Below are positions 1 to 64,000 of a stretch of DNA of 64,000 bases, piece by piece. Under the pieces are notes generated by a model. That model was not told the DNA's origin and searched no databases. It worked only from the letters and a program-made list of their open reading frames with translations. The DNA comes from Minutocellus sp. GHC0000111 (Eukaryota). The DNA is taken from contig OZ361258.1 in NCBI GenBank assembly GCA_977018835.1, forward strand, positions 2,108,001 to 2,172,000. The letters run 5' to 3'. Both the position numbers and the translations under genes were made by a program. Numbering within the stretch: position 1 is the first letter of the stretch; each line of letters opens with the position of its first letter.

Positions 1-1544
1 CCCTTGCCGTTTTGAATCTAAGGGATGAAACGGTGTTGCTCGACGCCATTGGGAATAGACTTGAGAAGGGCGATGCCTTTGGAAAGTTGACGCGGAAGCA
101 GCTACTTACAGTGCTTTGGTCATATGCAACTCTGGATCGTCCCCACCAAGGCATAATGAGAGCTTTCATGAGGCGATTGCGGAAGGTCCGTCACCAGCTC
201 TTTGCCAGCGACATCGCTCAGGCCATCTGGTCGGCGGCCCGTCTTATCGAACGACTTGACAACGAGGCAGAGTTGGACGATGCATCAGGGTCATCGTATG
301 AACTAGATGTCGCGGCAGCCCAATTGCGAGAGGAGGCCATTATGTTGTGCCACACCTTATCGAATGAATTGATGAGCCCCGTGAGCAATGATAGCGCCGA
401 ACCGAAGTTGCTGGACCTCACCGCTGGTGCAACAGCGGACATTGTCAGGGCCTTCGCTGATCTGGAAATTGGTCACGAGGCTCCGATCCTATCCGCATTG
501 TCGTGCCATCTCCGACAACCCAAAATCATGAAACATTGCAGCCTCGACAGCATCGCTCGACTTTTGCTTTCGTTCCATCGTTTGGGTCTCAAAGAAGAAA
601 CGGAAACGATCCGAATTCTGTGCAATCGATTCACTGAGCTTGTGCACACCAACCAATGCGATGGCAAGACGCTCAACACAATTTTACGATCGGTCGTTAT
701 GCTTCAACCAGTGCGTGGTGATGCCTCGTACCAGAGTGTTTTCGATGCTGCTGCACGGATAATCAATGACGATGATCGTGGGATGGCCTTGTGCTCTCAG
801 TGCAATGAATTTGAGATATCGAGCATAATTTGGTCATTTGCGAAGGCAAAATATGTCGATGATGGGGTGATCTTGCCAACAGGATGATAGAGGAAGATGT
901 ATCGCAGCTATGCTCACCAAGCTCTATAAGCCGCATGCTGTGGTCTTACACTGTGCTATGCATCCACCCTACTCTCGCGCAAGGACGAAATGTCATCAAA
1001 GGATTTGGCCCAGACAATTTGGTCGATTGGAAGGCTTTCAGAGTTGATCGATATCGGAGAGCCGGGTATCAAGGAATTTGCATCCTTGGCAGTGAATTTG
1101 GCAAAGAAATTCAATGGCATCGAATTGAGTAGCGTCCTTTTTGGTCTGGCCAGGCTCGGTTACAACGACGAAACTGTTGTGAGCGTCCTGACTTCTCGCT
1201 TCCTCGAGCCATCTGTTCTGGCGGAGTCCACGGCCAGAGACATATCATCGGTCATGTTCTCCTTGGGCATGATGGGCCATCGGGATGTAGATTTGTTCGC
1301 CAAGCTCAGCACGGCAATGATGGAGAATATAGACGAGACGAGCTCGGAATCGATTGCAAACGCCTTAACGGCCTACGAGGCCATCGACATGGCACCCCCT
1401 CGGATTTTGTTTGATCGGTGGGCCAGCGAAAAGCTGGGAATTCAAGGGAGACATTCCTTCATTAGTCAAATTTTGGGCGATGCCGTTGCTAGCCCCGCCG
1501 AAGCCATAGCCAGTGGCACCGGTAATGAGCTCATGGAAGCATAG
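1..1544 (+). CDS. Helical-repeat organellar RNA-binding-like protein (RAP/FAST/OPR-like), 5'-truncated by window, frame breaks near 870-885 and 960-990
   Basis: Recurring helical units with 'W(S/A)xAxL' cores: QLLTVLWSYATL, DIAQAIWSAARL, EISSIIWSFAKA, SISRMLWSYTVL, DLAQTIWSIGRL, ELSSVLFGLARL, DISSVMFSLGMM, spread over ORFs 12..887, 884..~960 and 990..1544. Confidence 0.6.
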
Positions 1545-1687
1545 AAACGAAACAATTGAGATCCGCTCTACGATGTAGGCATACTGGTATATTGATCTAA
1601 TGGATTCACTACTCTAGACTTAAATTCTGTCTACCACATAGGTCCATCCTTTTTTCATAACATACATGTCCGATCAAGCCTCAATCC

Positions 1688-2527
1688 TCAATCCTCGGTA
1701 GAGGGTGGATCCAAGCGCTTGACATATCTGGTGAGGAACAAACTCAAGAACAAGCTAACAAAGTGCGAGAGGAGAGTATTGGCGTTGGCCTGAACAATCA
1801 ATATGTCCAGAGGCTGCACCGTCTGGAGCGCCACGGACCCACCACCGATGCCACCGGCGGCCATGGCACCAAAGGGACTTAGACCACCCGCGGTAAGCAC
1901 CTTGGTGGCCAGTGAGCCGATGATCACGAACGTACCCAAAAGTGTGATGAGCATGCCGCTCAAGTTCAGCGCCGATGCCACCGTTACGGCGCGTCGGAGA
2001 AGGTTGGCAGATTGTATTCTGCTGGTCTTGCCGCGCAACAGTCGGTTCGACAACCGCGCGCCGCCCCACGTCCAGAAGATGCTGGCGAAGCTGATGGCAA
2101 TTCCCACCCCGCCGATGAAGAAGCTGGCCGAGGCCTGATTCCTGGCCGCGCCGCCCGGGCTGGACGCTTCGATTGCCGCCAGTCCGACGCTTCGAGCAAA
2201 AAGCAGGATCACAGCGGAGATAGTCGTGAGTATGATCTGGGACCACCAACTAAACCACGAGGTGCGGCGGAGGGTGTAGGCCGTCGTCTCGATGAGCTTG
2301 TCGGGCTTGTTCCGTGGCCCTCCTCCCGACTCGGAGGAGGAGGTGGAAGATGCAAAGAGGGCGCAAGATACGCTCGTTTTCGCGGCATGTGTTGGCCTGA
2401 CCGACGGTACCGATCGGCTCAAAACTCGGGAGGGACATTGCTGAAAGGCATTGCAAGATTATGGTGAGAGAAGAAGCACAAGAAGTGCCACCGCGATGGA
2501 GCGGAGCGGCGCTGTTAGGGTCGCCAT
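1688..2527 (-). CDS. DUF3611-family membrane protein, plastid-targeted; in-frame TAA at 2461-2459
   Basis: RRTSWFSWWSQIILTTISAVILLFA and QPLDILIVQANANTLLSHFVSL motifs. The ATG at 2527 is in frame with ORF 1688..2422 and gives signal peptide MATLTAPLRSIAVALLVLLLSP*SCNA-F (heterokont ASAF-like cleavage). Confidence 0.75.
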
Positions 2528-2837
2528 CTTGGTGCTCGGTTACGGTTGGGTATGCAGGCTGATGCCGTTTCCTAATCCTCCTTTTTCCCTTGCTACCTTT
2601 TTCTTTTTATTCAAAAAACATTCTCTGGAGGTCTCCCGTTTTAGCCCCCGCCCCCCGCCCTGCAGCCCCTGATCATTCATTTATGCCACCCTTTGTCACG
2701 AATATCAGCTCATCTTATCTTCTCGAGCTCCTCTCCAAGTCAATTACATGTAGTTCAGTATTACCCTGCCTCCCTCCTCTCCGTTGCTTTTGGCAGAAGA
2801 TCACAGGATATAGAAAGAGTCTTAATAGTTGGCTGCA

Positions 2838-4345
2838 ATGAGACGAGCACGAACCTCGGCGTCGTCGGCGGCTTCGCCGGTCACGTCCTCCTCCCACATG
2901 TTCGGGTTGCCGGCATTATTATTGCTGGCCTGCCTGTCGTGCTGGATGGGTGGTAATAATTATGTCCTACTCGTGGATGCCGCCCACCCTCAGAGACTTG
3001 TGAAGGATTTTATGGAGGACGGCACGCCCGTGTGGAACTACGTCGACCTACCACCTTTGGACGTTGCGCTCGATTCCATGGATGGGAAGTTGTCGTCGTC
3101 GGATGATATCGATGAGGAGGGGAGAAAGCTCGGAGCCGAAGACGACCTCCGTCGGTTGCAGTCGGCCAACGGCTGTCCGGCCCAGAGTAGGGACTACTCA
3201 GTTGCGTTTGAGCAGGATGTCTATATTATTCTCTACGACGTCGAACGGATCATGACTGCCGGAGAGCAGAGGGCCTTCGAGAGGCGAGTATTGAACATCT
3301 GGAACAACCCCAACAACAAGTGAGTCGACTCTGTGTGTGGTCCTGTTTCGAAACCATTTCTTCGTTATTGTTATCAGCGTATTTCCTTTTGACTTGTTAG
3401 AGTATATGTATGTCATGCTTTGCTCTCCATCTAATCTCATCTCAACGCACATATATGCATGCATATGTACCCCACTTCCCCGCATATCGTACTCGTAGCT
3501 GCTTCACCTCGTGCTTCTACATCGATAGCGTCGTGGTCATTGAGCAGACTCTCTTGGGTGATCACGATCCGGATTTCGACTTTATAAGTGACCGTCGCGA
3601 TCTCGCCGAGGAGGACGAGGCCGAGGCCGGGGAGGACTTTGCTCGCACCCTCGAGGCTGCCCTGTCCGATGATTCCTTCAGTGACGACGATCATCGTCGT
3701 CTGGATCCTGGGCACGTGCACAGACGAAGGAGGAATCGCGTCAAGACCAAGGCCAACGGCCGGTGCCGCTCGGCGTGCCGGACGCCCATCAAGGCCAGGG
3801 ATCGGCGCCTTCACGAGCTCGAGGAGAATCAACGCATGGTGGACGTATCGAACGATGGGCAGATTGCCGACTACTACCGCGCCCTCGACGAGCACGACGA
3901 CTACTACCAGCCGACCCACCGCCGTCTGTTCGGCTGCGAGGAGCTGCTCCAAGAAGAGCTGGAGGACATGGCCAGGAGCTATCGTGGGACTGGCCAGTCG
4001 GCCTTCAACTGCCTCTCCTCCCTCCGCGTATCGACGGCCCCCGATAGGGACGAGTGCATCCACACGCCTCACAGTAGCCGCAGCAGTGTTAGCTCCGTTT
4101 CGAGCTACTCGGGCAAAGGAGGTGGAAAGGGCGGTGACTACCGCAAGCGGGAATCGAGATCGTACAGCACTGGCAAGGGCAAGGGTGGTTACACGTACAA
4201 CACGTACAGAACTCAGAACAACAATTACTATTATGCCAATTCCAAGGGCAGCAAGGGAGGAGGCAACTACTACGGAAACAACTACCGAACAAGCTACTAC
4301 GGCGGTGGGTACTACTCATCCAAGGGTAGCAAGGGTAGCTTTTAG
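2838..4345 (+). CDS. Secreted protein with multiple RxL sites and a Gly/Tyr/Ser/Lys-rich KxxK tail (cell-wall-protein-like); intron 3320-3498
   Basis: Hydrophobic N-terminal segment (LPALLLLACL). GTGAGT...CGTAG intron joins ORF 2829..3323 to 3410..4345 in frame (NPNN-N-CFTSCFY). RKL/RRL/RDL/RTL sites; tail SKGSKGGGNYYGNNY...SSKGSKGSF. Confidence 0.7.
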
Positions 4346-4557
4346 ATCGTACATGTAGACATACACGGAGATCCATGATTGCTGATGAGCAGGATAAGGA
4401 TACAGCCTTCAAGGAAAATAGGAATAGTAAATACATATTGAAATTTGTATGGTGCATTGCTGCATGTAGTGGTAGCTACGTGTACGATAAAGCACATTTG
4501 TCAGCGGCACATTTTAATACTACGTAGCTATCTACTACTAGACCAGTCTCGCTCTTC

Positions 4558-5757
4558 TCAGACCGCCTGTTGGGCCTTGTCATTCATCACCTTTTCTAGC
4601 TCTCTCATATTCCACTGCCCATCTTTTTGGATCGCCAGGGCCATCTTGAGCCCTTTTCCATTTATCGTACCTGCATAATAGCTTCCATATATTTTTTGTA
4701 GCACCTCATCGTCACTAGCTATGGCTTCATGATAGGCTGACATGCTTTTTCGCTCCTCGCTATCCATTTCTTCACAAGCTTCCTGGTAAAGTCTTAGCGC
4801 TTCTTCGAGTTCCTCTTTGCTCACTTTACCCCGATAGAAGAATTTCCAAAGGTTTTGTACCGAGAGTTCTAAACCTGCCTCGGCTGCAAGCCGAAAGTGC
4901 TTGACAGCGAGGTCAAAGTTTCGTTCACTCGCCTCAAGACAGGCGAGGTTATGACGCGCCATCACACTTCCCATTATAGCAGCAGTCTTCATGTGCTGTC
5001 TACCTTCACCTACATTTTTGACAAAACCTCCATCACCACGTTCATGCAATAGCCCAATGTAACTCATCGCATCTGCGTTGCCCAAATCAGCGGCACAACG
5101 GTAGAGCTCCAATGATTTGGGTATGTTCTGCGGCAGGCCCCACTTCCCTTCTTTGTAGCCGGCCGCCTTATGCATGATAGCTCTCATGCTTCCTTTTTGC
5201 ACATGAGTTTCCAAACGGCTGAGATATTCGGCGCCGCTCTTATGAGCGGGTGTTCTGCAGAAGGGGCAGGTCGGATCAGTCGGCGGCAGCTCTTTTTTCT
5301 TCCGCTTCTTGTTCGTGATTCTCCAGACTCGTGTGTGCTCTTCGATGCACGCGCGGCACAGAGACTTGTTGCAGCAAGTCAAATATGTAGATTCGTGTGG
5401 AGCTAGAGGCAACGGTACCATACAGACCGGACAATCCTCATTGGGCAGATGCGGCTTCCACAATTCGGGGTCATCATCAGTCTTCGTGTCACTCTTATCC
5501 GCATTGCCCCCTCCGCTCTTGAGTCTATTGTCTGCGCCGCTCTTGAGCTCCAGCTCGATGCGCTTGCACTTCTTCTTGTGCGCCCTGCGATGGTTTTTCT
5601 GGCAGGAAACATTGCAATACCAAACGGATTTGCATGCGGTGCACTTCTTGAGCGTGGTGCTGGACTTGTTGCATGAGGCACAATGCTTCATCTCGTCTCC
5701 AGCATTGGTGCTTGACGCCTCATTTTTGCTCGCGCCCGTCTCTCCGGTCTGCTTCAT
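4558..5757 (-). CDS. MYND zinc finger + RING-like + Sel1-repeat protein
   Basis: CASC...CTACKSVWYCNVSCQKNHRRAHKKKC (MYND); CPVC...CCNKSLCRAC...CPFCR (RING-like); Sel1-like repeats (AADLGNADAM, AAIMGSVMARHNL, AAEAG). Confidence 0.9.
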   Translation of the reverse strand: MKQTGETGASKNEASSTNAGDEMKHCASCNKSSTTLKKCTACKSVWYCNVSCQKNHRRAHKKKCKRIELELKSGADNRLKSGGGNADKSDTKTDDDPELWKPHLPNEDCPVCMVPLPLAPHESTYLTCCNKSLCRACIEEHTRVWRITNKKRKKKELPPTDPTCPFCRTPAHKSGAEYLSRLETHVQKGSMRAIMHKAAGYKEGKWGLPQNIPKSLELYRCAADLGNADAMSYIGLLHERGDGGFVKNVGEGRQHMKTAAIMGSVMARHNLACLEASERNFDLAVKHFRLAAEAGLELSVQNLWKFFYRGKVSKEELEEALRLYQEACEEMDSEERKSMSAYHEAIASDDEVLQKIYGSYYAGTINGKGLKMALAIQKDGQWNMRELEKVMNDKAQQAV

Positions 5758-6202
5758 CGAGTCGATAGCCGAGCGGCGAGGGGTACGACGTAGACGTAGT
5801 TGACGATGTGACGATTACTGCTGCTGCCTGCAATTGCTGTCTACTCGTAGTAGGTTCCAACCAACCTGCAAGTCGGCTGCTGCTGCCGCTGCTACGAGCT
5901 CGTATGCTGCTGCATGCTATCGCCATTGCTGCCTCGCTCGAAAGAAACACACTCCCATAAAATGGTCTCATCGGGCCGGTCTGACCGCCGAATCTTTCAT
6001 CGACAAATTGCGGGGCCTGTGACCCCGCATCATCAGGTCATCGCGTCATTGCGTTTGTGCCCATGGCCTTCGCCGCTGCTCCGCCCAACGCAAACGCCCG
6101 CGCCGACGCCTTCCAATTCAGCACCACTTACACTCACTACGTAGCTACTCTCGCTAGATCTAGCTAGGCCAGAGTCTACTGTCGTCGGGAAAGACAAAAT
6201 AA

Positions 6203-8964
6203 ATGGCCAGCAGGTCGAGCCCGGCCAAGAAGGACGACGTCCAGGTCAAGGCATTGCTTGGCGCTGACCATAAGATGGAATCGAGCTCGGCCGCGCATGC
6301 GGCGGGTGGTGGCGGAACAAACTATGTCTCTTTTGACGTCTCTAAGAAGACCGATGCATTCAACGACGCCAGGCGTGACATTGAGGCCGGGGGGGAGAGC
6401 ACCCTGCTCGGCATCGGCTCCAAGGGAAGCGGCACCAACCAGAACGGCACCGCGGAGAACAATGGAGGAGGCAATTACATGACTAGTGGGAAACGCCCAC
6501 TTCGTGATCAGTTTATCGCCTTCAAGACACTGGCGGCACCATATTTCTGCGAAAGTAAGGATGGGCGCTGTACATTTTACATCCTCGTTGTGCTCACACT
6601 GATGAACAGCGGAGTTCGTGTCGTGTTCAGTTACCTGGTGAGAGATTTTTACAATGCATTGGAAGAAAAGGACCAAGAAAAATTTTATGAGGTTATCATT
6701 CAATTCATGTTGGCTTTATTGGCCATGACGCCCATTGCAGTCTTTTACAGGTTCCAGGCATCGGTATGTGTTCAATTGATTCAAATATGTACGCCCTACT
6801 CCAATGTATTCGATCCATCGCAACCAAATATCTTCTTCATCTTTTTTTCTCACCATTCTATTGGTTCGATTGCATTCACTTGCTCTGGTGCTATCGCATT
6901 TTCTAGAGGTTGAGCATCAAATGGAGAGATTGGATGACCGGACGAACGATGAATCTGTACTACTCGAATCGAGTGTATTATACGCTTGAACGAGGGCGGG
7001 AGATTGACAATCCAGATCAAGGAATTGCCGAGGACGTTCGAACCTTCACCAATCAGTCCTTGAACCTGTTTTTGAACATTGTCACATCGACCATCGACCT
7101 CGTCAGCTTTTCCATCATTCTTGCAACCATCCGAGCACAGCTGTTTATTGCTATTTTTGGATATGCCACCGTCGGGTGAGTACCATGCAAGACATTGGTT
7201 TTTGCATATATATATGATTCCTATATTTGTGTGATTGCTTCTTTCGAGCACGTGTGATGTACTCATACTCATACCCTTTGTTATCACCACTCGTGTTGGA
7301 AACAGAACCGTCGCGACATATAAAATTGGCAAGAAATTGATACGTCTGAACTATGAGAAGCTGCAGCGTGAGGCCGATTTCCGCTATTCGTTGGTCCGGG
7401 TGAGTACCATGCAAGGCATTGGTTTTTGCATATATGTGTGATTCCTATAGGCGCCTATATTTGTGTGATTGCTTCTTTCGAGCACGTGTGATGTACTCAT
7501 ACTTATACTCATACCCTTTGCTATCATCATACGTGTTGAAAACAGATCCGTGATAACGCGGAGAATATCGCATTCTATAACGGTGAAGACATAGAGGAGA
7601 AGGAGGTGGGACATCGCTTCAATTCTGTCATTGGAAATATGAGAGAGGTCAATGTCGCCCAAAGGAATTTGGATCTCTTCACGACGTCTTATTCCTACTT
7701 TACGTGGATCCTACCAATTGTCGTGGTTGCGCCCGAGTATTTCGCTGGAAACATTGCCATGGGGTGAGTAAGAGTAAATAAAATTGCCTATTGGTTGTTG
7801 TCAGTTGGCCGACTTGCGTATTTGTTGTTGTCAGTTGGCCGACTGCCCTTCGATTTCGTTTCATCCAGCGTGGTGACGCAATCCAGTAGTGCATTTAGCC
7901 ATGTCCTGGACGACCTGAGTCTTATTATCAATTCGTTCACCGACCTTGCTGAATTCAGCGCTGGCATCGAGCGTCTTTATCAATTTATTTCGGCGATCAA
8001 GACTGCTGATCCAGAGCGCGATGGTGATGCACCCCTTCTGATGTTACCCCCCGGATCCAACGACCGTGGCTTCTTGTTTACCCGTAAGAACGAAGCGAGT
8101 AGACGGATCGATACAATTGATTTGCGACAGCATCCGCTTCGATCAGAACAAATCAATGGCTCATTTCCCGGGAAAGATGTGGCGCTTTCGTTGCAGGGTG
8201 TGTCTCTTAGAACACCTGATCACCAAAGGCGTTTGTTCAAGGACGTTAGCTTTTCGGTAAAATGGGGCCAACACCTTTTGATTGCCGGTCCAAGCGGGGT
8301 GGGCAAGAGCTCCCTCTTGCGTGCGATCGCGGGTCTGTGGACGTCGGGTGATGGTATTATCGAAAGACCAGCTGATTTGGAGACCTGGTTCTTGCCACAA
8401 AAACCATATTGTCCGCTTGGGTCGTTGCGAGATCAGCTTCTGTATCCGTCGACTGGCGACCTTTCCCCCGATGATTATCCCGATGGACACAGATTGAGCC
8501 AAACTCATGTCTTGCGGCAGAATATGTCGAGTTCTAGATTATTGGCGATATTGGAGCAGGTAGATCTGGCTGATACTGCGGTCAGAATGGGCAAGGGCGA
8601 TCCCGTGCGAGGCCTTGACGGAGTGGCTGATTGGTCGAACATTTTGTCCCTCGGCGAGCAGCAGCGACTGGCTTTTGCACGTATCTTGGTGAACAGGCCT
8701 CGGGTTGTCATGATGGATGAAAGCACAAGTGCTCTTGATGTTGCTTCTGAGAACAAGGTCTTTGCGTTACTGAAGAATCTGGCCGAAGAACAACGACAAG
8801 CTGGAATGCCAATGACGTACGTATCTGTGGGCCATCGTCCAACGTTACTGCGGCATCATGACGTCAAGCTTTTGCTCAAGGGTGGAAAGGATTATTCTTT
8901 TGAGAGCATCAGTCAAAGTGACAAGGATGCTGTATCAAATGAGGCTGTTTTGTCGAACTTTTAA
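6203..8964 (+). CDS. ABC transporter subfamily D half-transporter (ABC_membrane_2 + NBD); introns 6764-6906, 7176-7305, 7400-7545, 7764-7868
   Basis: IDNPDQGIAEDV; EADFRYSLVR-IRDNAENIAFY (EAA-like); Walker A GPSGVGKSS; FLPQKPY; signature LSLGEQQRLAFAR; Walker B MMDESTSALD; VSVGHR. All four GT-AG introns restore the frame. Confidence 0.93.
7176..7545 (+). repeat. Two near-identical adjacent spliceosomal introns (7176-7305 and 7400-7545)
   Basis: Both read GTGAGTACCATGCAAG.CATTGGTTTTTGCATATAT...CCTATATTTGTGTGATTGCTTCTTTCGAGCACGTGTGATGTACTCATACT...CATACCCTTTG.TATCA.CA..CGTGTTG.AAACAG; the flanking exons are unrelated. Confidence 0.93.
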
Positions 8965-9217
8965 TTACAATGTATTCTGATGAGGATGATTGGGCTACGT
9001 AGCTCGAGGGCACTCTATGGAGATCTTAACAAGCTTATATATTACTCTAGTATATAGAGAGCCAAACTACGAGACTTTAGTTTGTTCAGCGACTAAAAAT
9101 GAACCCGACATCGTCCCCACAACTCGGTTCCAGCACATTGACTTACTGAGCTGTACCTGACACGTGTAGATCTAGATCATTTACAATGGTTGCAAGCTGC
9201 AGGCTATCGGTACGTAG

Positions 9218-11006
9218 CTAGAGTGTTACAACGCTGCCATCTTCGGATGCATAACTCAGCCGTTCAATCTTGATAAAGTTGGCCCCATTCACAGCTTTCT
9301 TCAATTGATTTTCGTCCGAACATCCACAAATTTGTTCTAGTCTCGATTTTCCGAGGTTGTTCTTCTTGAGCATCCCCTTGAAGTCAGTGTCGTATTCGCA
9401 CCGTTGCAATTCGGTCTTGACCTTGCCAAACAAATCGCGATACTCAACGTCACTAACATCCATCTCGATCGTGGCCTTGTACAGCAGGTGTTCCTGTCTC
9501 GCCTGCTCCTCGTTCATCAGGGTATAAGAGAAGTGCGTGTCGGCCTTTATATCGACGATGCAACAGAGACTGGCCAAAATGTGCTTCGTAGCGGGCAAAA
9601 ATATGGCCGGCAGCCTCCCGTTGTTCGTCCTCTTGTGCATGAGCCGATCCTGGATGGCGGGGAGCGTGAACTTGAAGAATCCCTCCTTGGCATACCGCGA
9701 GGCGGTGTACGAGGACCCAGGAAGGTAGATGTAGTCCATAAACACCTTTCCGAAACGAATCGCCATCCTCTTCATCTTGCACGCCACGCCCCGGTCGGAG
9801 GACTGATTCCAATCACCCGCCACGTGCCGATCCTTCCGAAGCCAGCTCTGCGAGGTGTAAAAGTCGTTGCACGTGTATACGTTGGCTTTCGCCATCCTCT
9901 CCAGAGCCACCGCCCTCGCGGTGTCCCTGGCGTGGACCATTTCCATGTTCGTGGTGTTGACGAGGTCGGCAATCTCGCGAATCGCAATGGTCTTCTGAAG
10001 TGCACTGGCAACGTCCCAGGGAAGCTTGCACTCTGTGCGAGCCACGTCCCGAATGTCGGTAAACGATGCGCCGAGGAACAGCATGTCCTCGTTCCCGGTA
10101 TCCCGCCCCTGGGGATGGTACAGAGGATGGAAGTCCATCGGCTGGATTTCCACCACCCCATCTCGTCGTTGCTGCTCCTCGAGCTTTCGAGCCTTTTCTT
10201 TCGCTTCGGCATTTGCCACCTTCTCTCTCTCTCGCTGCTTCCGCCTATAGACTCTTTGTTCCTCCCTGTTTTTCTCCTGAGCTTGCTTCTGAGCTTGCTC
10301 CTGCCATTCCTGCTGCTGCTGCAGAAGCAGTCTTGACGCGACGAAAGGGTCGTCCGCATTTTCTCCGGGCCCTCTCCGCATCCTTCTCCTGGGCTTCCCT
10401 CCGTCGCTGTGCAGCTCGATCGTTCACATCCGCAGCCTGGAGCCCAGTGGCAGGAAGAACAGGCGCCGCCTGGTTGGGGACGGGGTGCGTGGAAGGATGT
10501 GGGAAATAGTGGCGAGTCCCAGATGGCGGAGGAGGCGGGACGGGAGGATGATAATGAAGAGGCGCAGCTGGTTGCACCTGCTCTGATGAAGCCGAGCCTT
10601 TCTTCTTCGTCGATGAAGGCGGTGGGCCCTGCATGTGCATGTGCATGTTCGGCGGCAGCGGCGGTGGATAGGGACCCCAACCATATCCTGGCGGCGGTGG
10701 TTGATGATAGTAGCGCCCAGGCAGAGGAGGGCGCCTATTACCATAAATAATTCCGGAAGGGGGAGGAGGAGGAGGTGGCGGAGGGGAGTACGCGCCGGGT
10801 GGCGGAGGTGGCGCAGCAGCACCCCCAGGGTAGGGGTACATGAAGGGAAATCCTGCTTGTCGAAGCGCACCAGGCCCCGACGGCAATGGCTTTCCCAGCT
10901 GCTGCACCACGCGCTGCTTCTTCCCGTCATCCTCGGCAACCGCCGGCTGTGAGGCCGCCCTCTTCTTACTACTACCAGCAGTACTAGAAGTATCCATGTC
11001 TCCCAT
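9218..11006 (-). CDS. Hypothetical protein: Pro-rich N-terminus, coiled coil, globular alpha/beta C-terminal domain; frameshift near 10360
   Basis: ORF 10245..11006 and ORF 9218..10381 join with a 1-nt shift at the T run 10359-10362 (ERARR-NADDPF). Confidence 0.55.
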
Positions 11007-11289
11007 CTCCTATCCTCGGCAACCGCCGACTTTGAGGTGGTCACCCTGTTGCCCTCTCCCCTTTGTAAAATAAACCTCTCGAATATTCACCTGCCCAAAT
11101 TTGAAATAAATCGGTGCGAGAGTTGGCCCGCCCCGGATTGTCCGACCGGCGCGGCAAATATTAAAAATCCCAATAAAAAGTATGTTCATTGATGAAAAAA
11201 ATATTCGAAGCGTTCGTCCTTCGTCCGTGATGGCGAGGCATCCGTCCTTCGTCCGTCCTGATTGAACCAAATCCAGCCAAGCGAGAAAA

Positions 11290-12645
11290 ATGGCGTCAGT
11301 ACCGGCCGGGGGTGTATCTTACTCTAGACTAGAGTATGCATCCGGCTCCGCCACGCTCGCCTCGCTCCCCAGAGTGCCACCAGAGCGTTGCATTTCTACT
11401 TGGATAATGAAAGCGAGGCGCCGAAGTCATGCGCCTGCTGCCGCCGTAGCAGCTGTCCTCCTTGGTCATTCACCATTGGCGTTTGTCACAGGGTTCATTT
11501 TCACAGAAAACAGTTATGCTCGACATGTAATTCCACCGGTAGCACGAAGGAGTACCCACGCCAGGGGAGGCTTGTATCGGGCTATCAAATCCGAGGTCCT
11601 TCGGGAGAGCGACACTTGCTCGGTGGAATCTTTGGGCATTGATATTCCTTCGGGCCTGAGGCAAACGCTGATGGCCAATACGCAAAGCGCCATCCATAAA
11701 CGATTTTGGATAGTTGACAACTCGGGTTCGACTTTTCTTGACGATGGCCACTGTCTGCTGACTTTAAATGACAATGGAGATGAGGAGTGCTCAAGGTGGG
11801 ACGAGATTAGCGAAACTGTGGAAAGTCACATCCATCTCGCCTCGTTACTTGGTGCTCCCAGCGAATTCCGTCTCCTCAATCCGCCCAAGAATGGCGGTCC
11901 ACTCGTCCGGGGTCCCCATCGCTTCCGCGTAGGATATGGCCTCAATACACCCTCTCAGGCATCGAAGGATCGCAAGCGAGCCCGGAACATTATGCTGCGA
12001 AATGAGCCATCTGGCAGAACACCCTTACCTGACAGTATCCGAGAAGTTCGTCGAGACATCATTGACATGTTGCCCACTCTCGAAGAAGAGGGGAGCAAGG
12101 TCTGCATCGTCATCGCGACGGACGGTCAGAATACCAACAAGCACAACTGTGGCATTGAGGTCCAAGAAGAAGAACGCCAAGAAGATCTCGTCGCGGCGCT
12201 GGACTCTCTTCGAGGTCTTCCAGTTTTCGTCGTAATCAGGCTATGCATCGACTGGCAACCAACACTGACGTTCTATAACGAATTGGACAAGCGACTGGAT
12301 TGGCTGGACATCGATGTGCTGGACGATCACATTAGCGAGGCAGAGGAAGTCTTTGAACATAATCCGTGGCTTACCTACGCGCGACCTCTCCATCGCATGC
12401 GAGAGATGGGACAGGACTGCCGGTACTTCGACCTCCTCGACGAACGGCCATTCTGTCGACGAGAGGTAAAGGAATTCTGTGCACTCTTGTTTGGATGCAG
12501 TGATCTTATATACTGCGACTGGGAGTCCTTCCCAAGAGAGGTCGATCGTCTCCAGAAGAATGAACGGAAGCAATGGAATCCAAAGACCAACTCGCTAACA
12601 CGTTGGATCGACATCAAGAGCCTCGCCTCGGTACCTGAAGAATGA
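11290..12645 (+). CDS. von Willebrand factor A domain protein, possibly with N-terminal signal (alternative start ATG ~11407)
   Basis: WIVDNSGS (MIDAS-like), SRWDEI, GRTPL, CIVIATDG, VVIRLC, LDIDVLDD...EAEEV...NPWLTY. Confidence 0.8.
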   Translation: MASVPAGGVSYSRLEYASGSATLASLPRVPPERCISTWIMKARRRSHAPAAAVAAVLLGHSPLAFVTGFIFTENSYARHVIPPVARRSTHARGGLYRAIKSEVLRESDTCSVESLGIDIPSGLRQTLMANTQSAIHKRFWIVDNSGSTFLDDGHCLLTLNDNGDEECSRWDEISETVESHIHLASLLGAPSEFRLLNPPKNGGPLVRGPHRFRVGYGLNTPSQASKDRKRARNIMLRNEPSGRTPLPDSIREVRRDIIDMLPTLEEEGSKVCIVIATDGQNTNKHNCGIEVQEEERQEDLVAALDSLRGLPVFVVIRLCIDWQPTLTFYNELDKRLDWLDIDVLDDHISEAEEVFEHNPWLTYARPLHRMREMGQDCRYFDLLDERPFCRREVKEFCALLFGCSDLIYCDWESFPREVDRLQKNERKQWNPKTNSLTRWIDIKSLASVPEE

Positions 12646-12873
12646 TTAATTCTTCTACCCCTACTTGCTATGGAGCGACTGTTGTCCCAGCGTGACTTTG
12701 TCCACATGCCCTGTATATATTTATTTCCGCAGCAAAGTGGCGGTGGTTGCCACAGCACATTACATATTTATTATTTGCGCTTGTACATTGCAACGCTTGT
12801 AAAATTTCATATAGCAATTATTGCAAAAAAGGTTACCGTTACAGCTCTAGCTAGCTAGAAACGTATTTCTTCT

Positions 12874-15800
12874 CTACTTCTCCATCGACGCAAACATTCC
12901 ATTCCGCACGGCAAAAACGTCGTGGGGGTCGATACTTTTCTTCACGTCGAGGAGAGAACGCCGATGATGATCGGAAGTAATGCGAGACATGAAAGGGGCT
13001 CGTAGCTTGCCAACTCCATGATGGTGACTAAGAGATCCGCCACAGAGTAAAATCTCGTCTCTCGCCGCTGCCTCGATTTCTCCATATACTCGACTTGGTT
13101 CTGAGATACCTTCGTAATTCATGCAAAAATAGAAATAGACGCAAGCTCCATTATCGTAGAGCTGCGTCACTCTACTGCTGACAATCGGCTCACCTGGCAA
13201 GAAACGCTTACGGTGTTCTTGGATGATTCGCCTCTTCGTCCGGGCAATGACCTCCTCTACTCTGGACCATGGGACGAATGTTTCAAAGGATTCGGCAAGG
13301 AAGTGGTATGACATGGCAAAGTCTCGAAGGTAGGCAATAGCAAATGTCAGGTCGTAGCCCGCTCGACCAATTTTTGCCCCTGTCGAGACACCACCGTACT
13401 TCGAGGCAAGCTTACCCATTTGCTTCTGTTGGTACTTGACTTCGTCTGCTGAACACTCGTAAGCAATGGTGGCGCACACGGCCTTGTCGGCGGGGAATGC
13501 ATTTGTCCAAGTAGCGATCATCTTCATGAGATGTTCTGCGATACCTGCGAGGCCGGTGGATTCCTTTCGTAGCGCCTGGCCAAGACGGAATTGATCGTTG
13601 TCTAGCAGTCGGACGCTGGCCGGCTTGGTCGATGATGAAGCAACGTCTCGCACAAATCGAAGACCATCTTCAAACGAGGCGAAGACAATGCCGTCATGGG
13701 TGGTGATTTCGGGAAGAGGCCAGATGTTGATGACAGCGCTGGTAATAAAGCCACAGTTTCCCTCCGATCCAAAGATCAGCGAAGAGACATCCATGCCGGT
13801 GGACACGCGGCCAAAAGTTGGGTCGCCGTGATCAACGCTTTGGGAAATACGACCCATGGATCCCACCACACGAACATCACGAACAATATCTTCAATGTTG
13901 CCGTACTTGTTGCGCTTCATTCCGCTTGCCTTTGTGGCAATCCAACCTCCAAGAGTACTGAATTCAATGCTATCAGGTTCATGTCCGATGGTGTACCCAC
14001 GCTCGTTCATCTGAAGAGCAAGGTCGGCACCAGTAATACCAGCTTGAACATGCGCAAGCCCATTGGTCTCGTCGATCCATAGTACTTGATTCATCAGTTT
14101 CATATCGACGGATACAATCGGCCTTGGCTCTTGCTCGAGGGTCGGACAGTGAGTTGCATGTGAGACGTTGGTGCCACCACCAAATGGTATGAGGCACCAT
14201 TGCTCCGCTCTGGCAAGGGCCACGAGACCTTCGACTTCTCGTTCACTGTTGACCCAAATCACAGCATCTGGTAGGCGCAATCGCTCCAGCGAACCACTAC
14301 GAATCAAGTACATATCTTCTTGGGTGTGGCCAGTGCCATGACGCGCCCGGTCCTTTGCCTCGATCGATACCCGGCCTTGATCGCCACCCACAATCTCAAG
14401 CATTTTGTCTACATCACCACTTCGTAAAGCAGAATCGGCAACTTTTGGATTGTGAAGAGCTGGGGACAATGAGACTCGGCGGATATCGACGCGTAGCTGA
14501 CTCTCTTTCTCAAGAAAAGGAATAAGTCTAGGTAGCGCCACATTGCAAATCTTGTAGCGATTGCCCTTCATCACAACAGATCTGGAACCATCCTCTTGCA
14601 CTTCTGCGACAAATCCGGAATCCTGATATCCCCAAGCACCAAAAGACTCCGAAGAACCGATCCCATTGAAAGATGATGAATGGTTGCGGGGTGAATTAGG
14701 TGAAAACAAGGGTGTGACAGGACCATCGTCTGGCAAATCAAAGTCGCTACCAACGCTTGGGCGCTTTGCGGCAATTTGGAAGGATAGTGCAGCTTTGAGA
14801 AGCAGTAGAGGAGGTGAGGAGGAATCCCCCCTGGCCTGCTCCTTGACATATCTCAATGCATGTTGTTCCGACGGAGAATCAAAACCATGATCGTTCAAAT
14901 TCTTTAGAACCGTATTTACAGCGTCATCGGCCACATCAAATAGCCTCGCCAAAGCACTTTTCACTGCAGACATTTCCACATTCCAGATATCAAAGCTGCT
15001 TTCTTCGTCCATCAAATGATGGCCAAGCCACTCACTCCACCGCGGGTGCGTTGATTTGACGAGGGGAGCAAGCAGGTGGCCGAAATGGAGCATCACCGTC
15101 AGTAGCTCATTGCTGTTTCTTGAGATTGGCACGTTGCTGTGGTGCCCATCGCTGGGAAGAGGGGTCTGGATATCGTACGGCGGCCAGAATTGGCCACCAA
15201 GATTTTAATGGCGCCTCGCACAGTCTTATGCTCCAAGCACAAGGCTCTCGAAGCTGCCTCGATGTGATAGCTTGATATCAAGATTTGCTTCATCTGTTCC
15301 CTCTGGATAGTTAGCGCGATAGTGCTGGGGCTTGTTTCATCACCGTCGGCGAGTAGGATTGGCTTGGCAGCGGCAACGTGCACTCGTCCTAGGCGAATGC
15401 GGCCACATGCGACGTCCCAGAGCCATTTCCACAAAGACTGAACGCGTAGACCTGACCTCAACCTCGATATGCCCCCCTCGGCATTCTGCGACAGAGATGT
15501 CTGATCTGGAATCGCTTCATAGTTTATGGCAATTGGAAGAATTACGTGATCTCCTCCCGTCTCTTGCAAACAGCGAATAAAACCAGTCTTCGCTTTTGAG
15601 AAGCGACGGTCCCTACTACGAGTCCCCTCGATAAATACTTCAATGGACGACAAACTGTCATCAGAACAACGATTCATAACCGCTCCTCCGTCTTTGATGA
15701 TTGTGACAGCATTTCGCAGTTCAGGGTCGACCGTACCACGACCTCGTCTCACAAAGAAGGCGCCGGCATATTGCATTAACCAGCCCAAGAGAGGTACGCG

Positions 15801-18800
15801 ATAAAAGTCCTCGGCGGCTGCAATGTAGGGGATATCGAGTCCAAGCTCGGGCAAAGCGAAGGCGACGAAACTGATTATGAGAAAGTCGTATAACGATCGA
15901 TGTGTCGGGGCCAGAATGATGTGACAAGGACGCCCCGCTTCCTTCTTGGCCTTGGCGAGACAAACGACTTTGCTAATGTCAACAGTCAATTCCTCGAGCG
16001 TCATGCGAAAATCTTGACAAGGAGCCACCCTGCGAGGCGGACGAAGATGTTGCCATGAGGCTGGGAAAGGGCCCACAGTGAATCGAGCAATATCGGCCGG
16101 TGAGAGGCACCCGCGATGACCAAGTGCGAACGCGGCCTTGTACCCGCCTGGTTCCTACCATCCACAGAGGATCCTGGCTTGACCTTATTTTTGGTCCCAA
16201 TTTTCCTCACAAATTGCTCTGCTGCCAAGGCACAGTTGAGCATGTATCGCTGCCCATCGAAGCCAGGAGGGGCATCAATTTCGCTGCGAAAGTAAAAGGA
16301 CTTGTTCGTAAAGGGGAAGAACAAGAGAGGAAGATCAAGGAATGGTTGCAGCAGACGAAGATTGCGAGTGATTGGACTTCCGATCCCAAGCTTCTCCAAG
16401 AAGCCTCGAAGGAAGACAATCGGAGAAATAATGACGGCACTACGAACTTTGCGATAAGTGCCGAGCTGCAGGTTGAGCCGAGGAAACAATTTGACGGTAA
16501 ATACCATCCCAATGTACACAACCAGGCGGGACATGTATCCAAAAATGACTCCAACGTGGGTAATGGTGATGGCATAATCGATTCAAAGGAACGAAGCTGA
16601 AGCCTGGGACTTGCTATCCCAGCATGCGGTGAAGATGCGTTTGGTAGTGCGACTGTTTCGGCTTGCACTGCTCGAAATGGAGGCATCAGAAGAGGAGGGT
16701 GATGAAGTGGACAAGATATCATCACATGTCGGAAGATTGACCTTCTGGTAGCTTCCATCCTCTGTAGAAGCGGAAGAGATCGATCTCGAACCAGCAACGC
16801 TATCCGATCTCGCCAAATGGTGGCTGGAACGCTCATCCTCCTCTTTCTCTAAAGATTCAAAAGCTTTTGACAATACAAATCTGCACACGACATCGACAGG
16901 AACGAAGGGCACACTCGTCTTGCCGAAGCTCCAAAGATTGTATGGAAATTTGAGGTATAGGCAAGCAGCCGCCACAAGCGTCGATGGTTTGTAACCTGCC
17001 CAGCCCTCTCGAGGTTCTTGTACCGCAGGACCGACAATACTTGGACGGATGATGATGGTATCGCTGTTCGCATCTCGGAGGAGCAAGTGCTCGCAGATGC
17101 ATTTGCTGAAGGTGTACGTGTTGGGAAAAGCCAGATCATGCATAGCGGCGGAGGCGGAGGATTGGGTCTCCAACATCGATCGATACAGAGCCTGAGGATC
17201 ATACGGATGCATGCGATGGACCTGTTCGGGAAGAGGCGAATCTTCTGTGCCGGTTGATCCACCATGAACAAACGCTGTGCTGATGTACACAAACTTGGCA
17301 TCTTTCCTCTTGAGCTGCTTCGTCAACTGCTGGAGCGGAAGGGAAGATGTAATGTTGGATGCTGCTGCATCTTCAAGACTCTGGGTGAAGCTCACCGAAG
17401 CAGCGCAATGAAATACACGGGATATGCCAAGCTCGTTCTTTACTCGGAGCAAATCCTGACGTGACATTCCAACATCAGGTTGAGTGACATCGCCCTCGAT
17501 GACCAAAACGAGATCATCTTTCTCTTTGTCGGAGAGGAATGAAAACATATCTTCCGACAGAACCTCTGCCATCCTATCTTGAGGTGATCGAGACCCCTTT
17601 GATCGACACAAAACGACGACGCCGGCAATGCCCAATTTCTCACGATGCAAAAGAAGCTCACGAAGAAGCAGCGATCCTATAAAACCAGTCGCTCCCGTCA
17701 ATAGAACAAGATCGTCCGGGTCTGTTGTCTCAACGGACGGAACTTTCAGGGCAGCAGCATCTAGCGCACAACCATTCTGAGCGCTGCACCCGGGACCCCC
17801 GCAACTACCGATATCGTTGACCGAATACTTGCTCATGGCTGTGGAAAGTTGCATGTAGTCCTGCGAGATAAAGTATCGTAGAACCAAAACGATCATTCCA
17901 CATCCAAAAGCGCCCCACAATACAGCTTCCAATGCACCTCGGATCGAATTGAAGGGCCAAATCCAAAGCGCGGCAACAGATCCGATGCCAAGAAGAAGGA
18001 AAGCATTTCTGGTGGCGAAATGTAGGCGATTCTCCTTCATCATCTGCGCGCGAGCATTGGAAGTGCCTTCTCTTGCCTCGTTATCGCAACGCAGCACTCT
18101 CACAATCCGATGGACAAGCGACTTGGACAGAGGATAACTTGGAGCGGGCAGATAGATAATTCCTTTCATCAGCAATTCCGCCATGGGACAATCTCCGTGG
18201 ACACCATCGAGCATCGTTGCACTCGTCAGCTGCGAGGCGCCGCTTGGTGCATCGAATCCCTCACGCTCGAGCAGCTTGCTCATTCTGTTTGGGTCGCCAA
18301 CGTGAACAGGGAAAAGCCAATAGCAATGACGACTCCCCTCGACGCCCCTCGGTACACGAACACTGTGGCTGCATGATTTGACAAGTTGCTGCGATAGCGA
18401 TTGGCACCTTCTCACCCGGGCCGATACCACCGAGGCAGTGGTCGAGGCGGACGAATAAGAAAGCCTCCGATGAAGAAGCGAAAGAAGCGCCGTGCAAGGT
18501 CTCTTTCGGATTTGGCCGATTAGATCGCGCTGCTGAAATCCCCTCAGCATGCTCGTTACCGTCCGGTCGTAATCCAAGCCAAATGTTCTCATCACAAATG
18601 CAACAATCCCACACAGAGACGGATAGAACGACACGAATTGAAGGACCAAGCATTTGATGAGCTTGGCAAGGTACTGTGCATTGGTTTGCTGGCCGCTAAA
18701 GAGCTGCGCCCGCCTCATTTGATCGGCAAGGCCCTCCTTGTCCCTGCGGACGATGGCAATACCACCGCCGAGAGCCGTCGCTGTTTTGATGGTCCCAAAG

Positions 18801-20449
18801 GAATAAAAACAGATGTCGGCCACACCGCTTCTACCGGAATGCGCCAATGTGTCCTGCCGCCGCCGGCTATCACTGCCGCTTCTTCTTCCCGTGTAGCATT
18901 CGGCACGGTCCTCAATGACGTCCAAATCATGACGGTTGGCCAACGATCGGATGGCCGTCATGTCCTCGTCGGTAGTGCAGACCAATCCAAATGGATGGGT
19001 GACGAGAATGGCCACCGTCCGAGGCGTTATCGCCCTTTCTACGGCATCGACGTCCACTCCGATGCGACCCATCTCGCCACTTCCATCGTTTGCATCATCG
19101 TTTGCATCATCCTCCGCATTGTCATCACTACCACTACCACTACTACCACTTCCACACGGAAACGGAGGCGGCAGTATGTCCACGGGAACGACGCGTATGC
19201 CATGATGCTGCAGCACCTGGACCATGCCCGGTATGGTAATGCAGGGTGCCAGAATGATTTCGGATCCCGAGGGAAAGTTCCGACCGGTCAGGTAGGCATC
19301 GAGGAGGGATCGGACCGACAATCCGACGACCACCTCGTCATTTGTGGTATCGTTTGTGGTATCTTTTGCTTCACCATCACCATTTGTATCATCATTTGCA
19401 TCACCATCGCCACCTGCCCCCCAAGCCCGGGCAATGTCGTCCTCGTATCTTCTCCGCACGTCGGTCCGTGCATAATACGACCCAGACGGAAGCAGGACGT
19501 TGCACGTCATCATCCAAAGACACGTGAGGGTGGCATATCCCAAATCTCCAAGGCCAACGTCCAACCGTCCCCGGGGGATGAGCGGTCGGATGCCCGTCCA
19601 CCGCTCCAGGAGGGATGAGGTGGTGGAGGAGGAAGAGGAGGACGGCGATGACGCTGGTGGTATCTGGGCAGATGGACGATATGGCTCGTTTCGTGGCCTC
19701 GTCGTCATTGTCGGTGCAGGCCGAGGCTGGCCCCGAGGTTGAGACCGAGGCCGAGGCGGCGATGAAGGAGGCGCCGGCGGCAAATGCTCGAGGGCATCCT
19801 GAAATGTCTCCTCGGCCGTGCCGGCGGTTTGATCATCATCTCCTTCACTACTTGCACCACCGGCACCACCTCGTCCAGCACCACCTCGTCTCTCATCCAT
19901 AAATTGCCGCTCCTCAAACTTCCTGAGCAAATCCCAGCACTCCCGTCCGACGGGATGATGAGTCTGCGCGGCGGCCAGCTTCACATATTCCATCCGCGCC
20001 TCGTCGAGGGTGTAGACGTCGCACTGGGTCCAGGCATCATACTTGGCGCACGCCACCACGTGGAACACGGACGGCCGGCAGGTGGGCCGGTGGCCATGGC
20101 GGCAAGCGGTAGAATTCGGCCCCTCAACTTCGTCATCACCATCGTCATCGTCATCGTCATCGTCATCATCATCGTCTATTTCATCGTCATCGTCGTATTC
20201 GTGAGGATGGAGCCTCCCGACGGTGCAGCGCTTGTACAGCCCGTACATGCGAAGCCGGACCGAGTCGGACAGCTTGGCACTGCCTGCGTCGTCAGTGCTT
20301 TCGTCGGTATCGCCCCCACCGTTATTGTCACCACCATGACCACGGACGAGGGAAACCACGGCATCGAACAGGCCGCGGGTGGTGGTGGGAACTACAATGT
20401 CGTCGTCACCGCTGCTGGTGGTGCTGCTGCTCATGGTGCTGGCGCTCAT
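12874..20449 (-). CDS. Multidomain ether-lipid synthase: ACBP + DegT/DnrJ PLP aminotransferase + TM + fatty acyl-CoA reductase + DHAP acyltransferase + alkyl-DHAP synthase. As assembled it has a TGA at 16585-16583 and 1-nt slips at ~16008-16011 and ~15203-15206
   Basis: ACBP: LRMYGLYKRCTVG...AKYDAW...ARMEYV. Aminotransferase: VTHPFG, VIEDRAEC, FYSFGTIKTATALGGG. FAR: LLTGATGFIG, FHCAASVSF, YISTAFV, NTYTFSK, IIRPSIVG. Acyltransferase: PTHRSLYDF, GAFFVRR, FIEGTRSR. AGPS: RLPDAV, IPFGGGTNVS, GHEPDSIEFSTLGGWIAT, SGMKRNKYGNIED, GSEG, SHHHGVGK. Confidence 0.88.
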
Positions 20450-21342
20450 GATTCTGGCGCTCTATTGTTCTACAGTGCTAGGCGACGTCGCGGAAAGAAT
20501 CGGGCAATAAGGAGCAAGCACGCCTAAGTAGCAAGCAAGGCAAGGGAATACGAGAGGAAGGAATGGGCCGCCCAGCGGTTTTGGCATGAGCAAGCAAGAT
20601 AAGAATGAGGGCAATTGCACGTACCTAGGTACATGTACGCACATACGTACGAAATAGAAATTGGAATGACTCACTCGACCCATGTTGGCACGTCTTTGCT
20701 GTTTTTTACATGTACCTGGTATTTGCAAGATACCCGACCGATACTCGTAGCTCCACAGCGCAGCTGCTGCTCCTGACTTGGCTTGGTTCCAGTTCCAGGT
20801 ACTCACCACAATAATACCACTCGCCGTGCTCTAGCTAGCTACGTAATTCATACATTTGTACTTCTAAAAAAATGAGAGGGATAGGCTGCTGCGCCTTGGA
20901 GCAGATGCGCTTTGTGGAGAAGTATGTGTTGAATACCTGGAGAGGGATTCCTGTATTGGTCGATCACCCCCTGGGACCTCAAGAGTGACAGGCCACAGGA
21001 GAGCGCAGCTGCCAAGGATCGAGGATGGCTTAGGTCAAGGGACTGCAGAAGCAGCCAATAAAATTCGAACTCAATAAGCGTTTTGGGTCTTGACCTTTGC
21101 TGTATAGATAGCTACGTAGTAGTAAGTACTGTGCAAAAACAACCTCTAGAGTAGAGTTTATTTATGTCAATGTTTGAAATATGTAGATCTATGTGTGAAA
21201 TGTGCCCATGTGAAAAAAAGTTGAGTGGTAAATGAATCGAATCATCGAAGTATCCCAAAAAATAAACGCAGCCCAGCCAACAATGCCGTCACCAACAAAA
21301 CGCTGGTTGCGTCAGAGGGATACAATCCACTCCGGGGGCAAC

Positions 21343-22873
21343 TCAGTCCGAATTGTTGGTGGCGGCATGCTGGTCGAGCTGCTGCTGCTGCTGGTCGGTT
21401 GCGGCGCCGAGGTCGTCACAGGCCGTCCCTGCCGACAAGCCAAAGCCAAAGGGGTCGAGGGGGTCGGAGCTTTTCAGAGTATCTATCTGAGCCTGCATCT
21501 TGGTCTCGGCCTCCTGCATCTGAGCCTTTTGCGCCTGCAGCTGCTCCTGCAGTTCGTTGAACCTCGCCTCGAGCTGCGCCTGCTTCGCGTCCATGGACTG
21601 CCCGTTCTGCTGCAATGGCTGGCCAATCGTCTGCGCCGACTGCTGGCCGGCCTGCTGCAGCGTGGGCTGAGGGGAGGAGGGAGGAGGAACGCCCTGGTGG
21701 TAGGGATGATAGTGATGGTAGTAGGAATGAGGAGAAAGAGGAGGAGGCTGCTGGAGCGATGCATCGTCATCACCACCTGCCGATCCCTGCCAAGGACCGG
21801 ACGTAGCAGCAGCAGCACCCTGCTGCAAACTGCCACGTCGAACGGGGGTGGTACCACGGAGAGGAACGGTGTCGTTGGCACCGACGCCATGGCCGGAAGG
21901 TGGGTAGGTGCCCGCATGGGGATGGTAGTAGTACTGCTGGTAGTAGTGCTGCTGGTAGTAGTCGTGGGCAGCAGCGTAACTGTCGAACTCGTACGTGTTG
22001 GGAGGAGTTACGACGGAAGGGCGGGTTTGGTCCTGCTGGTCCTGGACGCTGCCGAAACTACTCGGGTGGCCAAATGAGTGCCGGCGGCGGCCGCAACACC
22101 AGAGACGGAGGTGCGGTTCGTCGGCGTCTCGACGGCGATGCCGGCGGCGGTGGAAGCAGAAGGTGCGTCGATACGGAGTCTCTTGTTGTTGTTGTTGCTG
22201 CTGCTGCTGCTGTAGTTGAGCGGATGGCGATACATGTACATGTACGGCGGGTGCATGTGTGCGCCGGGGGCAGCCGAAGGCGGGTCGGGCTGGAGGGTTT
22301 GTGTTGTGTGTGGGTTGGCAGTGCGGCAATGGAGAAGTCAGGGGATTTGTTTGTTAGAAGAGCGTACTTTGGCTTGGCATAGTAATGTGCGTGCGGCACA
22401 GGAGCGGAGGCAGGCATGCACACATCACAGATGCCCGGCACGACGAGTTCACAATGAGAATTTCCCGACGATGCAACAAATAAAACAAACGACACGTGCC
22501 ACACTTAGCAGCGTGAACAGGTCACCTTCTTTGTCGTACAAAAGACCAGACAAACAAAGCCTGTTCTTCATGGTATGGAAGGACTGGTTCGGGTTCTTGG
22601 ATCCATACACCCCAACCTTTTTGGAGAAGAGGGCCAGGAAGGAACGTCGGTCGGTGATGCAGAACCAGCGAGGCTCGCGGCCGCTCGTCGTTTCTTGCAC
22701 CTTCATGAACGGAGCGAAGTCCTGGTCTTTGAGCACGTGCTCTTTGAAAAAGGTCCAGAGGCATTTCGTCGAATCGAAAATGCTCTTCTTGAGTTCTCGC
22801 TGCCGCTCGTCGGCGAAGATATCCCCATCCCCGCCAATCGGCACGTCGTCCGACTTCGTCCCAGCGTCCGCCA
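21343..22873 (-). CDS. Probable hypothetical gene: small globular first exon plus low-complexity (polyQ, Tyr/His/Pro) and coiled-coil exon
   Basis: ATG at 22873 (MADAGTKSDD...). Minus-strand CTAAC branch and CCCTCCAG acceptor near 22291. Coiled coil AKQAQLEARFNELQEQLQAQK; (CAG)5(CAA)5 tract at 22183-22212. Exact splice and frame not resolved. Confidence 0.35.
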
Positions 22874-23640
22874 TGGTTGGGTTTGTGCTGCAATCGCAAT
22901 AATAAATGAAAAATGGCTCTCTAGCAGTCGAGAAGCGTATAGTCTTCTCGACTCGTCCGACTCTAGACAAAAATGTGCCAAAAATGCCGCCGGCCCCGCC
23001 GAAAATGCCTGGCTGCCGCCAATATTGGTGGGCCGGGCAGGGGAGATGGGTGGACGGTGGCCGGGTCGTCCGGCTGCTGCGTCATTTTATGCCCGCAAAT
23101 CAGTTTGTTAATTCCATCAGGTATCTTCATGGTTTGATTGCCCTGTATTGTCTGCCTCATCTCCTATTTGCCGGCACAAAAAAGCGGCACATAATTTGTC
23201 CACCACCGTCGTCGTTGTTATCGTTCGAACGGCATGCTGCGTATGGGCTGGGGGCGTCGGCGTCGGCGTCGGGCGATATGCCGAATCAAGTCGGCGGCCG
23301 ATATTTATTGATTACTGTGCTCGTTTTTGTTTTGGATGGTTCGGCATTTGTTTGATCTGCATGTACCAGTACCGGTATTGCTTCGGAACGTCGCTACTTT
23401 GTGCACTGGCCGATGCCGTCGTGCGCCGTCGTGTCGTCGTGTTGTGTTGTGTCCGTTCTGCCTGGTTGAATGCACTCTGGAGCCATCGTTTGTCTCAGCT
23501 GCCATAAGTCCAGCTCTCTCTCCCTCGCTCTCTGCTCTGCCTCCCTTACATTTGATACGATTCAATTCAAAACTCACTCACATGCATATTATTCTCACTC
23601 TATTATTCCAACACAAAAAACTTTGCGCAGATATTCTAAT

Positions 23641-25460
23641 ATGTCTTCCCGCAACGACGACGAAGAGTCCCTACGTGATGGCGACTTGGCAATCGACAAG
23701 AAGGCTACCGCCGACGATGACGATGCTCAGTTCGAAGACATGCTCCGCATTTTGAAAGGCGTGATGACAGCACAATGCCCGCCGAGTGTGAACGGCGGAA
23801 AGATCGGAGCCGGAGATGCAAACACCAAGCAATCCCCCATCGTAATTCCTGGAACCGGCCTCGAAAAACCCACAATGACCCCGCCACCGGCCTCGCAGCT
23901 GGCAAGCCAGTGGATTTCCCTCGCGAGTTTTTCCAGCAATTCCTTCAGCGACAGCTCAACCACAATATTCATCAGCCAGGAAGTGAATTCGTCATCGAGG
24001 TTGACAACGCGAAGCTCAATCTTCTGGCTCAGTTGGCCGTTGTGCATGTCCATCAGGGCTGCCTTCGTGAGTGCCTCTTCGGTTTCCACCCCACTCTGGT
24101 ATCCAGGTTCGATTCGCTCTTGGAAAACCTTGAGAAATCTCTTGAGGATCACAACTTCCATAACCTCGACGGTGTCGCACGTGCGCTCGGCGTGTCCGCC
24201 GACCGCCCCATCACTCGTAGCGTCATCGATGCCCGCAACAAGGACGCCACGCCCGATCAGACAAGGAGGAAGAAGAAGAAGAAGTGCCTGCCCGCCCCAA
24301 GTAGCTTCCTCGAGTCGAAGCATCATCTCGCCTTGGGGACAATCTTGGCAGCCGCCGGCAAGCAAGCGTTTGAGAACCTGGGCTCTCCTTTCCGCCAAGT
24401 CGCCGAGAACATGGTGTTTCAGTACACGCAAGCATTCTCCGGTGCCAAAGGTACTGCCGGCCTGAAGGAGAAGGTCAAGATCCTTCGAAAGATTGGCGAG
24501 GGATCGTTCGGCAAAGTCTTCTTCGCCAAACGTGTCAACGACCTTGGCGTGGAAGAGATCGTAGTATTCAAGGTTTTTGATACTTCCACTCCCGTTCTCC
24601 TGTCCTTTGCCACGGACGAGATTGAAAGTGCCAAGTCCTTGTCGTCTTTTCCACTCTTTCCAGACGTTGAAGTCACCCACGTTAACGAATATTTCACCAT
24701 CATGATGATGGAGGTCGTCAACGGCGGTCCTCTCGGTGAAGTACACGATCAGCCCGAGGAGACGGTCCTTACCATCCTTTCCCACGTCGGGGCCTGTCTG
24801 GGCTACCTGAATGTCAGGGAGACAGCCCATCGTGACCTCAAGCCAGAGAACTTGGGGGTTATGGAATTCGTCAGCGGGGACAAGTGGTACTTCATGTTCG
24901 ACTTTGGCTGTGCCACAGGTCAGTCGACTGCCAGAACCTCGTGCGGAACGGATTATACCATGGCTCCGGAGGTTCATGCGGGAGGAAAATATAACCCATG
25001 TCCTTCAGATTGGTGGTCCACCGGAGTGAGCGCTCTCTTCCTGTCGCTTCCCATGGACAGTCTCGTTGAGCTGTACGAGGAGCGCGCGGAGTTGACCAAT
25101 CGCTTCAACCTGAAAAGCGTCGAGGCCGCGCTCAAGAAGAAGAAGTACTCCCCTTCCTCCATTAAGCTCATCACTAGTCTTCTCGCTTTTGATCCGGCCG
25201 AACGCATCACACCTCTCCAGCTCCTGAAGCACGATGCTCTCAAGGATATTCCCGATCCTTTCAAGACGATCAAGGGGATGGATAAATTCCAGTGGGTCCT
25301 CACCGTCCTCGAGGACAGGGAGACCAAGGAGAGGCAGGCCAACGAGATCGCCGATCTTACCGCAGCTCTGGAATGGTCAACGTGGAAGCAGCAGCTGGTA
25401 TGCTTCTTTTTCTCGGTTTACGTTTCGGTCCAATTGTTCCGTCTTCTTTCTTCCCCTTGA
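23641..25460 (+). CDS. Ser/Thr protein kinase with unknown N-terminal extension; frameshift near 23865; probable intron from 25397, 3' end unresolved
   Basis: KIGEGSFGKV, VFK, HRDLKPENL, DFG, CGTDYTMAPE, DWWSTGV, DPAERIT. Confidence 0.85.
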
Positions 25461-27011
25461 CCCGCCGCCTACTTTTGTCGTCGTTTGATATTTATTTGGG
25501 AATTGCTAAAAATGTGCCTCGGCATTGATTTCTTTTCGGCATGATGCTTGCCATTCACTTTATTGCTGAATAGGTCCAAATATAGTAGCATAGCAGTTCC
25601 GCCTTTACACATCATGAGTACAACATACATGTAGCACTCCTTTTGTTGATTTATAATATATACGGTCTTCGCATCAACCATCACCTAACTTCTACTAATG
25701 GCATTCTTTGAACACATGTTGTGGTAGTGCACGTATTCTTCGAGCAGAGTATGTTATAAATATTATAAAGTTAGCAAAGGAGTGGCCTTAGCTTCTTAGC
25801 TTAGGGAGCAGTACTCGAAGAACACGTGCACTATATGTGTATATCGGATAAATCAGAGGATAGCGCAGTGGTATTATCAAACTATTTCATCGGATGATGG
25901 GACCGATTAGAGACAGAAAGGTCGCCAAGAGCCTCCAAAAGTCTACGACTGAGCGTGGACTCGGATGGTGCCATCTGCTCCTGGGTGATTTGCCGACAGG
26001 AGTGGTGATGTAGACGGACAGGCCGGCCCACAAGAAGCCGCTCAACTGCATGCATAGCCCTGCCAACTCGATGAACAACTATTTCCAATACATCCGAAAT
26101 AGCCTCTCGGCCATAAATCGTGAATCTCCCATGTATTGCCTGATAATCGAATTAAAGAGGAGGCCAATAACCAGCTCAATGACAAGGAGAGCTGGAAGCA
26201 GACCAAGACCATGGATGAAAGCTACTCCAGACGGATACTGCATGCCGAGAACAAGGTGAGACATTTCCAGGCTATCAGCGATGATCTTGGTCGCCAACAT
26301 TGGGAGGCCGACATAGTCCAGCTTATGGATGAAGCAGAAAAGATCAAGGCTGAGTATACCTCAGACAAACATATGCAATGCATTTCTTTTTCATTTCATA
26401 GATAAATTATAACATTGCAGGTCGATTTAAATAATTCAATCCCCGAATGTAATGTGTAGTACGACGTCGTACCATGGTACCGACAAAAAAATCATCTGCT
26501 CATGGTCTCACCTTCTGCGCCTTTCCTCCTTCAGTATAATATTAGATTGAATCCAATATCAAATGAATCAGTGAATGTGCCTATTGGTACAAAGAATAAC
26601 AGCTGCACTTGCTCAGCAGATTGCACAGTATGCCGTCCTTCTCGTGCCAAGACGCAGGGTCGTTCGTTCGACGAACAGAGCCCAAAAGTTGATACCAAAT
26701 AGTGGCCAAAAGTTACCAACAAAGGCTATTCCCCCCATTCCTCTGACCGAAACGACCCTTAATACAACAAAGGGAACGTACGCGGGCTTCTTTTGTATGG
26801 CAACAAGACCCTGATAATGACAATATCTCGCCCCGACTCGACTCGAACGGAGCGTGTCATCAGAGAAGATTTTTGACATGCCCCAAAGATGTAATTTTTC
26901 AAGAAGCCACCGGACTGCTGAGGGCTTCCAGATCATTCGTCTAGTGATGTAATTGGCATGGGTGATAAATACAGATAAGTTCATTGGCGCTGCTGTACCT
27001 CCTTCAACGTT

Positions 27012-27190
27012 GCCGCTTTCAACCCCCATGGTGGCCGCAAAAATGGTGTCAAGATGGAGGTCAAAGATGAGGGGTCTCTTTGGGTGATAAAAATGGCGGC
27101 CGCTTTCAACCCCCATGGTGGCCGCAAAAATGGTGTCAAGATGGAGGTCAAAGATGAGGGGTCTCTTTGGGTGATAAAAATGGCGGCCGC
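27012..27190. repeat. Tandem duplication, 87-bp unit x2
   Basis: GCCGCTTTCAACCCCCATGGTGGCCGCAAAAATGGTGTCAAGATGGAGGTCAAAGATGAGGGGTCTCTTTGGGTGATAAAAATGGCG starts at both 27012 and 27099. Confidence 0.95.
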
Positions 27191-27542
27191 GCGGCCGCGC
27201 AGACAAAAAGTGGTTTGGTTTTCTCTATCCGCCAAATTTGGCATGGCGCACCTATTGGGCGCCCAACGCATGGGGGGATGAAAATCGGTTCGGTTCCTTT
27301 GCAGGTATGCAAACGTTCCTTTAATTTGCAATTGTCTCGGGCTGACCAGAATGCTTGCATTGAGAGCTTTTCCCCAGGCCACGAGAAGGGCATGGCGGAT
27401 CAGTAACTGCTCTTTTTGCACTACAAATACAGCTGGATCGCCGGCCGCGACTGTCCGCCTAGGAATCCTAAACGTCTCGGCCGTCTTCCGCCGTCCGGTG
27501 CCTTCTTTGGCCATTCAAAATGTAGCAATTATCGCGGCGATT

Positions 27543-29528
27543 ATATCCAGCAACAGTAACGATGATCAACGGAAGACCAATTGCGAACCCAGCAATAAAT
27601 GGCGGCAGGAAGACTTGCGAGATGCAACTTTGGCAAAGTATTACTGTGAGGTTCCAGAAAGCGAACTGTCTCAGCGCTTCAATGGCGTGGATATCGACAT
27701 GGTCAATGAAGAAGTAAGGGGTATCACGACTATGCTCCAAAAAGCCGCTAGAGAGACCGAGCCCAAATACCTCGAAGAAATGAAGGCAAAATCAAGTTTG
27801 TCTATCGACACTTGAGTAAGAAGCTCGGTGCCCAAATTCCTCAGCAAGAAGGATATACTTCATGGGATCTCAGAGAAATGGTCCACAATGTCTTGAAGGG
27901 GTCCATGAGCGCAGTCACCGCTCGGGAAACTTTTGGTGTTGGTCAGGGAACATACAACCGCATCATGGAGTCTTTGCGTCGAAAGTGTAAGGTGAAGACT
28001 AACGAGGATTTGAAGCAGCTCTTTCAAACTAGGGAAGTATCAAAAGAATTCCTAATTGACAACGTCAAGAAGCACACCCGTGGTCGGCCGAAACTTGTCC
28101 CAGAAGCAGTGGAAAGAGAGATTGTAGCTGAAGCGATGTCATTGGACAATGGAAACGCATCAAATGTTACCCGGATAGCATCGAAGATCGATGGGGCCCT
28201 TGAGACATTCAAACCTGACCTAACACCAAGGAGGAGAGAATCCACTAGAAAACACGCTGCTCGGGCAGTGTCACGAGCGAAAGCAAATAGCAGAAAGGCA
28301 TTTCTTGTTGAGCCGCCTGAAGACGATCTTGTGAGGGGAAAATTGAGTGCCCTTACCAGTGCTGTGCTAGATCAATATCGCACGGTGCAAGCCGAAGCGG
28401 ACCAAATCAACAATGGATATATGTTCACGGCGGTGAACAATGTGCAGGAGGCTGACACTTCTCTGCACGCGTCGCTTCGAAAATCGCGTGCCTACGAGGG
28501 CAAAAACAAAAGTCTTTGGTTGGACGCCGATAATTTGGAGGAACTAATTCTCAATCAGGTAGTTTCAGCCTGCCCGGAGCTCGAGGGCAGCAAACTTGGA
28601 GTTGTCCAGATCCTTGTTACGAAACCAAAGGGGCCACCGCAATTCACGCATCTTGACAACGAAACTCCTGCGTCAGGGACGCATGAAAAATTAGGGACCA
28701 TGGTCCTGACCGAGAATCACCCCGGAACTACGTATTGGGAGATGGACAAGGCCCCAGATGTTGTGACAATTAAAGATCTGGAGGAAAAGTGGGCGTGTGC
28801 TCCTCCAGAGCTGTTTCACCGACTTCGCGAGTCAGACGATGCTTTGGAGATGATCCGTCAGTACGGCCATCTCTTCTGGGCTGAGGAGCGCAGTGAGGTG
28901 GAGAGAGAAAAGGTAAAGAGATGTTCCATCTCGTTACTAGATTCTTGCCAACCTCATTGTGGCCCATCAACCAAGAATCTGAAAGCCAATGATCCTCGTG
29001 TAACAATTTTCTTTACAATCACTCCGAATGGCTTCAAAGGCAAACGGTACAGCGGTGGAAAACAAATGTCTCGAGAAAAGCTCACGTACAAAATTTACGA
29101 CGCGTTATCGGAGAAGAATACGTCGCCTGAGATAGACAGCTACCTCTTATCAAAATTTACAGAATATGTGGGAGCCAGTGCCCGACGACACATTGATGGA
29201 TTGGGAGGCAGAAGTGTCTGAAGAGTGGAAGAGCAAGTTTAAGGAGGGTCTAGGTGCCACGATGAAATCAGAAGAGAAGGTGAAGAAGGTTGAAAAAGAA
29301 GAAAAGAAAAGACACGAGCAGAACATAAATTCATTGAACAGCAAGAAAAGGCGATTGGAAGCTGCTCGAATGAAAGTAGCTGCAATTGAGGGGGAGATAG
29401 AAGAAGATGAGAAGAAGCTTGCCGAAAGCGAAAAGGCTAGTGCCGACAAACTCGAGGCAGCGAAAGATACAGCTGCAGTGACTCGAGCTCACTTTGCAAA
29501 AATGATTTATGAAATGGAGAGAAAGTGA
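27543..29528 (+). CDS. psq/CENP-B-like HTH + 2OG-Fe(II) dioxygenase-like domain + C-terminal coiled coil; frameshifts ~27788-27791 and ~29180; start uncertain
   Basis: YTSWDLREMVHNVLKGSMSAVTARETFGVGQGTYNR (psq-HTH-like), RGRPKLVPEAVEREIV; PQFTHLD (HxD), QPHCGP (distal His), PRVTIFF (Arg); Lys/Glu-rich coil in ORF 29166..29528. Confidence 0.6.
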
Positions 29529-32091
29529 TGCATACAAAACATTCATTTACATGTATGTATTAAAATTCTACATAAACCTTTATGGAAATCGTCATCTTGG
29601 AAAGCTGCACATGCACTACTCTAGCTAGTACGTGTAGCTACACATGCAACAGTCGGCCCACGAAGCGATTTTTGCTGGTGGCTCTCACGCTCTCACTCCA
29701 GGCAGCCAGCAGACTTGTCCGACTGCGTCAACTGCTGAAAATCTCCCGCACCCGCCACGAAATCTCGGACAGACCGAGAGGCCAAAGAGCCGAAAAAAGC
29801 GATGAGAATGCAAATGAATATGAAAGGAGTGTGGCGACCGTGGAGCCACGCGTGGAGCATCGTTTGTTTTGACGAACAAATCATCGTGCATGAAGAAAAG
29901 AAAACCTTGACAAAGAATCTTCCGCCATCTCACCATGGGCAATTGGTCTCCTCAAGCACGAGAATAGGTGCTCATTACAGCGCCTTCGTATGCGGTGTGG
30001 CTAGCTATGGTGGGGAGAGGCGCCATCTCATTCTTGGCCAAGCCGTCACCACTGCTCGCCAAAGAGTCAAAAAGTGCAATTTTCTTCTCCGATATTGCAG
30101 TGGAATTCCCCGTGCTCGTGGGGCGTTCCGACCATGCACAAACACAAATGCTTCGGTCGTTGGGAACATCCTTGTTGAATGGCATCCCACCTCCGGCTGG
30201 CTCAAGGATCATGTGCGGGTAGGACCAATGCCGCCTTTGGCTTCGTTTGGTCTTTCGGCCATATATATTCACCATCGTCGTTCCATCATTGTTATCAACA
30301 GCAAGACCATTGTGTCGCTCGTCGCCGCCATCTCTGCCCACGGTGTTCTTCCTCCTCCTACGTGGCATGCAGGCTTCCATTTCCTTGATCTCCGTGTGTC
30401 ATCCGTCTGTCCCGGCCCAACCCCATGCCGAGCAAGTTACTTGACAATTGACAGCTTGGATCGATGTGATGTCCTTCTCGCGGCGATCTGCCATGGGACC
30501 GCACCCACACCATTGCGTTGTCACACATGCATGGAACATGCAGCACATCTCATCACTCCTTGGTCCGCACGACATTGATTTGCCGCCCATTCGTCCCCAA
30601 CTATGTCCAGCAGCCCATCATTGCCTTTCCTCGTATTGTTGATCAGTGATGCGATGACGACGGGCGCTACACACGATGGGCGCCTCTGTCATTATCGTCA
30701 GCAGCGGCGGCCGCTCGTCTCTTCCATGCATGTGCTGAGAGAAATGCAGAGAGAGTGTGCACATGCACACATCACACATGCGCTGACTACTACCGCCGGT
30801 CGAATTATCTATCTATCTTCGCCCGCCTATCCCGACGAGGACTGCATTTGAATAATGGGGCTTTGGCAACATTACGGCGGTGGACCTACATATACATCAT
30901 GACGTCTTCGTTTGCAACTCTTTGGCATCGATCGCCCGCAGTAGTGGTCGGACGACGCGAACGGGAGTGGACATCCACGGACTGCAGCATGTATCGAGGC
31001 GGAGAGGGCCATGCCATGGGTAGGGCGACACGTACTGATAGGTGCGTGGATAGGGGGAGCGAGACCGGAGGCCGGCCATGCGAGAGCAACGCTTGGGACA
31101 TCATCGGTCGATTTGGATGGCGGAGAATTCAAGAAGAAGGACTGCGCTTCATTGAGTCGATCGAGTCCAATATCGGAACGACGAGGCCAGCGCAGCCGAG
31201 CGGCAGGCAGGCAGAGCGCCAGCTCCAGCTCCAGCTCCAGCTCCACAAGTTAAGTTCCACCGCCGGAGGTGCCGAATTACCCCATCATTCGCGCCCACTC
31301 CGGTCCGTCGGTACATATCACTGTTTATCAAGGACGTTGCGGCAGGCGAGTTTGCCCCGCACACCACGGTCTGGCCTACAAACCACCGACGAAGCGCGGT
31401 CATTCGATAAACAAAAAATTCCCCGACGGCCGACACTTATCGGAGGAGGTACGTTCCCCCTTGTATTGTTTCCTTTTTCGTCCAATTTTTATCGGTACCG
31501 GTACGTCATAGGTCGGTATTTTGCATCAGGATGGACGGCCGGGCCAGGCCGGGCGTTGGCCGGGGGTGGGTGTGGAGACGGCAGCGGTCATGGCGGTTCC
31601 AAGTCCAGCCGGTCGTGGCGGTGGCCCTCAGCCTCTGGTCCCGTCCGTATGGCCCGTAGGTCAGAAGTCGGAAGATTGCAGTGGTAGTGACGGCAACGAC
31701 ATACTAGCTAGTACTTATGGCGGAGACTAATGATATAGTGACGATGAATGAATGATATCATACATCTTTGTCATCGTGTGCTAGTAGCACACATGATTGT
31801 GTTCGATTATGACTCACTCAGCCATTGGTTTGGTCAGTTCTGACCAAACCAATGGCGGAGGTGGCGGAGATGATGATGATATTGGTGGTGGCCGCCGTGG
31901 CAATGGTAGTGATGGACGGCGGCAAATGTGGCCATTTATCATGCATGCTCATAATTTCCCACCACTCGATTCCATCCTTCCTTCCTCACAACTTGTCGCC
32001 ATATCTCATTCATCTTCTTTTTCAACTTTTGTTACCAGGCTTGGACGACACAGAACTTCAAGTCGCCAACGAGTCTCCAACCAGTAACGCA

Positions 32092-35000
32092 ATGTCATCG
32101 CAGAGCGTCAGTTTCGATCTGGGACTGGTTCCGGTGTTGGTCAATAGAGAAGGTGGAAAGGTGACTCTTGAAAGGGGCCACAAGAGAGTTTACAAGCTCG
32201 AAGCGGACAGCTCCTCCGACTCTTGTTCCTTCACCATTGCACTTGGGCATGGCGGTCAAGGTGCGGTTTTGCTCGCCCAAGAGGAAGCCAGCGGATCGCT
32301 GGTCGCCGTCAAACAGAGCTTCGTTTCACCCGCCGATTGGGAAAAGGCGAAGCGAGAGATTGACAATCTACGAACACTATGCGGGCACCAAAATATCATC
32401 GAGATGGTGGGTCACACCGCGGAAAAGGTTCGCGTCGGCCAACCTCCACAGTCGCTGGTAAGAATTTGGATTGGCATGGAGTTCATGTCTGGTGGCGATC
32501 TAGAAAGATATCGGTGCAGACAGCCCAACTCCGTGCTGTCGGAGCCGGACGCGCAGTTGGTGCTTCACGACGCTTCGATGGGATTGCAGTACTTGCACGA
32601 GAAAAAAAATATCCTAAGTCGAAATTATTTCGCTGTAGCCCACCGTGCACATGGGTCTTTTTTCAATTCATTCGACTTCACTCAATCACTCATCTTACAG
32701 ATCTACTTATTTGACATCTCCCCCGCAAATTAATTGCATCCATCGCACTGGTCCTCCTAGCTCCACCGTGACATCAAACCAGGGAACTTGTTTGTCTTGC
32801 TTGATGGCAAAGGCAACCTCCGAGGTGTAAAGCTTGGGGACCTTGGAATCTCCAAGGAAATCCGTGTTGAGGAGGACGCTGAAAAGCAGCACACCCCTAG
32901 AATTGGCACCCAGCCATTTGCGGCCCCGGAAATCTTCGACCTCCACTGCCATGGAAGGTACGGTAAACCCGCCGACATCTTTGGCCTCGGTGCCACGTTA
33001 TTGCGGATGGGCCTGGGATCAGACTTCGAGGACGACTTCTGGGGTGGGGGAAGTTGGGAAGGTCGTGAAAAGGCCTTCACGGCATTTTTGAAGACGTTTC
33101 CGGGCGCCAGTGTCGTAAAACAAATGGTGAGAGAATATCCGAGCAATCGCCCCTCGCTCGAAGAGATTCTTTCGAGCGATTGGCTTTTGTCAATGACGCG
33201 CGACCTCATCCGGGGTCATCGCGCCAGTATCACGCAATTGGAAACTTTTTTGCCCGAGGGCTAACACCGACCACGCCACCAACGCTACGGAACTAGAGAA
33301 GCTCCATGCGGATATGGCTGGGCTCCGATTGGAGCTGGAACAGGAGAAAGAGGAGAAGTCCCGGCTCCAAGGGCAGCTGACCCAGGTAAAGCAAGAATCC
33401 GACCAGCAGAAGGCGATGTTGAAGGCCCGTGATGATGAGATTGCGATGCTTCGAAACCAAAAGGACGAGCACGCGCTTGGTCGAAATGCCGCCGGGGCCA
33501 ACGATGAGGAGAACGGATCAATCGATGCTGATGAGAATGGGGCAAAGGTAAGCAGTCGCAGTCTGGGCACATGTGAAGTTATGTCACCTGGCTGTCCATG
33601 TGTGTTATTCGCCACGATACATTGTTGGCACATGAATCCCTACATGCTTGTATCTCACATTTGGCTCCGCCATACGTTTACGATCTGAAGCAGCTTTCGG
33701 GAAGACCTAACAGTTTGCAGCTCCCCGGACAGGGTATTGCCGACGATGGATTGGATGGATCGGGTAAGGACGAGGAGAGGGGAGTCTCAGATGATGATAC
33801 GGCCGAGAACGAGGTGAGAAGTTGGTGCCACGTTTGCCTTTTGCACTATCGATCATGGTGTCGTATGTACCTAATGGAGGTACTCTCCCTTCATCTAATT
33901 TTTGTGGTTTCGCCTCCGCATGCATGAACATGCATTCGCTTAGCAGCAGCAGCCTGCACACCCTCATAGCCTAAACCTTCGGTCTAAGAAGAATAACAAG
34001 ACCGATGGGGATCAGAAGGACAATGAGGGAGATGGTGGCGGTGATGATGACGAGAATGACGATGATGATAAGAGCAAGAAAAAGAAGGCTCGCAAGGCCA
34101 AGGGCGGCACCAAGGCGCAGGTAAGACAAAGTTATACCAGCATCGTTTATTCGTTTGAATTATGTCATCGCTCGACAACCAATACCCATTCTCACATCAC
34201 TTTACTCTCAACTCTTCCAAATATTTTGAGCAGACCAAAAAAATCCCCTCTCCGGCCAAGGATGCAGCTGGACCTATTGGAAAGGCAGGGCAGGAGGGTG
34301 CCAGTCAAGATGAGCGCACTGGCGACGCCGAGGTACGTGATGTGCATGTAATCAGAATGGACAACTTTCAATACTTGCAATGCCGGACAATACATTTATT
34401 TGACTCGTCTCATCCCCTTTCCATTCATTATTCACATTTCCTTTTTTGCATTACTAACACATATTGTTGATTCGCCTTACTTGCTTACACAAAACAAAAC
34501 TTCGCGCGGAAAGCAGGTTGGAGAGGAGGAAGAAGAAGAGGAAGAGAAGAGCCGTCCTCCTACCCCCTCAGCTCCCGCCAATAGCGCCCGGATCGATGAT
34601 CTACTTGAGCGGCTTGGATACGATACGCCGGAACTAGTGAAACAATTTCGAATTTTTCACGATACTCTCGGTAGACTCAAGACCGGTGCCGCCAAACATG
34701 GGGACAAATACCTCGAGCAATACCCCGACTCTGCTCAAATCGATCAAATTAAGTTGGCCAGAGACAGCTTCCTTCAGCTCTGTGACGAAGCCGGTGGTCC
34801 CTACCAATCCAATCGTCCCGTCTTTCGATTCGTCAGTGCCCCCTGGCTCGCTGCTGGTGTGGCCCGACTCCGCCGCGCGATTCTCAAACGCCGTGATTAC
34901 TCTGACGTGCCCAAGATCTCATCGGATTTGTATGAGTTGTTCCTTGGCCAAGAAGACTACCTCCAGACCAGACTCCTCGCCAAGAAAGCGAAGGCGAAAA

Positions 35001-36152
35001 AAGAAGTCGCCAGTGTCAAGGACGAATTGAAGGGGCTGCAATATGTGAAGGGGGTGAGCCGTTTGGCCATTATTTTAGCCAGTGAAAAGGTTGGCGCCCA
35101 AGCGAAGAAGGAAGGCGAGAGCGAACAAGCGAACGAACTGACGGCGGCCGAGAATCGGTACAATGCAATGTTGAATGCAGGAGAGGAGGCTGTCGGCGCT
35201 CGACACTGGAAAAAAGAGACGACTGACACCAAGAAGAACCATCGCATGAACAGTATGCTGAAGCCCAAGAACGCAGCCCAATTGGTCGGGCATACCGTCG
35301 CTCTCGACATGGTCCTCACCGGTCTGGACAGCATCACTGTTGGAGACCTCTCTCCCAAGACGAAGTCGGTAGTCGAGGCATTCGTCAAAGACAAAACGAC
35401 CGAAGCGAACGACAGCACGACAGTATCCTACATCTGCAGCCACGTTATTGCTCCTGATCTGAAAAAGAGCGTCCCAACAAGAGGTGACGACGGGGCCTTC
35501 AACGTCTTCAAGAAAATCATCGATGATCTCAAATCCCCATCGTCGAAGAATTTGAGCAAGTTCTACAATGCTTCAACCGACGTCCCTGTTCCGATCGCCT
35601 CTGATGACTCAGTCGAAGGTACGAACGACAAAGGCAGTGGCGAAGATGAGGGCGCGAGTGATGGACTCGAGGGTGAAGATGCAAAAGAAGGCAATGATGC
35701 TACTACTGCCGTGAACGCTTCTGTGAAATTGACTTCGCAAAAGCTGAAAGATTTTCTCACCCTCTTCTCCGGCGTCTTTCTTAGCGACTGCATCAAGATC
35801 CGATTGGAGGAGCTTGTCGGATTCAAAGAAGATGTACTTACTCTTGTTTTGCGCTGCTCGTTGACCACAATTCAGAAGAGTCTCTTTCCGATGATATTTG
35901 GACAATGTTGCATCTTCAAAGATTCCCTCGAGCACTCCAAGATCGCTTTGGTCTGTAAGTATTTGACCACCATGGTGAAAAATGCCAGCGAAAGCCATTT
36001 GAAAGTGCCCAAGGATGAAAATTAGTGCGGATAGGTGGAAAAACATCGAGTTCTGGAACAAGGTTATGCTGGAAGCTTTGCGTGAAAGTTCCGACCTTTG
36101 CTCCAGTGCGTTGATGGTTGAAGATATTGAGGATGATCCGTCGCCTCTATAG
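32092..36152 (+). CDS. Multi-exon protein kinase + coiled coil + acidic linkers + unknown C-terminal domain; upstream exon(s) possible (acceptor at 32038)
   Basis: LGHGGQGAV, VAVK, MEFMSGGDL, NI|LHRDIKPGN (intron 32614-32760), KLGDLG, GTQPFAAPE, DIFGLG. Phase-0 introns start at 33548, 33814, 34121 and 34333 and lead into ORF 34400..36025. Frameshifts near 33255 and 36018. Confidence 0.7.
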
Positions 36153-36348
36153 AGTTGCACCCGAACGTCATACAGGCTGGTTTCAGCCAGAGACCGAACC
36201 GAGATTCGCTGCGAATTTCAAGCCCCGACGGACCTTCTCGCCGCTGTAGAAGGCCGTTATGTAGATCTAAGGTTACTATTAGACCCTCAATCGACTCAAT
36301 ATACTAGAGTGTACGTCTAGTTTATGGCAGCGGTGGATCAAACTGCTG

Positions 36349-37920
36349 TCATTCTTTGACGATGATCCTTATTGGGATTGTTGGAGATCTCATAAGACCT
36401 CTAGGTCGGCACCAGATGGGGCTGAGAGGGTCAAGGTCAACCATCGATTTGAGCAGGTCGATGTATGGCTTCCTTTGATGGTACGAAGGCCTTCTCGGCT
36501 CGAGGGATCCGCCGGAATCGAAGGTGAGCTGGGGTACCGCGGTACCTGCCAAAGGCGGCCTTCATTGATCGAGTAATTTGTTGCTGGAGCCGGAGGGAGA
36601 AGAGAACACCAAGCGGAACGATTGGACCAAGGCTACGGACTGTTCCGCAGAGGCTCTGACCTTGCTGCTATGTCTTCGGCAAAGAATCCGACCAGATTGT
36701 TCCGAGCTGATCGAGTTGATAGTGAGCCAAGTTCGTGGTTGCCGTCCAGCAAAGGGAGGAGGCGGGCTGCTGGTATATGAGTGTGAAGCGACTGACGTAT
36801 CCATTCCCCCCCCTCCCATTGTCTGATGATAATGACCATAGCCAGGACCCATTGGATTGTATCCGAACGGACTCTGTGCCGCCATTGTCGGTCCCGAAGC
36901 AGTAGCTGGCATCATGGCTGCGGCGACAGGAACTTGCACTTGTTGCATATAAGCGGCGTCGGCATCGGAGCAAAAGAAGCCATTGGACGTGCTTGAACCA
37001 TGGCCTGAGCCATCGCAGCCACCTGTTGTTGCTGGTACGGATACTGCTGCTGCTGCTACTGCGGATGTGGGTGCTGTAGAATGGATGGAAGAATGCTGGG
37101 TACCCCCGCCTTGCATCTGCTGGCCGACAATTTCATACTGAGAATGCGGACCTGGACCTGGACCGGTAGGCATGCCCATGCCAGTAGAAGTAGCCGTGAC
37201 CTGGTATTGCATCTGCCCTCACAAAGCAGCCATTTCGTTAGCCTTATTCCGGAGGAGCTCCGTCGGCGGAAGGGTAAGACCATTGGCACGACCTCGGCTC
37301 TTCTTCTTGGCGGTAATGAAACGCCGTCCCATCATTCGACCGCCAGCTCCTGCTGTTCGTCCAAACGAGGGCGGAATAAAACCATTGATGCTGTCGCGAG
37401 TTGCGCCGTTCTTCGTTTTGGCGGTACTACTGCTACGACTGCCACTCAGTGCATACAGATTGGACTCGGCGCAATTGGGATCGAATTGAAAAGAAGAAAA
37501 GGGGTTCTCCTTCGGACTGCCGAACGCTCTCTTTTGCTGTTATGATAATGGTTTGAAGTGGAAAGAACACAATTTGCGTGAGAGAGTGTGAGAATGGTAT
37601 GATATTCTAATAGCTGAAATGCCAGGGAAAAATAAGCAGAGAACTTACCATTGCAGCCTGCTCCTTCCTTTCATACCGCCAAGACGAATTGGATCCATTA
37701 TTGACGGCAGCTGCGGCGATAGTACCGCTGTTGCTACCAATGCTTGGTCCGGACCCTCCTAAAGGACCACGAATTGTGGGCATTGGGGGCTAGATTCCTC
37801 CCGCCTCCCGCGGCGGCCTCTTCGCGTCTTCTCTTCTGCTCCCTCCAGTTCATAAACTTATTCCCTCCGGTTCCTCCAACTCGTCTGTCTCGTTCCGCAG
37901 CGCTCGATGCAGCCATGGCA
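36349..37920 (-). CDS. Possible low-complexity hypothetical gene (Gly/Ala/Ser/Met-rich), structure unresolved
   Basis: ORF 36562..37212 has a disordered-protein composition; minus-strand GTAAG donor near 37648; no recognisable domain. Confidence 0.25.
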
Positions 37921-38602
37921 TTCGCACCGCGTTTACCCGTAGACTTGCCGCTCGACTGCTGCTGCTGCTGCTGATAGGTATAGTGGGGAGTCGATGTAGT
38001 TCAAGAGGTGGAAGTGGGAGACGGAGACACAGTGCTGGTACCCGCGTTAATACTGTAGTAGGTGCAGAATCACCCTCTTCCTCGCAGAGGTCGATGCATT
38101 CGTCCCGCTTCGTCGGCAATGGCTGACGTCCCGTGCGGGATTTTTCGGAGGATCTTCTTCTCCGCCTCCTCCTTCTGAGACTTGGGGATTGGACCTCTTT
38201 GGCCCAGCAAAACTGCACCAGTCTTGTCACTGCCCTTTCCTGTTGTAGATGGCTTCGACTTGGACTTTGTCTTACCGTTGCCCTTGTGTCGTCATTACCG
38301 TCGAGCTCTAAGCGAGAGTCAAGGCCAACGAGACTCGCCTCGATCCTTCCGAACCGGTCGGGACAGGTAATGCGGTGCTCTCCAGCCTCACAGATACGCT
38401 TCCGATTCATCAATAGACCCCCCGGGCGATCGGTATGGACCAGCAGAGTATACGAATTTTTGCAGAAAAGTGTGTCCGGCGCGGTGCGATTTTTGTAGTT
38501 TGGGATTTGCCATTCAAATCGCTTCAGTCTCTCTCTCTCATGGAGCGGCGGCTCTGGTTCCCCCATAAGTCGTAGCAGCAGTCGCAGCAACATCTGGCCG
38601 TG

Positions 38603-41570
38603 ATGCAAGACAAAGGGCAGGGTGCGGGCAACGGCCGGGGATTGCCGTTGTCAAACCAGCAGCAGCACCCCCTCCCCTACCAACAGCAGCAGCAGCAACA
38701 ACCGCAACAACGCCAAAACCAAAACCAATGTCGAACTCAGCAGCAGAGTTTGTATCATCCCTCGGCTCAACTCCAGCAGCAGCGTCCACGCTCCAAAAGT
38801 ACTGGTGGCGTCGAGAATGCCGTTGTTCCGGCCTGGCAGGGGTGGTCGAAGCCCAGCTCAAACCAGCAGCGCGGCCTGTATCGGCCGCATCATTATCAGC
38901 AGCAGCAGCGCGTTCAAAATCGGACGGCAATAACTCACCAGCCACGTCAGCAGCAGCAGCAGCAGCAGCGACCGCGCGGCAAGAGCGTGGGTGGCGTCGG
39001 GGATATCGGCGGCATCAGCATTCCGGCCGTGAATTCAATGGTCGGTGGTGGCATCAGGTCTGCCGCCCCAGCCCCAGCTTCGCGGCAGATGTCGATCCCG
39101 CGGAACCCGTATTCGCGTCCGTCGGCGGCACCGTCGGCGCCTCCCCCGCCGGCCAACACCGTGGGGGACGAATATGCACATTTCGACGATGAGCTCAACA
39201 GCATTAATCTCGACTTTCCGGGTCGGGCCCGTGTGGGCAAAGCTGTTACCAACGGCACGAGCGAACTCCGCTCCCGCTCCGCGGGATTCGCCGCCGAGCA
39301 GTATTCGTCCCGGTCCCGCGTCGGTCTGGCGGACGGCCGTGTGTCTGTTCCAACCGTCATGTATTCAGCAAGCAACAACAACGGTGCCGCTGGATATGCC
39401 CGGGGTGCCGACGGTCGGCCCGTCCGATTGGATGGATCTCCTGCCAAAAGCGCCCGACCGGGGTCGCCCAAGTTCCAGTATGGGAGTCGGCGTTTTTTGC
39501 CGGGACAGGAGGGCCGAGATGGTGATGATACCTCCACTACTCACATGATTGGACAGTGGAAGCCCAGTACTGCAACAGGATCGGCTCCCAGTGGTTATGC
39601 TGATGATGGACTTCTTGGCATGGTGAGTAGTGGCTAATTTGTATTGCATCTGCTGGACATGGTACTCAAATCAATTATCATCACCTCCAATATGTGTATA
39701 TGTATTATTTGACCTCATACTCACAGTTTCCTACATTCTCTTCAACTATTTTGCATCATGCCAACATGTGTAGGCTGACCTCAATACGAGCTCAATCACC
39801 ACTGCTACGGCTGACATGACCAACAATAATGATGAGTCCTTCCTTGGTGCAGGCGATACCGATATTGAGGAGGTATCAGGCATCGATGCCGACGAGGAGG
39901 GCATCAGTCGTCCCACCGACGAGGAGGGCATCAGTACCGACGAACTCTCCCTCAGGTATCCCAACCTCGCCGCGTTTGGTGTGGTCGATACGGTCATGAA
40001 CGCCACCAAGGATTTGGTCAACAAGTATGCCACTGATCCCATGTGGTCCGTCGAGTCCAAACAGCTGCTTCTGGCCGGCATCAAGACCAAGCTTGGAGAT
40101 GATGCACAGTACGGCGATATCCTCCATTCGTTCAGCATGGACTTTGCACGCAAGAAGTCTGGTGTCCCTATCGACGACGCCAATATTTTCGGCAAAACGA
40201 TCCTTCATCTATATGACGCTGCTCTTCAACCACATCTCAACGAAACTTCTGATCCAACCCGAGCTCTGCACGAGCTGCATCACGTCGTCCTCTTTGAGTA
40301 TGAGGGGGAATACAACGAGTTGCCTGTCAGTTTTCAGTCCCTTTATCTCTATCACCTTCGCCGTCTAGTTGAGAGATTCTCTCCTGAGTGCTACGATACC
40401 GAACCCTTCTTCGAGAAGCTCATGCGATCCAATGAGAGCTATGCCGGCGCTTTGCTCCCATATCTGGCAGACAAGACAAGGCTAAAGAGGACCTTTGCAG
40501 GGTCCAACGCCGGAAAATGGGACGGGACGACGAGAGCGGAGGCCAAGGCGAATCTGGCCATACTTCAAGAATGCGAATTGTCCCATTAGGAGGGACATGA
40601 CGTGCTTTGACGCTATCAACCAAGCGGCTGCCACTGGTAGCGATGGAGGCCTCGACGACGCTGAGCATGATGCCTCTTCCCCGGCTAGGACCCGTCTGGA
40701 CGCAATGCTAAAGGCAGGAGAGGAATTTGTGGAAGGTTTGTGTGGCCTTACTCCTACGGAACAAAAACGGCACATGAATGAAATGCTCGCGCCAAAGTGC
40801 TCTGCCTACCTTCTGGCCAACATTGTAACCCTCAAGGTGGTCGTTACCGGGATGAACGACATTACTCTTGTCGAGCTCAACGATGATTTCAAGACCAAAG
40901 TCATGAATCTTGCTCATTCCCAACAGTCCAACGCTGCCGACACCACGACGATATCGGATGTTTGCAGCTCCATTCTTGCGCCAGCTTTGAAGGTTGATGA
41001 TGGCGCCATCCAAACCTTCGCCGATATTATTCTCAGTGTCAAGTCAAGAGATTTTCTGGACGTATTCCGCAACGCTGCTGCAGAAAGCATCATCGAGACC
41101 GACGCTTCATCTCAGCCTGAAGACGATGCAGAAGATGCAGATGGAGAGGAGAATGCCACCGGCAATACCGTCAATCTGTCGGAAAGTAAGCTCGAGGAGT
41201 ATCTCACCATCTTTTCTGCCGTATTCCTTAGTGATTGCATCAAGATGAGATTCGAGGAGCTTGTTGGAATCAATGATGATGTGATTAGCTTGTCATGCGC
41301 TGTTCCATGTCTGTCATGCGAGTCAATTTGGTTCCTATGATTATGAAAGGAAAAAGGAAAAAGAGATCCTTCATCTTCCAAGACGGAGATGATGATCATT
41401 TGGGTATTTCGAAGATATGTAATTACGTGGCTGCAATGTACGGAAATGCCGTTGATGCTAGTGATCTTCGTGAGCGGAAGTGCTTTGCGTTTTGGAACAA
41501 GGTGATGCTCCGAGTTCTGGCCAAAAACGCTGAGCTTCTATCGAGGGGCTTGGCGATATCGACAGAATAG
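38603..41570 (+). CDS. Hypothetical protein: Gln-rich N-terminus, helical middle, C-terminal domain paralogous to that of the 32092..36152 gene; intron 39623-39773; frameshifts ~40580 and ~41290
   Basis: GTGAGT...GTGTAG intron joins ORF 38600..39637 to 39816..40589 in frame; shared blocks MNEMLAPK..., FSAVFLSDCIKMRFEELVG, FWNKVML. Confidence 0.65.
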
Positions 41571-42665
41571 GCATGCGTCGTAGCTAAAGTGTTTGCGCTC
41601 AAAAACTGTGAAGAGACGAGTTGGTATTCAGTTTTAGAAGACCCTTTTGTTGCATTGAAGCCCCCAGTCTCAATCTAGTAAGCAGACAAGATAAAGTGTA
41701 AATGTATGGGTAAACTCTAGCTTGAGTACTTGTAGTTGAAAATAGTTTTCCCTCAGAAATTCTTGAACACACTCCAGACCCCGAGATGGAAGCCTTACCA
41801 CCGGGACGTTTGCTTGTATTGCTAATTGCGCCGTGGCGATTGGCATCTTTGCCGGAAAGCGATCAACTTACTGGTCCACCACAGCAGCGGCTAACGATCC
41901 GCGGCCCATACCTCTGCCTACTCCTAGCAGCACCGCGACCCACCGTCATCGGCTGACCCTGCTGCACCATGCCCACGGCTGCCGAGCAATACCATCTCTG
42001 TTCCTCTGCCTCTGCCTCAGCCTCGGCCGAACGTAGCAGTGGATGTTGGAGCTTCTTGGAAGCATCAGTGCAGAGCGGTAGAGTATGTAGTATCCGGACG
42101 AGCGGCCGCCCCAATCCTCTTCCATTTGCAACCATCATCTAACGCCAGCCGCGCCCTAAGCCTCCAACCCAAAGCAACCAACAACGCCTTTCCTTCTGCC
42201 ACTGGCTCGAGGTAGCGAGCTAGCAATGTAGCTAGCTAGGTAGCTCGCACCGCCAGCGCTGGCTCCGATCCCCCGCACTGCTGCTGCTGCTATGCCATGC
42301 GAATAGTCCGCTCCATATTACTCTCACATGTCTTTCGGAAGACCATCATCGGCCGCCATCGCCACGGCGTCGCGACCGGTGGACTCTGCTTGCTTGCTTG
42401 CCTGCTTGCTCCATCGCTCGACAGAACGGAATGGGATACATCCGGCAGACAAAGCGAGCGATCCGATGCTATTCGACGACAACACAAGCACGGGTCCGAC
42501 TGACGTACAGTACCAACTGTCAAGAAACTATTTGAGTTGAGGTTGGGCATGGGCATGGGCATAACCAGGTAGATTTGTGTCCGCCGGCGCTGCTGCTGAT
42601 CGCCACGCGACTAAATTGTGCGGCGCAAAATCACAGGCATGCCGCTGGGATGAGAAAAAACAAAT

Positions 42666-43028
42666 GAGGTCATCGCAGAATGAATCGGTGTCCTCATTGG
42701 CAACCTTGTCGAGAAACTCCTGGTCCAGAGCTTCCTCTTCATCTTTGAGGTCGTCGCAACTGGTCGGTCGAGTCCCGTAAATTTCGAGCGGTCGAAAAAT
42801 GCATTTCGGCTCAATACCGCACGCCGATGGCATAGAGAAGCGCCGTTAATCATCCTTCTACTACGTAGCTAGAGGTCATCGCAGAATAATGTCAATCAAT
42901 CGGCGAGAGTCGAGTCGGTGTCGGTAAATTTCGAGCGCATCGCAGAAACGCGGTCGAAAAGTACGGAGCTCACCTCCATAACGCACGTCGATGGCATAGA
43001 AGCGCCGTTCGTCATCCTTCTACTACCT
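42666..43028. repeat. Degenerate tandem duplication (two copies, roughly 160-200 bp)
   Basis: GAGGTCATCGCAGAAT, GTAAATTTCGAGCG, GGTCGAAAA and CGATGGCATAGA..AGCGCCGTT..TCATCCTTCTACTAC each occur twice in the same order. Confidence 0.75.
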
Positions 43029-44079
43029 ACTTCGTGTGTGAGATGTTCGCCATCTTTCTTTGCGCTTGAGGCGAAGAATCTGGCATCGAATGACGTTTCG
43101 CCCCTTGTGCCAATCCCGTTTTTCAAATTCTAAAATTGACGGGACTGACTTGACTCGCTCATGCCATTTTTTATTGCATTCAGCCAGACAAGCATGACGC
43201 CACCGCCGCGCCGCCGGAGCATTTTACCCGCTAAATGGAGCACAAGATGGCACCTACGAGTATGCATTGTTTGCTGTGCGTCTTGGAGCATTCGGCGGCA
43301 GCTCGGTATCTTTCGTTTTTTTCTTTAAAGTGTTGGCGCAGCAGCACAATCGGCAGGAAAAAATCGACTACCCGTGTATCAAATCAAGACGGAACCATTG
43401 CTGTCCTCCTCATTTTGCAAGCGGAGAGACCACCGCCATTATGCTACCGTTCTGTATACCGGCCCTTTACTCTCTGGTGGCGTAGCCAGTGCGTATCAGC
43501 CTGGCTGGGTTTACTGCTGGCGGACGAATTCGAGTATTCGCCGTAGCCGTGAAACGTTGCTCGTGGCGGCACCGACCAGTGCCTTAGAGCAATGTCTTTG
43601 CCGCAGCAACAGCAACAGCAGCAGCGTCCGCGGATGGCGTTGCTAGCTAGTGCGTTTGTATCTGTTTTTGTTGAGCTAGCTACCAGCTAGCGATCTCGCT
43701 GCGATGGCGCTTCTCCGGAGAAATGCAGCGACAATTGAACAAATTGAACCATGTCCAATGCCATTAACAAGTCGCTCGCTGAGACTGTCCGGGGGCTTTC
43801 ACGCGGTGAAAGCTACTAGAGAAGATGCCAGGTCTCCGTCTGAGTGATCAGCAGCCCAGCGATGCCGTATCTCCCGTATCTCATTCGTCATCATAGTATT
43901 AGTTTGATAAGGGTGATCATTCATTCAGCAGCGAGCTCAAATTGCTCGCCCGCAGCGTCGTCGGAGGTCTCGGCCATAGCGATCTGGAAGTTCGCTATCT
44001 ATACGGAACACTAATTAAAATACATGGTATTGGTACAACGATAATTATTACTGTACTTGTAGGAAAGTTCGAACTGCAG

Positions 44080-44640
44080 TTACCAACCATCAAACAAACC
44101 TTTGCCGATCTCGTCCTCCTTCGACGGGTCTGTTGACATGCCAGCGCTTCCCTCTGCTGCGTCATCACCTACACCACTACTATCTCCATCTTCCCTGCTC
44201 GTTGCACTAGCTAGCAGTATCACTTCCGCTCTCCATTTTTTTCTCCACCACAGGCGGGAGTTCCAATCCTCTGTCATCTCGTTCCTGTGCTCAAATACGT
44301 TCCAAGTCTTCGGCCGCGATGGCCATCTCTTCACCGACTCCCCCCAGTGCCGCCACCCCACGCACACATGTAACCTCCACCTTGACCTGACCTTCCTCGT
44401 CCGACTTTTGAGGAGCAAGCTTGAAGACTGATCGGTCCCAGTCGGCCGGCACGGAAGTCCTGCAATATCTTTCTCACGGCGTCTTCCAGACTGCCGCGGC
44501 ATTTGGCATCGGCGACGCGGAACAGCATAGCACATGTCCTCACCGTTCAAGAGACGATCTTCGGCAGCATCGTCCGGCACAACGAGGGGATCGAACCCAT
44601 ATGTGTTCCTTCAAACATTTCCGACGGAACTGGTGGTGGC
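44080..44640 (-). pseudogene. 3' fragment of an RbgA/YlqF (MTG1-like) ribosome-biogenesis GTPase
   Basis: LFRVADAKCRGSLEDAVRKILQDFRAGRLGPISLQ matches the conserved YlqF C-terminal DFRxGxLGxISL motif. Frameshifted, and no G1-G4 motifs seen upstream. Confidence 0.65.
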
Positions 44641-45842
44641 AACAACAAGCAATGTCGTTGCCGCTCATGCTGCTGATGGTGCTCATTCATGGTGCGGTCG
44701 CTTCCACTGCACGAAGTAACAGAATCAGGGAGTGGGCAACAATCAAGGCAGTGTATTCAATTCAATTGGTCGGAAGGTATGGGTATTGTTATGTTGGATG
44801 GGCCGAGCAAGCAAGCAAGAATGAGGGCAACTGCACGCCAACATTCGCGAGGACCCGGAGAATGAAGTGGCAGCCGTCAGCCGTCAGTTCAACAAGGCAA
44901 GAAGCCACAAGTTCGGCAGTGGTTGCATGATTTTGCTTTGCGGATGGTCGAGGCGGGCGACTCGCGCCGTGGCTGGTCGGCACCGGGCCGGGCCCGCGCT
45001 GGCACACGCATGCTCTAAAATGCCGCGATGATGCGATGCACGAGAAGACAAAAGCGCGTGAATTGATGACTTGACTTGCTTGCCTCCTCCTCTCCACGAT
45101 GAGATGAGATGTGCTGTGCTGCTATGCTTTCTCTCTCCCGTGAAGATACGGCGTGTTTTTCGGCGCCGATTTTTGCCCAGTGATCTGGCGGTTTTTTTGT
45201 GCGGTCGGTGAGGCAGCCTCTGCTGCTACGGCCGAGCCGAGAGTGGACGGACCGTCATGGTTCCTCGGCCCGCTCTCGCTTCGTTGGAGAGGAAAATCAT
45301 AACCCCGAACTTCGCCGTCCATAAGGGAGACCCCTCACCCAAACGGCGGTTCACCAAAACCATTTCCCTTCTGCGGATACCAGTCAAGAAGGTTGGTTCG
45401 ATCGGTCGATCGGTGCTGCGCAGTAGCGTAGCCAGCGCACTCGAACGCTAATTCTCAACAGCTGAAGGTGCATTCGCCTTCATCGTCATCGTCGGCGAAG
45501 CGCGTCCCTCCGGTGAGTGCCCTGTCGTGTCGTTCGTTCATGGTCGGCGTGGCGTGCGGCCGCCAAAAATATTCTCGCTTCGGCGACTTGGCTTCTTTTG
45601 CCTGCCGGCAGGCAGGCCATCTGCGTTGCTGTGCTGTCGTATCCCCTCATCCGTCCACGGCGTGCGCCTCTCTCACGTTTATACTCACTCTTCGCTCGCT
45701 CTGTCCATTTCCATTCATTTCCACTATCAGCACGCGCAATCATCGCAATCAGCAGCGGCCATCATATCAATCATCGATCAATCGTCGAATAATCCAGTCA
45801 GAGCAGAATATCATCCAGCCAATCAAAATCAGATAATCAGCC

Positions 45843-47218
45843 ATGATCAGCAGCGGCGCCAAGAAGACGACTAGATCGTCAGCGTCGGCTTCGTCAACGA
45901 CGAGACGACGTCGCCGTGGTACCACGACCATCACCACCGATACTAGTGGCGGCCATCCCGTGCGCAGCACCCGCAGCTCGGCCAAAAGGAAGAGGGGCGA
46001 TGACGATGATGCAGGTGGCATAAGTGGCAGTCCATGCAGTGGCAGCGGTAGTGGCGGCGGTAGTGGAAATATTGATGGAAGCGGCCAGCGGAGGCAGAGG
46101 AAGCGGCAGAAACGCTCATCGTCATCTCCCACCAATAGAATACTAGTACGGCGGCGGCTGCCAAGAAGAGCAAGGAGAAGAAGAAGGAAAAGAAGCCGCA
46201 GGACGATGCCGATGATGACGATATCATTGCCAATAATGGAGAGCTCAAGGTGGGGACCACCATCACCTTTGGAGGCGGCAGCGGTGGAGACCATCGTAGT
46301 ATCAACGACGAGAACAGGAGCGGCAACGCCCACAACCTGGCACTCACCGTCACCGTCGTTCGCGTGTTGGGATCCGGCGCCCATGGGACGGTGTATCTGG
46401 CCGAGGAGGCAGAGGAGGAGGATGGTACCAGCGGCAACTACAAAAAGGCCGGGGCCAAGACCAAATACGTTCTCAAGGTCCCCATGACCACCAAGGAGGA
46501 TATTAAAGAGGCCCAGCATGAGATCCGTGCGCTGGAGGCGCTCAAGGGTGTATCGGGCGTGGTCCAGCTGGTGGCCACATCGCATATTGGCAGCACCGTA
46601 TGCATGCTGCTCAAGCACGTCGACGGGCAGGTGTTGGAGGAGTACATCGAGCAGAGGGGTTGCCTGTCCCTCTCCGAGGCCTGGGGGCTGATGAAGCAGC
46701 TGGTCACCACCCTCGTCGAGATGAAGAGGGTCGGTGGACTGTCGCACCTGGACATCAAGCCGGACAATTGCTTGGTGACCACCGGCAAGGACCGACGTCT
46801 GATACTGTTTGATCTTGGCACCGCTCGACCGTGCGACAGGCCGACGAGTGATGATTTGGGATCGGTATTCTTCGACGCCCCCGAGATTTGCCGTGGCGAC
46901 AAAAAGAAGAAGACGGCTCGCACTCCCTATGATCCTCCATCTGCCGACATGTACAGCGTCGCCCGTACCTTCCTCGTGGCTCTGGTGGGATATCATCCTT
47001 GCCGTTCCAACTCTACCGCCAAGGCCGGAGGAGGAGGAGGAGGAGGAGATTGGTGGGAGGAGGATACGTTTGGGACCATCGACGAACACATTGGGTCCAT
47101 CCGCGAGCGTTGTCCTGCGGCTGCCGACCTTTTGGAGTGGCTCCTCCACAGTGATCCCAACCAACGTCCCACCGCCGAGCAGGCCTTGGAGGCCTTGACG
47201 GATCGGCCTTGGGAGTGA
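45843..47218 (+). CDS. Ser/Thr protein kinase (non-RD) with basic/disordered N-terminus; frameshift near 46135
   Basis: VLGSGAHGTVY, YVLK, HLDIKPDN, LFDLG, GSVFFDAPE, DMYSVA, DPNQRPTA. Confidence 0.85.
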
Positions 47219-47502
47219 TATGGAATGTATGGGTGGATGATAGACGCGAGAAATGAATGAATAGCGGGTGGCTCAAGGTATGAGAAAGTTTACAATGCAT
47301 CGTAGATTACAGTTTTGTAGTGGATACAGTACTAAAGAACCAGCCGTTATTTGCTTTACATTGCATTATACGCCTGGAGGACGGCTTACATTTGACAAAC
47401 TTCGCGCCACGAGCTCGCCGTTTGGCGCCAGGGCATGGATGGAATGCATCGGAATCCAACAATGCTACAGCTTGCTCCAACCATACTCACTTTACTACGT
47501 AG

Positions 47503-48745
47503 CTAGCAGTAGAAGCTTGGCAGTCCTTTGAGTGCAGGCTCCACCTTTTCGTCAAGAACAATGAGGTCGGCTGCGTCAAGACAAAATCCATGAGAAACAA
47601 GGGCATCAAATGTAGACTTTGCAAAAACATCATATTCTCGATCAATTTCACCGATGAGAAATGCATCGTATACAGCCGCCTTTGGTGCTACTTTTGGGTC
47701 GAATCCAAAGGAAATCAATTGGTCGAGTCGCTTCAGAGCACCTTTCTGAAAAAATTGCACCTGTTTCTCTCCTGTGACTCCGAGGTTTCTTAATTTTGCA
47801 ACCAATGCTCTGCTCGCCTCAGTATCCTCTTCATCTAGATACAAATAATATTCTTCCCGTAGAGTTTGGACAAGCTTTCTTGCAGCAACGGCATCCATAG
47901 CCTTCTTTGCATTTTTCCGCTTCTTGAAGAGGGAAAAATATTCTTCTTCATTCATGCAATGGCAGATCTGAGGGCGGTGTGCAAGATGAATTTGAAAGGA
48001 GGTTGCAACAGAAAGCACAAGCATCGCGGCCCTCATCTCTCCCTTCGCAGAATGAGGATGGAGAAAGAAGAATAGCACTGGTTAAGCCCCCCAATTTTTC
48101 CAATGTTGGAGAAAGAAGTCTCGCCTGAAGTGCACCGAGTAGAGCCTTCAATAGGCACTTAAATTTGTCGTTCTCCATCATACCTTCGTCAAATTCGTCC
48201 CTTGACTCGTCGTCGTGATAGTATGGACGTACAGCATGCTTGTGCTTTTCCCAGGAGCAACGGAAGACACCGCCGAGGAAAGAGCTTTTCAGCTTTACAA
48301 AGACACTCAGCAACGGTACGACTCGATTTGAGGTTGCTTCACAAATAGTGAAATTATTTGGGCCTATCAGAGTAAGGGGGGAACGACTGCTACCAACGAG
48401 GCAAAGTATGTTCACACGCTCTACGTTGGGGAACCTCCGCGCCGAGGGCACATCGAGCTGGCACGATTTCATGAAGCTGAGCGTATGGACATATTGGACC
48501 GCCTCGTTGGCGATAATTTTACCCACGAGCAGAGACGAACGAACCTCATCGTAGGGCATGTAGTCCAGCACACGCCCCCACACCGGTGCCGGAAAGTGAA
48601 GCGGACCCGGCTCCTGGTCAGCGGTCGGATCTTTGACGCCGCATGAGTTGGCGACTTTCAGCTTCTTGCCAGCGCTTTTCGGCTGGCTGCTGCTTCTGTC
48701 CGCCGGCCCCGCATTGCCGGGTGCATCCGCCTTGCGTTTATCCAT
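47503..48745 (-). CDS. Hypothetical protein with F-box-like N-terminal motif; frameshift ~48000-48080
   Basis: LHFPAPVWGRVLDYMPYDEVRSSLLVGK resembles an F-box; ORFs 47948..48877 and 47503..48078 overlap. Confidence 0.5.
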
Positions 48746-49016
48746 GGTTGGTGTTACATGTAGCTGTTGTGCTAAACGAGCTCGTACATAGTTCCGGTTT
48801 GGCCGTGGGCCGGGGGCCCGCGGCGGCCGCGGCCGCGCCGGTAATGTGCGGGAACAGAAAAATGACGGGATCAACATACAACGTCAGGTCAGAAGAATTA
48901 GAGTCTACCGGTATCGGTACCCGTAGTTTCGTAATGGATGCCAACTGATGCCATAATACAACTGAGCCTGCTGTTATTGCTATTAACAAAGCACATTTTG
49001 CGAAAAGGATTATTAA

Positions 49017-50399
49017 TTAGAGAGAAAACAACTCATCGGTGGTGCCCTGCTCGAAGTAGATCCCAACAATGGCAATCAATGTGTTGAGGATGGACACAAC
49101 GCCAGAGTTACTACCGGTAGATCTACTCCCTCCTCCTTCTCTCTTCATGATCGTCCCATCCCCATTGTCGTCCCCACCCCTAGTGGCCAAAATCCCCACC
49201 CTGATCCCAGCCCTTCGAATGCAGCACTCCCTCAACAATCGTCGCAGCATCGCGGCATCATCCCGGTGCAGCGGCTTGGCCAGCCGGGCCAGCAAGCCGT
49301 ACAGCCACCGGGCCCGACTGGTCGTCATGGCATACGTGGTATGGTTGTAGTTGCCCACCTCCTCACCGCCGCCGTCAACGCCATCGCATACGTACGACAC
49401 GTGATGGGCCAGGACCCTCCGGACCATGACCTGATCCATCTGACAGAGCAGCGCCGTGCTCGGCGGATGGCCGGCCGCGGGTATGTTGTCCCGCCACGGT
49501 TCCATCTTTTTGGTGGATATGCCATCCATCATATTGCTCTCCTCGTCGTCATCTTCATCATGGTCATCATCCTGATAATACCCCTGCGCCTCGTCCCTGC
49601 CCAGACAAAACACGTGCCAATCCTCCCGTGCCCTCATGGGCGGCACCGGCATTCTGCTGCTACTGCTATTACTGCCCACCCCGCTTCCTGGTTGCTTCTT
49701 GCTCCCAATCTGTCCCTCGACGCACGCATCGAGATAAAGCCGCAGCTTGGAGAAGTCGTAGAGAGTGGCGTCGATCCAGGACGATGAGGAGGAGGCTGAT
49801 GCATATGCCGATGCTGGCAGATGAGCGGCAGACGGAGGGCGGGGCAGGTCTGTCCGATGCGACAGCAGATAGGCCAGGGAGCCGCTGATTCCGACGTTGT
49901 TGGATGGCAGAGGCTGCTTGGTCGTACTGGCACTGGCACTGGCACATGAATTGCCGGTCGTCCCTGCTGTTGTCAAGGAGGATGAGGCGGTTGCATCGCG
50001 GACAGGCTCGGCAATCTCCCCCTCTTCCTCTTCGTCGTACTCGTCCTCTCCGTCTTCTTGTGTCTGCTGACCATTATTTCCATCACCATCATTTCCACTA
50101 TTCGCACCGGCACCATCGCCACCACCCGCCGCCGCCGCGACAAAGACGTCGCCCAACCCCCGCGCTTCCTCGTGGACCCGACCGATGAACTCCATGGCCG
50201 ACATGGCGCCGAGGTCCTCGATGCGTTGTTTGCCGGACATCATCGTCATTGTGGAGCCGGCGGTATTATTCATATCGCCATAATCGCCATCATTGTTATC
50301 ATTGCTGTCGGCGGCATTATCATCGCCACGCTGCTGCCGGTCGCGACGGCGCTTCCTGGAGCGGGAGGGCGGGAGGGGAAGGCACGGTTGGAGCGACAT
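49017..50399 (-). CDS. GEMIN2: Gem-associated protein 2 (SMN complex, SIP1/Brr1 family)
   Basis: AMEFIGRVHEEARGLGDVFVA, DFSKLR, PPMRAREDWHVFC, PSTALLCQMDQ, RWLYGLLARLAKPL, LRRLLREC, LNTLIAIVGIYFEQ. Confidence 0.88.
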   Translation of the reverse strand: MSLQPCLPLPPSRSRKRRRDRQQRGDDNAADSNDNNDGDYGDMNNTAGSTMTMMSGKQRIEDLGAMSAMEFIGRVHEEARGLGDVFVAAAAGGGDGAGANSGNDGDGNNGQQTQEDGEDEYDEEEEGEIAEPVRDATASSSLTTAGTTGNSCASASASTTKQPLPSNNVGISGSLAYLLSHRTDLPRPPSAAHLPASAYASASSSSSWIDATLYDFSKLRLYLDACVEGQIGSKKQPGSGVGSNSSSSRMPVPPMRAREDWHVFCLGRDEAQGYYQDDDHDEDDDEESNMMDGISTKKMEPWRDNIPAAGHPPSTALLCQMDQVMVRRVLAHHVSYVCDGVDGGGEEVGNYNHTTYAMTTSRARWLYGLLARLAKPLHRDDAAMLRRLLRECCIRRAGIRVGILATRGGDDNGDGTIMKREGGGSRSTGSNSGVVSILNTLIAIVGIYFEQGTTDELFSL

Positions 50400-50602
50400 G
50401 GCGTTTTGATGTGACTTGTGGTGCAAACTCGCTCATTCTGGCAGGATCAGGCGGTGTGTACTCTTGTCAGTGTTTCCGGGTTTTTTCTGGCTTCGCTTGC
50501 TTGCTTGCTTTGCCTTGCTTGAGCTCTTGCGGCTTGCTTTCGCCCTCACAATTCGAGCAAACGCCACCACACGACATCAACTGATCAACACAATCAACCA
50601 TC

Positions 50603-52107
50603 ATGGTCAAGTCGGGACGGGGCAGATACAACACCGGCCACTGGACGGACGACGAGAGCCGCCTCCTCCACGTCGGCCTCGAGCGCCACGGCCGGGATTG
50701 GGTCGCCATCAGCCGCGTCGTCGGGACCAGGTGCGTATTCGCATTGCAACCGTCGAAAAGTTTTTGGCCATGATTTTGATGTGTCGTTTTTTGGGTTCCC
50801 AGGAGGGAATGCGTGCGCAAGATACCGGTACTTCCACGGACGGCAGATGCAATCCAATTGGTTCATAATATCTTTCGGTATCTGGTGGCATCGGTTCGGT
50901 GCGTCGGGAGGGTCTCCGTATCCGTCAGTCTCAGAAGTGCACGTTACGTGCCGGAATCCTCCAAAGATACGCCCAGAAGAATATAGAAATGAACGAACAC
51001 GAACTCCAATTGGAATGAGATGGGAGGCACCAATCACGATACCGGATGACACAAATAATAGGTCCAGAAGTCGCGTATCCATTTGTTGGTTCGGTATCTG
51101 AAGGATTCTGGCCGGTATCTGCGTATCTTCTAATCTGATCCATCATCATGATTGCAGAACGTTTTATTTATTTTTTTCCGATTGATTCGATTCTAAGTAA
51201 CTCACTCTCCCACCCTCTCATATATATATCACAACAATAAAACCTCAGGACCCCCATCCAGGTCAAGTCCAAGCACCAGAAGGTCGCGCTCCGAATCGCC
51301 TTCGAGGAGGCGGCCGCCAAGGCCATGGCCGCCGCCTTTGCCAACGACACCGAGCACGTCCACAACAACCACGACGTCGATGATCCTCAAGGTGACCCCC
51401 AAGACGATCCCCAAGGTGAAGGCCTCCGTCGGAGCCTCCGCCGTCGTCGTTCCGTGTCGTACGCCGACGATGGCGCTGCCGACGATGTCGATGATGACGG
51501 AGATGGTGATGGTGGTGACGTATCTTCCCGCCGTCGAGTCCGTCGTCGTATCATGCCCAGTAACCTCGAGCTCAACCTTCAACTTCAGGAGGAGGAGGAA
51601 GAAGAAGAAGAGAATGCCGTTGGAGATAACGAGGAGGACGACATCAGTCTGCGGGAAGACGATGACGATGAAGACGACGACTTCAGCGACTACGAGGAGA
51701 ACGGCGGTCCACCGGTCGACGTCCTCGCCCTCCGTTATCGCATCCGAGAGGAAGCGGCCGCCAACCGAGCCGCCTCGGCCACCAACTCCACCGCCTACAA
51801 TCATTTTTCCGTCCTCCCCCCACCTCCTGGCGTCCTCCCTCCCGAGCTCGGCATCCAGCAGCAGGCCAACGAGGTGGAAGAGAGGGCTGCCGCCGCCGCT
51901 GCTGCTGCCTCTGCCGTCGTGGTCTCCCCTCCTCCCTTCGCCCTCCCCCGCTTCACGTCCGCCCCACCCACTCGTGCCAGCTTCGGCGGCCGTATGGGCA
52001 TGATGGGCAACCTCGTCGCTCCCCGGGCCATCTACGTCGCCGACGCCGTCATCGAGGATGAGGATGAGCTCCGCCGTGAGGCCGCCGAGGCCCTCATGCT
52101 CCTCTAG
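50603..52107 (+). CDS. Single-repeat Myb (SHAQKYF-like) transcription factor; intron 50731-51248
   Basis: Exon 1 MVKSGRGRYNTGHWTDDESRLLHVGLERHGRDWVAISRVVGT-R splices to exon 2 TPIQVKSKHQK, in frame with ORF 51325..52107 (acidic tail, ends EAAEALMLL). Confidence 0.85.
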
Positions 52108-52826
52108 AGTACAAGTGAACTGTCGGTCCGGAACATCCATTCAAGATCTACCCATCCACTCACTTTTTCCCAATCCTTTTTTGTACGCAGGAGGTGAAAT
52201 CCAACATCGGGAGGTGGCAATCCCTTTCCCTCCCCATCATTTCTCTTTCCAGGCACCCCTTGATATATACTTTTTCTAACCTCGTTGCTGATGATACGAT
52301 AGAACGATAACGATTCATTACCTTTTTTTACACATACCCCCATTCCACTTTATATTTTTCTTTCACATCCAATCAGATCGTCATACACTGTATACATGTA
52401 GATCAAATCAACGCGGTGGATCAACCTCAACGTATCCGACAATCCCATCGCCATCACATCTACCTACGAGTACCTACCGGTACAGCTTTGTGCAGCTCAG
52501 CCACCGGTTACAAAAAGAACGAAAGCTCTACATTCGTTTGTACATGCAATGTCCTGTCGGAACAGCACTCTTCCAATTGGTATCGGATCGCCAACCTCTC
52601 TGCACTTTTATCTATCAAATTTGGTACTAGTAGCGGTCCTATATTTTATTTGGAGTTACCGGTAGCAGAGGGTCTACCATGCGCTCAGCAGGGATGTCTC
52701 TCTACCGCATGCCCCCTCTTATCTTCTCTTTTGTGTTCTATTGTCTGGAATACTTTTGTTCTCGGTTTGCTCCTGTTCCATTACCGGTACGCTACAGTAG
52801 ATCTGCTGCATATATGTATACATATA

Positions 52827-53257
52827 TGTTAGTCCCAAAATGCGCACTGTCCCAGTTTGCGAACTGGGATTTATTTATCCCAGTTTGGAAACTGGGATCA
52901 CAGGCACAATCTCAGTTTGCAAACTGGGATCGATCGAGAAATAATGAATATTTAGCAAGGATGATATCGCCTTTGCTTCTCCTCGCTTCATTTTTTAATT
53001 TGCAAATTCAAGATGTGATGCACAGTGCAACTTGTATTGTAGATAGATCTACCAGTACATGAGTTCGCGAACTCGTCTGGTTCCCATATTCGGATTAGCT
53101 AATTTATCTCAGTTTACATTCTGGTAGTATCAGTGCGCAAACTGGGATCCTAGTTTGGGAACTGGGGCCCAGTGCGCAAACTGGGATAAATGAATCTCAG
53201 TTCGCAAACTGGGATCCCAGTTCGCGAACTGGGACAGTGCGCATTTTGGGACTAACA
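52827..53257. mobile_element. MITE / non-autonomous DNA transposon, 431 bp
   Basis: TIR TGTTAGTCCCAAAATGCGCACTGTCCCAGTT(T/C)GCGAACTGGGAT at both ends (1 mismatch); TATA on both flanks; about 8 subterminal palindromic CCCAGTTTGCGAACTGGG-like repeats. Confidence 0.92.
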
Positions 53258-53631
53258 TATATATAACTTTGGTCTTCGCCAGCTGACCTTCAAAGCAAGC
53301 AGCAGAGTTAGAAACACAACAATCAACCTTCAAACCTCAAAACACGTGATGTTGCCACGGTGGTACGTACGTGTACCGGTACATTTATATATACATGTAT
53401 AGAAGTTGTGACTACGGTATGTAGATATTGGATTTCCTAATCTACGTAGCTTCCGGTAGATCTAGCTAGGTCTTTGATCCACCGGTCGGTGCAGGGACTC
53501 CGTCAAATCCTCAGGCAGGGCAGTCGAGCTGACTGTCGGCGAAGTTCCAAAAAGCCTCTCAAAAACCATTTTTGCCATTTCCTCCTCCTCGGACATTCTT
53601 CCATTTCCATAGCACACAGTCTTGATCACCA

Positions 53632-54711
53632 ATGGCCCGCCGACGTCGAATTGGTGGCCTCCTCTCGGCCACCGCCGCCTCGGCGGTGTCCCTCGCCTCG
53701 GTCTTCTCGACCCGTAGCACTATCGTGGCCGTTGCCGGGCAATGCGACATTGAGATACCAGCCATAATAACATACTCAAATTACGACCGACTCATGAAGC
53801 AACGTCAGGACTGCGAGGCCAAGGCGGCCGAGGCGGCCAAGCAGCAGGCCGTCCTGGACGAGTACGCCGAGCAGGTCCTGTCGGGCACGTGCGGCGGGTA
53901 CGTCATTCCGTTTATAGAGACCGTCTTCGTCAGTCTATATGGCGAGGCGGCCGTCCAGGAGCAGTGGACGAATCGCGTCCAGAGGGTGTTTCTCGACACC
54001 ATGCTCGACGTCCTCAATGAGTGCACGGACGATTGTGTCATAGTCGATAGCCTGGAACTCGAAGTGGTCGAGGTGAACACCTTTAGTGTCGATGCGGTCT
54101 TTGGTGGCGGGGACGGGCGGTATCTGGCCGATCTCGGCGATGAGCTTTACATGGCCGACGATGGGGAGACCATGACCAGCACATACCTTCTCGCCAACGC
54201 CGCCAACGGTACCGCAGCAGCTGCTACTATCGGCGGTGAGGAGGGACGGCAATTGCAGGACTCCAAGCGGAAGAAAACCAGCGATCGCCGTAGGAAATCC
54301 CGTGGCAAGCGCAACGTTGCCAAAATCAAGGCTAGAGGACGGAACAGCAGCGGTCGTCGAGCCAGCCTGCTCTCCAAGCGGGGCAAGACCTCTGACGTCA
54401 TCAAGGGCGGTGGCGACGGTCGCCGTCACCTCGAGGGGGAGGCCGACGCTGGCGAATGCGGCGCCCTCCTCATGGACCGCCTGGCCGACACCGGCATCGA
54501 TATCTTCCGGTGCATCGCCAACGTCGAGCTGACGTCGTACAACCCCGTCCAATGCATCGGCGGGCAGCTCATCAATACTATCACTGGTGACGCAATTGAT
54601 GAGATGGGCCGGTCGCCACAGCAGACGCAAGGGCAATCAGACACGATCATGGCGGCCCAGGTGGAGGATGAAGTCCCTGTACCAAGGGGGAGGAATCGTC
54701 CGAGAGATTGA
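53632..54711 (+). CDS. Probable secreted RxL-containing protein, paralogous to 2838..4345
   Basis: Basic-then-hydrophobic N-terminus; GRYL, GRQL, RRHL sites; Cys spacing and basic block shared with the 2838 gene. Confidence 0.65.
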   Translation: MARRRRIGGLLSATAASAVSLASVFSTRSTIVAVAGQCDIEIPAIITYSNYDRLMKQRQDCEAKAAEAAKQQAVLDEYAEQVLSGTCGGYVIPFIETVFVSLYGEAAVQEQWTNRVQRVFLDTMLDVLNECTDDCVIVDSLELEVVEVNTFSVDAVFGGGDGRYLADLGDELYMADDGETMTSTYLLANAANGTAAAATIGGEEGRQLQDSKRKKTSDRRRKSRGKRNVAKIKARGRNSSGRRASLLSKRGKTSDVIKGGGDGRRHLEGEADAGECGALLMDRLADTGIDIFRCIANVELTSYNPVQCIGGQLINTITGDAIDEMGRSPQQTQGQSDTIMAAQVEDEVPVPRGRNRPRD

Positions 54712-55637
54712 TACGTTTCTCCTTTTGGTACGAAACTGTAAAGAGAATATCGGGACGACGACAGGAGGAGGGCTTGTTCTCTGATGCTAATGTTGAGATA
54801 AAGCTTAAAACCCAACATGTAATGAATTTATGATCACTACGTGCACATGTCGGAATGATTGAAACATTCACTTCTCAATCCCCAGTTGGTTCTTCTTTCC
54901 TCTCGCGACCTTTTCCAGCCAGAGCGTGGGAGAGCGCGCTCCCCCCCCCCCCAGCCTCTTCTGGTGGTGTGGTCTCTCTCTCGTCCGCACAAGCAAGATG
55001 AGCACGTGGCATTTGAGGAAACAATTTCAGCGGGTTGAGAAAACCGACTGCTCTTGTATCGGTAGATCTACATTCATGTGCCGAGCCATTACGGCCCTAC
55101 ATGTAAAAAATTTCAGATCGATGATCTCAAATCCTCAAGAAGTCAGAAGGCGCTGAAGGACCGTCTCACACCCATGACTTATTCGACTGTAGTCATCGGC
55201 GACTCGACTCGCTCGACTTAGCTAGAGAGACACAACAAGAAGGAAAAAGCTTCCGGCGAGAGAGGCTTTTAGCCAAAGCTCCTCATAACAGTTTAGTGCC
55301 GGATGATGGCCGAATTAGCTCGGATGGCGTATCTTTGCATGCCAGCAAAACGGCAGCCGAAGACGGCGCCTATTTCCGTCTGGATTAGCCAGCGCCGTCT
55401 TCTATTTCCATTTGATTGTAGCATGGGAATCGTATATTCATTCTATTGGAGCATCGGAATCGATCGAATCTGATCATTGTTCGATCTAAATCAAATCGAC
55501 TTTGACGACTCGAATCCTCCTTCCTGGAGTTCGCTTCTGGATCTTTTGATCTCGGATTGCTCATTCATCGCCCGATCACAAATCCAACAAAGCAATCAAC
55601 TTGATTTCATACGACCATACCACCATCCCCCGTCACT

Positions 55638-56921
55638 ATGATTGTATCTCCTCGAGCCTTCATTGCATCTCTCCTGATGCTATCGGCAGCACCCGTATCC
55701 ATCACCGCTGCCGAGACTCACATCGCCGACTGTTCCGGCATCGCCTCCTCGGCCGGATCAACTTCGGACTGCTGCAACTGCATTTGCGGTCATGATCAGT
55801 GCGCCGTATTCCAACGTTTTGGAGAAGAACTCACTTGTCTTCCCGACCGTGTGCACTGTTACGACCCTCTGGACACGGAGGAAGACGACACTCCTCTCGA
55901 GCAGCACCAGGAGGAGGGAGAGTGGGTCCTGCAAGATGCCGACGTCGATACTACCACGATTGTCGCCAACCCCAAGGCCAGGGTCATATCGCCCCATCTT
56001 CTGCAATGCAGACAAACTCCCATCATGCCAGGCAAGACGGAAGAGTGCTGCCAATGTGCTTGCTCTACGTCATCTTGCGCAGTGTTCAAGTCCTTCGGCG
56101 AGGAACTTGTTTGCGATCCTCTCAAGATACATTGCTACGACGATGATGACGACGACAAGGAGACCTTTGACGATGCCGAAGGCGAATGGGTCGAGACCAT
56201 CAAGGAGGGCGAACAAGCCGATAAGTTTGCCATGTGCCTCGACATCGATATTCCCTCTGCCTCCCAAACCGAAGACTGCTGTGAGTGTGCGTGTGGCACC
56301 AGCGAATGTGCCATCTTCAAGACGGCCGGTAAGGATCTGGAGTGCAATGCCGCGAATATCCATTGCTACGAGCCCGATGAGGATGACGACGACGATGATG
56401 GTAGCTGCCTCGACGTTGCGATTCCCGACGATACATCGACTGATGATTGCTGTGAGTGTGTATGCGGCCACAGCTTCTGCTCCGGTTTCAAGGTTCCTGG
56501 AAAGCCCCTAACTTGCGATGCATCCAAGGTCCACTGCTTCGACGAATCCACCTACAATGACGACTCGGATGACACCAAGAAGCAGGAGGCCAACGCCATC
56601 GCCACTTCCGATGGAGGCGAGGGCAGTACCTCGCCTATGCTCGCGGATTGCTCAGCCGTCGGTGTTGCTCTGGACGATACGCGTTCCTGCTGCGAATGCG
56701 CCTGTGGCCATCACGAATGCGCCATCTATCACTCGATCGGCTCGGAGCTTACCTGTGATAAGCTCAAGATCCATTGCTATAGCCAGGAGGATGAGGATGA
56801 CGACGGCGCTTCTGGTGCATTCTTGGAGGCAAAGGAGTCATCCAGCGCATCGCATTTGACTGGGATGGCCGCGCTCACAGCAGCAGCCGCAGCCATGGCC
56901 CTTTCGTCCTTCGTGGTATGA
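55638..56921 (+). CDS. Secreted, possibly GPI-anchored protein with five 8-Cys repeats and acidic linkers
   Basis: Signal peptide MIVSPRAFIASLLMLSAAPVSITA; 5 copies of C-x11/13-CCxCxC-x4-C-x9-LxC-x5-HC[YF]; C-terminal SSSAS followed by a hydrophobic tail. Confidence 0.85.
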   Translation: MIVSPRAFIASLLMLSAAPVSITAAETHIADCSGIASSAGSTSDCCNCICGHDQCAVFQRFGEELTCLPDRVHCYDPLDTEEDDTPLEQHQEEGEWVLQDADVDTTTIVANPKARVISPHLLQCRQTPIMPGKTEECCQCACSTSSCAVFKSFGEELVCDPLKIHCYDDDDDDKETFDDAEGEWVETIKEGEQADKFAMCLDIDIPSASQTEDCCECACGTSECAIFKTAGKDLECNAANIHCYEPDEDDDDDDGSCLDVAIPDDTSTDDCCECVCGHSFCSGFKVPGKPLTCDASKVHCFDESTYNDDSDDTKKQEANAIATSDGGEGSTSPMLADCSAVGVALDDTRSCCECACGHHECAIYHSIGSELTCDKLKIHCYSQEDEDDDGASGAFLEAKESSSASHLTGMAALTAAAAAMALSSFVV

Positions 56922-57326
56922 GCATGAATAGATACGATATCATATGGTATGTACCAGCTCTTCATAGAATTCAATGGGATAGCAAAGGTAGCATTTTGCG
57001 AAAAGAAAATGTAATATTAGATTCATGTATAAAACCTTTGTAGATTCATATCCTCTTGTGTTCAACCATATCGCATTTTATGCGATATGGCCCATGGCCT
57101 TGAAAGGTAATCAGTGTATACGATAAAGGTATCAATAAGATGGTAGCCCAAATATCGATTAAAACTGCATGCAGCATTTGTTTTTATCCCTGTTATTTTT
57201 ACAGATACTTGTGAGAATAATATGAAGCAGGAGAGCTTCATCCCATCCCTTTTAGTACTTGAACTTGCTTGCCGTCACCGAATGAAAACGGCTCAACATC
57301 TGATCTTCATTCTCAGCCAGGCTGCC

Positions 57327-59318
57327 TCACGTGGTCGTGAGAACCCACTTCAACACTTCGTGAGTGCCCTTTTGAACCTCCTTGCAAAGGGACAAAACTT
57401 CATCCGGGATGCCATCGTCCTCGACCGAAACAAGTCCCAAACGAGAGTAAAAGGCCTTGGCGCTGGCCCACTTCGACGCCTCGGTGTCCTTATCATTGCC
57501 ATTCTCGTCGCCGGTATAGTCCGGCATCATCGATGGGATGCCCACCTCGAGGTAGATATTCTGGGCGCCAAATCCTCTGGCCAGATGCCTGACTGTTTCT
57601 AGCAAATATCTCGAGTATCCCCTCTTCATGTACTGTTTGTCCTTGTTGGTTGCGAGCCATGGAACCCACCAATCTTCGCTCCCCTCGATGCGCTGGAACA
57701 TTACAAAAGAAAGACATGTGCACTTGCGGCCGGGCTTGCACATGACGAGAGTGTGGTATAAATCCGACGAGACCTCCAGTTCAAGCGCATCAACCTTCTC
57801 CGTCCCGCCAATTTCTTCCTTGCTCACTTCGAAATGATCCCTAAGGGTAGATTTGCCGTTTGCAAGAGCATCCATGACCCCAGGAATCTGGTACATGTAT
57901 TCACGAGGAGACGATCTGGGCGGGAGGAAAGTCAATTTGGCCATGATGCGATCCTTGCCAACCCCATTTACGTCGATCTGGGCAATCTTGTCATCGAAAA
58001 TTCCATCTCCAATCGTTTGAATGTACGGCAGGTCGAACTCAGGACGAACTTTTGGTGCGGCCTTGGCACTCTCCTCGTCATCACCGTCCACGTCCACGGC
58101 GGATAGGTCCTCCTCGTGTTCCGGAATCTTTCTACCGTCGACGCTGTCGTCATTTTCATCACTGCCGATGCGGATGTCAATACCAACACCATCAACAACC
58201 TCATCGCCCTTGGTGTTATTGCTGGGACTATCATCCCCGCTGATTGGCAGATCCGCAATCGAGGTTGGTGATGGCGCCGACGGCACCATGAACTGCGTCC
58301 CAGGGGGGGACTTGGCCGCGCTGATCGGCGCTAACGACGTATTGACCTGTCCCTCCTTGGCAACGTCCATCATCTCATCCTCGGCCATCGCCTTGGTTGG
58401 GTTGCCACTGGTGCTAGCTGAAGCAGTGGATTCGGCATTGCTACTAGTATCCTTCGTGTTGCCTTTGGTAGGTGTGGCTGTGGTATCATCGGCCTTGATA
58501 TCGTCAGCCTTCCTGCTGACGCCCATCGTCATTGCAGGTGCTTGAGCAGCTGGACGGCTTTTTGGCGCAACTCCACTGGGATTAGCACTGGTCGCGCTCG
58601 CAGAGCTCAGAGCAGAAGTGGCACAGGCCGCAAACATCGCCGCTGCATTTGCATGTGCCGAGGCCATCGCCATCATGTTGCTCCAGTCCATGCTGGTCGC
58701 ATTGGTGCTGGAAGTGGCAGCGCCAGGGAAGATACCGGTACCACCTGGTGGCATCGTCATCATGGCCGGCATGCTAGCCATACCAGTACCCGCCGTCATC
58801 GTGCCCGACACTGGCACACCAGTAGTAAACGCCGGAATCCCCGTCATTGCCATCATTTGCGTCATTTGTGCCGTCATTGCTGCCATCATGTGCTGGTTTC
58901 CAGCATTGGTCGCGGTGGCGCCGAGTGCTGACGTGCTGACAGGCTGGGCAACGGGCGGGGGTCGATTGGTATGCTTATTTGCTAGCAGAATGAAGGCGTT
59001 ACTGACAATGTCGTCCGGGCGCATGTAGGGCTGCTTCTCGACCATCTCCATTATGTCGTCCAAAATTAGGCTGATGGATTCCTCGTTCATCTGTGCTTCC
59101 TCGAGGGCATTGCGGATCTTCTTCTCACGTGCCTTGTTTGCAATACTCACAGAGTTTTTCCTACGATAAACACTACTATACTCTCTGTCCCTGATCTTCT
59201 TCCTCTCCGCCTTGTCGTCGAGACGCTCTTCTTCGCATTCACCACCACCACCACCACAACAGAGCCTTGTTGCGGAGGTGACGTCCCGGCGATCATCTCC
59301 TCCTCTGGCTCTCTTCAT
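57327..59318 (-). CDS. Protein with N-terminal basic helical region, low-complexity linker and C-terminal GNAT acetyltransferase domain
   Basis: WWVPWLAT...YMKRGYSRYLLE (acetyl-CoA loop-like), GAQNIYLEV, AKAFYSRLGL; N-terminal ERKKIRDREYSSVYRRK. Confidence 0.7.
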   Translation of the reverse strand: MKRARGGDDRRDVTSATRLCCGGGGGECEEERLDDKAERKKIRDREYSSVYRRKNSVSIANKAREKKIRNALEEAQMNEESISLILDDIMEMVEKQPYMRPDDIVSNAFILLANKHTNRPPPVAQPVSTSALGATATNAGNQHMMAAMTAQMTQMMAMTGIPAFTTGVPVSGTMTAGTGMASMPAMMTMPPGGTGIFPGAATSSTNATSMDWSNMMAMASAHANAAAMFAACATSALSSASATSANPSGVAPKSRPAAQAPAMTMGVSRKADDIKADDTTATPTKGNTKDTSSNAESTASASTSGNPTKAMAEDEMMDVAKEGQVNTSLAPISAAKSPPGTQFMVPSAPSPTSIADLPISGDDSPSNNTKGDEVVDGVGIDIRIGSDENDDSVDGRKIPEHEEDLSAVDVDGDDEESAKAAPKVRPEFDLPYIQTIGDGIFDDKIAQIDVNGVGKDRIMAKLTFLPPRSSPREYMYQIPGVMDALANGKSTLRDHFEVSKEEIGGTEKVDALELEVSSDLYHTLVMCKPGRKCTCLSFVMFQRIEGSEDWWVPWLATNKDKQYMKRGYSRYLLETVRHLARGFGAQNIYLEVGIPSMMPDYTGDENGNDKDTEASKWASAKAFYSRLGLVSVEDDGIPDEVLSLCKEVQKGTHEVLKWVLTTT

Positions 59319-59535
59319 TGTTCCGGCATATGTGCGGTTTTGGATTTCGTTGTCTGAACCTGGTGCGGTCTACGCTCTATCGATGCCCTGGCTGCGGCAG
59401 ACATGGACCTCTACTTAGCAGCACCTATTCCACGATACCAGAGTACAAGGCAGCCATGCACGAGCAATGACTAACGACGGCTGGTCGGCTGGCCATGATC
59501 TCAATAAGGTTTTCCGAGTCGAGTCGAATAAGTCC

Positions 59536-59591
59536 AAAGCGATTGTTACACCACGTCATGAAGAAAGCGATTGTTACTCCACGTCATGAAG
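59536..59591. repeat. 28-bp tandem duplication in a divergent promoter, each copy containing ACGTCA (TGACGT)
   Basis: AAAGCGATTGTTAC(A/T)CCACGTCATGAAG x2, between the ATG at 59318 (-) and the ATG at 59646 (+). Confidence 0.9.
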
Positions 59592-59645
59592 AAGTTTGCA
59601 AAACTCTCGAAAGTACATAATGTGTCATAACCTCATTATCTTCAC

Positions 59646-60806
59646 ATGGCGTCCTCCTTCGACGCCGACGCCCTGTGGGACCTGTACGATGAAAGCGACG
59701 CAACCATACGAGGTCACGTCGTGCCCAAGGACGATGCCAATAATGATACCGGCACATCTCACATTTCCAGCACATCTCATGCCGCATCATCTCTATGCGA
59801 ACATGACGACACCGACACCAACGCCACGCTGATCCAGACCGTCACCATCCGTCCCGGCCTCTCGATCCCTCTGCACGTCCCTCGCTCTCTCCTGGAGGAC
59901 GGATGCCTCGGTGAGGTCGGCAGCATGGTGTGGGACTGCTCCGTCGTCATGGCGCGGTATCTACTTCTGTCTACGTCATCGTCTGCGTCGTCTGCTACTG
60001 GCGCCGATGACGCCGATATTGCCGATGACGACTTTCACATCGACCTGACTTCGTACGATCACATCGTCGAGCTGGGAAGTGGGCTGGGATTGCTGGGGTT
60101 TGCCCTCCATCGGTATCTGTGCGAGCATAGCGGCGGCAGCGGTGGCAGTAGTGACAGTAGGCGAAGCAATTGTACGCAGAAAATTACCCTCACCGACTAC
60201 CTGCCGGAGTTGGTGGATGCTATGCAACGGACTGCTGATGATGAGATTGATTTGATGGGACAAATCGGCGTTGGTGGCGGTAGTGATACATGCTCAGGTG
60301 ACAGCAGCAGTGGGTCCAGTCCAATCAACGATATTGATGCAACAGAAACAACGCCAATGTCATCGTCAACATTTCCGTCAACCACAAATCCCTCCCTCGG
60401 CCTTTCCCTTTTGGACTGGTCGGATCCATCCGACGTCGCTTTGAATAGATGCAGGATCCAGCCCGGTGAATCGGTGCTGATCGTGGCCTCGGAGGTGTTG
60501 TACGAGCCGTGCCATGCTGATACGCTGGCCGATTGTATCGATAGAATACTCGACAGATCCGATTGCAGAGAAAAATGTAGGGTCCTTGTGGCCAATTTCG
60601 CCGAGAGGCCTGGCTGGAGACGCTTTGTGGATGTGACTCTTGGAATGAAACCACAGGGACAAGTTGACGGAACCGAGCTTTCCGATGGGAATTGCCGTGG
60701 GGCGCTGAGTCCATCTTCTACAGCAATCCGAGGCCAAATTAGGGAGATGGACCTTGGCAGCGGAGGATATGAGCTTCTTGACATACCAGGGGATGAATGT
60801 CGGTGA
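59646..60806 (+). CDS. Seven-beta-strand protein methyltransferase, METTL21/family-16 type
   Basis: VGSMVWDCSVVMARYL, IVELGSGLGLLG, ITLTDY, LLDW, LIVASEVLY. Confidence 0.85.
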   Translation: MASSFDADALWDLYDESDATIRGHVVPKDDANNDTGTSHISSTSHAASSLCEHDDTDTNATLIQTVTIRPGLSIPLHVPRSLLEDGCLGEVGSMVWDCSVVMARYLLLSTSSSASSATGADDADIADDDFHIDLTSYDHIVELGSGLGLLGFALHRYLCEHSGGSGGSSDSRRSNCTQKITLTDYLPELVDAMQRTADDEIDLMGQIGVGGGSDTCSGDSSSGSSPINDIDATETTPMSSSTFPSTTNPSLGLSLLDWSDPSDVALNRCRIQPGESVLIVASEVLYEPCHADTLADCIDRILDRSDCREKCRVLVANFAERPGWRRFVDVTLGMKPQGQVDGTELSDGNCRGALSPSSTAIRGQIREMDLGSGGYELLDIPGDECR

Positions 60807-61052
60807 GATAGATCTGCATGATAACTTAGAAATCATTGAATATGGATCTCCGCTGGCAGATCTACATGTACCAGTCAGTCATCTCGCTTTCTTTTCTCAA
60901 GCAGTCCTCGTAACAACGAGTCGACGCGTGCACCTGGAGCCAAGGCTAAGGCAGGCGCAGGCAGGGCTTTCTACAAGCAAAGGCTTTTGTACTTCAGTAC
61001 TTCTGTTTCGCGCCACTCGCTTCGCTTCCGTCATGTCACTTTCTCCACAACA

Positions 61053-63008
61053 ATGCTGTCGTATCTTCTTGGCGGCTATCGTGACGGGACGGAGTCTACG
61101 GACCATGGCGAGGAGAGAAAAGAGCAGTCAGCTACGAGTGAATGTACTTTGTCGACACCATCTGCATCTACCAAGAACTCTACCACCGCCAACGGAGGGA
61201 AAAGTCCCACGAAGCTGTCACATAAGGGAAAAAGTTGTCCGTTACAATTGTCGGTAGCCGAACAGGATGCAGCAGCGGAAAGGATCCAGCAGTGCTCTCC
61301 AACACCAGCGCTAAGCAAGGCCAATACTCCCTCACCAGAACCATTTGCTCGACGACCCTTGGGCGTCGCCGACGATGATGGCGATTGTTGCATGGAAAAC
61401 GCACGTGTAACGGCTCACGATCTCGCGAAAGAAAATGGCACAGAATGCGATGTGACGAGTAAATCCAGCGAACGCCCCCCTCTGGGAACCAAATCCAACA
61501 ACACTGTTGGAACGTAGTTGATGGGCAACTTCGCTGTCGAGGATACCAAATCATCATCAGTGCCGAGCAAGGAGGACGACGACGTTTCTGATGGCGACTC
61601 TGACTTCTTTGATGCGGCCGAGATTTCCTTCCTCGGCGAGGAGGGTGCGGAGGATGGCAATTCTATCGCTACTGACGTTGGCAATGAGTCCACGACGATT
61701 GCAGACTTTCAATCCTGTGTATCTCGTAGTAAGATCACAGTCTCATGTGGATCAATTCACAATGGCAATGACAATGACAATAGCGTTGTGGCATTTTTGG
61801 AGGAAAGCATCCCGGCACAGATTGATAGGTCGCAATGCGACGTATCGGTCCTGTCAAGCGCTTCGGCCGTTACATTCCACACTGCCATCTGCGGCGACGA
61901 CTGTGATGATGCTGAATCCGATGCCGATAGCTTCCGAACAGCTGCATCGCAACTATCCAGTCATACCAAGGCCACACATGCCACTGCCAACACATATGCC
62001 ACAGCATTGAGTCGAATCAATAGTAAACTCGACAAGACGTATGTTCTCATGCCCAAACGACTCATAAAAGCCGGACATGTCAATGAGCGTATGTCAGTAC
62101 TGCAGGATAGTCGATACATATCACAGCGAGTGAGAAAGCTTGGAGCTGCATTGTCTGCCGAGTTGATGGTGGCTGATTGCGATCTTCTGTTGGAGGCCAC
62201 TGCGGCGAGCCATCGCACTGACCGAAAGTCCATTCAGCTTGGTCGTCTCTCGGCCGAGAGTGCTATCGCCGCCAAGATGATTGTCATCTCTGATAGGTTC
62301 AGGAGGATTGTATGTGATGGGACCTTGGATGCTCTCATCTCCTCATCGGAAAGAGGGATGGCTCTGTTTGTTTTAGGCGTGGCTCTCAATCGGCGCAATA
62401 TTTTGGCAAAGTCGATGGCATATTATCGATCGGCTCTTACTTTCTTCTCTGCCGGAATTGTCCCTACATCGTCTCCCTCTGGGATGTCATATACGAACAT
62501 CGCCGATGCTGCGGAAGAAGATTCTGATTCTGAAGTAATGGAAGGGTCTGTATATTATGTGGGCAACAGTTCGCGTGGAAGACTGAATGATCATGTTATG
62601 ATCGCCAGAACATTGGGGCGTCTTGGTGACCTCCACGAGAAGAAGAAGCAGAACACCGAAGCAGGAGATGCATTCAAAGCTGCCGCCCGCCATTTCAAGC
62701 GTGCCATCAGGATGAATTCCAAAGAAGTCGAAGCTTCCGTTGGCCAAGGAGACGCCGTTGCAGCAAGGGTTTTTAGGCGGAGAATGAAGGAGACGAAGCT
62801 CGAATGGTTGTTTGTATTAGCAAGACTTAGTGGTATCCACCGTCGTACGAAGCATTTTGACGAGGCGAGAAAATGCTTCGAAGTAATCTTATCCGAAGCT
62901 GAGCTCGAGAAGGGATGTGAAATCATCAGTAGCCCTTGCGATGTCCTAGGTAAACTTGCCCTCATCTCGTGCAAACAAACCCGAAAACTCCTGGCCGAAG
63001 CATCATAG
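61053..63008 (+). CDS. Disordered N-terminus plus TPR-like helical C-terminus; in-frame TAG at 61515-61517
   Basis: ORFs 60987..61517 and 61518..63008 are in the same frame; TPR-like segments ALFVLGVAL...YYRSAL, ARTLGRLGDLH...AFKAA, VLARLSGIH...FDEARKCFE. Confidence 0.55.
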
Positions 63009-63199
63009 GCAAAAAAAGCTTAAGGTTAGTTAGATGTCGAGCCTTTTCATTTACAATTGTGCTGCGTTCTATTCAGGTACAAAGCTAGGATTTCATGTCG
63101 AAGTTTATATGCACATGTACTCTAGACTAGCTAGAGCATGCTGGCTAATATCAATACTAAAAGAAATATGGTTATTATCGCTGCTTACCGGCCAAGAGC

Positions 63200-64000
63200 T
63201 CACATCATCAAGGTAAGATTCGTAACGAAAGACTGCTGACTGGGCCGGTACTTGATTAATGGAGCATTGGTCTCGTCAGTAAACAGTTCAACGATCTTAT
63301 CCTGCGAATCTTCATCCATGTACTGCAAAATGAAGGAAATGCAATCATACGGATCACCCGAACCAAAGTCCTGACGGTATACATCGCAAATCTTGGGCAA
63401 GACGATGGTACGTCTGTTCACGTAAATCTTGACCTGGCGAGAGAGAAAAGCCGAAGTTGCTGCATTGAGCTGTTCCTCCATTACCTCTGGAGTGAAAACC
63501 GGCACTGTCGATCCGCCGGAGAAATCGCCCTGGTGAACAACAAAATTGATCCGAGGGTCGGTGGCTCCGAGAGAATAATGGCGGTAGGCACTCTGCGACG
63601 CTTTTGGAGCCTCAACGTATGGAGATCTCGCGTTGCTTGGTTTGCTCGTCCTTCCCCGCAGTAGGCAACACTCGAGCTCGGCAAGCGAAAAGATATCATT
63701 GCCAATTTCGTAGCATGAAGCTCTCTTGAAAGTTCCAATTGTCTTTTTACTTGGCGGACCGTCGATTGAAAGAAGAAGGGAGTGCTGCAGCAAGCAATGA
63801 TAAAGATTGAGGACCAAGCAGAATGCAGCATCACTTGACAAGTCGATATCACGAAGATTGATGCTTCTCAACCGGCTGGTGGCATCCAGGAAGTCAATGA
63901 AATCCCTTGGTTGATTCTCAAGCATCTCGACGGTGAATGAACAAGCCTTGAGTAGAAGACTTTCGACGAATTCCTCTTCTTTCTCAATCAATCCTCCGCC
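63200..64000 (-). CDS. DUF547-domain protein, C-terminal part (runs off window)
   Basis: CLVLNLYHCLLQH, CYEIGNDIFSLAELECCLLR, DPRINFV, LPKICDVYRQDFG. Confidence 0.82.
   Translation of the reverse strand, partial: GGGLIEKEEEFVESLLLKACSFTVEMLENQPRDFIDFLDATSRLRSINLRDIDLSSDAAFCLVLNLYHCLLQHSLLLSIDGPPSKKTIGTFKRASCYEIGNDIFSLAELECCLLRGRTSKPSNARSPYVEAPKASQSAYRHYSLGATDPRINFVVHQGDFSGGSTVPVFTPEVMEEQLNAATSAFLSRQVKIYVNRRTIVLPKICDVYRQDFGSGDPYDCISFILQYMDEDSQDKIVELFTDETNAPLIKYRPSQQSFVTNLTLMM

What the first reader, a model, noticed from the sequence alone, without database searches (positions are those of the whole stretch)
18095..19585. DegT-type aminotransferase embedded in the ether-lipid synthase suggests serinol-backbone (2-amino) ether lipids
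Seen: a fold-type-I PLP domain in the same uninterrupted ORF as ACBP and FAR, with the D-x-A motif (VIEDRAEC) and the Schiff-base Lys motif (SFGTIK, ~18785). No additional ketoreductase domain was recognised in the fusion. Established: DegT/DnrJ/EryC1/StrS enzymes aminate keto groups; AGPS yields 1-alkyl-DHAP, whose C2 ketone is normally reduced; Bradyrhizobium RtxA transaminates DHAP to serinol phosphate. Inference: this domain may aminate alkyl- or acyl-DHAP to 1-O-alkyl-serinol-phosphate, a precursor of ceramide-like N-acyl ether lipids. Alternatively it may aminate the FAR aldehyde intermediate to a fatty amine.
Basis: inference. Interest (0 to 1): 0.8.

Follow-up and report, generated by a model that had tools for sequence, protein, structure and literature searches.

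The report
Amino-ether lipid branch in diatom megaenzyme
A diatom gene joins a vitamin-B6 aminotransferase-type domain to the three enzymes that start ether-lipid synthesis, and its uncharacterised relatives in invertebrates and bacteria point to the same pathway, so it likely puts an amino group where ether lipids normally carry a hydroxyl, which would give ceramide-like lipids whose synthesis we did not find described; the copy in this window is broken.

Summary
Observation confirmed. The DegT-like domain (18083-19585, minus strand) keeps its Asp and Lys and lies in one ORF with ACBP and FAR. Acyltransferase and AGPS follow after a stop and two frameshifts; other sequencing runs show the intact letter at all three, so this allele is broken. 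The DegT-FAR-acyltransferase-AGPS chain is conserved (36 of 78 long hits, including named diatoms); the Lys is kept in 103 of 103 fusions.

The domain forms a distinct subfamily with a hydrophobic insert that sugar aminotransferases lack. Independent links to DHAP lipids: 48 of 57 named eukaryotic stand-alone relatives end in a peroxisomal signal; two Opitutaceae operons read FAR-acyltransferase-HAD-AGPS-DegT plus a ceramide-synthase-like GNAT, both missing from two sister operons; four bacteria have acyltransferase, DegT and a GlpD paralogue together.

Best reading (0.6): it aminates C2 of alkyl- or acyl-DHAP to O-alkyl/acyl-serinol phosphate. No activity or product was shown, and 45 of 50 bacterial carriers had no AGPS match. 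No paper on it was found; the scan noted it twice before on other DNA.

The parts
16583..20449 (-). ORF of 1288 aa: ACBP, DegT-like domain, hydrophobic linker, FAR; ends at a premature TGA
19976..20254 (-). Acyl-CoA-binding (ACBP) domain, split by an acidic loop
   Evidence: Pfam PF00887 E 2e-9; motif positions
18083..19585 (-). DegT-like PLP fold-type-I domain of a distinct subfamily (the finding)
19307..19321 (-). LSVRS motif, in place of the N-(S/N)-G-T motif of sugar aminotransferases; Arg invariant in both alignments
18896..18916 (-). IEDRAEC with the conserved Asp (18910-18908); other runs read Cys for Arg
18785..18802 (-). SFGTIK with the Schiff-base Lys (18787-18785)
18536..18691 (-). 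Subfamily-specific hydrophobic helical insert (about 45-50 aa) ending in RGF, absent from canonical DegT controls
17867..18007 (-). Two hydrophobic, membrane-like segments between the PLP domain and FAR
   Evidence: 1 or 2 such segments in 85 of 85 fusions with both flanking motifs
16877..17701 (-). Fatty acyl-CoA reductase catalytic domain (TGATGFIG, YTFSK)
16583..16585 (-). Premature TGA at an invariant Trp; runs X6, X8 and X12 read TGG
16001..16582 (-). In-frame continuation behind the stop, up to the frameshift near 16007
   Evidence: runs X1, X2, X3 and X8 hold both the intact and the shifted form
15202..16010 (-). PlsB/GNPAT-type acyltransferase (HRSLYD), ending at the frameshift near 15202
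   Evidence: Pfam PF01553 E 3.8e-18; best NCBIfam match PlsB, below cut-off
12874..15201 (-). Linker and alkyl-DHAP synthase (AGPS) with SHHHG
   Evidence: 466 bits to mammalian AGPS 4bby over 12901-14643

Best explanation
The domain belongs to a distinct DegT-like subfamily and is fused to FAR, a DHAP acyltransferase and alkyl-DHAP synthase; it likely acts as a PLP aminotransferase on the C2 ketone of lipid-linked DHAP, which would turn 1-O-alkyl-DHAP (or acyl-DHAP where AGPS is absent) into 1-O-alkyl(acyl)-serinol 3-phosphate. Proposed line in the intact protein: ACBP holds acyl-CoA; FAR makes the fatty alcohol; the acyltransferase makes acyl-DHAP; AGPS swaps acyl for alkyl (these three steps follow from family membership with catalytic motifs present); then the PLP domain aminates C2 instead of a reductase reducing it (inferred). 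AGPS needs the ketone (recalled mechanism), so amination would come last. N-acylation and dephosphorylation would then give a ceramide-like amide-ether lipid (inferred from the GNAT and HAD genes in the bacterial operon; no such enzyme is in the diatom fusion). The allele in this window cannot make the acyltransferase or AGPS parts.
For: Fusion conserved: 36 of 78 long hits carry DegT, FAR, acyltransferase and both AGPS domains, 30 also ACBP; named ones include Nitzschia inconspicua and Skeletonema marinoi. Lys in 103 of 103 fusions over 1250 aa; FAR YxxxK and acyltransferase HxxxxD in 45 of 45 over 2100 aa, SHHHG in 38 of 45. Stand-alone relatives in molluscs, annelids, nemerteans, echinoderms, hemichordates, lancelets, cnidarians and others form one clade with some unnamed sequences (SH-aLRT 99); 48 of 57 named eukaryotic ones end in a canonical PTS1, against 3 of the 120 hits, all 3 in that clade. 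Acyl- and alkyl-DHAP are made in the peroxisome (PMC13256971 passages). Opitutaceae: 2 of 201 genomes have the gene, both directly behind AGPS in a FAR-acyltransferase-HAD-AGPS operon. G095 has the same operon running straight into the deacetylase gene; G050 and G504 carry a block of DegT, FAAL-ACP, ketosynthase and GNAT at that place. Relatives of that GNAT lie between a class I/II PLP gene and an NAD-dependent oxidoreductase/epimerase in Rubrobacter and Streptomyces, the Spt-bCerS-CerR gene set of bacterial ceramide synthesis (PMC11087976 passages). G504 has a second GNAT copy beside an Spt-like gene. That AGPS is closest to Dictyostelium AGPS, the diatom one to mammalian AGPS, so the link looks independent. 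Acyltransferase, DegT and GlpD cluster in L035, L044, L053, L069; this GlpD is a separate paralogue (415-504 bits against 221 or less for other copies) that lies beside AGPS in G048. DegT-GlpD, acyltransferase-DegT and DegT-FAD oxidase fusions exist. Hydrophobic insert: peak hydropathy 1.41 in 24 subfamily members against 0.62 in 39 canonical controls. DHAP transamination to serinol phosphate is known chemistry (RtxA, PMC3222319 part 1; Cj1437, PMC11800397 passage).
Against: No activity, substrate or product was shown. 45 of 50 bacterial carrier genomes had no AGPS match at E 1e-30, and one of the 5 matches is weak; many are incomplete MAGs. Only 9 of the 80 loci had a lipid- or glycerol-type neighbour or fusion among the ORFs scanned, while 8 had a glutathione S-transferase gene upstream. 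The AGPS-DegT-GNAT block rests on two genomes of one family, probably one event, and both also hold Spt-like genes elsewhere, so the GNAT could serve ordinary ceramide synthesis. The three tunicate relatives (Ciona, Phallusia, Clavelina) lack PTS1 although tunicates are the known source of serinolipids. Only 1 of 103 fusions ends in PTS1. The aromatic residue that stacks on PLP in the sugar enzymes is mostly Ile or Val here. No report of such lipids in diatoms came up (no papers; listing only).
Confidence: 0.6

Rival explanations
1. The domain aminates free DHAP to serinol phosphate, like RtxA or Cj1437. The serinol phosphate is acylated afterwards (N-acyl serinol) or used as a head group, so the ether chain is not on the amino backbone.
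For: All shown precedents use free DHAP. Acyltransferase-DegT-GlpD clusters fit glycerol-3-P to DHAP to serinol-P to N-acyl; a glycerol-kinase-like gene lies upstream in L016. 45 of 50 bacterial carriers had no AGPS match.
Against: The hydrophobic insert suggests a membrane or lipid substrate. The GlpD partner is the paralogue that lies beside AGPS in G048, not the housekeeping type. Fusion or adjacency with two different AGPS lineages is hard to explain if the product bypasses AGPS.
Confidence: 0.16
2. The PMP form condenses with alkyl-DHAP and eliminates the C3 phosphate, as the DegT-fold dehydrases ColD and E1 eliminate a hydroxyl, giving a deoxy ketone and then alkyl-propanediol (diol) lipids with no nitrogen kept.
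For: ColD and E1 share the fold. The active site departs from the sugar transaminases (SVRS, no aromatic stacker). Phosphate next to the ketimine is a good leaving group (inference).
Against: ColD and E1 have His in place of the Lys (recalled); Lys is kept in 103 of 103 fusions. A HAD phosphatase and an N-acyltransferase-like gene in the operon fit a retained phosphate and amine.
Confidence: 0.07
3. The domain aminates the fatty aldehyde intermediate of FAR to a fatty amine.
For: It lies next to FAR in the chain; FAR is in the Opitutaceae operon, where a GNAT could acylate a fatty amine.
Against: FAR was not seen among the scanned neighbours of the acyltransferase-DegT-GlpD clusters or in the GlpD and FAD-oxidase fusions, whose partners make a C2 ketone. 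[quoted passage not shown]
Confidence: 0.06
4. The link to lipid synthesis is real but the job is different: reverse (salvage) deamination of amino lipids back to DHAP lipids, amination of a lipid-linked sugar, or a non-catalytic binding role.
For: Transamination is reversible. Seven long hits are fusions with a FAD oxidase whose tested member scores best against sugar-lactone oxidase and DprE1 models. Most bacterial copies have no telling neighbour. A null allele persists in this diatom.
Against: Fusion into a biosynthetic chain and co-insertion with an acylation module argue for synthesis; catalytic residues are invariant. No glycosyltransferase or nucleotide-sugar gene recurs as a direct neighbour in the loci scanned.
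Confidence: 0.11

Closest known systems
DegT/DnrJ/EryC1/StrS sugar aminotransferases (PerA, ArnB, WecE, DesV; Pfam PF01041)
   Same: Fold, Asp and Lys positions, Pfam score above cut-off.
   Different: 15-21% identity; SVRS for N-(S/N)-G-T; Ile/Val for the aromatic stacker; hydrophobic insert in place of the GxNxR segment; far below every NCBIfam cut-off, e.g. 37 bits against 631 for ArnB; lipid rather than nucleotide-sugar context.
FARAT (FAR-GNPAT fusion of Tetrahymena, Dictyostelium and others) with AGPS
   Same: FAR followed by a PlsB/GNPAT-type acyltransferase; AGPS at 466 bits to the mammalian enzyme.
   Different: AGPS, ACBP and a PLP domain are in the same chain. A 2026 survey of these enzymes (PMC13012113; main-text term search and 12 of 15 supplements) has no 'aminotransferase', 'diatom' or PF01041 and lists a 554-aa Phaeodactylum AGPS alone.
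DHAP aminotransferases RtxA (Bradyrhizobium) and Cj1437 (Campylobacter jejuni)
   Same: The proposed chemistry: C2 ketone of DHAP to serinol phosphate.
   Different: They use free DHAP for rhizobitoxine or capsule. Their sequences were not compared here; that they belong to other aminotransferase classes is recalled.
Bacterial ceramide synthesis (Spt, bCerS, CerR)
   Same: A GNAT whose relatives sit in Spt-like/GNAT/epimerase clusters travels with the DegT-like gene in two Opitutaceae operons.
   Different: The amino backbone would come from alkyl-DHAP, not from serine plus acyl-CoA. Identity of the GNAT with bCerS rests on gene context and on a recalled annotation ('dATP pyrophosphohydrolase'), not on a direct sequence comparison.
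Tunicate serinolipids (didemniserinolipids, shishididemniols, siladenoserinols)
   Same: Natural lipids with a serinol unit (review passages: PMC6264260, PMC7344992, PMC12228663). That the serinol is ether-linked is recalled.
   Different: Secondary metabolites with bicyclic ketal chains. No biosynthesis was mentioned in the passages read; no didemnid sequence was tested; the three tunicate relatives seen lack PTS1.

Membership tests
DegT/DnrJ/EryC1/StrS superfamily (PF01041) | Profile score above the curated cut-off | tested here: met
   56.3 bits against 19.8
DegT/DnrJ/EryC1/StrS superfamily (PF01041) | Fold-type-I structure closest to sugar aminotransferases | tested here: met
DegT/DnrJ/EryC1/StrS superfamily (PF01041) | Asp at the pyridine nitrogen and Schiff-base Lys | tested here: met
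   aligned to PerA and 7n63; invariant
Named nucleotide-sugar aminotransferases (ArnB, WecE, PseC, PerA) | NCBIfam cut-offs | tested here: not met
   best 36.9 bits against 631
Named nucleotide-sugar aminotransferases (ArnB, WecE, PseC, PerA) | N-(S/N)-G-T motif, aromatic PLP stacker, GxNxR segment | tested here: not met
   SVRS, Ile/Val, hydrophobic insert with RGF
PLP aminotransferase (activity) | PLP binding and amino-group transfer | not testable with these tools
   needs an assay
Ether-lipid initiation enzymes (FAR, GNPAT, AGPS) | Domains with catalytic motifs | tested here: met
Ether-lipid initiation enzymes (FAR, GNPAT, AGPS) | Intact reading frame in this window | tested here: not met
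   one stop, two frameshifts; intact letters in other runs
Ether-lipid initiation enzymes (FAR, GNPAT, AGPS) | Peroxisomal location | tested here: inconclusive
   PTS1 in 48 of 57 named stand-alone relatives but 1 of 103 fusions, many cut short by gene calling; membrane-like linker
RtxA/Cj1437-type DHAP aminotransferases | Sequence orthology | not tested
   no tool gave their sequences
bCerS (for the bacterial GNAT partner) | Gene context and sequence orthology to Caulobacter bCerS | tested here: inconclusive
   context of relatives fits; direct comparison not made

The most novel reading that the evidence does not exclude
A widespread, overlooked lipid class exists: ceramide mimics built on 1-O-alkyl-serinol, made by one aminotransferase subfamily that branches off ether-lipid synthesis in diatoms (as a five-domain megaenzyme), in the peroxisomes of many invertebrate phyla, and in scattered bacteria. 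O-tetradecyl- and O-hexadecyl-serinol have the same formulas as d17:0 and d19:0 sphinganine, so lipidomics could have filed them as odd-chain ceramides. The enzyme would also be a candidate source of the serinol unit of tunicate serinolipids.
Probability: 0.4. Interest if true: 0.9.

Novelty: new variant of a known kind. Interest (0 to 1): 0.76.

Why it matters
Ether-lipid synthesis is taught as passing through reduction of alkyl-DHAP. A conserved amination branch would mean a third backbone beside glycerol and sphingoid bases in diatoms, which are major primary producers, and in many invertebrates. It gives a function to a conserved, unannotated gene with a peroxisomal signal in molluscs, echinoderms, lancelets and cnidarians, and it makes the origin of serinol lipids testable with one recombinant enzyme and 15N lipidomics.

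Tried and rejected
No whole genome is held for the window, so a separate alkyl-DHAP reductase or a second copy could not be sought. Apparent four-domain forms without AGPS (1300-1700 aa) were not taken as a real class: many end inside the acyltransferase at or just after KTG(F/L)LR, which fits gene calls cut at an intron (inferred). An intron or TGA recoding at 16583 was rejected: no joints in the runs and TGG in X6, X8, X12. RNA-library contigs cover the gene (X3, X4, X8) but contigs cannot show transcription. The metagenome scan was poor: 6 of 64 loci were strong matches, none of the five whose neighbours were scanned had a telling one; the other 58 supplied the 39 canonical controls. Phylum-wide co-occurrence tests had too few carriers: 1 of 251 Verrucomicrobiota, 10 of 201 Planctomycetota (neighbours not examined), 1 of 201 in the phylum of G022 for both DegT and the GlpD paralogue. 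The GNAT family is in 15 of 50 carriers and 21 of 201 Opitutaceae; these sets differ in phylum and are not a fair test. No subfamily match in plasmids at E 1e-25. The tree is the quick one (SH-aLRT only, 85 chosen rows, midpoint root) and supports no donor or order of events. The hydropathy test compares related sequences, so its p-value (2e-8) overstates independence. The wide structural search was not run. Paper searches: 2 papers, listing only, neither on topic by title; none; listings; passages read as cited. The original bCerS paper was not held; PMC10331486 passages gave only the bCerS accession. Subscription journals, and supplements 13-15 of PMC13012113, were not seen.
Full report
Observation. 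The window is eukaryotic and, by its closest named homologues, a diatom. On the minus strand an ORF at 20449..16583 encodes ACBP, a DegT_DnrJ_EryC1 domain and a FAR domain. AlphaFold models of the window domain and of a bacterial relative match sugar aminotransferase structures at 15-21% identity. The domain is real and far beyond chance (Pfam E 4e-15; 229 representatives at E 1e-30 or better).

State of the gene. Homologues run on through an acyltransferase and AGPS without a gap. In the window a TGA stands where 94 of 95 aligned homologues have Trp, and single-base frameshifts follow near 16007 and 15202. Runs X6, X8 and X12 read TGG; at 15202 X2, X3, X6, X8 and X12 have the extra base, X1 lacks it and X4 shows both; at 16007 X1, X2, X3 and X8 (four studies) hold both forms, X4 and X12 only the intact one. 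A database protein (P0200) with several other differences ends at the same stop and shares the EDRAE variant. The simplest reading is a decayed allele beside an intact one; phasing was not possible. The function question therefore concerns the family, not this allele.

The fusion is conserved. Of 78 long hits, 36 carry DegT, FAR, acyltransferase and both AGPS domains, 30 of them also ACBP; named ones include Nitzschia inconspicua, Skeletonema marinoi and Discostella. The Lys is present in 103 of 103 fusions over 1250 aa. FAR and acyltransferase motifs are in 45 of 45 proteins over 2100 aa, the AGPS histidines in 38 of 45, and 85 of 85 testable fusions have one or two hydrophobic segments between the PLP domain and FAR. 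The AGPS part scores 466 bits against the mammalian structure.

A distinct subfamily. Relatives share SVRS, I-P-(G/D)-M, EDCA(Q/E), SFG-IK and RGF. Against 39 canonical DegT proteins taken from loci L093-L150, the 24 subfamily members aligned have an Arg in place of the phosphate-loop Thr, no aromatic PLP stacker, and an insert of about 45-50 residues in place of the GxNxR segment, with peak hydropathy 1.41 against 0.62; it is helical in both models. None reaches an NCBIfam cut-off, and the Atlas gives only generic names. I infer a membrane-touching surface for a lipid substrate and, less surely, an Arg for a phosphate.

Context in animals. Stand-alone relatives occur in molluscs, annelids, nemerteans, echinoderms, hemichordates, lancelets, tunicates, cnidarians, tardigrades and a centipede; no vertebrate, insect or nematode name is among the 120 rows listed of 240. 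48 of 57 named eukaryotic ones end in SKL or a close variant; among the 120 mostly bacterial hits only 3 do, and those fall in the same clade. The peroxisome is where DHAPAT and AGPS make alkyl-DHAP (PMC13256971, passages). The three tunicate proteins lack the signal.

Context in bacteria. 469 stretches in the genome collection encode a relative; 80 were fetched. Most have no telling neighbour, 8 have a glutathione S-transferase upstream, and 9 have a lipid- or glycerol-type neighbour or fusion among the ORFs scanned. Four have acyltransferase, DegT and GlpD together (L035, L044, L053, L069). This GlpD is a separate paralogue, and in G048 it lies beside AGPS. The same partners occur as fusions. 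In Opitutaceae, 4 of 201 genomes have a Dictyostelium-like AGPS at 55% identity or more, and 2 have the DegT-like gene, both directly behind it. G050 and G504 read FAR, acyltransferase, HAD, AGPS, DegT, FAAL-ACP (opposite strand), ketosynthase, GNAT, deacetylase; G095 reads FAR, acyltransferase, HAD, AGPS, deacetylase; G540 has other genes behind AGPS. Relatives of the GNAT are annotated 'dATP pyrophosphohydrolase' or GNAT and sit between a class I/II PLP gene and an NAD-dependent oxidoreductase/epimerase, or among lipid kinase, LptF/G and epimerase genes; one relative has another context. This matches the Spt, bCerS, CerR set (PMC11087976, passages). So the aminotransferase arrives together with a likely N-acyltransferase. 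Against this, the block is two related genomes, all four genomes hold Spt-like genes, and 45 of 50 carriers tested (50 of the 80 loci) had no AGPS match.

Mechanism. Shown: domain order, motifs, conservation, signals and gene neighbours. From established knowledge: FAR, GNPAT and AGPS give alkyl-DHAP, whose ketone is normally reduced by a separate SDR; DegT enzymes aminate ketones; DHAP can be transaminated to serinol phosphate (PMC3222319 part 1 of 3; PMC9283133 passages; PMC11800397 passage). Inferred: the substrate is lipid-linked DHAP; amination follows AGPS; N-acylation and dephosphorylation follow. In bacteria without AGPS the same chemistry on acyl-DHAP would give acyl-serinol phosphate. 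I put 0.6 on this, 0.16 on free DHAP, 0.07 on elimination, 0.06 on fatty amine and 0.11 on other roles.

Comparison and novelty. It is a member of the DegT superfamily but not of any named sugar aminotransferase family. The partner enzymes are known; the combination was not found in the library searched nor in a 2026 survey of these enzymes (PMC13012113; term searches in the main text and 12 of 15 supplements). Serinol lipids are known from tunicates (review passages) and N-palmitoyl serinol from a sponge. Two earlier notes of this scan reached the same idea on other genomes; I saw them after forming my reading and they are not independent evidence.

Verdict. A real and well-conserved feature, a new variant of known parts that points to an undescribed lipid branch. 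Interest 0.76. The product is unproven and the allele in this window is broken.

Noticed in passing
window 15202, 16007, 16583: A broken allele of this gene seems to persist beside an intact one: both forms at 16007 in runs of four studies.
   Followed up: partly
window 18864-18907: Block of 13 listed substitutions in 44 bases against all four runs laid, in the loop after the conserved Asp; P0200 has the window's version.
   Followed up: partly
window 19084-19111: 12-base tandem repeat in an acidic loop; one unit is missing in run X2 and in P0200.
   Followed up: partly
L011, L020, L023, L026, L029, L031, L033, L050 upstream of the match: A glutathione S-transferase gene lies directly upstream of the DegT-like gene in betaproteobacteria and two cyanobacteria; unexplained.
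   Followed up: no
P0124-P0126, P0128-P0131; L075:9149-11812; L027:8513-9952: DegT-like domain fused to, or behind, a FAD oxidase of DprE1/lactone-oxidase type, a possible oxidase-plus-transaminase pair that swaps OH for NH2.
   Followed up: partly
L174:3-13029 (G540): Type I polyketide synthase with a terminal reductase domain, then acyltransferase, AGPS, cyclopropane-synthase-like methyltransferase and a second acyltransferase: a likely PKS-fed ether-lipid operon in an Opitutaceae genome.
   Followed up: no
P0133, P0135, P0154, P0061: A second clade of DegT-FAR-acyltransferase-AGPS fusions without ACBP groups with a Symbiodinium protein rather than with the diatom clade.
   Followed up: no
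L179:5701-9068; L181:4721-8003: Spt-like, GNAT and epimerase three-gene clusters on plasmids of Rubrobacter radiotolerans and a Streptomyces, a possible ceramide pathway in Actinomycetota.
   Followed up: no
window 27012-27190: Exact 87-base tandem duplication (2.1 copies) in a region without a Pfam match scanned.
   Followed up: no
window 23775-25460 (+), 31825-32733 (+), 4558-5757 (-), 49017-50426 (-): Ordinary eukaryotic neighbours: two protein kinases, a MYND-Sel1 protein, a SIP1/Gemin2-like protein; none lipid-related.
   Followed up: no
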